From the NCBI GenBank assembly GCA_017499595.2, contig CM039010.1, forward strand, positions 1,922,001 to 1,986,000: 64,000 nt of DNA. Direction: 5' to 3'. Shown here piece after piece: positions 1-64,000 of this stretch. Position 1 is the stretch's first letter; each line of letters begins with the position of its first letter. The notes beneath the pieces were generated by a model. The model saw nothing but the letters and a program-made list of their open reading frames with translations. It was not told the origin of the DNA and ran no database searches. Source of the DNA: Psilocybe cubensis (lineage: Eukaryota). A program made the position numbers and the translations under genes.

Positions 1-93
1 TTTTTGTGTGATTTAACCTGTCACGCAAAACATTGACCTGCTTAAAAAGGCACAAAAGGCATTTGGGGATCTTGTCACTTTTGCCGATGTAAT
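1..93. repeat. Diverged direct repeat, copy 1 (copy 2 at about 3373-3465)
   Basis: Shared blocks TGTCAC..AAACATTGACCT..AAAGGCAC.AAAGGCATTTGGGG.TCT.GTCACTTTTGC..ATGTAAT in both places. Confidence 0.75.
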
Positions 94-133
94 TCTGTGA
101 AGATAAAGAGGGGAAACTGGAGAAATCCTGACA

Positions 134-420
134 TCACGCCCTCTCTAAGGCACATTTTCCACAATGTGCATATGGATGGGTTAGTTTAGAGGGTTTAAGA
201 AGAGGAGAAGGTTCAGTAAAGTTAATAATAGGAATGAAAGAAAGTCTATCAAAGGTCACAGCAGAAATCCTTCTAGGTGCTGAAGGGTGTTTGGCATGGA
301 AGTCCTTGATAGCCTTAGAAACATTTTTCAAGTGCTCTGCAGGCTCCCAAGTGCATTCTTCATTAGGATAGTTCTTCCACTTGACCAAATATTGAAGTTT
401 GTTTCTAAAAAGTCTGCTGT
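134..420 (-). mobile_element. Ty3/gypsy (chromovirus) pol 3' remnant: chromodomain, PPT-like tract, probable LTR start
   Basis: Translation VKWKNYPNEECTWEPAEHLKNVSKAIKDFHAKHP is chromodomain-like. On the minus strand it is followed by purine-rich AGAGAGGGCG and then TGTCAGG starting at 133. Confidence 0.8.
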
Positions 421-1933
421 CCTTGATACATAGTGTTGCCCTGACAGGTAGATGCCGTGAATCTTGAAAACGGCATTGCAGCAGTCCTGGCGCGGACCGA
501 TGGTGTCAGCGCGCTAGTTTGGCTCCTGAATAAAGATGTGACAAAGAGATATAATTAGCTATGAGTAAAAACAATGAAGTAGAAACAAGAAGAAAACGTA
601 CCATAACTTAAACAGCGCGGTTGAGAATACCAAAGATAATAGGCGCCTGGTCTTTGTCTTGCACAGCGGATGTATTGACGATAGTTAAAGGGATGAAAAT
701 CATTGCCCAAACACTGTCGGTGATGGGAATAAGAGGGTCGGCAGTATTGACAGTTGACATGATGCAAAAGAAGTTAGAAGGCAAGAAGCTATCAGAGGGC
801 GATGCTGTTAGTCCAGCCAAAAATAACAGTTATTTATATGGACTGGCAATGTGCAGACTTAGCAGGAATCAGTGCAAATATATTTGTGCTTTGATAGCCA
901 AATCCACTAAGTGACAAGGATAGGAGGCTGACTAAGAACAGTCAGGTGCTTTAGTTTGGGGGAAATAATGTGTGTGCACACATGATAGCTGTAGAAACGT
1001 GGATATGACTGTAAAAGCAAAACAAGCAGAGAGAAATATGAAATAACTGAGATAAGGCTTACCAAAGTAAACAACACAAGCTTAACAAGGCAGAAAACAA
1101 GGGAAATCTCACAGAGTATCATGAACAACAAACTGAGAGAAAGGCTAGTCTGGATAGTTGGTAACAAAGCATATACGTAATAGTGCAAAAAAGGCAGCCT
1201 CAGTTATAAAAATAGAATTTACTGCTTGATTAGTCAGTTAATGTGTGCAAAAGTGCATGATAATAACAAACTCAGCCCCTGAAAGACAAGGCACCAGACT
1301 GATAAACAAGAATGCAGGATCCTGGTCACGGTATACAGAATGGACGAGCAGGCAGGCCAAGCTCAGTAATGGATAAGTGCCCAGCAGAGTCATTTCCAAT
1401 AGTGCCAGTTAAACCAATATCCAAGTACAATCAGTATGTCGAGTATTTCAGGGTAAAATCCTATAAATACAGCTCAAGGAGGGAGCTGAGAGGAAGCATT
1501 ATACCTGCGATTCTTTGAACAAATTAGTGTAAAGTTTTGAGATATAATATTAAAGTCCCAGAGCTAAGTAAGAGTTAAAAGTTCAGTAGTCAAGCAAAGT
1601 GATAAGTCAGCCAGTTCAAAAGGAGACTAGAGCACTTATACTTGAGATTTAGAATTAGTCTATTAAAATCCAATATATCTTAAAACCCTAACCAAATCCC
1701 TCAAACAACTTAAATTACTATACAAATCAAACCCTTAAAAACCTGTATACGTTATTAGAATTGTGATACCAATACTTTAGTAACTTTGCCATATACAAAT
1801 TGTGTGTGTGTAATTTTACTACGTAAAACATTACAATCTTATCATTGTGACAAGATTACCCAGATAGAATGGATTATTATAATCAAAATATCCGCCAGAC
1901 ACTCCGTCCGGCGGACAGCACATGACCCACGTG

Positions 1934-2383
1934 ACCACCGCGGTGGTGAAATTGACATGTTAGTTTTCACCACTGAAGTAGTCAAATCCGACATATAAGT
2001 TTGATCACTCCAGTGATCAAGTACAGCATGTAAGTATGATCAATTCAGTGGTGGAATGTAGCAAGTTAATATCAGTACTGAAGTGGTAAAATGAATATGT
2101 TAGAGTTTATCACTTCAGTGCTGAAATTGACATGTTGTAATTCCACCACTGCAGTGGTAATAATTGTGTGTCATATAGAATAAATACAATGCTAAGAATA
2201 GTAATTATTACTACTTTTATAATTCCTACACTACTAGAGTGGTAAGATTTTGAATGTATCTTATATCACTTAAGTGCTAGAATAGTATACATAATTTTGA
2301 CCACTGAAGTGGTGGAATAGTCTACATAACTTATACCACTGCAGTAGTGGAATTTTTAGTTTCAATCTCACCACTCTAGTGCT
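1934..2383. repeat. Array of 12 degenerate 14-bp palindromes (consensus ACCACTGCAGTGGT) with 35-bp period
   Basis: Copies start at 1934, 1969, 2004, 2039, 2074, 2109, 2145, then 2230, 2265, 2300, 2335, 2370. Confidence 0.9.
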
Positions 2384-2459
2384 TGCCATATTTGAACAGT
2401 TTGTTTTATTTCTTGAGGTTGGATTAATTAGTTAGTTAGTTTAGGATTGGGTGTAGAGA

Positions 2460-2506
2460 TTAGGGATTAGGGTTAGGAATTAGGGATTAGGAATTAGGAA
2501 TTAGGG
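2460..2506 (+). repeat. Interstitial telomere-like repeats (TTAGGG/TTAGGA variants)
   Basis: TTAGGGATTAGGGTTAGGAATTAGGGATTAGGAATTAGGAATTAGGG. Confidence 0.7.
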
Positions 2507-3372
2507 TTGTTGAGTACATATACAAAGCGCGCAAGAGAACGCACAATGTACATTGAGACGTGATGTGACGAGGTAGTCACGTGAGTCTATCCAGCGGATG
2601 TCCGGCAGACGCGCGGACACAGTAATCCATTTGGTCTCAGATTACCGTGACTCACATAATTTGATTGAAGATTTAGATTGATTGAGTCACAGTAAGCAAA
2701 TGTAAAATATATGCACATCAAATGCAATATGCGTATACACCCATATTTAAGTCAAAAGAATGGCTGAATAGTCGTACTAAAACAAAGACAAGCTACAAAA
2801 AAGATATAATGAACTGGTCAGTTGGAGTTGTCCAATGAGACAAGGAGCAATATTGCTTTACCTTCTAGTTGCAGTTCTGTTCTGTGTGTAAGCCTGGTTA
2901 ACACCAAAAGTGTGGCATAATAAAAGTGTGGAAAGGAAGGGACTGGGGACCATGTCATTGATATGTTTTAAGTTATTATACAAAAAAGTAAGGTTCAATC
3001 TCTGATTTACTTTGTACATGGATTCACATGGTTTTGCTGAAATTGACTTGACTTGACGTCATATAACAACACTATGGTCAGTAAAATTTCTCCTTGCAAA
3101 ATCATTTTGCCTCAATTTTAATCTCCGTAATTATTTAGCATGCATTTCAATCCATGTAATTGTTTCAATGCACGTAAATTTAAATTCAAGGTTTTGTGCT
3201 TTGTTTCTATTGTTGTTCAATGTTTTCTTTCATGTTTTATGGTGAAGAAATAATTAAAAAATTACTTTAAGTATTTGGAATTATTGGCAGTAAATGTTAA
3301 GGTTTCCAAATGTTTGTAGAGTGTTAAAATGTCCTCAAAATGTTTGCAGCACCTCCAAATTTTATTCAAATG

Positions 3373-3465
3373 TTTTGTGCAAAATAATCATGTCACATGA
3401 AACATTGACCTATTGTTAAAGGCACCAAAGGCATTTGGGGGTCTGGTCACTTTTGCTAATGTAAT
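3373..3465. repeat. Diverged direct repeat, copy 2 (copy 1 at 1-93)
   Basis: Aligns by eye to 1-93. Confidence 0.75.
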
Positions 3466-3847
3466 GGTTAGTAATATTTACTAACATTTAGTTCAGCCTT
3501 GTATGTACTTGCATAGGTCTGTCTGTCAGAAGCATACCACTTGAAGAAGGAAGAAAGGGCTGAATATGCTGCCTCTACCGTATGCACTGACATTGGTGGC
3601 AGTCTTTCTTATTAGTTGTTTTTATTGAACAGGATATTCTGTGAGGCTATTGGGTTATTCTCCTAACATGTCCTCTTTTGCTTTACTTTAGACCTTTTTA
3701 ATGTATCTGGCCTGCATTTATACTCTTCTACTACATATTTGCAATAAATTCTTTGCTTGCTCTACCATCTGATATGCTTCAAAATCTGCTGTACTAAAAT
3801 TCATCATATTAGAATGGTTTATAAAACATTTATAAGAGCTGCTAGCC

Positions 3848-4439
3848 TAAGCACTGAAATATGGTGCTTGTCAAAGTATTGAAATATGATGCTTGCCATA
3901 TTTTAAATATGGTGTGTGCTAAACACCAAAATATGCAGTAATACTGTGCATGCCAAAGCACCAAAATATGGTGCTTGGAAACATGGTGCATGCTGAAGCA
4001 TGAAATATTGGGCATGCCACCATACCCCAAATATGGTACGCTCCAAAGTGCCAAAATACAGTACTTGCAAATATGGTGCATGCTGAAGCACCAAAAAATA
4101 GGGCTTGCGGCCCTGCCCCAGAATATAGTGCATGCCGGAACCACTAAATATGGGGCGCTTCTAGGCTTGCTCTTATCCAAATGTTGTCAACCCAATTTCT
4201 GCTTTGTTCATTACATCATGATTTAGGGGAACTTTGACAGATAACTATGGGCATAATTTGCCGCAAATATTTTGGTATTTCTGCTGCGCTGCAACACCAT
4301 ATGCTAAGAAAAATGGTCCATTAATAAATGTTGTTTTTTATTCCTACAGTGGCTTAGTATCAACCATACTTATGTCAACCGTGGCCAAACCGTGTCGGGC
4401 ATGGTTAAAATTTTACCGTCCCGGACTTTGCTCCCAGTG
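3848..4439. mobile_element. Probable right end of a CACTA/CMC-type element with degenerate subterminal repeats
   Basis: Many GCACCAAAATATGGTGC-like units at 3848-4160. The AT-rich region ends in CTCCCAGTG at 4439 (reverse complement CACTGGGAG). The left end was not identified. Confidence 0.45.
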
Positions 4440-4476
4440 TGTATTCAGGGTAGGGAACAGTAGGGGAAAAATAAAT

Positions 4477-6139
4477 CTACGCAGCTCCTCCTTCTTCAGC
4501 GGCTCTCTGCTGTCTTCTCGCCTTCTTGGCCGCATTAGCAGCAGCAGCCTTCTGCTTCTTCGCCTCAGCACGGGCAAGCTAATAACGGTGGTGGAAAAGG
4601 ACAAAAACAAAAACAAAAAACGCGGATCAATCAGAACGACGTCGGGACTCGACAAAGAAAGTAAAATAAAATCACACCTTCTCAGCCTCCTCCTTCTCCT
4701 TTGCAGCCTGCTCGGCCTTCTTCTTCTCCTCTTCCTCTTGCTGTTTGGTTTTCTTGGCGGCGGCCGCAGGGTTACCAGCTTTCTTCTTCGCCTCGCGAGC
4801 CTCCTTCTCCTGCTGCTTGATACGCTTAATGCGAGGGTCAAGGCTGCACCGAAAAACAAGTAAGCCCAAAAGATTCCACAACACAAATAATTCCAAAAAA
4901 CCATACCCGAGAGCCATGTCGACCAATCCTCTAAGCTTGGCGGTATCCTCCTTCTTTCTGCGGGCGCGCTCCGACTTGTTCTTCTTCTCAGTGTAGCGCT
5001 TGTCGTCACGGCTATATCACATTCAATCAGCAAAGCTAGGACATTATCAGATACAATAAAATATCCGCACCTGTCGCTGCCCTCGTTGACTTCCTTATCA
5101 AGCCACTCGAAGCTTCTCCAGCTGTCAAAGTTGTACCAGAAGTCGTAGAAGCCCTCTACTTCATCCTTGGAGGAGTCGATGTGGCCAAGCCCAGGAACAG
5201 GCTGAGCCTTGGAGAAGCGGGAGTACAAATCAAAGACAGGTCCAAAAGTCTTGAAGAAATCAAGATTTTTGCTCTAAAAATGATATGCTTAATACATGAG
5301 GAAACCACAAGAAACCAACAAAACAGGCGCACCTTGAACTCGGCGAGGGTAGGCATCTCCTCCTCGAGCTCCAAGAATACGGGGTCGACAGAGTCGAATT
5401 GGCGGCGCTTTTCGGGGTTTGTGAGGACCTCGTGAGCCTTTTGGATGCACTTGAAGAAGGCATCGTCGTTGGTATTTTGGTTCACGCCGGCGAGGTATAG
5501 CGAGCTGGAGACATTGGTGGTGGTGGCAGCCTTTTTGTCGGGGTGGTGCTTCAACACTTTTTTGCGGTCTGATCATTGGCCCATGTAATGTAAGCAAAAG
5601 ATCAAGCACCGATAAAGGACTAGACGTACGAGCAATTTTGATCTGGTCAGCGGTAGCTTTGTAGCGAAGATGAGAAAGACCAAGGACAGCATAGTGATCT
5701 TGTTTCTGTAGGCAGATAGCGATCAGTATAAAAACGAGATTCTGATTAAACGATATAACATACCTTCCACTCCTTGGGATCAAGAGCCAGGAGTTCTTCA
5801 GATTCCTCTTCGTCGCCTACACCGAGATCATCTTCTCCAGCGTTGTCTTCTCCATGGAGGGCGGCGAGACGTTCGCGTTCTGCTTCAAGGTGCTTGTCGA
5901 GCGAGGAGAACGAGTGTGAATGGTGGAGAGAAAGGCGCAAATGGTTAATATAAGCAGGTCCAACAGGGAGCAGGGTACGATGGCCAGATGGATGGGGAGC
6001 TATAATACTATGAGCATGAATTTTTTGAACAGTCTGTAAAAAGCGCACCAGAGATACGAGAAGTAGATGGGACACTGGGGGCCTTATAGGCAGCAGAGAC
6101 GGGAGGAGTAGCAATCGACAAAACCTGAACGGACGCCAT
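4477..6139 (-). CDS. ZUO1: Zuotin, ribosome-associated J-domain co-chaperone (multi-exon)
   Basis: Exons encode DPKEWK, QDHYAVLGLSHLRYKAT, the J-domain HHPDKK, FFKCIQKAHEVL and FYDFWYNFDSWRSFE. ATG at 6139, TAG at 4477. Confidence 0.93.
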
Positions 6140-6848
6140 CGTTGTACGAGGAAGAGCAGCTAAACTTTTTTTTGTCACACAAACGCGTGCATCACAGATG
6201 TGTCACACAGAACATGTTCAACACCTCCGTATGTCAGAAACAAAGAAAACGAATTGAATTGCATATGTAGACTACGACAGATTGGATTGTATGGACCGCA
6301 TAGTCAAGCTTCTTCCACTCCGCTGCGGGTGTGCAGGGATGCTGAGGCTGGAAGGTGCTCCGGCTTAAGTGGGTCCTATATAACGTTTCCTCTTCCCATC
6401 ATAGCTGATACCCTGTTCCTATCATCGAGAAAGAGAGTTACTACGACATTATCGACGTAGCGCTGTGAGGGTTTTTTGTTGACCTGCTTTTTTCTCGTTA
6501 GACTTTATATACCCTTATAATCACGTGATACACAGCCACGACATCTCGCTCAACTCCGAGCAGAACTTCGTCTCGATTTCATGCACTTTCCAGTGAGCAA
6601 ATTGAAGAAAACATTCCAATATCGCTTTATATCCCAGAAAACAAAGGTTCTGTCAAAGAGAAACTGCAGCGGATCTACCATTGAGTACATTCAGTACCAG
6701 GCGAGACACGTCCAGGAGGTTTCCCGTCTTACTTATGCAATCGCAATCGAGAATCATCCTTTTATAGGGCAGCTGTTTAAACTGGGTCATAATATCCAGC
6801 CATAGATACATTCACAGAATGACAAGCCGCTCTTGCTGTCAAATCAAC

Positions 6849-8153
6849 TTACAATTTACTCTTCAAACGTTTCTCTTCCTCTCTCTTTCTCCGTGCTCGG
6901 ATAGCCCTGCTGACCCGACTGATATTTTCGCGACCCAATCTTTCGCTGATCCACCATCCAATATCCGATATCTTCTCCAGATCAATGGTCCCACCACCGT
7001 ATGATGAGCCAACAACATGGTACTTTGACTCCTGAAGCGCGTAAAGCACGTCCTCGGTCGCAACATTTCCTGTAGCACCGGGGGAGTAGGGACATCCTCC
7101 AAGTCCACCCACGGAGGAGTCGAACGTACGGACGCCGTGTTCAAGAGCCGCAAAGATGTTGGCTACAGCAGTACCATATGTATCATGGAACTACAAGGTC
7201 AAAACTAATCAGTACCAGAAAGGATATATAAAAAGAGATGTATCCACTCACATGCCCCTAATTTACACAATCAATAAATCAGGACCAGAACGTAAAGCCA
7301 AAAAAAGAGCAGCACTCACTGCCAACTTGGACACCGGAATGTCCTTCTTAACCTCTTCCAGCATCTCCGCGATATCATGCGGCCTTCCCTGACCCACTGT
7401 ATCCCCAAGGCTAACCTCATAACACCCCATATCAATCAACTCCTTCGCGACCTCCCTAACCCGCCTATAATCCACCCTTCCCGAGAACGGGCACACAATC
7501 ACCACACTCACATACCCCCTCACCCTCAAGCCGCGATCAAGCGCCGTCCTCGTCACGACCCTCAACCGTTCCAGCGATTCCGCAACAGTACAATTCGTAT
7601 TCGCCTTCGAAAACGCGTCCGTCGCGCCCGTAAAGACCGAGACCTCATCCGTCAACGGAGGAGACGCCGGATTCTGCTCCAACAACGCCAAAAGATCTTC
7701 CAGCCCCTTCTGATTCGGGACAAGGACGGCATAATGCACATTCGGGAGCCTATCGATCCCCTTGAGCACATCCGGCGTTCCTGCCATCTATCAAATTTGC
7801 CCAATGGGCCTGCATCTCAGATATACGGACGAACAGAGAACATTCTAGAGAAAGAGAGAGAGACGACGCACCTGCGGCACCCATTTCGGACTGACGAAGC
7901 TGCCAGCTTCGACATTCGTAACCCCAGCGCGAGCCAGTCTGTTGATCAAGTCTATCTTGACGTCAACAGGTATGATAGCGCCCTTCTCGTTCTGCAACCC
8001 ATCTCTGGGGCCAACTTCCACGATATTGACCTCGTTTCTTTTAGGAGGAGAGCCTGGTATTGACCCATACCGCCGTCTTCCGGCAATAACTTTGAATTGG
8101 TTACAAGGGCGCCAAATACCTGGCGTCAGGTTGTGTATACGTGATGAGATCAT
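6849..8153 (-). CDS. Hydroxymethylglutaryl-CoA lyase, probably mitochondrial (multi-exon)
   Basis: [58 protein letters not shown]. Arg/Ser-rich N-terminus. Confidence 0.93.
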
Positions 8154-8544
8154 TCGAGGCGCTGGTGAAACCTTGATTATGGACCCAATCCTCGATAATT
8201 GTACGTAGAGTCCAATGATGAGACTGGTATAGACTGTGTTGGTATGATGGTAGATGAACAAGAGGACACTCGGATCTTGTTCACACCTGAACGCATTACC
8301 CCACACCGGCCCGGCAACTTATAAGCGCGATTGATAGTAAGTTGCGACACGAAACAAAAATATATTCTGTACATGGGGTAAGACGATTTACTTTGGTATC
8401 AAATATACTTGTAGCGACTATTGAATGTTCATGAAGTCCTGGTTATACCAAGGCGAGGAACCACAAAGCAGAACAACATCAAAATGCTATTATATGACGA
8501 CCCTTCCTCCACTCATTCAAGTTGATTACTATGAGAAAGATCAT

Positions 8545-10691
<2,147 letters not shown>

Positions 10692-11297
10692 GACGGTGAT
10701 CAACACCCCGGAGATGTATGTAGTATAGTGTAAAGAAGGTTCAAAAACACAAAGCACAGGAACGCTTATATCAGTCGCCAAAGACACCGCCACGTTTCGC
10801 CAACGGCGCCCAACCTTCACCTCGACCCCGGATCACACTGCCATCCCTGACGGCATTCATGTTCCTTACATTCAAACCACCACCGCTGTCGTCTTTCACG
10901 ATGCAAGGCACGCCAGAGCGTGTTGTTCCTTGCTGCATCCACGACCCCAGCCTGCTGTTCTTTTCACGTTGTTTTCACCTAAAAAGTCCTCACCTCGGTC
11001 GGGCTCACTCATGGCCTATCTTGTCTCGCTTTCCTTCGTGCATCGTACTATCGCCGGCCCCTATTCTTCAATTCGAATTTTCAATGACGGTGCTACCTTT
11101 TCTTTCATATGTTCAGCAACAAAGTATCTTTCGCGTCATCAAGTGAGCGGCCCTTTGGTTTTCAAATGCCGATGACCAATGCAGAACTGCGCATTCTGGA
11201 TGGAGGAAGTCTCGGCCCTATGTCACATAGCCTGTAGCCTGTAGCCTGTATGGAGGATCGCCTTCTTATCCGGCCACGCTAACGAAGGTTATGACGC

Positions 11298-12610
11298 ATG
11301 TCGGACCCGGACGCTTTAATTTTTCTGACAATACCCGGCGGCGCATTACTTTCCGATGACCAGCAAAGGCTATGAACTGCTATACGGGCTCTTTTCGCAA
11401 CACTGGAAGGTTCCGGTTCGGAATCGTCACTCTCCGAAGCACAGAAGAGTCCAGCTGCACAACTATTCGTGATCCAAATGCTATCTTGAAGACTGTCTGA
11501 ACGAAATGATACCATCTTGCTTGGCCCTTCCTTGGACAAGATGACTTGCTTGAAATGACTTGGAATTTTTGGGGCTCAAGTTTCTTGGCCCTTGTATTTG
11601 CCACGTATCAGTGCCAAAGTTGATACCTTCTCAACTGTGGGGCCAACCCTGGTCAACCGCCTCTCTTGAGATTGTGTGGATCAAATTTCTTGGCTACCAG
11701 TCCTTCTGACGAGTTGCGACTCACTTGAAAATGATAGATATCTTCTCAGGTGCGGTCAACACCTCCAGCTTTCCACGTGAAATACTTTACACACTGGTAT
11801 GGCACAATGCTTTTCATATGTCTGTATCTCAATCACCAAATTCGCTTGGATAAACCTTGCATTTGTTTCCTCGGAAGAAAGTTATCTAAAGCTTGAAATT
11901 GGCATATCACTCACAAGGAAAAATGGAAGTGTCGGAAAAAAGAAAAAGTCAGAGAGTACCATGGCCAGTCGGGCTTCACATTCGTCTCGGAAATATACGA
12001 TAATTCTTGAACTTCCCAATATCCCTCATTTCCGTCTTCCAAAGAGTTACCGCAAATGTAAAATGTATAAGCGCCCAAGTATTACAGTAGATTGTGGTCA
12101 GTCAATATGGGTACCCGCCTTGGAACGAACTAAGATTTATTTTACTTGAAAGGCTAGCCTCACGAAAGGTACGCTCCCATCCTTGGTCATTTTTATGAGA
12201 TCCTAACTCTTTGAAGCTTGAGGCACGAACTCTGAAGGAAGAGGACTCTCAGCATTCGGGTTTAACAGCATTGGAATTTCTAGGATTGGCAGAAACTTTG
12301 GAGTCGTCGGAATCATTATCAAGCATCAAGACACCTTTAGGAAGCCATCTGGTATCTCAGACGACTCGTCTTTAGAGGAGAATTGCAGTAGTACTGCAAA
12401 ATATATCCTAAATCTGTAAAAATGCATTTATACATGAGATTCATACCTCACTCAAGAAAAATAGTGACTCATCTGGGAACCGGGAATCGATGATTCTCAT
12501 CATGCACGATGCAGGCAAGTCGGTGGCTAGACAGTGACTGCAATGACAGGGACGAAAACGATGAAGATGAAGACGAAGATTGGGGTGAAGATAATGGCCA
12601 ATGCCATTGA
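11298..12610 (+). pseudogene. Pseudogene of unknown protein with six in-frame TGA codons, followed by a kinase-family C-terminal remnant
   Basis: The frame from ATG 11298 has only TGA stops until about 12204. A canonical intron (GTACGC..CTAAC..AAG) lies near 12169-12217. Bases 12490-12610 encode MILIMHDAGKS and WLDSDCNDRDENDEDEDED. Confidence 0.6.
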
Positions 12611-12830
12611 CGGTAAAGTGTGGTTTTTTGAGTCGCTTGATATACCGCCTCTTAGCAGATAACACAGTGGACACCAATATGATTGAACTAATCCTTACTT
12701 TTATCAATTTTCCCGGCGACAAGTGGGCAAGCAGTTTCTGCAGTTTCCGAGATACCATCATCGAAGAGCCGGTAAATGAGACTGCATTTGCCCGATTCGG
12801 CATTTCAGCCAACGACGGTACTCGAACATG

Positions 12831-12913
12831 TGCCCCATGGCCAAGTTGGTTAAGGCGTCCGACTGTTAAGAAGCGCAATCGGGAGATCGAGAGTTCGACC
12901 CTCTCTGGGGCAG
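12831..12913 (+). tRNA. tRNA-Asn(GTT) with 9-nt intron
   Basis: Acceptor stem TGCCCCA/TGGGGCA, anticodon arm TCCGA-CTGTTA, T-arm GAGAG-TTCGACC-CTCTC. Mature length 74 nt, with a T-run downstream. Confidence 0.93.
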
Positions 12914-13308
12914 CAAATCATTCGATTTGACTTTTTTGCAGCTCATATTTTACTATCGTAGAGCATACTCTGGTTGTGAATTACTTGACATAGTCGGTTA
13001 CCCAACTGTTGTTAGAAAAACGTTTCAATATCAGTTATTATAATCAATAGTACCATTCAAAATCAATTTTTTCATGTTTTCTAGTGGATTTGTTTTTAAG
13101 AGCCAAGTAGGATTCTTTCAAAGCAATTTGCTTGCTTTCCTCTTGTATTTGAGGTTTTTTTTGTCTGCGCGCCTCTTTGAACTCAACACATCCCCATTTA
13201 TCTATACATAAACAAAGACAAACAGTACGCCGCCGACTTCAAATTAAGCTGGCCTTCGTTTTCAAATCAGATACAAAGTCTAATTGCAATCTTCTCAGCA
13301 TCGCTGGA

Positions 13309-16300
13309 ATGAGACCATACAACAGACCTGCCACTCTAGGAACGCGTGTACGCAGAAACGTTAAGGATCTTTCACCCGAGGAATGGGGAAAGTTTGTGAA
13401 TGCGCTCAGGATCATGAAGACGCGTACGCGGCCTGGAGGCGTTGTTTCCATTTACGACGAGTTTACAGCGTTGCATATGGGAGCGGTTGAGATGAACAGA
13501 AATTGGCGGAGGTCGCATGGTCACTTGGAGAGCATAGATTCGTCGGGGGATGGACCTGCTGATCCTGCGCATGATAATCCCGGGTGAGCCACCCTCTTCG
13601 CCTTCGATTTGACGCGCATATATGCGTGTCCACTAACTACTTGGTAGGTTCTTGCCATGGCATCGTCAATTTCTTCTCGAGTTTGAGGCTGCGCTCCAGG
13701 CAATCGACCCTTCTGTTACTCTTCCCTAGTACGAAAAAACTTACAAGTCCGTTTCTGATATTTTGAATGATGTTTTTAGCTGGGACTGGACAGATCACGA
13801 TTTCGCCCAAAAGTTGTTTTCACCTGCCATGGTGGGAAGCAATGGAGGACACAATCAGACAGGAGGCGCCGTGATAAATGGGCCATTTTCGCTGGAGGAA
13901 GGATGGGCATGTACCCCAGCGCTGCACAGGCCCTCCTGGTTTCGACCCATGGCCGCCAAGGCTCGAGATGAGACGGTAAGTCAAGGTAAAAAGCATAAAG
14001 ATGTCCAACAGCCTTCCTTGGGACGCTCTATCATCAGATATTTGGGCGACCGCGAAGACCTTGCGACCATTGCGGACGTGATCGAATTTACGAAAAGAAA
14101 GGCCGTATTCGGACCTACAAAGTTGATTCTGCGTAGTGGCATTACAACAGTCGCAGATAACACCCAGGATGTTTCGTCGATGGGACCGCTACCGCGAGGA
14201 ACTATTTACATAGGGGATTCTCTCCCGGCTTCTGTCCTCCAGTCTGCATTAGCGGGATCTGACACGAGCTTTGGCAGTCAAGATTCTTGGGACACTTTAG
14301 AAGACGCCTCCGAGGTACCAAGAAAGATACATCTAACCCCTCGTGAGTCGGCGTCTAGATGAAGGCATACGTCGACTGAGTCAATTTTCCCAGGTGAACT
14401 GACTCCTGGATTTCGATGGTCAGTTGAAGGGGGGCCGCATATGCACAACCGTAACGGAGATTCTAACCCCATATACGCATATATTTGACATTTTTCACTT
14501 GCAGAAACGCACGACTGGTTTGGTTTCCATACGACCATCCTGCAGGACGACCAGATTGTCGGGGCATCGACTATACCCGTCGTAGCCTGTTCAACGGCAG
14601 ATCCCATTTTCTTTCTGCACCATTGTAATGTTGATCGGCTCTGGGCAGAATGGCAGGATTCTGGGCATTACGGACCCACGTAAGGGACCACATTTATAGT
14701 GGTACGAGAGACTGATCGAGGGTATTAGCTTTTATCCAGACGTTGGAGACCCTTTGTGGTTGTATGCAGACATGAAATCCGTGGTCGAAGATAAGCCTCT
14801 GCGAAGATATGTATATCCGAGGGGTCATAACTTGAACGAGTACGTGGTTGTGTATAAGAGCAATTGACATGGACCGAAACTTTGCAGTGAAATGTGGCCA
14901 TGGAACAACGAAAAGATCCGCACACAGCCCGACATACAGAAAATGATACCATATTTCCCATACACAATAACGCCCAAAGATACCCTTGATTATAGGCAAG
15001 TCTCGGGAAAGAATGTATTGTTGTCGTCCGCTGATCTTTGAGTTAAGGTTGATGGGCTATAGTTACGACACTAGCACCCAACTTTCCGTGAACTCTGTGA
15101 CGCCCGTTCTTGTTCATTTGCCAGCAAGCAAGAATGAGAGAACGCATCAAGTGTTCCCGGTAGACATCCAACGAAGAAACAGGTACTTGGTTGCGGCAAA
15201 AAATACTGGCGAGGATCACGCGCATCTTGAGATACAGGTATACGCGGAGTATGAAAGAATGTTTGAGCACAACTTCATGGAACAAGGATTTCGAGGAGAA
15301 AGTATTAACCCGGAACCAGAGAAAGATGAAACAAACGCATCAACAAGTGGTGTATGGTGCCTCGAGAGGGGGCGCTACTACGTTGTGGTATCGGCCATTG
15401 TAGTGAAAGAAGGAAAGAACGTCAAAGAAAACGCCTCTATCTCTGCAAAATACGAGATTGGGGTTGCGACATCGCTTGACTTTGAGATGCCAGATGTACC
15501 GATTCAGCCAGGCGTCATTGCGAACCCACAAGTTCCCCAAGAAAGCTGTGTCTATATCGCGAACCGTCGATATGCACCTATAAAGTTGGAGGTGGGACGA
15601 CCGCAATTCAGGTTAACGCAAATGAAAGGTACGCATGAGTTATTTGGGATCAACGTATACCAGAGTGCGGGGCTAGTTGATGTTCAATTCGAGGTCTGTG
15701 TTGTTACGTTTTCACCTCTCCAGCAATCCCAATGACCTTTTCAGGGTATGGATGCCCTAGTGCAACTGTATGGGCCATTCGACCTCGACAACGACAAACT
15801 TCCGCACTTCGACATCGACGGGAAACCAATTGAGGGAGAGACGCTGACACAACTGAGCTCGCGAGTGCAGATTGCTTCTAGTGAAGGTTGCTGCAAAAGA
15901 GTGGGGTCTGGGATTTCCAGCCTGGTAACACCCGGCAGATATATCGTCCTCGTCTTCCATTGTTCGATCGGCCACAACGAACACCAGGTCTACAAGGTCA
16001 GCTATAGATTTGACTCCGCGGCGAAGGTGAGAGAACTCGAGCTGGGACGCATGAGTGTTGCAATGCCTGGCAGCGGCCGAGCAGTGAACGAACTGTATCG
16101 CGTTGCGGGGAAGAACGGCATGCCTCTTGTGACCCAAAGAGGAGAAATATACAAGACCAGCGTGGTGGCAGATGACGCGAAGACGCAAACCCAGATCCGT
16201 GTTGCAGTGTTTTCATACTCTTCCGGCGATATTCTTGGAAAAGAAGAGTGCGACAGAGAGCGCTACGTGTCCTACAACGAAGCCTTCTGGGGCGACGACA

Positions 16301-16458
16301 CTATTACATTTAGTGTCGATGAGGACCAGGTGAGCCGAGCAATTAGCTCTGGATCAAATCCAACATTGACAATTGGCTGGCAGTTGCTGTTTGTGCGAGT
16401 AACGATTTTGAATGGCATCAGTTCAACGAAAATAAAAACATCAATCCGCCGCATCTGA
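13309..16458 (+). CDS. Tyrosinase (type-3 copper protein) with long C-terminal extension (multi-exon)
   Basis: CuA region [45 protein letters not shown]. CuB region [30 protein letters not shown]. Downstream co-oriented exons run to TGA 16458. Confidence 0.88.
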
Positions 16459-16602
16459 TTGGCTCGCCGAAATAGCACCCCTCCGATTGGTCAGCTCTCC
16501 GTTACTAATCCCGGGCCGTTCCCGTGACGTCACGACATTGTATAGAGAATAAATATTTGCCAGTTTACTCGATCTTTTTCATCTTCTCCTCGTTTCCCTG
16601 CC

Positions 16603-17703
16603 ATGTCCACCAATTCAGCGATACCCACGCCATCCACCCCCTCCGTGGTTCCCCTTCCACAACGCCAGGAGATCCCTGTAAAACACAAGAAACCTCCGGT
16701 GTGGCCCATTGAGGCTGCCGAACCGGGTGTAGAGCCACCTCCCGCATCAAAGTGTGCGCGAAACGCCCGCGAAGATGGCATTTGCTGCAAAGAGCTCATC
16801 AAGGAAGAACGTACTTTGATAGATCCAGATGTAGTTCGCGATGTGTATGTTCAGTATTCCCTCCTCGTGTTTGCTTTCTTATTGATCGGTTCTGGTTATC
16901 TAGCGTCATTGGCCTTTCAGATGGCTTGACCGTTCCTTTTGCTCTCACAGCTGGACTGTCTTCCCTGGGCGAATCGAAGCTTGTGGTGCTAGGCGGTATC
17001 GCTGAACTGATTGCTGGTGCCATTTCAATGGGTATCGGCGGCTTCCTCGCCTCTCAGTCGGAACGTGACCACTATCGTTATCTCCAGCATCATACCGCTG
17101 AGCGAGTTCGCCATAGTTGTGCGGGCGAGATGGAGCGCGAGGTTACCGAGGTCCTGGGGCCCATTGGTGTTGACGACAAGACGTGTTACGCCGTTGCGCG
17201 GTGCCTAAGAGAAGCCGAGGGGGAGGAGCTAGGGCAGAGTTACCTAACAGGAGGAGCAGGCGTAGATGTCGAAAACTCAAAATTGAGATGGAGCAAAGAC
17301 GTTGGCCTAACAGCGTTCCTGCTCAAGTTCGGCCAGGGACTAGGTACATTTGCAATTCGGATTTCAATTTGAATCATCTCTAACCCTGCTATTAACAGAG
17401 GAGATCCCCGACAGACGGATGTACGTGTCGGCTTTCACCATTGGTATGGGATACCTCATCGGTGGCATCATCCCCTTGCTGCCCTACTTCTTCATCCCGA
17501 GAGCACATATCGCTCTCATCTACTCCTCTATCATCACCGGCGTGATTCTGCTCATCTTTGGTGCCGTCAAAGCGCGTGTGACTGGCGCGGCGCAAAATCC
17601 CGCCGGATACGTTTGGGGCGCATTCAGCACGCTCATGGTCGGTGGCATTGCTGCCGCTGCGGCCTTTGGTATCGTCAGGGCTCTGGAAGGGGGCGGAGAT
17701 TAG
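16603..17703 (+). CDS. CCC1: Vacuolar Fe/Mn transporter, VIT1/CCC1 family (3 exons)
   Basis: VRDV/IGLSDGLTVPFALTAGL, GIAELIAGAISMGIGGFL, GYLIGGIIPLLPYFF. Confidence 0.93.
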
Positions 17704-18173
17704 AGTGGGGATTTTTCATGCCCGCCCGCCCCTTTCATTCTCATCTTTTTTCGTTTTTTGGATTACTTTCTTCTCCCTAGTTGTTTGTACCTTTTGTAAT
17801 CCCCTCGTTTGTATCGTTTCACAGTTTTGCATATCATGTAGTATTACCCCTTCCCCCTCCTTTCATATATCTTACTTCGCTCCCTAGTTGCACCTTGCAA
17901 GAACATTTCTCCGGATCAAAAATGACGTGGAAACACGGTGGTGTGACAGATTGAGTTGAGCAAAGCAACAAGTGTGCGACAAGTACAGGAAACGACTGAA
18001 GAACGCCACAAGGTGAAATGAGATGACGTAAGCTGATTGGTCATGAGACTTACTTTACTTGGTCAACACAATCGCTCGAATTTGAAAAAATCTTGAATTC
18101 CTGAATGCTCGTTCCTCCTGTCGACGGGAGAGAAAAACAAATTCAAGATGAATTTTGGACTTAGTAAAATAAA

Positions 18174-18280
18174 CTGCCCCGGAGAGACTCGAACTCTCGA
18201 TCTTCCGATGGTTCATGATTGATATTATTGAACATCATATCTTAACAGTCGGACGCCGTAACCAACTAAGCCACGGGGCA
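18174..18280 (-). tRNA. tRNA-Asn(GTT) with 33-nt intron
   Basis: Minus strand reads TGCCCCGTGGCTTAGTTGGTTACGGCGTCCGACTGTTA-[intron]-ATCGGAAGATCGAGAGTTCGAGTCTCTCCGGGGCAG. Mature length 74 nt. Confidence 0.93.
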
Positions 18281-18798
18281 CATGTTTTGTGTTCAGCATT
18301 TAGGGTTGACGATGACCTTGATCAGCAGCAAGGCCTCCGACGTATGGTCCTCCATCTCAAGCAATCAATCCAAATCCTGCAAACCCCCCTCCGACTGGGC
18401 CGACCTCAAGAGCTACTCATCCGAATGATTCAACTCCTCCTCAAACTGGGCCAAATTCGCAAGCTATCGACCCAAATGTTGTAGACACCAAGGCTCTGCC
18501 ATCTGTGCCAATATCCATTGGCGTTTTAGATAAACAACAATCGATTTCGGAAATGCATGTAATTCGTGACGATAGCAGTAAAGTAGCAATACATTAGCAG
18601 TAATGAAAATGGTAGTTGTAGAGAGCTAAATTCAAGGTGCTATGTGCGCGAGTCCCTAAGTTTCCGTATAACGTCAACTCGCATCTACTGATAATAGAAT
18701 AATAAAATGGCAGAAAAATCCAATCATTAGGGTTGGCGTCCAGTGTAAGATCTGGTACGAGGCCCGGGATACACCAAGCAGCGCTAGAAACCAGGCAG

Positions 18799-21044
18799 TT
18801 ATGCATCCTCCTCACAATCTTCACCCCCATCTTCATCTTCGTCTTCTTCGTCACTTTCATCATCACCATCGCTTTCATCATCCTCACTAACTGCCCACCC
18901 AAGTGCGTCTAACAGGTCTTCAGTGTCTCTCTTGTACCTGAATGAATCTTTGAATGGGTCATATTCACCATTGTCGAAATCGATTATGAAAACATCACCG
19001 GCATCGTTCATCATCAAATTGTCAATCCTAAGATCTTGGTGAACTACGTGTGCATTATGGATACCTTCCAGGACCTCGACAAAGGCGTTGCTAAAAGTTG
19101 AAGGAGTCAGAGATTAAGTGGATATTTTGTTTAAAGAAATCTGTACCATTCTTCTTCTGTCGTCTCAACTGAGTCATCCCAATCATAATGAATCTTGAGA
19201 TTTTTCTCGATCGCACGCGTTCTAAGCGACTTCCCTGCATCCTCCATGATGAGGAGCATTGCATCGCTTTCCATGTCGTGAAATAAACCGTGGACGCCAA
19301 CGATCCCGTATGTGACATCAGCTTCAGCCAACCGTTTATACATTTCGTATTCTCGGATAATTTGATCTTTTTTAAGACCAATGGCAAGCTTGAGAATGAG
19401 AGGGCGCTGATGTTTGGATCCATCATTCATTTCAATTTCGACGGTGACTCTGTATATCAAGCCCATTGCCCCATGCCCAATGTCGTCTTGATGTGCGGTC
19501 ACCAAGATATAACTTTCCGGAGGATAGGATGGTTTGCGTTTAAAATGGTATGATTGGTTTTGGAACGGTCGTGATACACACGACGGTTCCATACGTTGAA
19601 ATGAAGACGGCGCTGGTGAACACAACATCTCAAAGTTTAGGTAGAAAAGAAGTAAATCGCGCTTGGCTAACTCATCATTGAAAGTCTAGAAGATTTAAAT
19701 GAGCCCAAATATATGTGGTACGATAGGTGATGAAACCAGCCTTTTTATCTATTTCATGCGTAGTTATTTCCAGCTCGGGATCTAACCTCCTCCGTTGCCT
19801 TCTCGTTGCCTTGTCCTTCACAGTGTTATAAGAAACGGGATCCTGAGGAGGAGTTTTACGTTTTGAAGAATGTTTGTTGGATGATTCCTTTTGGTCCAAC
19901 ATAGCTAATCGATCCTTCAAGGCAGCGATAGTGAGGCCAAGATGCATTTGCCGGTAACCGGGCATCCGCATTGGATCAATCAGGTCCGAGAGGTACAAAG
20001 TCTGACTTTGACGGTGTCGAATAGCAACTCTCTCTTTTTTGCCGCAGGTAAACACAATGAATGTGACATCACAGTCCACTGCATCCACCCATGCCTATGC
20101 ACAGGAATAAGAATTCGATAATAAACACGGAAAAGAATTACCTTTTGTATGTAATGCTGGGCATTAATCCTGTACCTTGATTCACCCTTTTCATTGCTTT
20201 TCATTGGAGCTATAACCTTTCGTTTCGTTCCGGGAGGCTTTGTGGACGCGAGTGTTGAGCGGGGATTTGATGTATCTATAGAAGGAAAGAGGGAGTGGAT
20301 GATAGGAGAGTCCATGCACGGAGGCGAGGTAGGTAACGCAGGAGCGCCTGTTACCGTTGGCATTTCCCATTTGAATGCTCCCCAGCGGTTCATCTTGTTC
20401 AGTAGCGCCTCCGCAGACTTGGCCTTGATGAAAAATTCGTAATTAAAAATGCTCTTCAAACCTCTAAGCTTGTCAATCTTCGATAAGGTGTCACTGTCCA
20501 GCGTTGACCGTGTTTCGGGCGGAATTTCTAATTCTCTGTCACCATTGTCCTTCTTTTTAGGTTTGATCATAGAAATCTCTCCATCGCAACGGAAAGACTT
20601 TTGGGGCGTATAAGATCTGTTTACGCGTGGAACAAGAAAAGAGAACCATACTGGATCATTCGGGCTGAAGAGCAACTTTGAAGCATAAGCATTGCACGGC
20701 ACGCTTATGCGATCGAAGTGGCAGTCTGCTACGCCAACACAATCATTGTCGTATGTTTTCTCGCGAAAATGTTTCCAGTAGTTGCGATTTTTATCAAATT
20801 TATGCCCCGCCGATGTAAACTCCGTGATGGTGTCCTCGCAAATTTTTGAAAGCTCCTTCGTAATCCAAGGCGCATGCCTGATGTTCTTTAGCAGCAAAGA
20901 AGGTGAAAGGTGTCTGTCGTAGAGATTGAGAGGATTACTGGGCTCAGGATTGTCGCGGTAGTCCGGAAATGGCTCTTCAAACTTGTAACCTGATTCCAAA
21001 AATCGAAGGAGAACAGGGGCAAAAGGATCGTCGTTTTGTATCAT
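18799..21044 (-). CDS. Atypical protein kinase-like protein, copy A (large N-terminal domain, kinase, acidic tail; 4 exons)
   Basis: DIGHGAMGLIYRV, LILKLA, EYEMY, HQDLRIDNLM, IIDFD, and a D/E-rich tail. Confidence 0.85.
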
Positions 21045-21357
21045 AGTTTATGGTAATAGCTTGTTTGATTCGTTGGAAACAGCGAAGAGAGAATTGGGAG
21101 CTCTGCTGAAAAGGCAGAGGTCGTACTAAAGCTGAACGGCGTTGACGGTTGAACATGAACGTTGAACGTCCGACTCAGAAATTGTCCTGAGCGCTAATGT
21201 TAATGACTCAATAGCACGTGATTCAGGCAACGAGCGTGCCAACAAATGCCTTTTTGCCATGACTAGCTTCTTCCCTTGCTCTTCCGTACTAATAGAGCAG
21301 AATGCAAACAGAATTTAAATCAATAATATGCGAGAAGCTGGCCGGTGAGTTTACATA

Positions 21358-22768
21358 TCATGAAAACTTGCTTGCATCCACATGCAGCAAGTCCATGATG
21401 GCCTCTAGACCTTTGTTGCCCCCTAGTCTCGATATTTCTGCTCTAGTTTGAGCTTCAAGGTTCGCCATCACAGATAGCGTGTAGTCAAATGACTTGGTGA
21501 CATTCTTGAGATAGCTGATGGTGTGGATCTTCAATGTCGGCGTTGTGGGCCGTTTTTGGAGCACGTCTAAATGAATTTTGCGTTAATATTGCTGTACATG
21601 ATAGATAGAGACTTCATAATGAGGAAAATACTAACTGAGTACTTGGCGATTCGACTTGTCCGCATGGATTCCATGAACAACTGGAAAGGAGAACTTTCCT
21701 TCTGACAAGTCTTCGGCGAAACCCTTGTTTGACGTGTACTATTTAAATGTGAGAGTCAGAGGACAGATGGATAGAATCGGTTTTGTCAGGCACTGCTTTA
21801 CCTCTGTGCTCTGCAGGTTCATTAAATCGTCGCGGATTTGGAAGTAAACTCCTATTAGATTGACCAGGGGCACATAGTCACTGTCCACGAGTTAAATGTA
21901 TTCAGGGAGAGAAATGCGAGATACTCACACATCCACGTTCGTCGTGCAGCATGCCATCATGAGTTTAATCCCTATACGGAGTAGGCCACCGGTTTCTGGA
22001 GAGACATCTAGCTTAATTGAGTTGGTACCATGATTGAGACGCACTGTTGTTGACCATTCTGACATACTCTTCCTCGGAGGGACATTGGAGCGAGTCACGC
22101 CAAAGTATCTCCAAACCTTGTCCGCGATGCAGCGATAGCAGTTCCGCTTGAGAGGCATAATTAATTAGACAACAGTGGACCAGAAAGTAAACTCACTAGT
22201 AACCAACGCATCAAGAGGTTGTCGAGGTGGATCTGAAGTCTCGGATCCGCGAAGGGCAAAGAGTTCTTGATAGGCTAGAAAGTACACGTAGTTGGCTGTA
22301 TTGATTGTCTGAGGGATGCCATAGATCTTGTGTGTCACTACAGGTCTGTTAGCACAACGAAAGACGCCAAACGCGTAGATATTGCGTACCGGGTGTCCCT
22401 CTTCTCAATTGGGAGTCATCCTCTATATCATCGACCCTGTCCAGGACGTTTAACGACAGTAACCGTAGCACAATATGTCCAACTATACATGAGACTGGCT
22501 GCGTGGAGCATGTTTACGATTTTGGCAATGACTTGCAGTTTGTCGCTGGGGACTTTTAGCCATATGTTGAATGCCTCGATGAGTTTCCCGCGTATTTCTT
22601 TGCCTGGATTAGAGGTAATGTATGTAAACGGTTCTAGTATGGCCTGTAAAGTGGCAGGTCAGTGCTCCGCGCTGTGGAATGTCTGTTTCGGAATCGCACC
22701 TGTTCATTCTCTAGCGACCAGACTGGCTCCTTAGAGAGCACATCTAAGATATTATCATAATAAGACAT
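21358..22768 (-). CDS. Geranylgeranyl pyrophosphate synthase, BTS1-like, copy 1 (multi-exon)
   Basis: [66 protein letters not shown]. Confidence 0.92.
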
Positions 22769-23442
22769 TACAGATATTGTGAGGGGTAGCGAAAGAGTGA
22801 GGATTGTTGTTAGGAGTCATGTTGGACGTCAGAGTCTGCGCTGTACCAGGATCGCAGTCACGACCATGCGACTCTGCCCGTGACGATTACATACCACAAA
22901 CAAAAGTTTTTTCCAATCTTCATCAACCTTGACTTCCATCATGAACATTCCACTTTTCTTTCGCTCTCATAATTTCTTCACCTATTGACCAGCAATATCA
23001 AGGATCGACGCGTTCTGCAACGCGAGGGCGAACTCGCAACACTGCTTTTCCATTGGTTCATCGCGTGTGCATTCAGATCTCGCTTTCTGTGGACTCGCCG
23101 TGTAGGACGATGAATGCTCTCTTCATTTATCCGATGGTCTGAGGTTTAGTGGTGTTCAAGTCAATTCATGTGGCTATCTCCTCATGCTCCGTCCAATGAA
23201 ACGATGTCGCGAAATGCGGGACGCGAAACGCCTTGATGAACGTACAAGAGCTCCTTGGAGGATATCAGTCCTTGGAGGGTATCAGCTCTAGCTAGTAGCC
23301 AGTCAGCGATCTCCATTTCCTATCTTTTGAACAACCCTGGATCACCGAGCTGCTGTGGTTCCATCTCTGCCCAAAGCCCATCCAAGGTCTATACTCAGGT
23401 CTACGAATCGAGCTTACCGGCTAATATGTTCTCACTTGTGGT

Positions 23443-23917
23443 TGCACCGTCATCCCCGTGGCCGATCGCGAGCGCCGATCGAGCAGGAAGAGGCGCGTCG
23501 ACCTTGGTGGTTTGTGCATTCTTACCTGCACCTATCGCAGGCAAATACGATCCGCCTGTCCAAGGCAACAGTTTAGGTGCTTGCATTTTGTGGAAAGATG
23601 ACTCGCCTTTTACCTATGGTCGACTCGTTTGGATCGAAGTAAAAAAGATGTTGTATATTGTGACTCCCATAGGAACGTCTTCGTCAATGACCATGGTGAC
23701 TGGCTTCGGTTAGGACATTCTCCCCATCCGTTTTGAACACTCGGTCGAATTCTTCGGTCATCGTGGCTGAGAGTTTGTAGAGCTCCATATGCACGCCATC
23801 GAACTGGCACGGTGGCTTCCGAGAAAGGTTGTAGTAGAAGTGACGTGATGCTTTCACGATTGCGCGAATGGTTGTAACATCATCAAGGTCGACGTCTTGC
23901 CGCATGAGAGAGCCAAT
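23443..23917 (-). pseudogene. Partial copy of the metacaspase C-terminal region
   Basis: IGSLMRQDVDLDDVTTIRAIVKAS..HMELYKLSATMTEEFD and GGSYLPAIGAGKNAQTTKVDAPLP match 27700-28190, with deletions and frameshifts. Confidence 0.85.
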
Positions 23918-24315
23918 CCAAAAGTTTGCCAAAGCAGTCATGCTTCGTAGGGAGCAAAATAATCGTACCGTCAGCCATGGTGCGGATGATATGGAAGAAG
24001 GCGAACATTCAAACACCCACCCTGAGCTCGGTTGATTCGTTTGCTCAATCCCCCTCAGGTACCATTTAAAGCTTCGAACAACGCATCACGCCCGACAACA
24101 TCGCGAATGCCTAGCTTTTGTTATCTACATCGGATTTACAACAGTAACAATCAATGGAAATATGTTATACTTATAGCTACTTTGAAGGCCCTGGCTCCAG
24201 TTTTTATTCCTCCGTTAATGATAGTAAAATAAGTTTAATCCTCAGTGCTGACATTAGCGCCCAATGAGTACTGAATCCGGTAGAAGATTGTATCAAGCCT
24301 GAAAAAACCAACACA

Positions 24316-26561
24316 TTACGCTTGGCCGTCACCATCATCTTCATCTTCATCTTCATCTTCATCTTCATCTTCATCTTCATCCGATTCACTTGTGTCGTCG
24401 TCGCTATCTAGCCACCCAATTGTAGTCAATAGTTCTGCCATATCCTCTTCGTACTCGAATGACTCATGGAGGGGGTCATATCTACCATTATCGAAATCGA
24501 TTATGAAAACATCGCCAGCATCATTAATCATCAAGTTGTCAATCCTAATATCTCGATGGATTACGTGCGCATGGTGGATGCCTTTTAGAGCCTTGGTAAA
24601 GGCATCCCTGGAAAAGAGTCAGAAATGAATGCATACTGGGTTGAAGAGATATGTACCGTTCTTTCTCCGTCGTCTCAACTGAATCATCCCAATCATAATG
24701 AATCTTTAAATTTTTTTCAATGGCGCGAGTTCTCAGCGACACCCCTCCATCGTCCATGATCATCATCAAAGCATCGGTTTCCATATCGTGAAATAGGCCG
24801 TGGACGCCAACAATTCCACACGTAGCATTAGCTTCGGCCAACCGTTTGTAGATCTCGTATTCTTGAATGATTTGATCCTTTTTGTCACCAATAGCAAGCT
24901 TGAGAATGAGTGTGCGCTGATGTTTTGACCCGTCCTCTATTTCAATCTCGGCCGTGACTCTGTATACCAATCCTACTGCTCCACTCCCAATATCATCCTG
25001 GTATGTAGTCGCCAAGATATATTTTGCTGGTGAATATGACGCTTTGCGTTTGAAATGGTATGGATGGTTTTGGAAGGGACGCGATGCGCATGAAGGTTCC
25101 ATACGTCGAAATGAAGACGGTGCTGGTGAACTCATGTAGGAGTAATTGAGATAGAAAAGCACCAAGTCCCGCTTGGCTAGCTCATCGTCGAATGCCTAAA
25201 AATTTGCCATTGGCAAGAGGTGATACTCGCAAGAAAACGCAGCAGACCTTTTTATCCATTTCCACAGAAGTAAGCCCCAATTCGGGATTTAATCGCCTTC
25301 GCTTCCTTCTTGTCGCCTTGTCCTTCATACTGTTATAAATATTTGAATACCCTGGAGGGTCTTTACGTTTTGAAGGACGCCGGTTTTCAACTTCTATGGG
25401 ATCCCACCTTTCTAATCGATCCTTGATGGCGGCGATTGTAAGGCCAAGATGTATCTTTCGATAACCAGGTATTTTTGTGGGATCAATCAAATCCGACAAA
25501 AACAGAGTCTGGCTTTGACGATGTCGAATGGCAATTCTCTCCTGTCTGCCACAGGAAAAAACAATAAACGTCGCATCTGTGTGCACTGCATTTTGCCACG
25601 CCTGGCCAAAACATAAGAATAATGTTATGATCGATGCGGTAAAACTTACCTTTTGGATGTAATGGTGGACATTGATCCTATATTCTGCCTCGGCTCTTCG
25701 AGTATTTGTCAGTGGAGCTACAACCTTGCGGGTGTGGGCAGACTTTCTAGAGGAAGTTCCCATGTGTATGGGCAAAGGACGAAGGGGCTCCACACCTAGA
25801 AGCGGAAAAAGAGACTGAATAAAAGACGAGTCTTTCCCAGGGAGCGAGGCAGGCAACACCGGAGCGCCTGTGACTGTAGGCATTTCCCACTTGAATTCTC
25901 CCCAGCAACTCATCTTGTCTAGTAAAGCCTCCGCCGTTTTGGTCGCAACAAAAAATTCGTAATTAAAAATATTGCCCATGTCCCTGAGCTTGTTGACGTT
26001 TGATAATGCGCGATTGTCCAGCGTCGACCGAGTTTCGGGTGGAATTTTGAATTGTCTGTCGCCTGTATCCTCCCCTTCAGGTTTGATTATGGCAATATCA
26101 CCAAAGCAGTAAAAAGAACGACGGGCTATTTCAGATCCGCTTAGACGTGCATTAATAAAGGAAAACCAGAATGGGTCATTCGGGCTGAAGAGCAACTTTG
26201 AGGCATAAGCATTGCAGGGGACGCTGGTGCGATCATAGTGGCGTTTTGCTATGTCAGCGCAATAGCTGACGTACTCAGAAGGCCGGCGAAATATTTCCCA
26301 ATAATTGCGATTTTCAATAAATTTGTGCCCTGCCGCAGTGAAGTCCTCGATGGTGTCCTCGCAAAGATTGGAAAGCTCTTTCATAATCCAAGGCGCATGC
26401 TTGACGTTTTTTAGCAGCAGAGCAGAAGCGATATGTCTGTCATGGAATATAAGAGGATTCTCGGGATCAGGATTATAGGAGTTATATGATGGAAAAGGCT
26501 CATAACCTGATTCCAAAAATCGTCGGAGAACAGGTATGAAAGGATCGTCAGTTCGAATCAT
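24316..26561 (-). CDS. Atypical protein kinase-like protein, copy B (4 exons)
   Basis: MIRTDDPFIPVLRRF start, DIGSGAVGLVYRV, LILKLA, HRDIRIDNLM, IIDFD, (ED)n tail. Confidence 0.87.
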
Positions 26562-27469
26562 GATTTTAAATAACTGGGTGGGGTGGCTCTTGTAAAAATT
26601 GGTAGAATATTATCGAGATACCAGAGTCTGCCAGGTAAACATGTCAAGCAAAAGGATTCCTTTGTAGATGTAGAGCAGGAATCGACAGCAGGCCATTTGG
26701 TGCCAAACTGAACATACACGTGATATGTCGTAGCCTTATCAACTCTTATCAACCACCAGTCAGATCGGTATTTGTCGCCTGCGGTTGACTTTTTTAAACC
26801 CACATGTAGGGAAGCGCCCACAATGTTAGTGCAAAAAAACATTGCGCTGAATTTTCCCAAAACAGGGGCAGGTACAGGCTAATTTTTTTTTAAATCTCCG
26901 ATAGTCTGAAGTTTAGTGGTTTTCAAGTCAAACCATGTGGTCATCTCCTCGATGCTCTGTCCGATGAACGGTTTCGCGAAATGCGAGACGCGAAACTCAT
27001 TGATGATGTACAAGAGGTCATTGGAGGATATCAGTACTATCCAGTCAGCGGTCTTCGTCTCATGTCGTTTGAACAACTCTGAATCTCCGGGCTGCTATGG
27101 TTCCATCTGCGAAAAATCCTCATGCAAGGTCTATATTCAGGTGTATGAGTCGACAGCGGACCGAAGGAGACCTTTGCCGTGCGGAATATCGCACAGCAAT
27201 ACCGTGGGCTTTCCCATCTTCTTATTAGGTATTGATGGTAATAATGGGATCTTAGTGAGTCTTCAGATCTATGAATGGTCGCTGACATTTTCCTACTGGA
27301 GTTACGACAATGCTTCTTTTTGCTCTCCTTACCAGGCAACTTGTATGACCACGGGTGCGAATTCAGGAATCTTACCGGCTAACATGTTCTCACTTGTAGA
27401 ATTTTCCTTCGGGGTTGGATAGGATGAACAAGTCGGCAAAAAACTCGCATCTAAATTTATTAACTCTAA

Positions 27470-28508
27470 CTATACTTGAATCATTGTCACTGTTTGAACC
27501 GACCACCCATCGTCTTCCAGAAAGTCATCCTGCACCACCTGCGATTGCATACTTCGGGACAAAATGCCACTGAATGGCGATTCCTCCTGGAGTATACTCT
27601 CGAAAGAAGCCGGACGCGTGGACAAGAAGAGCCTAAAGAACCCAAGGTCCTTCTTGACGCCAGGCGGAAGCAAGAAGGACCAAGGAGTCGCACCGCCATC
27701 CCCGTGGCCGATCGCGAGCGCCAATCGAGCAGGAAGCGGCGCGTCGACCTTTGTCGTTTGTGCATTCTTACCTGCCCCTATCGCAGGCAAATACGATCCG
27801 CCTGTCCAAGGCAACAGTTTAGGTGCTTGCATTTTGTGGAAAGATGATTCGCCTCTCACCTATGGTCAACTCGCTTGGATCAAAGTAAAAAAGATATGGG
27901 TATAGATCACGATCGCTGTTGTTGTATATTGTGACTCCCATCGGAACGTCTTCGTCAACAACCATGGTGACTGGCTCTTCAGTTAGGATGTTCTCCCCAT
28001 CCGTTTTGAACACTTGGTCAAATTCTTCGGTCATCGTGGCTGAGAGTTTGTAGAGCTCCATATGCACGCCCTCAAACTGGCACGGTGGCTTCCGGCAAAG
28101 GTTGTGGTAGAAGTGAAGTGACGCTTTCACGATTGCCCGAATGGTTGTAACGTCATCACAGTCGGCGTCTTTTCGCATGAGAGAGCCAATGTGGTTGGAA
28201 ACCATTTCATTGAATTGATATATGCGAACTCGTCCGTCCGCCACAGCAAATTCGATGTCAGATTCCTTCCGAGTGTCCACAATTGTTGCACACAAACTAG
28301 ACTGTAATGAAGGCGGGAACACAGATTCTAGCCAAGTCTTGTTTGTGCTGTAGACACGAATACCCTTGTTCGCGAGCCGGTCCAGTTTACAGTAGAAAAG
28401 TAAAGGTAGTCGAACTGTTGGACTATCCCGGGGTAAGATAAGAGTAGAAGAAAAAGTGTCCACATGTGAAGCCATAAAGTATCCCAAGCACGGATTAGAC
28501 TGAAGAGG
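27470..28508 (-). pseudogene. Metacaspase-like gene, 3' part (downstream of LTR insertion)
   Basis: The reading frame continues across the TSD (LIETPL/QSNPCLGYFM). The C-terminal segment GVTIYNNSDRDLYPYLFYFDPSELTI is DUF4384-like by eye. Confidence 0.82.
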
Positions 28509-28825
28509 TGTGATGATTCGTTCAATTACTAACTACTTATTTAGCATAGATACTCGTGACTGACTAGTAGATTAGATCATGGACACTCACGGGCACTCTA
28601 GATAGGTGTTGGAATCATTGTATTGGATTCGGGACTGATTATTTGGGCTGACATATTTGTATTCTGACTCAAGTAACTACGTATTTAGTCCGTTTCGCGA
28701 TTCGGATAGTATATAGTCTGTATTTTACGAGGTTGATTCCTCACGGAATCAACCCAGTGCCAGATTCCTAATTCCACACTCCATTTCGGGCACCTTCTCC
28801 TTTTTGTATATTTGAGTTTCTGAAA
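28509..28825 (+). repeat. 5' LTR
   Basis: TGTGATGATTCG...GAGTTTCTGAAA. By eye it matches the 3' LTR except at the penultimate base. Confidence 0.96.
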
Positions 28826-28863
28826 AGTTTGATTCCGTCGCAAATCCTCTGTGCGAAATCATC

Positions 28864-29871
28864 ATGTCCGAACAAACTACTCCTATCAATCCAGAGGACC
28901 CAACTCCTAGTCAGCCACAATACGTTACCGACTTCACTCGCATGCTCGAGGCTCTTACGACTCAACAAGTCAACCTCGAGGGAGCTTTCACTCGGTTTCT
29001 CAATATGCAAAATCACGCGTTATCCGCTCCTCCACCTGTTCACGCGTCTACTCCAAGACCATCGGGAGGGCACGTTAAAATACGCGAGCCGATTATGTTT
29101 AGTGGCAAAATGGACGAAGTCACGCCATTTATTAACGACCTTCGTCGCATCCAGGAGTTTAACTCGCAGGATTTCCCGACCGATCATAAGAAGGTCTTAT
29201 ATGCTGGCATGTACCTTAAGGCCGGGATTCCTTTGGAGTGGTTTGCTCATCTCGAGAATATCAACTCTCCCTTGCTTCATGATTGGGATGGCTTCATTCG
29301 CGCGTTTAAGGATAAATTCGCAGATCCTAGACTCACGCTTACCGCCGACCAGAAGCTAGATGCCCTTGTTCAAACGAAATCCGCACATGATTATTTAACT
29401 CAATTCCTTGAGTTATCTTCTCATCTCGACATGACCGAACAGACTAAAATTAATCGATTTATGAAGGGTCTCAAGCCAACCATTAAAGATCACTTAGTCG
29501 GAATTGTAGATCGCCCTACTACACTTGCCGATTGGGAGTATATCGTGATTCAGATTGACTCTAATCTTCATCAACGCGACATGGAACGTCGTCGCGAAGA
29601 AAAGAAGAATCCAATCTCCAAACCAACTCGCATTACTCCTCCTACTTCTTCTGCTGTCGCTTCCAATCCGGATGTTGTCCCAATGGACGTCGATGCTGTT
29701 TCAACTGCTGCTCCAAAAACGACTGGCAAACTTAACCCTCAAGAGCGTCAGCGTCGCATTGACAAGAACCTTTGTCTTTATTGCGGTAGTGCTGACCACA
29801 AGGTGAACGCTTGCCCCATTTGTCAAGCCAAATACGGCGAGTACCCAAAAGCCCAGCCGGAGAGGAAATAG
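28864..29871 (+). CDS. gag: Retrotransposon Gag
   Basis: 335-aa ORF with REPIMFSG, FMKGLK, PMDVD and a CCHC knuckle CLYCGSADHKVNAC. Confidence 0.95.
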   Translation: MSEQTTPINPEDPTPSQPQYVTDFTRMLEALTTQQVNLEGAFTRFLNMQNHALSAPPPVHASTPRPSGGHVKIREPIMFSGKMDEVTPFINDLRRIQEFNSQDFPTDHKKVLYAGMYLKAGIPLEWFAHLENINSPLLHDWDGFIRAFKDKFADPRLTLTADQKLDALVQTKSAHDYLTQFLELSSHLDMTEQTKINRFMKGLKPTIKDHLVGIVDRPTTLADWEYIVIQIDSNLHQRDMERRREEKKNPISKPTRITPPTSSAVASNPDVVPMDVDAVSTAAPKTTGKLNPQERQRRIDKNLCLYCGSADHKVNACPICQAKYGEYPKAQPERK

Positions 29872-32800
29872 TTCCTACTTCTTCGGCGACAGATGGAACT
29901 GATCTTAGTTCATCCTGTCGCGCCCCACCATTCATCCGTGCCAAGAGCGGAGAATGGATATCAGTTTCTAGTGCTCCTAGGTTTACGTTTCATCATCATG
30001 TCCGGTTAGATCCTATGAATAGATCCCACTTCTTTATTCCGATAACGATCTCATTTCCTAACCGTCAAGCAATCAAAACCTACGCATTCGTGGACTGTGG
30101 CGCGACACTCTCTCATATTTCCGAATCATTCGTTAAACGACACTCATTACCCAAGACCATCAAACCTAAACCTGTCCCCATCTATACTATTGACGACAGG
30201 CCTTTGTCTTCTGGACTTCTCACTCACGACGTTATTACGTCACTCAAAGTTCGGACACATTCAGAGGTTATCAAATTAGGCATTGTTTCTATGCCATATC
30301 CAGTACTTCTTGGCCTTGATTGGCTTCGTGAGCATAATCCTGATATAGATTGGATCCGCGGCAAATTGGCTTTATCTTGTTGCGGCGCCAATCATCATTT
30401 TCCTGTTTCGGCCTTCGGCAAAGGCTATAGTCTTGCAAGTCCATCGGTCACCTCTCATCTTTCTGTATCTTCAGTCGGACTAGGCCTACGTCTATTCCAA
30501 AAGAAGCCCATCATTCAATCTTTGCCAGATCTCTCTCCGGCTCCTACTCCGGTCCGTGAGAAGTTCACACCAGGCATCTTTTCTAATTTTAGAACGATGC
30601 CATCAATCATTCGACCTGTCACTCCAACCGGCCCTAGTCGTGCGGAACTCTTGTCTATTTGGTGCACCCCTCCAGAACCTCAGCTTCCTGTCTATGGTCC
30701 CCCAAACAAACCTATCAATATATCCAAACTTTCCCCTCAACGTTTCAAGAAGTACGCCAAGAGTGCTGCGATTAATTGTGTCTGGTACACAACAAATGCA
30801 GAACTTAAAGTACGTATCAACGCGTTGACAAGTGACGCTGATGCACCAATAGATATCGCCGAGGATGATCCAATACCTCTTCCTATGGACGATGTACCTG
30901 ACCCTGACGAGGTGCTCAGGAAAACCATACCAGAAGCATACCATGAATTCCTCGACGTATTCTCACCCGTAGAGGTCCTCAAGATGCCTGAACATCGTCC
31001 ATTCAACATCAATATCGAAATCGAAGATGGAAAGGAACCACCTTTCGGACCAATTTATTCATTAACCCCAGACGAGCGAAGAGTACTGGCAGAATATATC
31101 GAAGAACAACTCGAGAAAGGTTACATTCGTTGCTCGTCATCCTCAGCCTCCTCGCCTATCTTATTTGTCAAGAAAAAGACGGGCGAACTTCGTCTCTGTG
31201 TAGATTATCGCGGGCTCAATGCGATAACCAAGAAGAACAGGTATCCACTACCTCTTACGAACGATTTAATTGACAGAGTTGCAGGTTGTGATCGTTTCAC
31301 GGTGATCGACCTCAAAAACGCATTCAATTTAATCCGAGTTAAAGAAGGAGATGAATGGAAAACGGCCTTTCGAACTCACTTAGGTTTATTTGAGTATACA
31401 GTCATGCCTTTTGGTTTAACGAATGCACCCGCCACATTTCAGGCGTTTATTCAGGACACGCTAAGAGAGATCCTTGATATATTCTGCATTGTATATATCG
31501 ATGACATACTAATCTACTCTAAACCCGGACAGGATCACGACGAGCTCGTACGTCAAGTCCTCGAAAGACTCCGAAATTCCAAACTATTCGCAAATGCCAA
31601 GAAATGCGAATTCAAGAAAACCCAGGTCGAATATCTAGGATTCATTATCTCTTCTCAGGGTGTCCAGATGAATCCGAAAAAATTATCTACCATCACAGAC
31701 TGGCCAATGCCACGCACGGTCAAGGAGATCCAATCATTCCTCGGATTTACAAATTTCTACCGCAGATTTGTTGATCATTATTCCGAAACTGTACTTGCAT
31801 TAACCAGTCTAACGTCAAAGGCAGCAAAAGCGTCTTTTAACGGAATTACAGAGGCCGCTCAATCCGCTTTCGAACGCTTAAAACTCGCATTTACGACTGC
31901 TCCTGTGCTTCAGCACTTCGACCCTCTCAAACCTAGCACAATTGTCACGGATGCTTCGGACTTTGCTATCTCTTCTATTCTCCTTCAACCAAATGACAAT
32001 AACTTATTACAACCCGTTGCTTATCACTCTAGGAAACTATCTCCGGCGGAAATTAACTACGAGATATACGACAAGGAACTTCTCGCCATTGTCGATACTC
32101 TTCGCGACATGCGCTCATGGCTTGTCGGTTCCCCGCACCCAGTTTCCGTCCTCTGCGATCACAAGAATCTTGAATATTTCATGACATCGAAAACGCTGAA
32201 TCGTCGTCAGGCGCGTTGGTCAATGTTGCTATCGGAATACGACTTTCAACTCGACTACAAACCTGGAAAATCGAACCCTGCTGACGCCGCATCACGTCGC
32301 CCGGACTTCGCGCCTAAAGAGGGGGATGACGTCGTTAAAATTCAATTCAAACCAATTTTGACTGAGTACCATCTTCAAAGATTGTTCCCTTCTAACAAAC
32401 CTTCGTCAGAACCACCAACAATCTCTTCAATGTCCACCTTCACGCTGGATAACTCGGAGTTATTGGATGAGTTTAAAGAAGCTTTTAGACATGATCTATA
32501 GTGGCGCGAAGCCCGTACTCAATGCGATGAGTCATTCACTTCTGTAAATGATTTAGTCTTTCACAACGGTCGTCTCTACGTTCCAGAATCCCTTCGTCCC
32601 AAAATTCTGCAACTTCGCCACAATTCAGTACTTTCGGGTCACCCTGGACGCGCAGGAACTTATGACCTAGTTGCAAGAGATTTTTCCTGGCCAAATATGC
32701 GACGTTACGTGCGATCCTATGTGTCTTCCTGTGATCACTGCGCCAGAAATAAGATCTTCCCTCACAAACCTTATGGACTACTCCAACCCTTGGATATTCC

Positions 32801-34091
32801 TCATCGTCCCTGGTCGTCAATCTCCATGGACTTTATTACAAAGTTGCCTTTATCTCATGGTTACGACACGATATGGGTTATTTGTGACCGGATGACAAGG
32901 GCCGCTCATTTTATTCCAGTGAATGAATCCATGGATGCACCAACACTCGCGCGCATATACATGGACAGGATCTTTCGTCATCACGGTTTCCCTCATTCCA
33001 TCGTCTGCGACAGAGGATCCGTTTTCATATCGTCATTCCTTACAAACCTTATGAAACTCTGCGGAACAAAAATGCGACCATCAACGGCTTATCATCCACA
33101 AACGGACGGGCTCACTGAGAGGACAAATCAGACTCTGGAAGTATACTTGCGCGCCTTCTGTTCATACAATCAGGACGATTGGGTTGACTATTTAGCGACA
33201 GCTGAGTTTTCGTTTAACAACACGATCAATTCCTCTACTCAGCAGACACCATTCTATGCCAACCTAGGATATCATCCTGATTTCGAAATCAAGATCTCCG
33301 AACGCTCAACAAATCCTCTGGCAAATGATGTCGCTTCGCACCTCGACATCATACATCGAGAACTTCGTGCCGAGTTACAGCATTCAAACGAATACATTGC
33401 TCATCAATATAATCAACACCACATTCCTGGACCTGACTTCAAACTCGGAGACCTGGTCTGGTTACGTCGTTGCAACATCAAGACAACAAGACCTTCGGAC
33501 AAACTAGATTATCGCAAGATAGGACCCTTCAAAATCCTTGACAAGAAAGGATCATCATCATTTCTTCTCGACCTTCCTCGCTCTCTATCTCGTTTACACC
33601 CTGTCTTCCATGTGTCGCTCTTGGAACCTTATATTCAAAGCAACCTATCACATCCTGAATTCCCTTCGAAACTGATTTTGGAAGAAGACCCCACACCAAA
33701 AATCAAGAAAGTTCTGGACTGTCGTCGAGTCGGCAGGCGATACGACTACTTGTTGTCCTGGCAGGAACTCCCTGATTCAGAAAACTCTTGGGTCCCATTT
33801 TCGGAAATCTCGCGACGCGACTATGACATTATTGAAACTTTCCATCGTCGAAATCGCTTGAAGCCTCACCCCCCTCGCTTCGATTTCTCCGCTCTACCCC
33901 ATGTTCAACCTCAAAGTTTTACGGACATACCAAACGCTCCAATCGTCGACTACTTGGACCCACAAGTATACATAGACAAGTCTAATATACAATCCAAACC
34001 TTGGATGAAGGAATACGAACCACCTCATCATCAACATTCACGAACCGGCCGAACAATAAAACCCCCTTCACGATACCTCGCTCAGGCCTAA
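29811..34091 (+). CDS. pol: Retrotransposon Pol (PR, RT, RNase H, integrase, chromodomain) with one in-frame TAG at 32499-32501
   Basis: FVDCGAT protease, VYIDDILIYS RT, TDASDFA RNase H, GHPG..CDHC zinc finger, SISMDFI and TDGLTERTNQ integrase, YLLSWQ..ENSWVP chromodomain. The frame stays open after the TAG. Confidence 0.93.
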
Positions 34092-34102
34092 CGAGGGGGT
34101 AC

Positions 34103-34419
34103 TGTGATGATTCGTTCAATTACTAACTACTTATTTAGCATAGATACTCGTGACTGACTAGTAGATTAGATCATGGACACTCACGGGCACTCTAGATAGG
34201 TGTTGGAATCATTGTATTGGATTCGGGACTGATTATTTGGGCTGACATATTTGTATTCTGACTCAAGTAACTACGTATTTAGTCCGTTTCGCGATTCGGA
34301 TAGTATATAGTCTGTATTTTACGAGGTTGATTCCTCACGGAATCAACCCAGTGCCAGATTCCTAATTCCACACTCCATTTCGGGCACCTTCTCCTTTTTG
34401 TATATTTGAGTTTCTGACA
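34103..34419 (+). repeat. 3' LTR
   Basis: TG...CA termini, preceded by the PPT and followed by TSD AGAGG. Confidence 0.96.
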
Positions 34420-35816
34420 AGAGGAGTCTCTATCAAGTTAGTAGCATAGGCAGCAAAGCGCGAGCCTTTGGTAATTCCTTGAGCCGAGCCTGCTTGTAAA
34501 ATAATTTCATCTTTGTCCTTGATTCGATGCGTCAATATCATGGACTTGTCACCACCATTAACCCAGTTATTGAACAGCCGTTGGTTTATACCTTCTCCTT
34601 CACAATGTGGAGTTTGTCTGATACAAAATTAACAAAGCAAAAGTCAACTCTCCATTCCAGTTATAAATGGCGATAAAATATGATACCCACCTCTCCGGCA
34701 TTTTGAGTCTGTGCATCAAAGAGACATATGTCAGATTTCTGATGTCCTCTTTGTTCAAAATTTTCAACAGATGATGTGTGAATAGCCCTCGTTTTGTTCT
34801 TGGATTCTCAAGAGCGAAATTTTCTCGTCCGCAAGCTGCTAATAGCACATGCAAATGCGAGTTTTGCAATTGAACGTCATTCTTGGCCGTTCGTCCCCCC
34901 CTGGTCCCGAAGTAGAATAAGCTTTCATCCGCGCTGGCATGGATGGAAGGAGGATTGGTGATACCTCGGATAGTATATGGGTCTTTTTTAGAGCTCCTGG
35001 ACATCCCAGCTGAGCTGCAGCAATCAAGTATTACAGTCTGATATAGATCCAACATCAACCTTCGATAGACCATTGGATAGCCAGAAAAACACTTACAATA
35101 TTATTCCCTTTGGCATCCGCAATTTGACTGAGAAGTACAGATATAGTTCGATCAGGAATTCCTGCAACCGCGGATTGCTGAGCTGGCTGTAAGTGTAATA
35201 CTCCGCTCCTGCCCGTCATAGTTCCGATGTCGCTCGGGCACAACATTTCTATCATGCCCGTCGGTGTTATCCAATCGTTCCATTCTGTAGGTTTCTGGGT
35301 TTGCGCGCCGTGTCCCGCGAAGTAGAAGATGATTGCACATTCGTCCCTCTGATACGCCGCATTGTCTCTCAGCCAGATGAAAGACGATATAATGTTCTTC
35401 CTAGTCGCCTGTTCATCTCGCAAACTGCAAATGTTTTGCGCGGGCACGTTTAGGCGGGTGGTAAGGTATTCCTCAAAAGCGTCTGCGTCGTTTGTAGCAC
35501 CGTTTAGATTAGGGTATTCGTCGGAGGTGTATTTGTTTATGCCTATTACCACTGCGAGTATGGGGGGTGTCGTTTCTCTAGATGTAGTGTTGGTCACTCA
35601 ATGTATTTGCCGTGAGATTAGCGCTTGGACTTACAGAGATAGAGGGTATACGTAGGGTGTTACAGGGCTGGAAATAGGGCAAGGTGTACGCTCCGCCGAG
35701 TTGTTCTAGGTGACTTCATGTATTCGCAGTGTGAGGAACCCCGAGAGCACATGTCGAGAAGTGAGCGGTGGAAGCCGGTCGATATGCAGTGAAGAGAGAG
35801 GTCGAAAAGAATCCAT
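34420..35816 (-). pseudogene. Metacaspase-like (peptidase C14) gene, 5' part with catalytic domain
   Basis: LAVVIGINKY..LNGATNDA, FYFAGHG (His), VILDCCSSAG (Cys), HVLLAACG..GLFTHHLL. Putative ATG at 35816 with a possible premature TAG at 35706-35708. The start is tentative. Confidence 0.87.
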
Positions 35817-38800
35817 TCAACGTTTTAATCAAGTGGGAACCCTTTTATTATTATAAATAAATTCCCTTGTATTTAAGTGCACTGCCATAATGTCCAGATT
35901 GGAAGCTGCCCGAAGTAGGTACAATTATACATTTATTCTCCCGAACTCGAAGCCTCTGGAATATGGCAAAACGACGGAGCCCAGGCTGCCGATGTAATAA
36001 TAGGCAATAATGCCTATGAGTTTTTCTTACCAAACTAATGTTCAACGTTCAAGCTTCAAGCTTCATGTCGAGGGCCGGTCTAACACGCCAGGAACAGCTT
36101 TCGGTACAGCTAAATCACAGTTCAATGATTTTGTGTTGCTACCGACAAACACCGCGGAGGCTTGACCAAATTAGCGCCGATTCACAGTGTAAAATGAATG
36201 AAATGCAAATTGACATCTTCCACGTCATTTGACACGCGTTAGGGCTCACTCGAACGTCATTTGAGCAGGAAGCGGCTTGCTGCACCAATAGCAACAACAT
36301 GACTTGAATCGACAGCCGTGATGCGGCACTAGCAAGTCATAGTAGCTGTAATTGATGTAAATGTTCATCATGGAAAATTTCCTACACGTTCCGGTTATAA
36401 GTACCTCATTGTAGATACCAGACAGGCGCAAATCGCCGCAAAAAAAAGCACTCAAAATAACTCAATCCCGTTTTAAAGATTCGTAGCATACTTAAGGAAA
36501 CAAAACCACTCTCCCTTCGACACCCACTACTGTACTTTAAGCGCTGACGGTGATGCAACCCACAAACACATGATACCGATCCACTTAGACGCTCGCCCAA
36601 CCCTCTACCGCTGTGTCAGCACTGGCCATCCGGAGTTGGAAAAAAACAAGTTGAAGAGTTTAATATAAGGAGTAAAACTGCAAACCCTATTTTACCACTG
36701 AGTAAGTACCGTAATAAGTGCAGCCTCCATTTCCGGGATTGCCACCTAATATTAATGCTCATCATGGTAATTATGTAGTACCCCGGCGGAAATGCACATG
36801 TTCTGCTAAAAATACTGTACAACACAGACATCAATCGTAAGGCACTGCACAATATTTTTACCAAAAGATTTACAGCTACTTTCATATCGATAGGCCTAAA
36901 ATGAAAATTTATACATACACGGAGAATGAAATTTCAATTGGCGGAGCTTGGATGTGAGTCCGGCAATATGCCAAGATATTCGGCGGGCATATATATAGAA
37001 CACAACACGTAAAAGTTTAGGGGAAGATATAATTTTTTCAGAGTCGATTATAGGGTGATGCTATGGTGTTAGGTTTTGTGTCATTCAGATTGCACTCCAA
37101 AGACATTTTTAAGGCCATTTCTTTCTCGACTTTGGCAATATGTCAACACATCGTTGAAGATCGTGCCACTGTTCAAAATAGAAACATAGCCGAAATGACT
37201 CGCTGTAAACCCAAAAATCCATATAACACGCAAAGAAGATGCACACGTACATTGTATCTAGTATACCTATACTCATCAGAATTATCATTACCATTATATC
37301 ACCGCAAGTCTAACAGATTCCAGAACGCCCCTCGCTCCTGTCCCAATTACCTCGAGGCATTCGCTTCTTCCTCATTCCTCCTTCCTCCTTCCTCTGCTTT
37401 CCTTCCTTGTCCTTCCTCTGCCTCACCCCATCGCCTCAAGGCTTAATTCACATACCCGCCTACCCACACCATCTTCTAAAGCCATATATACCGTCACACA
37501 GACTACACACACTGCAGAGCAGAATCTGGGAACCTCGGCCATCGTGGATTCGTGGGCCAATTTTTTCGCTCATATTGTCATACTGATAGCGCAATGATAG
37601 CAAAAGGTATGGCGATATGCGGATATACGGTAATGCGGGCGAGGCGTTGTAATAGTGTAATAGTTAAGAATGGCAGGCTGAGCCTGTACTTGACATAGAC
37701 GTAGACGTAGACGTAGATATAGACAGGCGGTGGAAGGAGGGAGGTAATGGTCTGGGTTACCGTGGTACAAGGACGATCATGCGGTAAGCAGTGGCATGGC
37801 TCTGGGCCTCTGGCAAAACTGAGAAAACTGAGAGATAGAGGCACTGGGCAGACGTTCGACGAACATTGAACATTGAACATTGAACATCAAACGAAGGTTT
37901 GAACGTATCCACGGGGCCCAGATTCAAGTACGAGGAAATCAGGCTCTGAGACTATACGATCGTCAGCAATACCACCTAGGGAAATAACCAAAAAGTCACG
38001 GTCAAAAAGCCACGCAACACAACCAGGCAGCACCAAAAAATAAAAACGCAGACAGCAACTAACAACCAGCAAAAAACAGAGACACAAACATCATGAAGTT
38101 TTTGAACCAGGGTATCACCTGGACCTATATACGTAGTATCTACTAGTACTACACCTGTCACCGACTGGTACCAACCAACACACCGACATACCAACCGTGA
38201 CCTCAACTTTCAACGTCTTCATTCTAATGCTAATGCTATCCTACAAGAAACAAAAAGAAAAAGAAAAAATCATCAACGAACAAACAAACAGACGAAGATG
38301 AACACGACAAAGAAGCAAAAATCGCAAAATCGCAAAACGCAAAAATCGCAGAACACAGAACACAGAACACAGACGAAAAAAAAGAAAAAAAAAAGATGAC
38401 AAAAAAAACATAAATCGTGTATCCCGAAAATCCCACTGACTTCATGATCAACAATCAACAATCAATTAAAAAAGAAGAAAGAAAGAACTTGGAAACTAAA
38501 TCATTGAAATAAGCAGCAGCGGGTCACTAAAAACAAAAAAGCAAAAAATAAAAAACAAAAAAGGAGTAAAAGCGTAAAAAGACGAAAAAAGACGAAAAAA
38601 GAAAAAGAAAGAAAACAACATCTATCTTTAAACAATACGAAAAGTAACACAAGTAAGTACTAACACTAACACTAACACTAACACGTACAGACTAACAAGT
38701 AACAACCAATATCATCATCATCATCATCAAAAAAAAGAAAAAAGCACAAGCACAAGCGCAACTAAAAGATGGAAGACGCAAAGACTGAATATGAATATAA

Positions 38801-38991
38801 CCCAAGAAACACAAAACACAAAACACCAGGTACCAATCGAATCGTTCATTCAACAACAACAACACACCAAACACACACAAAAAAATCCCCTCCCAAAACC
38901 CTCCAAAACCTCTCCAAAACCCCCTCCCCCCCCACACACACAAAACCCACACCTCTACACCCCCCACTCAACACCTCAACACCATCCTAAC

Positions 38992-41593
38992 CTAATAAAT
39001 CTGCAACCCCGCCAACGAAGGATCATACTCCGAAGTCGCACTCGCACTCGCACTCGCACTTCTACTCCCACTCACACTCCCACTCACACTGCCGCTTCTA
39101 GTACTACTGCTCCTCCCAGCACCGCCTTTCCCCGACACAGACGCCGACGCCGACGCAGAAGCAGGAGACGGCGACACACTAGCACTCGCACTTGCACTCG
39201 CACTCGACCCCGAACTCGGCCCGCGCTGTACACGGCCCCCTGCCCCCACACCCGTACCCACACCAAGGTTAGGACGGAGATTCAACATATTCAACTGCGG
39301 CACGCTCACACCACCACTCGCACCCGTACCCGCACTTGTGCCCCCACGCGCGGATGGAGGGGGCGAATATACACCCTGCATACGCCCTGAAGGGCGATAC
39401 GGCGGTACACGCTCATTGCTCGCACTAGCGCTCGCACTGGTGCCGGCGCTCCCACCACCACCACCACCGCGTCCCTCAGACCCCTGATAACTCGAATGCG
39501 ACGATGTAGTCGACGTAGATGGCGAGCGGCTCCTAGGAACAGGTATCGGTATCGGTCCGGGGATGGGTCCAGGGATGGGGACGCGGTAGTAAGCATTAGC
39601 GTTCGCAGGTGGGAGCAAGCGCGGGTCAATAAGCGTATCATCCACACCGCTTGCTGATCCCTGTCCTTGGACTTGCGCGCGCTGCGCACTAGAACCACCA
39701 CCGCCGCCACCACCACTGTTGCTACCACCGCTAGTGCTTCGCGCAGTGTACGCCATCATCGACGAATGCGGAGGCGGGGGAGATTGGGCATAGGACATAT
39801 TCCAAGACGGCGACGGAGAAGGAGACGACGTCTGCTGATACCCCTGCATCTGCTGCTGCTGCGGGTGATACCCTCCATACACATCCTCCCCAGGACCAGG
39901 ATACCCGCCCCCGCCCCCGGCCCCGCCCGCCATCTGTCTCAACCAATCATCAATCGCCGCGCCGGCTTCTAAACCCATTGAACTGGCACTGGCATTGGCA
40001 TTGGCACCGGCGTTGGAGTCGTATATTGACAACGCCGTATCCTCAGCCGGTATCCCCATAGCCGAAGGGAGCGAGAGCGGGAGCGCCATGATCGTACAAT
40101 CCAGACACGTCGCGCACGTTTCGGGGTTGCGACATGACGCGTAGGCGTACGCGGGGGGAACACCGCGCGTAGCCGATGCGTGGTTGTTGTTATTATTGTT
40201 GCTGTTGTTGTTGGAGTTGGAGTTATGGTGCAGACACCCAGGACACGCGCACCCGTCGCCGCACCCGCACAGCGAGGGGAACGGGTCCGCGAATGCGGTG
40301 GTGCCCGCACCTGCACCTGTACCCGAGTTGAACGGCGACCACATGGCTGAGGACGACGACGACGGTGGTGGTGGGAGCGGCGAAGCATCCATCATCTGTA
40401 TATCGCCATACGTCTGATTTTGAGTCTGATACGCATATCCAAAGGGCGCGTATGATGCCGAAGCGTGTTGTGAAGGGTGATATGGCGTTGGTATACTATA
40501 TCCAGCAGAAGCAGAAGCAGAGGAGGAAGAAGAAGAAGCGTGTTTGTACGGTTTATGGTCGTGGTGGCGGCTCCCATGCGCATGCGGGAGGCCCGTCGAC
40601 GGATCGTGTACGGGGCCAACGCCAAATGTATACGGGTACGGGTACGGATAACCGCCTTCTGAGGCGGAGGTCGGGCGCGGGAGGACGGGGCGCAGCTCGG
40701 CGATGCGCGCGAGGATCTGCGCCGAGGTGCGCGAGGGCGTGTAGGGGTGCCTCGGATTCGTGTTCATGGAGGACGGGCCCGGGGACCCTGTGTGTCGCTG
40801 CTGCTGCTGCTCGCTGGGCACACCACCACCACCCATTCCATCGCGCTCCCGCTCGCGAAGCTCGCGGTCGCGGTCTCGTGCGCGGGAATGCTTTGTGCGG
40901 GGTGTGACGCAGCTGCAGGGGTCGCCGGACCTGCACTTGTGGGCCTGGCGGAGGACGCCTAGTGTACAAGTGCAAGATCAGCATCAAAGGGAGAGAGAGA
41001 TAGAGCGCGGTCGGCTGGGGGGAGAAGAGAAGGGGCTGCATACCACCATAGTCCGAGGAGTCGGATGAGGCGCCTTCTGTGAGGCTTTGGCTTTGAAACG
41101 CGACCGACGCTTCCAAGGCTTGTGGCAAGCCGTTGGGAAACGCGGCGCTCTCAAATCCCTGCTTGGGACCTGAGCAACGAAGAGCGGGGAATATAATCTT
41201 ATCCGTGAGCTGGCTATGCAAGGTAGATGGTAAAGGGAAAGGGGGCCAACACACCTTGCGGGGCGGACGCGTGGGGGTCGTCTTTAGCTTCGCAGATGCA
41301 TTTTACGTGGACTTGTTTTGTTTTTCGGAGCTCGCGACAGTGCTCGCATTGGGTGACTGGACGCCCCTTTTTCTTTATTTCAAAGAGGGGCCGGTCGGTG
41401 TGTTTGCACGCGGACGAGCGGTGACCTTTTATGCAGGTCTCACTAGAAAACAGAAAAAAAAGGTCAGAAATATGCAACGACGAGCAAAATGGCAGCATAT
41501 ATGCATACCATGCGTATTTCTTGCTGCTGATGATCTGTGTGCCGCTGTGAGACGCGACGAGGGGGTGTGTGGTATTAAGACAAGACATACCAT
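38992..41593 (-). CDS. Copper-fist DNA-binding transcription factor (Ace1/Cup2/Mac1 family; multi-exon)
   Basis: KKYA/CETCIKGHRSSACKHTDRPLFEIKKKGRPVTQCEHCRELRKTKQVHVKCIC. Later Cys cluster CGCGDGCACPGCLHH..CRNPETCATCLDC. The first exon is ATG only, followed by GTATGT. Confidence 0.92.
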
Positions 41594-44500
41594 TGTGATA
41601 AGTTGAGATATAGCGCTGTGGGCGATGCCCGCCAGCGACAAGCACTGTGTGGGTTATTGAACAAAGACGCAAGCGGTGAATGCGGCGTATTTAATCATCG
41701 TTTCAGTGGATGTGAAATGGGTTGAGAGGGGGGGAGTTGTTGACCATAGTTGACAGGCCCGGTCTTCCTTATACACCGCACAGACCACCAATACACCCCC
41801 ACACACAGCCGCAGGTAAACATGGCCAAACACCGTCGATTAGATTAATTGCTTCTTCCTGCTCCTTTCCCCGCGTTTTTCCCCGCAATGTGGGTGTAGAG
41901 TCACACACCGCTCTGCGTCCCTCTGGTGTGCGCTGGGGGATGTTGAATTGCGCAAGGGGTATTTTGCTGCGATTTTTGTTTCTTTTTCTTTGTTGGGGTT
42001 GTAGATTGGGGGGAGATCAGGCGAGAGTAATGTTGCGGGCTTTTCGCCAGAGGATGGAGAATTTTACTGCGCGCTACTCTGGCCTCATGTCCTCTCTTAT
42101 CTATTTCTTTTTTCCCTTACCTTTTTGTTTTTGTTTTTTCTCCACCGCCACTTCATGTTTCTTTTTCTCTTCCCGCGAAAGACACCACACCGTAGACCCT
42201 GCACTCGCTGACTAACTAGCGAACCCTCCATTGGGTTCAGCCAGCAAAGCCCAACCCAAAGAGCCAGCAAAACAAAAGGAATCATCTGATCCGACTGGCA
42301 GGGCTGTGCATCGCAGACAGGTGGTGTGGGTTCGCTCGGTGAGGGAATTTCGCTGGGGGGGGGGGCAACGCCTAAGGACAGGCTCGCTATAGCAGGCTAT
42401 TTCCCCTTGCACTTCCTTTTCGCCTCGCGCGTGTTCAAAAAAGTTCCCTCACCTTGTCAACGGCCGCCTCGCTCTCCCAACAGAAACGGAAACAGAAACA
42501 GAAACAGAAACGCAATTCAGAATTTCAGAAGGCTGATGCAGATGTGCGCCGCCTCCCAACTTGAATTCGACCCCCTTTGGGTCTTCGATGCCTTTTATGC
42601 CCGTGCGCGACGCGCGGTGCAAAATACTCCCCCAGCTCCTATGTGCGCTGACTTTAAATCGCAACCCCACCGTTTACGCGCACACTCTGTTCTGTTCTTA
42701 TTTATCCTCGCTCCAAAGTCACGTTCACGTTCTCTAGATTCTCAGTAGAGAGATAGATTCTCGCCATCACATCATCCTCCCAGCCTTCCATCCAGCAATC
42801 TTTTTTTACCCCTGTCCTGTCGTGTCCTATCCCTATCTGCGATGCTAATAAAAACCCCCACCCGATCGAGAGAAGACCGTGACGCGAGCGAGCAAGCAAC
42901 GGTCACCAGCCCATGCCCACCTGTCTGCGCGTGGCCGTGGCATGTGCGTGAGTGAGTGTGAGTGTTCTGAACACGCACACGAGCACGATTGGGCCCTGAG
43001 AGCTGGCGTGGACGTGGACGTGGACTCGGACGTGGTGGACATCGAGGCTATGTCATTGTCAAAGTCTCGACTCGCGTCTGGTCTTATCGTCGTCCCATGG
43101 CCAACTCAATGTGAATGTGAATGTTAATGTGAATGTTAATGCGAATGCTCAGACTTAGCTCCAATCTGCATTGTCCACCGTCCACCGTCCATTGTCCATT
43201 ATCCACTGTCCACTGTCGTAGCTGTCGAATAGAGTCGATATCGATATGAATATCAAATATCAAATAGAATCCAATCTAATCTAAACGGGCATAGATATCA
43301 ATAGTATACTATATCCAAGTCCCAAGTCCCAATTATCTGGAATCATAATCAACCTCTGGCTTTCATCGACATCGTTTGTCAATCTAACTTTTTGTTGTTT
43401 TCCTCAAGTTTTCCTTTCTTCCTTTTCTTTTCTTTTCTATTTCTTTTTCTTTTCACTGTCATCTCGCCTCGCCTCTTTTCCCAAAACTGCAATACACCCC
43501 ATCCCGTACCATCCCATCGGATTGCAATACAATACAATAACACTGCTACAATGACCACTATCAGCAATCAGACGGTACGTCCACATCCCCATTCCATCCA
43601 ACCGCATCTCATCCAACCCCATCCCCATTCTACTCAATTGCAACTCCAACCCCAACCCCATTCCATCCAACCCATTCGCGTCCCACTCAACCTCCACCTA
43701 CGTCCAGCTAAGTACGTTCACCAAGGATATCATCGCATGTCGATCCACTGACCACTGTCCAATTCCTAATACAAAAAATCCAAATCCAAATCCAAATATA
43801 AATATAAATATAAATATAAATCCAATGGTTAATGGTTATTCTCCAATCCCTTGGGGATGAGCGCCAGTCAAGTCAATACAATTTCGCAATGTCTGGTACG
43901 ATTCGGATTTGCGATCCACGGTTGTGAATCCATGATCCACGTTTCGAAAATCGCGAATCGTGAGGCTGAGGCTGATTAAGAGGCTGCGGGTGAGGCAGAA
44001 GCTGGCAGACGCAGATTGATTTAGAATGTGGACAAGGACGAGGATAAGAACGAGGAAGAGGACGAGGAGGACATAGGACGAGGACGAGGCTTGGTATAAA
44101 GAAAGAACGAGTACTAGAAGTACGAAGAAGAACCACGGAGGGCTCAGAACCACGGAGAATACTTATAATTATAATAAGAATAAGAATAAGTCAATGTAGA
44201 AGTCAAAGTACAAGGCAAGTGGAAGTGGAAGTGGAAGTGGAAGGAAGCTCTGCGAAGCAATCGTAGTAGAAGCACAATCTACTTATCTGCCTGCCTGACC
44301 ACAACACATGGCGAATAATTATAAATTAATGCAGTGCAGTGCAGTGCAGTATTCGTGCAACCTACACACACACCCTCCCTCCGAGTTTCTCCACTGGCAG
44401 GCTAACACCCGGATTCATACTCATACTCATACTCAAATACACTCACTCAAAAAAAAAAAAAAAAAAAAACTCGTGCTCCAGAGTCCGATAAACACAACGG

Positions 44501-45213
44501 ACGATACTTCTCCTCTCTCTCCCTCCTCCTCCTCCTAGAACCAGAGAAATACGCACTTCAACCTGGCTTCAACACTCAGGCCGATCATGAGCGCGAGCGC
44601 GAGCTCTAACAAGTCTTCTTCTTCTTTTGCTCCAAACATAAACACTCACCCATGGCCACTGCAAAAATAAACGACTCTACGCAACTGCGATCGGCCATCT
44701 CGACTTCGTTATTAATAATACTACATACAACACAGTATCCTCCCAAGAATCGATGGCCAAAGAATCCCAAAATTTCCAGATTTTGTGGGATATGTTTAGA
44801 ATCTGAATGCACTGCCGCACTGTCAAATGAATGAAATGTATGAAATTAGACTGAATGAACTGAATTGCAGGATAGAGATAGGGATAGTATCATCCCGAGC
44901 TTGACCTTGGTTCTCATGTTCATGGCAGTTCATGGCTCACGGTTCATGATCGGATGATCACATTGCAGCCGATGTTGTCGTGGACGTGAAGAGCGTGTTG
45001 CACTGCCAAGGAATGCAATTAGATGTGCGTATGACACTGGACAGGCTGAAGTCTGACGTCAGACACGATCCTTCATGATCAAGCTCACAATTCACAAACG
45101 TCCAAGTGCGCTTCTTCAAAAAACAAAAAACAAATCAAAAACACAAAACACAAAAATCCCGTTAGTAGTAATCAGTACATCCTTTCTAAATAATTTTTTC
45201 TTCCATTCCAAAA

Positions 45214-46945
45214 TCACTCAACACCATACTTCCCAACCCACTCCAAATGGAACTTTTCCAACTTACCCACATACTCCTCCACACCCGGACACAAACACGT
45301 AAGCCTATAATGCCACTCGCCCTCCCTCTGTCCAAACCCACTGCCAGGTACAACACAAATCCCCGTCGCATCCAACAACCTCAGCGCATACAGCGCATCA
45401 GGCTCCTTGCCCTCCTCCTCCGCCGCCTTTCTCGCCTTTTCCGAAAGCCGGATGCGCGGGTAGAGGTATAGTGCGCCTGGGGAGTCGACGCATGATACAC
45501 CAGGCAGTGCGTTGAGTCTTGCGGACATTATGGATGTGCGTTGGGCGAGTGCGGCGTGGATGGTGTCTGTTTCTTGTTTCCATAGTGCGTAGCTTGGCGA
45601 GCCGGGTTGTGGCGGGCGGACCATGGAGTCCACCCCAATTTGCCCTGCGAGCGGCGGGCACAAGCCGACAGAAACCATCTTGTACAAGAGCGCAATCACC
45701 TCCTCCGTGAAATTCGTGCACTCAAAGTACCCGCCCCGCCGCCCGCACTCGCCCGAGACGCCCTTGGAGATGGAGTGGAACGATACGAGCGGGACGCGCG
45801 AGTCCAGTCTCGACACGATCTTCTTGAACGAGGTGAACGGGTGCGTCGCACGGCGGTGCAAGTTGTCCTGGTACACCTCATCCGCAAGCAGCACGAGACC
45901 ATTCGCCTCGCACAGTCTGACGAGCGCTTCCTGTGTCGCCTCATCCAACAGTGCGCCGGTGGGATTGCCGGGGTTAATAACGACCAGTCCTTTCGGTATC
46001 ACACCCTCTTTCCGTGCGTCAGCCAAAGCGTCCTCGATAGACGCGACGGACGTGGACCACCCGTTCGGCTCGTCGAGGTAGTACGGGATGGGCACGCCCT
46101 GGTGCTGCGCGAGCGAGGCGGTGTAGAGGGGGTACTGCGGGATGGGGATGAGGATGCCGGCTTTGGGCGTGTTGATGAGCATGTTGATGAGGAGGGAGAC
46201 GCCAGCGGATGCGCCGCCTGTGAGGAAGATCGTCGCTGGATCCGCCGGGTACCCGTCGCGCGCTGTGATGCGATGCACAAGGTTAGTACGGTGAGGGATA
46301 TAAATAGCGTAGCGGAAAGTATTGTGTAGCGAGGACAAACTTGCCTTCGATGAACTTGGCGACGCTGTTGCGGATAAAAGGCACACCTTGGCTGTGCGAG
46401 TACGCGCCTATGGAACCGATTTCCCTCCTTAGCTCCTCTGCGCGCTCGAGCACGTCCGCTGGGAACACGTCCGGCGCGAGCTTTGCGAGCTCCGGCCACT
46501 CCATCAGCGCTGCGACCTGCAAGCATCGAGTCGAGCATCAACATCAACATCAATCAAATGGGGGTTAGGGGTGCTAAGTAGTGAGGTAGCTTTGCAGGCT
46601 CACCTGGCGGGTAAACGTGATCGGGGGCTGATCCAGCCCTTTTTGCTGGGGGTTACCGATGTTGGACGAGATGACTTTATCAAACGGCAGCCCGTGCGCA
46701 GGCTCCTTGAGCTTGTCGCGCAGGAGCTCGGCTTTGATCGCGAGCTCGCCGCGCACGGCGTACTGCACGTTCTGGAAGGCCGGGTTCAGGGCGTCGAGCG
46801 AGTGCGCGGCCATGGTTGTTGTGAATGTGCGTCGGTGGTGTGGTAGATGGTGGTTGTGATTTGGACTAGGTATTATCGATGGTTGAGGTCTGATTCTGCT
46901 ACGGCATGCATAGGCATGCCTCAAGGCTGGACCCGGGGGTGTCAT
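45214..46945 (-). CDS. ALT1: Alanine aminotransferase (PLP-dependent class I; multi-exon)
   Basis: YAVRGELAIKAE, SSNIGNPQQ, GAYSHSQG, VINPGNPTG, LADEVYQ, SFHSISKGVSGECGRRGGY, TGICVVPGSGFGQ. Confidence 0.94.
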
Positions 46946-47668
46946 TGTAAATTCCGGTTCGCGTGATCAGAGATGGTAAAATAACAGGTGCGCAGGACGA
47001 GCTCGTAGTCGTTTGTGTCTCTTGTCCTCTTTTTCTTGTCCTGGGAGCAGAGAGACAAGTAGCAGGAACAGGCGAGGTGGCACTGGAGAACAGCGTCTGT
47101 TTATATAGGACACAAGTAAGCTGGCAGTGCACCTTCCTCGCTGTTCTGCGCGTTGTGCAGAGCCAGCTAAGCCAGCCAGCTCGAGTCACAAATTTAGATA
47201 GACCGGACGGTCGGACGTCCGTCGGAGTCCGAAATGGCTTGTACTTGACCCACTCATGGGCAAAAGTCGCGCAGCGCAGCGCGCTTACTAGGTACAAGTA
47301 ATACCCCAGATTAACCCCAGATTCACCCGCCTCGCTGCTTTAATGCATCCCCGTTCAGCTGATACTTCGTATAATATCCATCATCCCCGGGTTTGAGTCG
47401 AGACGGATCCAGTCCAGAAGTGAGACGAGCACGTGATCCTTGAAACAGAGATAGATCAGGCAGAGGTCGGTGCATAGCATGGACAAACAAAGAATGCGAC
47501 CCGTGCTAATTTTTTTTTCCTTTGACGCACTTTACTTGGGAGCGAGCGCTCATCGACATCCACTCGACTTGGCTCGACCATCGACCATCGAACGTCGACA
47601 CCATCCGTGTGTCGTATATCAAAAAGCAAACGAAAGTTAACTAGAGACTAGAGACTAGAGGACGATAT

Positions 47669-50225
47669 ATGCCCGACGCTTTTTTCGCAGGGACGAAGCA
47701 GCGCAAGCGGAAGCGCTCCGATGCAGAGCCACGGCATGGCGTAAAAAAGTTCGCTCGAAAGCCGCAGCATGGTTCAGACAAAGTCAACGCAAAACCAAAC
47801 TCAAAAGCAAAGCCAAACCCAAAAAAACGCAGGGACGAAGAGCTCTCAGACCAAACCGACTCTGATGGCGTCGGCGCAGTAGACGACATGGACCTCCGCG
47901 CCGACTCTGTCGACCCCAACGCAAGCGATGCAGAGGAAGATGAAGACGAGACGCCAGCTGAGAAACGGCTGCGGCTTGCACAGTTGTATTTGGAGAGTGT
48001 TAAATCTGGCTTGGGTGCGTCTTTGTTTTTTTTTCTTTTGAGATTTGTGGTTTTTGACGGAGGAATGCCATTCATTTTGATTGGGATGTGTGTGTGATGC
48101 AGCGGAGGGCGAGTTCGATGCGGCAGAGGTGGATAGGGAGTTGATCCAGGCGCGACTTAAACAAGATGTACTCGAACATTCGGGCAAAGCGCATTTATTC
48201 ATCGCAGACTCTGTACGTTGCCTTCCCTCCCCTCCCTTCCCATCTTTCTACACGCACCACACCATCCGATCTCTGACTTTCTCCTTTTTTTTGCTCTGTG
48301 TGTTTTGTGCTTTGTATTTTGCGTGACAGTTCGACTTTACCCAACCGCCCACATCCGTCCTGCGCACGCGCGGGCACAGGCTGTCCGTCACATCCGCCGT
48401 CGCGTCCGAGTCGGGCTCAGGCCCTTCCACTGCCTACCTCTTCACATCCGGTAAAGAGGGACATATCATCAAATGGGATTTGTGCACGGGTAAAAAGGTC
48501 GCTTCGCTCTTTAAACTTCGGGACCCCGCCTCTGCCTCTGTCGATGCCCCAACCAACGGCAATGGCAAGGGGAAAGCGCAGGGGAAGGGGAAGGGCAAAG
48601 GGAAGGGCAAAGGCAGAGCGCCCCCGGACGCGGCGGTGCCAGGACACACGGACGAGGTGCTCGCGCTCGCGCTGAGTGGCGACGGGAGGTACCTCGCGAG
48701 TGCGGGTCGCGATCGCCGCGTGTGTGTATGGGACGCGGCGCGTGCGGAGTGGGTTAAGTCGTTCTGTGGGCATTTGGGGCATAAGGATGCTGTGAATGTA
48801 CGTGTTGCTCTTTTTTTTTGTTTTGATAAAATAATACAATGCGCAATGCTTATTGACTTGTTCTTTTTACATCACGACATGACATATACATATACAGGCC
48901 GTAAGCTTCAAAAAGGGGACAAACCAGCTCTACTCCGCCTCCGCAGACCGCACACTCAAAGTATACGACCTCACGCCCTCCGTGCTCGGCTACGTCGAGA
49001 CATTATTCGGGCACCAAGACGGCGTACCCGCACTCGACGCTCTGCGCGGGGACACGTGCGTCAGCGTCGGCGCGCGGGACAAGACGGCGCGGTTTTGGAA
49101 GATTGTGGATGAGACGCAGTTGGTGTTTAGAGGTGGAGGACGGAGTAGGGTGCGGGAGGTGTTGGAGGGGGGGTTGAGGGGGGATGAGGAGGGGAGTGAG
49201 GATGAGGAGGGGGAGGAGGAGGAGGGGGAGGGGGTGGATGGGAAGGGGAGTGGGGGTGGGAATGGAAAGGGGAAGGGGAAGGGGAAAGAGAAGAAGTTTG
49301 TAGAGGGCAGTTTGGAGAGTGTGGCGATGATTGACGAGACGACGTTTGTGAGTGGTGGTGATAGCGGGTATGTTTCTTCCTCTCTCTCTCTCTCTCTTTT
49401 GTTTTTGTTGGGATTTCTTGGTTGTTAATGCGTGTCTGTGTAGCTCGATATGCCTTTGGAGCACGCTGAAGAAAAAACCGGTGTTCACGCAGCCGCTTGC
49501 GCATGGGTTCAACGAGGTGCTGTCCGAGTCGGAGGGCGTTATTAAGACGCCAAGGTGGGTTACTGCTCTAGGCTGTCTGCGCTACTCGGATATCTTTGCT
49601 TCCGGTACGTCTACACTCCATTCCATTCCACCACTTTCCCTACCTCCAAAAGTTACGTGAATACATGCTGACGACGTTGCTTGTTTACCTGCTTTTACTT
49701 TACTTTTTATTTTATTTTTTATTTGTATTTGTAGGATCTTGGGACGGTGAAGTGAGGCTATGGAAGGTAGATGCGAAGCTAAAGTCGTTTAGTCTCGTCG
49801 GGACTGTCTCCGTTCCTGGCGTGATCAACTCGCTGCAGCTGCTGAGCACGACAAAGGCGTTTTTAGAGGCTACTACCTGGGGCTCGCCCTCCTCTTCCTC
49901 GTCTTCCTCTTCCTCTTCCTCCTCAGCAACGACAACGCAAAAAGACATTGATATGGACCCGACTACAACAACGACAACGACAACGACGAGTATGAACAAG
50001 AAGAAGCCGGCAGAGGTACCTGTGAACCCGTTCATACTCGTCGCGGGTGTAGGGCAGGAACATAAGCTTGGGCGGTGGTTGAGTGTGAAGCATCAGCCGC
50101 AGCAGCAGCAGCAGGGTGAAGGAGAAGGAGGAAACGACGGCGGTGCTGCTGCGCGGAACGGCGCGGTTGTGTATGCGTTTTGGCCGCGGACGTTGGGTTC
50201 CTCTTCTCCCTCTTCGTCGTCGTGA
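47669..50225 (+). CDS. RRP9: U3 snoRNP-associated WD40 protein Rrp9 (multi-exon)
   Basis: ETPAEKRLRLAQLYL, GHTDEVLALALSGDGRYLASAGRD, YVETLFGHQD, VSVGARDKTARFWKIVDETQLVFRGG, VAGVGQEHKLGRW. Confidence 0.94.
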
Positions 50226-50829
50226 TTTTTTTGTTATGATTTTATGACTTTTTTTTTTTCGTTTGTTGTTGTCGTTGTCGTTGCTTTACCACCTACCATT
50301 TCATCTTTTTTTCTACTATCTCTATTCTTTGGATATCACTTTTTGTTTCCTCGCTTGTGTTCGTGGGGCGTCAGCGCGTCAGCGATGATGATGATGATGA
50401 CGACGACGACGTTTTAGGATGTGCGCTGCTGAGGACCAGGAGGCCAAGGTTGTGATCGTGATCGGGTTTGTGTGGTGTGGTGTGGACAAAGTCAAGTCAC
50501 ATTGTGGGTTTGGGGGCGTGCCAAAGAATACCATTAATTTGGATGTGTTGTGCAATTCTCTCCTCTCTCCTCTCCTCTCCTCCACACACTGTGGTTTATT
50601 ACACCACGCCCGTTACCCGTACCCGAGCGATCTCTCTCAATCTCCGTTATTATTATCGTACTATTGTGCTACTACTACTACTAGTCCCGCCCGCCCCACG
50701 CACCGCCGCGCTGCGCAACGCCAAAAGCAAAAGAAATACAAAGGATTATTGAGATTTATCAGGGGAGGTGTATACGTCTGAAGAATATCAGTATAGAACT
50801 CGGAACGCTCAAGCGTTAAAGGCGGGAAG

Positions 50830-51495
50830 CACTGCGGGCGCCGACTGCTATAAGTTAAACATACAGCAGTAAACTTACATGTCTTATGTAAGTTTAGGTG
50901 TATGTTCAACTTACAGCATATGTGTCGGGAAAACAAAAATTTAACAAAGACATATTGTGTTTGGTGGCTGTATGCCGACCAAACACAATTACTGTAAGTA
51001 GCCTGTAAATAGAATAAACACCTAAATTACACAAATTGTGTTTGTCCGGTGTTAGTAAAACATACACATTTTCTGTAAGTAATACAAACAGCACTTACTG
51101 TAAGTAAAAATTACACACAAAGAAAACAATTTGTGTATGTTATACTTACACAAGTTTTTCAATTCATTTAATGGTGTAAGTCTGACATACACAAATAGTG
51201 TTCTTTGTGTGTAAATTTTACTTACAGAAAGTGCTGTTTGTGTCATTTACAGATAATGTGTATGTTTTACTAACACCGGACAAACACAGTTTGTGTAATT
51301 TAGGTGTTTATTCTATCTACAGTCTACTTACAGCAATTGTATTTGGTCGGCATACAGCCACCAAACACAATATGTCTTTGCCGAGTGTTTGTTTTTCATA
51401 CACGTGTGCTGTATGTCGAACTTACAGCGAAACTTACATAAGACATGTAAGTTTTCTGCTGTATGTTTAACTTACAGCGGTCGGCGCCCGCAGTG
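50830..51495. mobile_element. Non-autonomous CACTA/CMC-type foldback element (MITE, 666 bp)
   Basis: Begins CACTGCGGGCGCCGAC and ends GTCGGCGCCCGCAGTG. Imperfect inverted arms of about 295 bp. 3-bp TSD AAG at 50827-50829 and 51496-51498. Confidence 0.9.
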
Positions 51496-51684
51496 AAGGC
51501 GGGAACTCAACACTTCGATTCTTCGATTCGACGACGCGGACCACAAGCCACTGAGAACGCGAAAATATAAGACTATACAAAACGCACACACGCACGCACA
51601 CACAACCAAAGGCGAGCGAGAAGGGGTATACAATTATACAATCATACATCTACACACTACCCTACCCAACCCCAACAACAAATA

Positions 51685-54600
51685 ATGCTCAAACAGCTCT
51701 GCGCCGCGGCGCGCCGCGCGCTCGCGTTCGTGCACCCCGCGATCCTGTTCGTGATCATCATGGCGCTGCTGATAGTGGAGTGTTTGGACGCGCGGGCTGC
51801 TGTGGCGGGGATTGGGTATTACGCCTCGAGTAGCGGGGCGGGGGCGGGTGTGGATGGAGTAGGGGATGGGGCGGGGAATGGGGTGGGGAATGGGGATGGG
51901 GGGGATGAGAAGGATGAGAGGGAGAGGGAGAGGGCGAGGGTGGAGGCGAGGAGGGTTAGGGTGAGGATCCATGAGAGGGGTGTGCAGGTTAGATTTGGGC
52001 GGGAGCCTGAGCGTGAGCCTGAGCGTGAGCGGGAGAGGGAAGTGATGGGGAGGGGGAGAAGGTGCATGTGTGTAGGCGGGGAACGCGAACATGCGCGCGT
52101 GCGTATGCGCGGTGTGCGCAGTGTCCGGCCGCGTGTGAGTGGGGAAAGTGCGAGTCGTCGTGCGGATCTGGGGATTCCTGCTTCGATTCCAGCTCCAACT
52201 CCAAATAGAATTCCAACGCCAACTCCAAATAGAATTTCAACTCCGACTCGAATTCCAACTCCAACTCTAAATCCAACTCGAATTCCAACTCCAACTCCAA
52301 ATCCAACTCGAATTCCAACTCCAATTTCAATTCCAACTCCAATTCGAAATTCAATTCCAACTCCAAATCCAAATACAACAACCAATCCACATAGCAATCC
52401 AAATGGACGTTCGGGCCCGCTGCGCAAGACCAAGGGCGGGGACGGTATCAAGAAAAAAGTTGAGCACAGGGTACGTTTCTCTTTGCTTATTCCATGAGAA
52501 ATTTATCCAACGCGGGTATTAATTGGTTAATTGGGATTCTTTTTTTTCGTTTGTGGGGTCTTAGGATGTAGCTTTGCAAGTTGATCTTCGCGAGCTCGAA
52601 TCATCCTCACCCACATCAACAAAATTGAACGTGAACGACGAGGAGAATACCCTCGTTGGATGCAGGGGAGAGTGTCATGGACGTGGATGCGGCCAAAATG
52701 CCTCGAATGAGAATGAGAAAAAGCGCGTGCTTGAGAGTAATGTTGTGGAAGTCAAGGTGTGTTGTTAACATTTGTTTGTGTTAGTTATGGCCCCATGGGC
52801 GCTTATTGAGGTGCGCTAGGATGTGTGTGTCCAGGTTGATCCGGTTGAGTTGTCCGGAGTAAAGATAGAGGAGGAGGAGGAAGGTAAAATGAAAACGGCA
52901 CGTATGGAGAAAGGAGATGATGACAGGTCGGGTGAAGAAGAAGGAGGACAACATGAGAGCAGGATTGTAGAGCTCAAAGTAAGCTTTCAATTTGACTGTC
53001 TGTATGGGCGTTTGTTGAACGGTGCGCTGTGGTTTAGGATGTGTATGTTCAGGTTGATCCACCAGAGATTGTGCCTGAAGTCAAGGTGGAATTCAAGGTC
53101 TGCGGTTTTTGTGTTTACTTTCTGTTTTGTGCTTGCTGAAGAGATTTTGTGTGAAGGATGTGGCTTTACAGGTTGAACCGCTTGAGCCCTTATCAGAGAC
53201 AACGATCGAAGTCAAAACTGTCGAGCCGTGTGTTGAGTCTCTGCCCCGAACCGAAAACGATTTCGTACCGGGATTTCACAGGAAAGTGGAGGTCAAGGTA
53301 AGTTGTTTTTTTTACTTCCGTTATGGGCGCTTATTGGTCGGCGGTATTGTGCTAGGACGTGTGTACCCAGGTTGATCTTCTCGAGTCGGTATCAGAAATA
53401 AACGAGGAAAATACACCAACAGAGCTGCTTCTAGAAACAAAAGAACAGGTTCCCCATGAAGAATATAGCCTTAATCCCGGAAAGCAACGGGAACGCGAAC
53501 ATGATGTTAGTCTGCTACAGGTAATTCGACGTATCTCAGATTATGATTTCTGGTCTTATCAATGGATTTCTTATTAGGAAACTCCGTGCAACTTGGGATT
53601 CCTCTATGAATCAGAAGAAGAACGGTCTGCACAAAATGTGCGTAGATCAACATTCGACATTATTTCAGCGTTGTCAAAGTCTTATCTTTTTAGGTTATGG
53701 ATGGTGGGTACATTGGAATGTCGATATTGCATCCTGATACTGCGGTGCTATTTGAAGTAGGTGCTAATGTCACTTTTTGCGAAAGCGTACCCGTTAACTT
53801 TTGAGATAGAGAACTAGAGCGACAGTTAAAGATGACGAAGAGATACCCCCGGATGCGTTTGTAGACGATGTTGGAGTAGGCACTTTTGAGCACGAGAGAC
53901 TCATGAAAACACGCGTCACGCCTCTCGGCAGGGTAAGCCCCTCATCGTTCATTCTACATCGTCATTGTATTTTAACGACTGAGCAATGCAAAAAAGTCTG
54001 CTTCGCGATTTAGCTCGACTGTCTACTTCCGACCCACCAGATCCACATCCACATCCACATCCACATCCACAATATCCCTTCCTTCGGTGCTTAACGTGAC
54101 GCCAATTGAAATACCAGACAAGGCGGATACTGCAAACACCCAGCCTTCTCCAGGTGTAGTGCCACCTGTTAGTAGTACGTCTGAAGCTGGAGCAGCAGTC
54201 AGGTTTGCGGAGGAGGAGCCAGCGATAGCGCGATTGAGTAAATTGCCTGCTTCGTTTGGTGTGCCGATCGTTGAGGCTTTGTATAAGCACCCGAATGGGG
54301 AGCCGGCGAATGTGCTTCAGTCGACGATGGGGGAATCAACAACAACGATAACAACTCCACCTGCCTCGCAGTGTAAGTCGGGTGCAGCAGTGGTAGAAAC
54401 GCAGCACGATGATGATAGAGCAAATGGCAAAGGTACACCCCGAGTCCCGGCGTCCGCGTCCGCGTCGGGCACCTCGCTTCATCCTACTACTAGTACTAGT
54501 ACTAGTAGACCTCACCAACCAACGCGGATCCCAGTCCCCTCACGCATAGGAAGGCCAAATCACAGGAACAGTAAACCTGTACCCGTTCAATCAAGTCATG

Positions 54601-54791
54601 CTTCCGAGTCCATCGCCATCGCCATCGACAACAACAAAAACAAAAACAAAAACGAAAACGCTCCTGCGATCCCAGAACCTTATTCCAGCACTTCTTATTC
54701 TTCGAGTTCCTCGCAGCATGTCGGCACACCAGCCCCGACATTTTGGAATCCTGCCCCGGGGCTCAAAGTGACGATTAAAGCTCCGAGGTGA
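51685..54791 (+). CDS. Hypothetical low-complexity protein: N-terminal hydrophobic segment, IPTPTP repeats, tandem DVxxQVD exons
   Basis: Phase-0 exons 51685-52470, 52565-52756, 52820-52978, 53038-53097, 53157-53297 and 53356-53520 all have GT-AG borders and open frames. The later exons are less certain. Confidence 0.7.
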
Positions 54792-55182
54792 ATGCCAGTG
54801 ATAACTTGTTTAAATTAGTCTAGATCTGGTGGTGTTGGTTTCTTTTAGATGTGTATCTTTCGATTCTTGTATGTATTTAGTTCCATGTTTCGCGAATCGC
54901 GCGTGTGAAATACGGTTGGCAATTTGGGCGCTTGCCTACATGTGGGTTTAAAAAAAGTCAACAGGCGACGAATACCGATCGAAAAGGCTATTAATAGCCG
55001 AACGACTCGGACATATCACGTGTATGTTCAGTTTGGTGGCACCCAAATGGCGCGCCGTGGATTCTTGTTCTACATCGACAAAGGAATTCCTCCTGCTTGA
55101 CATGTTTACCTGGCAGATTCTTGTATCTCGATAATATTCTACCAATTTTTACAAGAGACACCCCACCCAGTTATTTAAAATC

Positions 55183-57467
55183 ATGATTCGAACTGACGAT
55201 CCTTTCATACCTGTTCTCCGACGATTTTTGGAATCAGGTTACGAGCCTTTCACATCATATAGCTCCTATAATCCTGATCCCGAGCATCCTCTCATATTCC
55301 ATGACAGACATATCGCTTCTGCTCTGCTGCTAAAAACCGTCAAGCATGCGCCTTGGATTACGAAAGAGCTTTCCAGTCTTTGCGAGGACACCATCAAAAA
55401 CTTCACTGCGGCAGGGCACAAATTTATTGAAAATCGCAACTACTGGGAAAATTTCTGCCGGCCTTCTGAGTACGTCAGCTATTGCGATAATATAGCAGAA
55501 CGGCACTATGCTCGCACCAGCATCCCCTGCAATGCGTATGCCTCAAAGTTGCTCTTCAGCCCGAATGACCCACTCTGGTTTAGCTTCATTAATGTACGTA
55601 TAAGCGGATCTGAATGTCCTTCCTTTGGCTGCACTGGTGATACTGCCATAATCAAACCTGAAGGGGAGGATACAGGCGACAGGCAATTCAAAATTCCACC
55701 CGAAACTCGGTCGACGCTGGACAATCGCGCACTATCAAATCTCAACAAGCTCAGGGACATGGAAAATATTTTTAATTACGAATTTTTTGTTGCGACTAAA
55801 ACGGCGGAGGCTTTACTAGACAGGATGAGTTGCTGGGGGGAATTCAAGTGGGAGATGCCTACAGTCACAGGCGCTCCGGTGTTGCAAGCCTCGCTCCCTG
55901 GGAAAGACTCGCCTTTTATTCAGTCTCTTTTTCCACTTCTAGGTGTGGAACCCCTTCGTCCTTTGCCCATACACATGGGAACTTCCTCTAGAAAGTCTGC
56001 CCACGCCCGCAAGGTTGTAGCTCCACTGACAAATACTCGAAGGGCCGAGTCGAAATATAGGATCAATGTCCACCATTACATCCAAAAGGTAAGTTTTACC
56101 GCATCGATCATAACATTATTCTTATGTTTTGGCCAGGCGTGGCAAAATGCAGTGCACACAGATGCGACGTTTATTGTTTTTTCCTGTGGCAGACAGGAGA
56201 GAATTGCCATTCGACATCGTCAAAGCCAGACTCTGTTTTTGTCGGATTTGATTGATCCCACAAAAATACCTGGTTATCGAAAGATACATCTTGGCCTTAC
56301 AATCGCCGCCATCAAGGATCGATTAGAAAGGTGGGATCCCATAGAAGTTGAAAACCGGCGTCCTTCAAAACGTAAAGACCCTCCAGGGTATTTAAATATT
56401 TATAACAGTATGAAGGACAAGGCGACAAGAAGGAAGCGAAGGCGATTAAATCCCGAATTGGGGCTTACTTCTGTGGAAATGGATAAAAAGGTCTGCTGCG
56501 TTTTCTTGCGAGTATCACATCTTGCCAATGGCAAATTTTTAGGCATTCGACGATGAGCTAGCCAAGCGGGACTTGGTGCTTTTCTATCTGAATTACTCCT
56601 ACATGAGTTCACCAGCACCGTCTTCATTTCGACGTATGGAACCTTCATGCGCATCGCGTCCCTTCCAAAACCATTCATACCATTTCAAACGCAAAGCGTC
56701 ATATTCACCAGCAAAATATATCTTGGCGACTACATACCAGGATGATATTGGGAGTGGAGCAGTAGGATTGGTATACAGAGTCACGGTCGAGATTGAAATA
56801 GAGGATGGGTCAAAACATCAGCGCACACTCATTCTCAAGCTTGCTATTGGCAACAAAAAGGATCAAATTATTCAAGAATACGAGATCTACAAACGGTTGG
56901 CCGAAGCTAATGCTACGTATGGAATTGTTGGCGTCCACGGCCTATTTCACGATATGGAAACGGATGCTTTGATGATGATCATGGATGATGGAGGGATGTC
57001 GCTGAGAACTCGCGCCATTGAAAAAAAATTAAAGATTCATTATGATTGGGATGATTCAGTTGAGACGACGGAGAAAGAACGGTACATATCTCTTCAACCC
57101 AGTATGCATTCATTTCTGACTCTTTTCCAGGGATGCCTTTACCAAGGCTCTTAAAGGCATCCACCATGCGCACGTAATCCATCAAGACATTAGGATTGAC
57201 AACTTGATGATTAATGATGCTGGCGATGTTTTCATAATCGATTTCGATAATGGTAGATATGACCCCCTCCATGAGTCATTCGAGTACGAAAGAGATTTGG
57301 AAGAACTATTGACTGCAATTGGGTGGCTGGATAGCGACGACGACACAAGTGAATCAGATGAAGATGAAGATGAAGATGAAGATGAAGATGAAGATGAAGA
57401 TGAAGATGAAGATGAAGATGAAGATGAAGATGAAGATGGGGGCGAGGAGCATGGGGACCAAACGTAA
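55183..57467 (+). CDS. Atypical protein kinase-like protein, copy C (4 exons)
   Basis: Near-identical to copy B. HQDIRIDNLM, IIDFD, and an expanded (GAAGAT)n tail at 57357-57437. Confidence 0.87.
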
Positions 57468-58216
57468 ATGGTGTACGAAAATGTCAGTGACCATTCATAG
57501 ATCTGAAGACTCACTAAAATCCCATTATTTCCATCAATACCTAATAACAAGATGACATGCCCACGGTGTCGCTGTGCGATATTCTGCGCGGCAAATAGAT
57601 CTCCTTCGGTCCGTTGTCGACTCGTAGACCTGAATATAGACCTTGGAGGGGCTTTTTGGTAGATGGAACCACAGCACCTAGGAGATTTTCAGAGTTGTTC
57701 AAACGACAGGAAACGAAGATCGCTGACTGGCTAGTACTGATATCCTCCAATGAGTTCTTGTACATCATCAATGAGTTTCGCGTCTCGCGTCTCGCATTTC
57801 GCGAAACCGTTCATCGGACAGAGCATCGAGGAGATGACCACATGGTTTGACTTGAAAACCACTAAACTTCAGACTATCGGAGATTTAAAAAAAATTAGCC
57901 TGTACCTGCCCCTGTTTTGGGAAAATTCAGCGCAATGTTTTTTTTTGCACATAACATTGTGGGCGCTTCCCGACAATGTGGGTTTAAAAAAGTCAACCGC
58001 AGGCGACATTGAATATATACCGATCTGACTGTTGGTTGATAAGGCTACGACATATCACGTGTATGTTCAGTTTGGCACCAAATGCCCTGCTGTCGATTCC
58101 TGCTCTACATCTACAAAGGAATCCTCTTGCTTGACATGTTTACCTGGCAGACTCTGGTATCTCGATAATATTCTACCAATTTTTACAAGAGCCACCCCAC
58201 CCAGTTATTTAAAATC

Positions 58217-60449
58217 ATGATTCGAACTGACGATCCTTTCATACCTGTTCTCCGACAATTTTTGGAATCATGTTACGAGCCTTTCACATCATATAGCTCC
58301 TATAATCCTGATCCCGAGCATCCTCTCATATTCCATGACAGACATATTGCTTCTGCTCTGCTGCTAAAAAACGTCAAGCATGGGGCTTGGATTATGAAAG
58401 AGCTTTCCAATCTTTGCGAGGACACCATCAAGGACTTCACTGCGGCAGGGCACACATTTATTGAAAATCGCAATTACTGGGAAAAATTTCGCCGGCCTTC
58501 TGAGTACGTCAGCTATTGCGAAGACATAGCAAAACGCCACTTTGTTCGCACCAGCATCCCCTGCAATGCTTATGCCTCAAAGTTGCTCTTCAGCCCAAAT
58601 GACCCAATCTGGTTTAACTTCATTAATGCACGTCTAAGCGGATCCCACATAGCCCGTCGTTCCTTTTGCTGCACTGGTGATACTGCCATAATCAAACCTG
58701 AAGGTGAGGATACAGGCGACAGAAAATTCAAAATTCCACCCGAAACTCGGTCGACGCTGGGCAATCGTGCATTATCAAATCTCAACAAGCTCAGGGACAT
58801 GGACAATATTTTTAATTACGAATTTTTTGTTGCGACCAAAACTGCAGAGGCTTTACTAGACAGGATGGGTTGCTGGGGAGAATTCAAGTGGGAGATGCCT
58901 ACAGTCACAGGCGCTCATGTGTTGCCTGCCTCGCTCCCTGGGAAAGACTCGCCTTTTATTCAGTCTCTTTTTCCACTTCTAGGTGTGGAGCCCCTTCGTC
59001 CTTTGCCCATACACATGGGAACTTCCTCTAGAAAGTCTGCCCACGCCCGCAAGGTTGTAGCTCCACTGACAAACACTCGAAGGGCCAAGTCGAAATATAG
59101 GATCAATGTCCACCATTACATTCAAAAGGTAAATTTACCGCAGCGCTCATAACATTATTCTTATGTTTTGGCCAGGCGTGGATAGATGCAGTGCACACAG
59201 ATGCCACGTTTATTGTTTTTTCCTGTGGCAGACAGGAGAGAATTGCCATTCGACATCGTCAAAGCCAGACTCTGTTTTTGTCGGATTTGATTGATCCCAC
59301 AAAAATACCTGGTTATCGAAAGATACATCTTGGCCTTACAATCGCCGCCATCAAGGATCGGTTAGAAAGATGGGATCCCATAGAAGTTGAAAACCGGCGT
59401 CCATCAAAACGTAAAGAGCCTCCAGGGTATTCAAGTATTTATAACAGTATGAAGGACAAGGCGACAAGAAGGAAGCGAAGGCGATTAAATCCCGAATTGG
59501 GGCTTACATCTGTGGAAATGGATAAAAAGGTCTGCTGGGTTTTCTTGCGAGTATCACATCTTGCCAATGGCAAATTTTTAGGCATTCGACGATGAGCTAG
59601 CCAAGCGGGACTTGGTGCTTTTCTATCTCAATTACTCCTACATGAGTTCACCAGCACCGTCTGCATTTCGACGTATGGAACCTTCGTGCGCATCGCGTCC
59701 CTTCCAAAACCATTCATACCATTTCAAACGCAAAGCGTCATATTCACCAGCAAGATATATCTTGGCGACTACATACCAGGATGATATTGGGAGTGGAGCA
59801 GTAGGATTGGTATACAGAGTCACGGTCGAGATTGAAATAGAGGATGGGTCAAAACATCAGCGCACACTCATTCTCAAGCTTGCTATTGGCGACAAAAAGG
59901 ATCAAATCATTCAAGAATACGAGATCTACAAACGGTTGGCCGAAGCTAATGCTACGTATGGCATTGTTGGCGTCCACGGCCTATTTCACGATATGGAAAC
60001 CGACGCGCTGATGATGATCATGGATGATGGAGGGATGTCGCTGAGAACTCGCGCCATTGAAAAAAAATTAAAGATTCATTATGATTGGGATGATTCAGTT
60101 GAGACAGCAGAGAAAGAACGGTACATATCTCTTCAACCCAGTATGCATTCATTTCTGACTCTTTTCTAGGGATGCCTTTATCAAGGCTCTTAAAGGCATC
60201 CACCATGCGCACGTAATCCATCAAGACATTAGGATTGACAACTTGATGATTAATGATGCTGGCGATGTTTTCATAATCGATTTCGATAATGGTAGATATG
60301 ACCCCCTCCATGAGTCATTCGAGTACGAAAGAGATATGGAAGAACTATTGACTGCAATTGGGTGGCTAGATAGCGACGACGACACAAGTGAATCGGATGA
60401 AGATGAAGATAAAGATGAAGATAAAGATGATGGTGACGGTCAAGCGTAA
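58217..60449 (+). CDS. Atypical protein kinase-like protein, copy D (4 exons)
   Basis: Tandem with copy C (starts 3034 bp apart). The C-terminus DGQA and 3' flank match copy B. Confidence 0.87.
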
Positions 60450-60846
60450 TGTGTTGGTTGTTTCAGGCTTGATACAGCCTTCTACCGGATTCAGTACTCA
60501 TTGGGCGCTAATGTCAGCTCTGAGGATTAAACTTACTTTACTATCATTAACGGAGGAATAAAAACTGGAGCCAGGGCCTTCAAAGTAGCGATAAGTATAA
60601 CCTATTTCCATTGATTGTTACTGTTGTAAATCCGATGTAGATAACAAAAGCTAGGCATTCGCGATGTTGTCGGGCGTGATGCGTTGTTCGAAGCTTTAAA
60701 TGGTACCTGAGGGGATTGAGGAAATGAATCAACCGAGCTCAGGGTGGGTGTTTGAATGTTCGTCTTCTTCCGTATCATTCGCACCATGGCTGACGGTACG
60801 ATTATTTTGCTCCCTACGAAGCATGACTGCTTTGGCAAACTTTTGG

Positions 60847-61056
60847 ATTGGCTCTCTCATGCGGCAAGACGTCGACCTTGATGATGTTACAACCATTCGC
60901 GCAATCGTGAAAGCATCCCTTGACTCCTACTGCACAACCTTTCTAGGAAGCCACCATGGCAGTTCGACGGCCTGCACATAGAGCTCTGAAAACTCTCAGC
61001 CACAATGACCGAAGAACTCGACCGAGTGTTCAAAACGGATGGAGAGAATGTCTTAG
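60847..61056 (+). pseudogene. Partial copy of the metacaspase C-terminal region
   Basis: IGSLMRQDVDLDDVTTIRAIVKAS.., mirror of 23700-23917, frameshifted. Confidence 0.8.
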
Positions 61057-61948
61057 CCCATCGAAGGAAAACTCTACGAGTGAGAACATATTAGCTGGTA
61101 AGATTCCTGAATTCGCACCATGGTCCTACAAGTTGCCTGGTAAGGAGAGCAAAAAGAAGCATTGTCGTAACCTCCGGTAGGAAAAATGTCAGCGACCATT
61201 CATAGATCTGAAGACTCACTAAGATCCCACTATTACCATCAATACCTAATAACAAGATGGAAAAGCTCACGGTATTGCTGTGCGATATTCCGCACGGCAA
61301 ATAGATCTCCTTCGGTCCGTTAGTCGACTCATACACCTGAATATAGACCTTGGAGGGGCCTTTTGGCAGATGGAACCACAGCAGCTCAGATATTCAGAGT
61401 TGTTCAAACGACAGGAGACGACGATCGCTGACTGGCTAGTACTGATATTCTCCAATGATCTCTTGTACACCGTGAAGGAGTTTCGCGTCTCGCATTTCGC
61501 AACATCGTTTCATCAGACGGAGCTTCGAAGAGATAACCACATGTTTTGACATGAACACCGCTAAACCCCAGACCGTTGGATATACAAAGAGAGTATTTAT
61601 CGTCCTTGAAGCCGACGCCTCAGAAAGCGAGATATGCACCGTTTCATGCACTCGCGATGAACCAGTGGAAAAGCAGTGTTGCGAGTTCGCCCTCGGGTTG
61701 CAGAACGCGTCGATCCTTGATATTGCTGGTCAATAGGTGAAGGAATTATGAGAGCGAAAGAAAAGTGGAATATTCATGATGGAAGTCAAGGTTGATGAAG
61801 ATTGGAAAAACTTTTGTTTGTGGTATGTAATCGTCACGGGCGGAGTCGCATGGTCGTGACTGCGATCCTGGTACAGCGCAGACTCTGACGTCCAACATGA
61901 CTCCTAGTAACAATCCTCACTCTTTCGCTACCCCTCACAATATCTGTA

Positions 61949-63356
61949 ATGTCTCATTATGATAATATCTTAGATGTGCTCTCTAAGGAGCCAGTCTGGT
62001 CGCTAGAGAATGAACAGGTGCGATTCCGAAACAGATATTCCACAGCGCGGAGCACTGACCTGCCGCTTTACAGGCCATACTAGAACCGTTTACATACATT
62101 ACCTCTAATCCAGGCAAGGAAATACGCGGGAAACTCATCGAGGCATTCAACATATGGCTAAAGGTCCCCAGCGACAAATTGCAAGTCATTGCAAAAATCG
62201 TAAACATGCTCCACGCAGCCAGTCTCATGTATAGTCGGACATATTGTGCTACGGTTACCGTTATTAAACGTCGTGGACAGGGTTGACGATATAGAGGATG
62301 ACTCCCAATTAAGAAGAGGGACACCCGGTACGCAATATCTACGCGTTTGGCGCCTGTCGTTGTGCTAACAGACATGTAGTGACACACAAAATCTATGGCA
62401 TTCCTCAGACAATTAATACAGCCAACTACGTGTACTTTCTAGCCTATCAAGAACTCTTTGCCCTTCGCGGATCCGAGACTTCAGATCCACCTCGACAACC
62501 TCTTGATGCGTTGGTTACTAGTGAGTTTACTTTCTGGTGTCCACTGTTGGCTAACTAATTATGCCTCTCAAGCGGAACTGCTATCGTTGCATCGCGGACA
62601 AGGTTTGGAGATACTTTGGCGTGACTCGCTCCAATGTCCCTCCGAGGAAGAGTATATCAGAATGGTCAACAACAGTACGTCTCAATTCATAGTACCAACT
62701 CAATCAAGCTAGACGTCTCTCCAGAAACCGGTGGCCTACTCCGTATAGGGATTAAACTCATGATGGCATGCTGTACGACGAACGTGGATGTGTGAGTATC
62801 TCGCATTTCTCTCCCTGAATACATTTTAACTCGTGGACAGTGATTATGTGCCCCTGGTCAATCTAATAGGAGTTTACTTCCAAATCCGCGACGATTTAAT
62901 GAACCTGCAAAGCACAGAGGTAACGCAGTGCCTGACAAACAATCTATGTGTCCTCTGACTCTTACATTTAAATAGTACACGTCAAACAAGGGTTTCGCCG
63001 AAGACTTGTCAGAGGGAAAGTTTTCCTTTCCAGTTGTTCATGGAATCCATGCGGACAAGTCGAATCGCCAAGTACTCAGTCAGTATTTCTCTCATTATGA
63101 AGCCTCTATCTATCACGTCCAGCAATATTAACGCAAAATTCATTTAGACGTGCTCCAAAAACGGCCCACAACGCCGACATTGAAGATCCACACCATTAAC
63201 TATCTCAAGAACGTCACCAAGTCATTCGACTACACGCTATCTGTGATGGCCAACCTGGAGGCTCAGACTAGAGCGGAAATATCGAGGCTAGGGGGGAACA
63301 AGGGTCTAGAGGCTATCATGGACTTGCTGCATGTGGATGCAAGCAAATTTTCGTGA
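61949..63356 (+). CDS. Geranylgeranyl pyrophosphate synthase, copy 2 (multi-exon)
   Basis: [17 protein letters not shown] start. [21 protein letters not shown] and [11 protein letters not shown] motifs are intact, as in copy 1. Confidence 0.92.
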
Positions 63357-63951
63357 GATGTAGAATTGTCACAATGGACTAACTCTTCCTACATCGCTCA
63401 GGATAATCTAGTCTAATTTGCCACATAACCGAAATCTCACTTTACACCTCTCGAGATGTGCACCAAAGTTGTACAGTACATCGCTCCATCAACAGAATAG
63501 AAATGGAAGGTCATTGAGCACATGAACGACCGTAGACGGTCGGCCATCTTAGTTCCGCCGAATGTCTGTTAGAAGTTAGGGTATGCTCCTTTGCCTCTGA
63601 AGCATCCAATTGACAGCAAAAATCTGGCTGGTGTCGTGCAGATCTAGGCGGACAAACGGATTGAACCTAGTCACTATCATTTGTGATGAAACCGTGCTGT
63701 GGAACACCACCATTAAGTTAATTTTTCCTCTCTCTCATATCTAACACAATTCGCACCACCTCGGACCACATTCTGATATGTGTCCGCTACGGCCATGGGA
63801 CCCGTCATGGGTATCACGTGGTATGTTGAATCTTCCTCTTTGAAGCCATGCAGGCTAGATCTCTGGTTGTTTCTGTGTTTCTGGAATACCGCAACACCGT
63901 CACTATCTTTTCAGACACTCATTCAACAAAGGCTCCGTTTATCAGGACGTA

Positions 63952-64000
63952 ATGATTCGAAACCACGATCCTTTTGCTCTTGCACTGCGACAATTTCTGG
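63952..64000 (+). CDS. Start of a fifth kinase-family copy (E), truncated by the window edge
   Basis: MIRNHDPFALALRQFL resembles MIQNDDPFAPVLLRFL and MIRTDDPFIPVLRRFL. It lies downstream of GGPPS, as copy A does. Confidence 0.7.
   Translation, partial: MIRNHDPFALALRQFL

Follow-up and report, generated by a model that had tools for sequence, protein, structure and literature searches.

A motif repeated at five tandem splice junctions of a Psilocybe cubensis gene: is it an LC8-binding array?

Introduction

The question raised by this locus is what a short peptide that recurs at five consecutive splice junctions of one gene might do. The junctions lie in a 64-kb window of Psilocybe cubensis contig CM039010.1 (the window being the whole stretch of DNA analysed), and a sequence-only reading had proposed that each of them assembles a binding motif for LC8, the dynein light chain, on a possibly membrane-anchored scaffold, whose valency could be tuned by exon skipping. 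The five tandem junction repeats were confirmed. Whether they are LC8 sites depends on how the gene is spliced, on what has been kept in the repeats, on where the protein is likely to reside, and on how well the motifs resemble known binders.

Results

The gene is transcribed and spliced

The locus is annotated as the hypothetical protein JR316_0013323 of P. cubensis (P0001, 842 aa), whose identity with our translation is 100% over the last exon, and a full-text literature search for this locus tag found no paper. The start ATG is located at 51685, with no other ATG upstream of it as far as 51495, and the spliced frame stays open to the stop codon at 54789-54791. There are nine introns, all short and all in phase 0. 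The features are as follows.

51685..54791, + strand, coding region, 10 exons, 847 codons plus stop, RNA-supported model
52459..52470, + strand, end of exon 1, encoding VEHR, the upstream half of repeat 1
52471..52564, + strand, intron 1, 94 nt, GT..AG, phase 0; joint 52469>52564 in run X1 (cut +1)
52565..52756, + strand, exon 2, 192 nt, DVALQVDLRE at its start and VEVK at its end
52757..52819, + strand, intron 2, 63 nt, with the 14-nt box ATGGGCGCTTATTG at 52795-52808; joint in X1
52820..52978, + strand, exon 3, 159 nt, DVCVQVDPVE at its start and VELK at its end
52979..53037, + strand, intron 3, 59 nt, with a copy of the box (2 mismatches) at 53004-53017
53038..53097, + strand, exon 4, 60 nt, DVYVQVDPPE at its start and VEFK at its end
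53098..53156, + strand, intron 4, 59 nt; joint 53094>53154 in X1 (cut +3)
53157..53297, + strand, exon 5, 141 nt, DVALQVEPLE at its start and VEVK at its end
53298..53355, + strand, intron 5, 58 nt, with an exact copy of the box at 53323-53336; joint in X1 and X2
53356..53520, + strand, exon 6, 165 nt, DVCTQVDLLE at its start
53521..53996, + strand, exons 7-9 (60, 63 and 123 nt) and introns 6-9, all phase 0
53521-53577, 53638-53693, 53757-53809 and 53933-53996, + strand, introns 6-9; 3 joints in X1, 2 of them also in X2
53997..54791, + strand, last exon, 264 codons plus stop, S/T/P-rich, polymorphic among strains

At the five repeats the donors are phase-0 GT dinucleotides at 52471, 52757, 52979, 53098 and 53298, and the acceptors lie at 52564/52565, 52819/52820, 53037/53038, 53156/53157 and 53355/53356. 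The search for sequencing runs gave five matching runs, none of them recorded as RNA, and X1 and X2 are marked only as guessed RNA; we accepted these two as RNA-like because spliced joints are present in them. A single 2,251-nt contig of X1 contains 8 GT..AG joints, including all five at the repeats, which is the transcript evidence that the sequence-only reading had called for, and X2, from the same study as X1, contains 3 of the 8, including one of the five (53295>53354). In the DNA-type runs X3 and X4 none of these joints was present, and contigs run on across the introns (X3 over 52625-54031, X4 over 51997-53995). The gene is thus transcribed and spliced. The ninth intron was inferred from the X1 contig coordinates (83 letters between pieces) together with P0001.

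RNA-like contig cover is absent over 51677-51879, and the N-terminal coding part rests on the annotation and on synonymous polymorphisms: none of the 7 strain differences that are listed for exon 1 changes an amino acid, and this includes 4 of 4 in codons 8-34, from which we conclude that the N-terminal exon is real coding sequence under constraint. At junction 5, the model P0001 is joined to an in-frame acceptor that lies 15 nt downstream (CAG/G, 53370/53371) and hence lacks DVCTQ, whereas both X1 and X2 take the upstream acceptor. The current JR316_0013323 annotation therefore appears to drop five residues of the fifth repeat. Neither skip isoforms nor use of a +15 acceptor were seen in the contigs, which cannot show rare isoforms.

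The gene is an orphan in the libraries searched

Word-index protein searches, with the last exon against longer proteins and with residues 250-600 against near-length and shorter proteins, returned only the protein itself or nothing. A phmmer search of 1.84 billion representatives gave 35 matches at E <= 0.001, but the 34 non-self matches were rejected as relatives because all of them lie on the low-complexity residues 34-302. In the metagenome scan 594 pattern stretches matched, of which 0 were confirmed, the ESM Atlas gave no usable match, and Pfam showed no family on the exons scanned (1, 2, 6 and the last). The libraries searched contained no orthologues in which motifs could be counted. 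By every search run, the gene thus appears to be a lineage-restricted orphan, so far seen only in Psilocybe cubensis. An Rfam scan of 50500-55500 gave 7 matches, all far below the gathering score and none inside the gene; all of these sub-threshold matches fall on a foldback element upstream of the gene.

A motif kept at amino-acid level across five junctions

The spliced junctions read VEHR/DVALQVD, VEVK/DVCVQVD, VELK/DVYVQVD, VEFK/DVALQVE and VEVK/DVCTQVD (the slash marks the splice junction), and all five peptides are present and spliced as had been read. When the window was scanned with AARGAYGTNNNNNNNCARGTTGA, allowing at most one mismatch, 5 matches were found, all at the five acceptors, compared to a mean of 0.01 in 100 shuffles. 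The proposal that each motif is assembled across the junction can be refined: the K or R at position -5 is supplied by the upstream exon, but the other 7 of the 8 octamer residues (-4 to +2) come from the downstream exon. Exons 2 to 9 measure 192, 159, 60, 141, 165, 60, 63 and 123 nt, all multiples of 3, and are therefore symmetric. Consequently, in-frame skipping works on paper as had been suggested, since loss of any of exons 2-5 keeps the frame and rebuilds [KR]/DVxxQV[DE]. The variable length of exons 2-6 (192, 159, 60, 141 and 165 nt) was likewise borne out, as was the unrelatedness of the exon interiors, with 0 of 6 testable exon pairs in which fewer than 20 of 300 shuffles reached the observed score. 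The linkers between the motifs are acidic and 20-64 residues long, and the coding sequence that is still alike around each intron amounts to only about 42 nt.

Within this stretch, third positions vary in 7 of the 9 kept codon columns, compared to 1 of the 18 first and second positions (Fisher p 0.0003), whereas none of the first or second positions is constant in the 9 flanking columns. This contrast is partly circular, as the kept columns were picked by amino-acid identity; what is informative is the divergence of the silent sites alongside constant residues, with three different Val codons and both Glu, both Asp and both Gln codons in use. Judged from its codons, the motif has been kept at the level of amino acids. 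D-4 and V-3 are invariant across the five copies, and position -1 is among the least conserved of the core.

The units have a common origin at the DNA level. Local alignments of unit pairs scored above the maximum of 100 shuffles in 10 out of 10 cases, which shows, as far as sequence comparison goes, that the units, introns included, share common descent. Tandem duplication of symmetric (phase 0-0) exons is a known route to repeat proteins, and the present array resembles such cases in that its exons are multiples of 3, its introns are in phase 0, and its units are homologous with their introns. Unlike in a typical exon-duplication array, the exon interiors are unrelated and very different in length. 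Introner-like spread of the intron was set aside because the 14-nt box is confined to this gene in the window, and because the units lie in tandem in one orientation and share phase 0.

It is conceivable that the motif has no binding role. In that case the gene would be a young orphan that evolves fast, and the likeness of its junctions would date from tandem duplication and have been preserved by gene conversion or by the needs of splicing (exon-end and exon-start signals and a branch-site box). Such an origin would fit the distribution of the DNA similarity: the alignments have their centre at the acceptor and in the 3' part of the intron, on the intron and its borders and not on the exons. 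It would also fit the intron box: introns 2, 3 and 5 carry one copy each, so that 3 of the 5 introns have it in common, and these are the only 3 copies in the window, where 0.33 would be expected. That the searches run found no homologue, that exon 1 is made of simple DNA repeats, and that the strain differences listed in codons 650-830 of the C-terminal exon are near neutral (8 synonymous and 13 non-synonymous) point in the same direction. However, gene conversion or a nucleotide-level signal would keep bases, and here the residues have been kept despite codon divergence at the silent sites of the motif. Splice signals normally extend only 2-3 nt into exons, and the likeness spans 12 nt upstream and 30 nt downstream of the junction, beyond their reach. 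Moreover, intron identity outside the 14-nt box is 0.47-0.74 over 32-58 columns, near alignment noise. For these reasons we regard the absence of a binding role as quite unlikely.

A signal-like N-terminus would place the repeats outside the cytosol

The suggestion of a membrane anchor found support in one strongly hydrophobic N-terminal segment, the only such segment in the protein.

51721..51777, + strand, hydrophobic segment, residues 13-31 (LAFVHPAILFVIIMALLIV), followed by ECLDARA/A, candidate signal anchor or signal peptide
51970..51993, + strand, HERGVQVR, a sixth [TVI]Q[TV] anchor found in the anchor scan, not at a junction, with G at -2 and R at +2

Residues 13-31 have the highest 19-residue Kyte-Doolittle mean (2.84), with flanking charges of +4 on the N side and -1 on the C side. 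Topology was read from the positive-inside or charge-difference rule and, at the ARA/A site after the segment, the (-3,-1) rule. The charge rule predicts either an N-in/C-out orientation or a cleaved signal peptide, and both would put the repeats outside the cytosol, so that this rule-based topology would separate them from the compartments, cytosol and nucleus, in which LC8 sites are expected. The R/E-rich stretch that follows the anchor (residues 46-257, net charge +17) was judged unusual for a secreted protein. The repeat region contains 25% D+E and has a net charge of -29.

Disorder of the repeat region is in line with an AF2 model, in which residues 258-481 have a pLDDT below 50 and no predicted secondary structure. 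The mean pLDDT is 35.5, 797 of the 842 residues score below 50, and the helix at 2-43 is the only confident element; the only strands are placed at residues 94-96 and 99-101, in the HERGVQVR region of exon 1. In the absence of homologues for an alignment this is a single-sequence model, and low pLDDT is for that reason weak evidence for disorder.

A secreted repeat protein could also be a precursor that is cut into peptides, Kex2-processed or of the ribosomal peptide type, with the motif as the released core. Rep1 of Ustilago is a secreted fungal repeat protein processed by Kex2, and the protein studied here shares with this type a signal-peptide-like N-terminus, tandem repeats, in this case with a short conserved core that directly follows a basic residue, and the lack of a known domain. 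Yet the repeat borders differ from those of the Rep1 type in being devoid of dibasic sites: among the 5 dibasic [KR]R sites of the whole protein none lies at a repeat border, the only KR in the repeat region is in EKKR (residues 312-315), and before each repeat there is just one K or R, with D next to it. Kex2-type precursors typically consist of near-identical units, whereas here the linkers are long and unrelated. A peptide precursor is therefore very improbable.

The repeats compared with known LC8 sites

If the repeats faced the cytosol, the five motifs (six with HERGVQVR) could bind LC8/Dyn2 dimers, which would zip two chains into a ladder of the kind formed by ASCIZ or Nup159. To compare them with known sites, residues were counted by eye in the 79 validated binders and 32 non-binders of Table S4 of PMC6607443. 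K or R at -5 occurs in 17/79 binders versus 0/32 non-binders, D at -4 in 31/79 versus 7/32, and D or E at +2 in 37/79 versus 6/32, and among the binders V is found at +1 in 5/79 and at -1 in 6/79. Flanks that favour binding have a hydrogen-bonding residue, often D, at -4 and a strand breaker (D, E or P) at +2, and the repeats agree with this, with D at -4 and D or E at +2 in 5/5 copies and no proline from -5 to -1. According to PMC3078936, a hydrophobic groove takes up the side chains at +1, -1 and -3 in LC8 complexes, and position -5 favours K/R or apolar residues; V-3, x-1 and V+1 of the repeats match this groove geometry. In addition, the motifs recur in a region without predicted structure, at the 20-64-residue spacing given above.

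The closest known sites are of the xQV class, comprising nNOS KDTGIQVD, DNMT3A KDLGIQVD, the GKAP/DLGAP1 sites LSIGIQVD and QSVGVQVE, and ATMIN ISTGVQVN (Table S4, PMC6607443). The repeats, which lie in a region without predicted structure, share with this class the form of an eight-residue strand motif in which Q at 0 is followed by V and then D/E; two of the known sites have D at -4 and two K at -5. The second repeat, KDVCVQVD, differs from the nNOS and DNMT3A sites only at -3, -2 and -1, and the fit of the repeats at K/R-5, D-4, Q0, V+1 and D/E+2 is closer than we would expect of an unrelated motif. The likeness to this class, which the sequence-only reading had put in terms of VQVD/TQVD variants, thus stands, with differences at -2 and -1: G-2 is constant in the five known xQV sites and is followed by I or V, whereas the repeats have A, C, Y, A and C at -2, with Gly in 0/5, and L, V, V, L and T at -1. 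Every one of the 5 binders that carry V at +1 has G at -2. PMC6607443 reports that LC8 binding is hindered by a bulky hydrophobic residue at -2, and copy 3 has Y there, a residue seen at this position in 2/79 binders. Three of the five anchors fit [T/V/I]-Q-[T/V] (VQV, VQV and TQV) and two are LQV. VQV is found in 2 of the 79 binders. Leu at -1 (copies 1 and 4) is found in 0/79 and is present in the non-binder IQKMLQTD, and the TQV anchor of copy 5, also found in 0/79, is present in the non-binder PRFQTQVD. Furthermore, since about 2% of all human octamers are positive on an LC8 matrix, according to PMC5746249, resemblance alone is weak evidence. For AlphaFold placement of peptides on LC8, the score thresholds published in PMC12057147 carry about 5.5-8% false positives and 20-28% false negatives.

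The pattern of conservation argues against LC8 as well. Multivalent LC8 clients, to which yeast Nup159 belongs along with ASCIZ, keep a TQT-type anchor and vary the flanks, whereas the repeats keep D-4 and V-3 and vary -1, the reverse of an anchor-centred conservation. To our knowledge, there is no multivalent LC8 client with one motif per phase-0 exon. Such clients are cytosolic or nuclear, unlike the predicted placement of the repeats, which the predicted topology would separate from LC8. There is a resemblance in layout, as work on ASCIZ/ATMIN (PMC5963919, PMC10046861) and KANK1 (PMC12803091) describes repeated copies of a short motif on a disordered chain with unequal linkers, and for KANK1 a chain attached at a membrane.

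The exon structure would suit an LC8 scaffold in one respect. In 4 of the 5 copies the Gln codon CAG followed by G offers an in-frame acceptor (AG/G) 15 nt downstream, one of which is used in the annotation, and every site opens a phase-0 exon of its own, so that sites could be removed singly, either with the whole exon or by moving the acceptor 15 nt, with the loss of DVxxQ and nothing else. The valency for LC8 may be changeable in this way. In its boldest form, the gene would encode a fungus-specific, membrane-anchored LC8 ladder with a cytosolic disordered part and 5-6 K-D-V-x-[V/T/L]-Q-V-D sites, in which the anchor set is widened to LQV and splicing sets the valency of a hub-protein scaffold; we consider this improbable. 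LC8 binding as such is unlikely, and on balance the comparison of the predicted motifs with known sites, together with the predicted topology, disfavours it.

Discussion

The explanation that we prefer, with a probability of roughly 45%, is that this orphan gene encodes a protein of about 847 residues with one N-terminal hydrophobic segment and a five-copy array of a strand-type motif, exposed outside the cytosol and binding a partner other than LC8. The N-terminus resembles a signal peptide or a type II signal anchor, and the array would therefore most likely be exposed along the secretory pathway or on the surface of the hyphae, which is what points to a partner other than LC8. The approximately 800 residues after the hydrophobic segment are predicted to have no fixed structure. 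The five tandem phase-0 units would derive from a duplicated unit made up of an exon end, an intron and an exon start, in each of which selection would have kept the 14-residue amphipathic motif V-E-x-[KR]/D-V-x-x-Q-V-[DE]-x-x-E; the linkers in between would have been replaced beyond recognition. The five short linear motifs could then act together as one multivalent array, and we infer that each copy docks as a beta-strand on its partner or on another copy, one face of the strand being formed by V(-3), x(-1) and V(+1).

If the motifs do bind LC8, the gene would add a basidiomycete protein to the multivalent clients of LC8, widen the motif to include residues other than Gly at -2 and perhaps Leu as an anchor, and offer a clean case of exon structure setting the number of docking sites. 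If the array is extracytoplasmic, which we hold to be more likely, it would be a young orphan gene that is building a repeated linear motif by exon duplication.

Gene structure and splicing of the repeat junctions

The gene that carries the five-junction array (exon 1|2 to exon 5|6) is eukaryotic, fungal-type and located on the + strand. One database protein matches its last exon (53997-54788) at 100% identity: P0001, an 842 aa product annotated as 'hypothetical protein JR316_0013323 [Psilocybe cubensis]', for whose locus tag a full-text search found no paper. The gene model was based on the window sequence and on contigs from public sequencing runs aligned over 51400-55200, and is as follows:

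51685, + strand: start ATG, with no upstream ATG back to 51495
52471-52564, 52757-52819, 52979-53037, 53098-53156 and 53298-53355, + strand: introns 1-5
53521-53577, 53638-53693, 53757-53809 and 53933-53996, + strand: introns 6-9
192, 159, 60, 141, 165, 60, 63 and 123 nt, + strand: internal exons 2-9
54789-54791, + strand: stop codon

All nine introns are GT..AG, lie in phase 0 and measure 53-94 nt.

The gene stretch was contained in five public runs, four of which were aligned on 51400-55200. One run, X1, gave a single 2,251-nt contig with eight GT..AG joints that match introns 1-8, and three of these eight joints were found in a second run, X2 (53295>53354, 53637>53694, 53756>53810), the contig of which has a loose end at 53521 that runs on into exon 7. 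Intron 9 was deduced from P0001 and from the X1 contig, whose own numbering leaves 83 letters between two aligned pieces. None of these joints occurred in runs X3 and X4, where the contigs read through the introns (X3 over 52625-54031; X4 over 51997-53995). X1 and X2 carry the type label 'RNA? (a guess)', and we took them as transcript assemblies because the spliced form is present there and absent from the DNA-like X3 and X4; they come from the same study, so they form one line of evidence, not two. The sequence-only reading had assumed that the five junctions are spliced, and they are indeed used in transcripts, all five in the single X1 contig.

At junction 5, P0001 reads ...VEVK|VDLLES, by way of an in-frame CAG|G acceptor 15 nt downstream (53370/53371), and lacks the DVCTQ of the fifth repeat (window 53356-53376), unlike the X1 and X2 contigs, which use the upstream acceptor, 53355/53356. 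In four of the five copies the Gln codon CAG is followed by G, a possible in-frame acceptor 15 nt on, and this shift would delete exactly DVxxQ. Skipping of any of exons 2-5 would keep the frame and rebuild a motif, as had been proposed. Neither an exon-skip isoform nor the +15-nt acceptor form was seen in the run contigs, which cannot exclude either.

Neighbourhood and strain variation

Upstream, the neighbouring gene (48327-50225, + strand) encodes WD40 repeats (two ORF pieces match Pfam WD40 with E 4e-12 and 1e-8) and has simple inserts rich in Gly/Lys and Ser/Thr. Immediately upstream of the 5' UTR of the array gene lies a 666-nt foldback element (50830-51495), with two arms of 322 nt that are 90% complementary and 22 nt apart. 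It is missing at this site in all four aligned runs, where the contigs pass from 51495 into sequence of ~50797-50826. The word depth over the element in X3 was ~5,400, compared to 50-100 nearby, and the element is therefore high-copy; its Rfam matches, to hairpins of miRNA-precursor type, all fell below threshold. At 55042-55165, a short way downstream of the array gene, the X3 and X4 contigs omit ~121-122 nt (ends CC..CC or CA..CC), and X3 also contains an opposite-strand joint 51418<>55013; strains probably differ here by an insertion or in a repeat. Two X3 contigs cover intron 1 and the first part of exon 2 (52439-52654). One is identical to the window and the other differs from it over 216 nt by 17 substitutions and 5 gap letters, which points to two diverged haplotypes (dikaryon or mixed sample). 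A near-identical tandem gene pair occupies 55135-57467 and 58169-60449 (+ strand), with ORFs that start with YSTNFYK(R/S)HPTQLFKIMIRTDD... and end in HAHVIHQDIRIDNLMINDAGDVFIIDFDNG, a kinase-like stretch, followed by an acidic tail of D/E; the pieces searched with Pfam, 55135-56553 and 56543-57151, matched no family.

Conservation and origin of the repeat motif

The spliced junction peptides are VEHR|DVALQVD, VEVK|DVCVQVD, VELK|DVYVQVD, VEFK|DVALQVE and VEVK|DVCTQVD, exactly as originally read. The conserved block, V-E-x-[KR]|D-V-x-x-Q-V-[DE]-[PL]-x-E, is longer than had been stated, and a degenerate DNA pattern for its acceptor side matched five times in the 64-kb window, always at the five acceptors (0.01 expected from 100 shuffles). 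The idea that the motif for LC8 (dynein light chain, DYNLL/Dyn2) is assembled across the junction holds for one residue of the octamer (-5 to +2, anchor Gln at 0): position -5 comes from the upstream exon, and the other seven all come from the downstream exon. The exon interiors are unrelated, as had been claimed, since none of the six pairs long enough to be tested had fewer than 20 of 300 shuffles reaching the observed score.

In the nine codon columns with a kept amino acid, the third position varies in 7/9, compared to 1/18 first and second positions, and synonymous codons are mixed (Val GTT/GTG/GTA, Glu GAG/GAA, Asp GAT/GAC, Gln CAA/CAG); in the nine flanking columns first and second positions vary throughout. 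The Fisher test (p 0.0003) is partly circular, as the columns were picked by amino-acid identity. Silent sites have drifted and residues have not, which argues for selection on the peptide, not the bases, and speaks for a motif that would be kept at the amino-acid level, not the nucleotide level. The same pattern opposes the explanation that the motif is left over from duplication or is kept alike by conversion or the demands of splicing, which we consider unlikely.

When the DNA of the repeat units was compared, introns included, all ten unit pairs gave local alignments that outscored every one of 100 shuffles, centred on the 3' intron part and the acceptor. Three copies of a 14-nt box, ATGGGCGCTTATTG, are present in the window, confined to introns 2, 3 and 5; the box overlaps a CTTAT that could be a branch site, and the rest of the intron sequence is hardly more alike than alignment noise. 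By these alignments, the repeat units share a common DNA origin that extends to the introns. Most simply, an exon-intron unit was duplicated in tandem long ago, and all but the motif and an intron piece was replaced afterwards.

A chain predicted to be disordered behind a hydrophobic N-terminus

Pfam found no family on exon 1, exon 2, exon 6 or the last exon. Word-index searches with the last exon against longer proteins, and with residues 250-600 against near-length and shorter proteins, returned P0001 only or nothing; a metagenome scan gave 594 pattern matches, none confirmed, and the ESM Atlas no usable neighbour. A phmmer search against 1.84 billion representatives yielded 35 proteins at E <= 0.001, P0001 included, and the 34 others were rejected as relatives, all matches being confined to low-complexity residues 34-302. 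By all of these searches the gene is an orphan.

AlphaFold2 was run on P0001 without an alignment, as none can be made, and gave a mean pLDDT of 35.5 and values under 50 for 797 of the 842 residues; helix 2-43 was the sole confident element, and strands were placed only at 94-96 and 99-101. Residues 46-257 consist of simple R/E and P/T repeats (net charge +17), and the repeat region (residues 258-481) contains 25% D+E (net charge -29). Among the strain differences listed (40 of 71, 30 of them coding single-letter differences), all seven in exon 1 are synonymous, four of them in codons 8-34, and the last exon has 8 synonymous and 13 non-synonymous ones. By this pattern the N-terminal exon is constrained coding sequence.

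The one strongly hydrophobic stretch, residues 13-31 (Kyte-Doolittle mean 2.84 over 19 residues), is flanked by a charge of +4 on the N side (amino terminus counted) and -1 on the C side, and is followed by ECLDARA|A. Going by the charge-difference/positive-inside and (-3,-1) rules, we read it as either a signal anchor of type II or a long signal peptide that can be cleaved, and the remaining ~800 residues are therefore predicted to be lumenal or outside the cell.

Possible function of the motif array

The five copies may represent a strand-forming linear motif arrayed for multivalency along an acidic, presumably disordered chain that follows a secretory signal or anchor; the array would act outside the cytosol. 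We give this reading, an extracytoplasmic motif array whose partner would be other than LC8, a probability of roughly 45%. A Kex2-type or peptide-precursor protein is highly improbable, as the repeat region has one KR only and the repeat borders none.

The proposal of the sequence-only reading, an LC8 scaffold with the repeat motifs as candidate sites, was compared with the LC8 motif literature (PMC6607443, PMC3078936, PMC5746249 and PMC12057147). In Table S4 of PMC6607443, counted by eye (79 validated binders, 32 anchor-bearing non-binders), K/R at -5 occurs in 17/79 binders and 0/32 non-binders, D at -4 in 31/79 and 7/32, and D/E at +2 in 37/79 and 6/32; V is found at -1 in 6/79 binders and at +1 in 5/79. 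KDVCVQVD matches nNOS KDTGIQVD and DNMT3A KDLGIQVD (PMC6607443) at -5, -4, 0, +1 and +2. The hydrophobic groove of LC8 takes side chains +1, -1 and -3, with K/R or apolar residues favoured at -5 (PMC3078936); V-3, x-1 and V+1 of the repeat motif would suit its geometry. Five copies along a chain without predicted structure resemble multivalent LC8 clients (PMC5963919, PMC10046861 and PMC12803091).

Against this, Leu at -1 (copies 1 and 4) and the TQV anchor of copy 5 each occur in 0/79 binders of that table and are present in the non-binders IQKMLQTD and PRFQTQVD, respectively; the five binders that carry V at +1 share a Gly at -2, a position filled by A, C, Y, A and C in copies 1-5, and a bulky hydrophobic residue at -2 is reported to impair binding (PMC6607443). 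The conservation pattern is also reversed: LC8 clients conserve position -1, whereas this buried anchor position is among the least conserved across the five copies, and D-4 and V-3 are invariant. Likeness is cheap, since an LC8 matrix rates ~2% of all human octamers as positive (PMC5746249), and the predicted topology separates the repeats from cytosolic LC8. Binding of LC8 thus seems doubtful to us, and an LC8 role of the array is unproven and topologically disfavoured.

The anatomy of the gene is of a known kind, a repeat protein from symmetric-exon duplication with a conserved short motif. A membrane-anchored LC8 ladder with its valency set by splicing would, if true, be the more notable finding.
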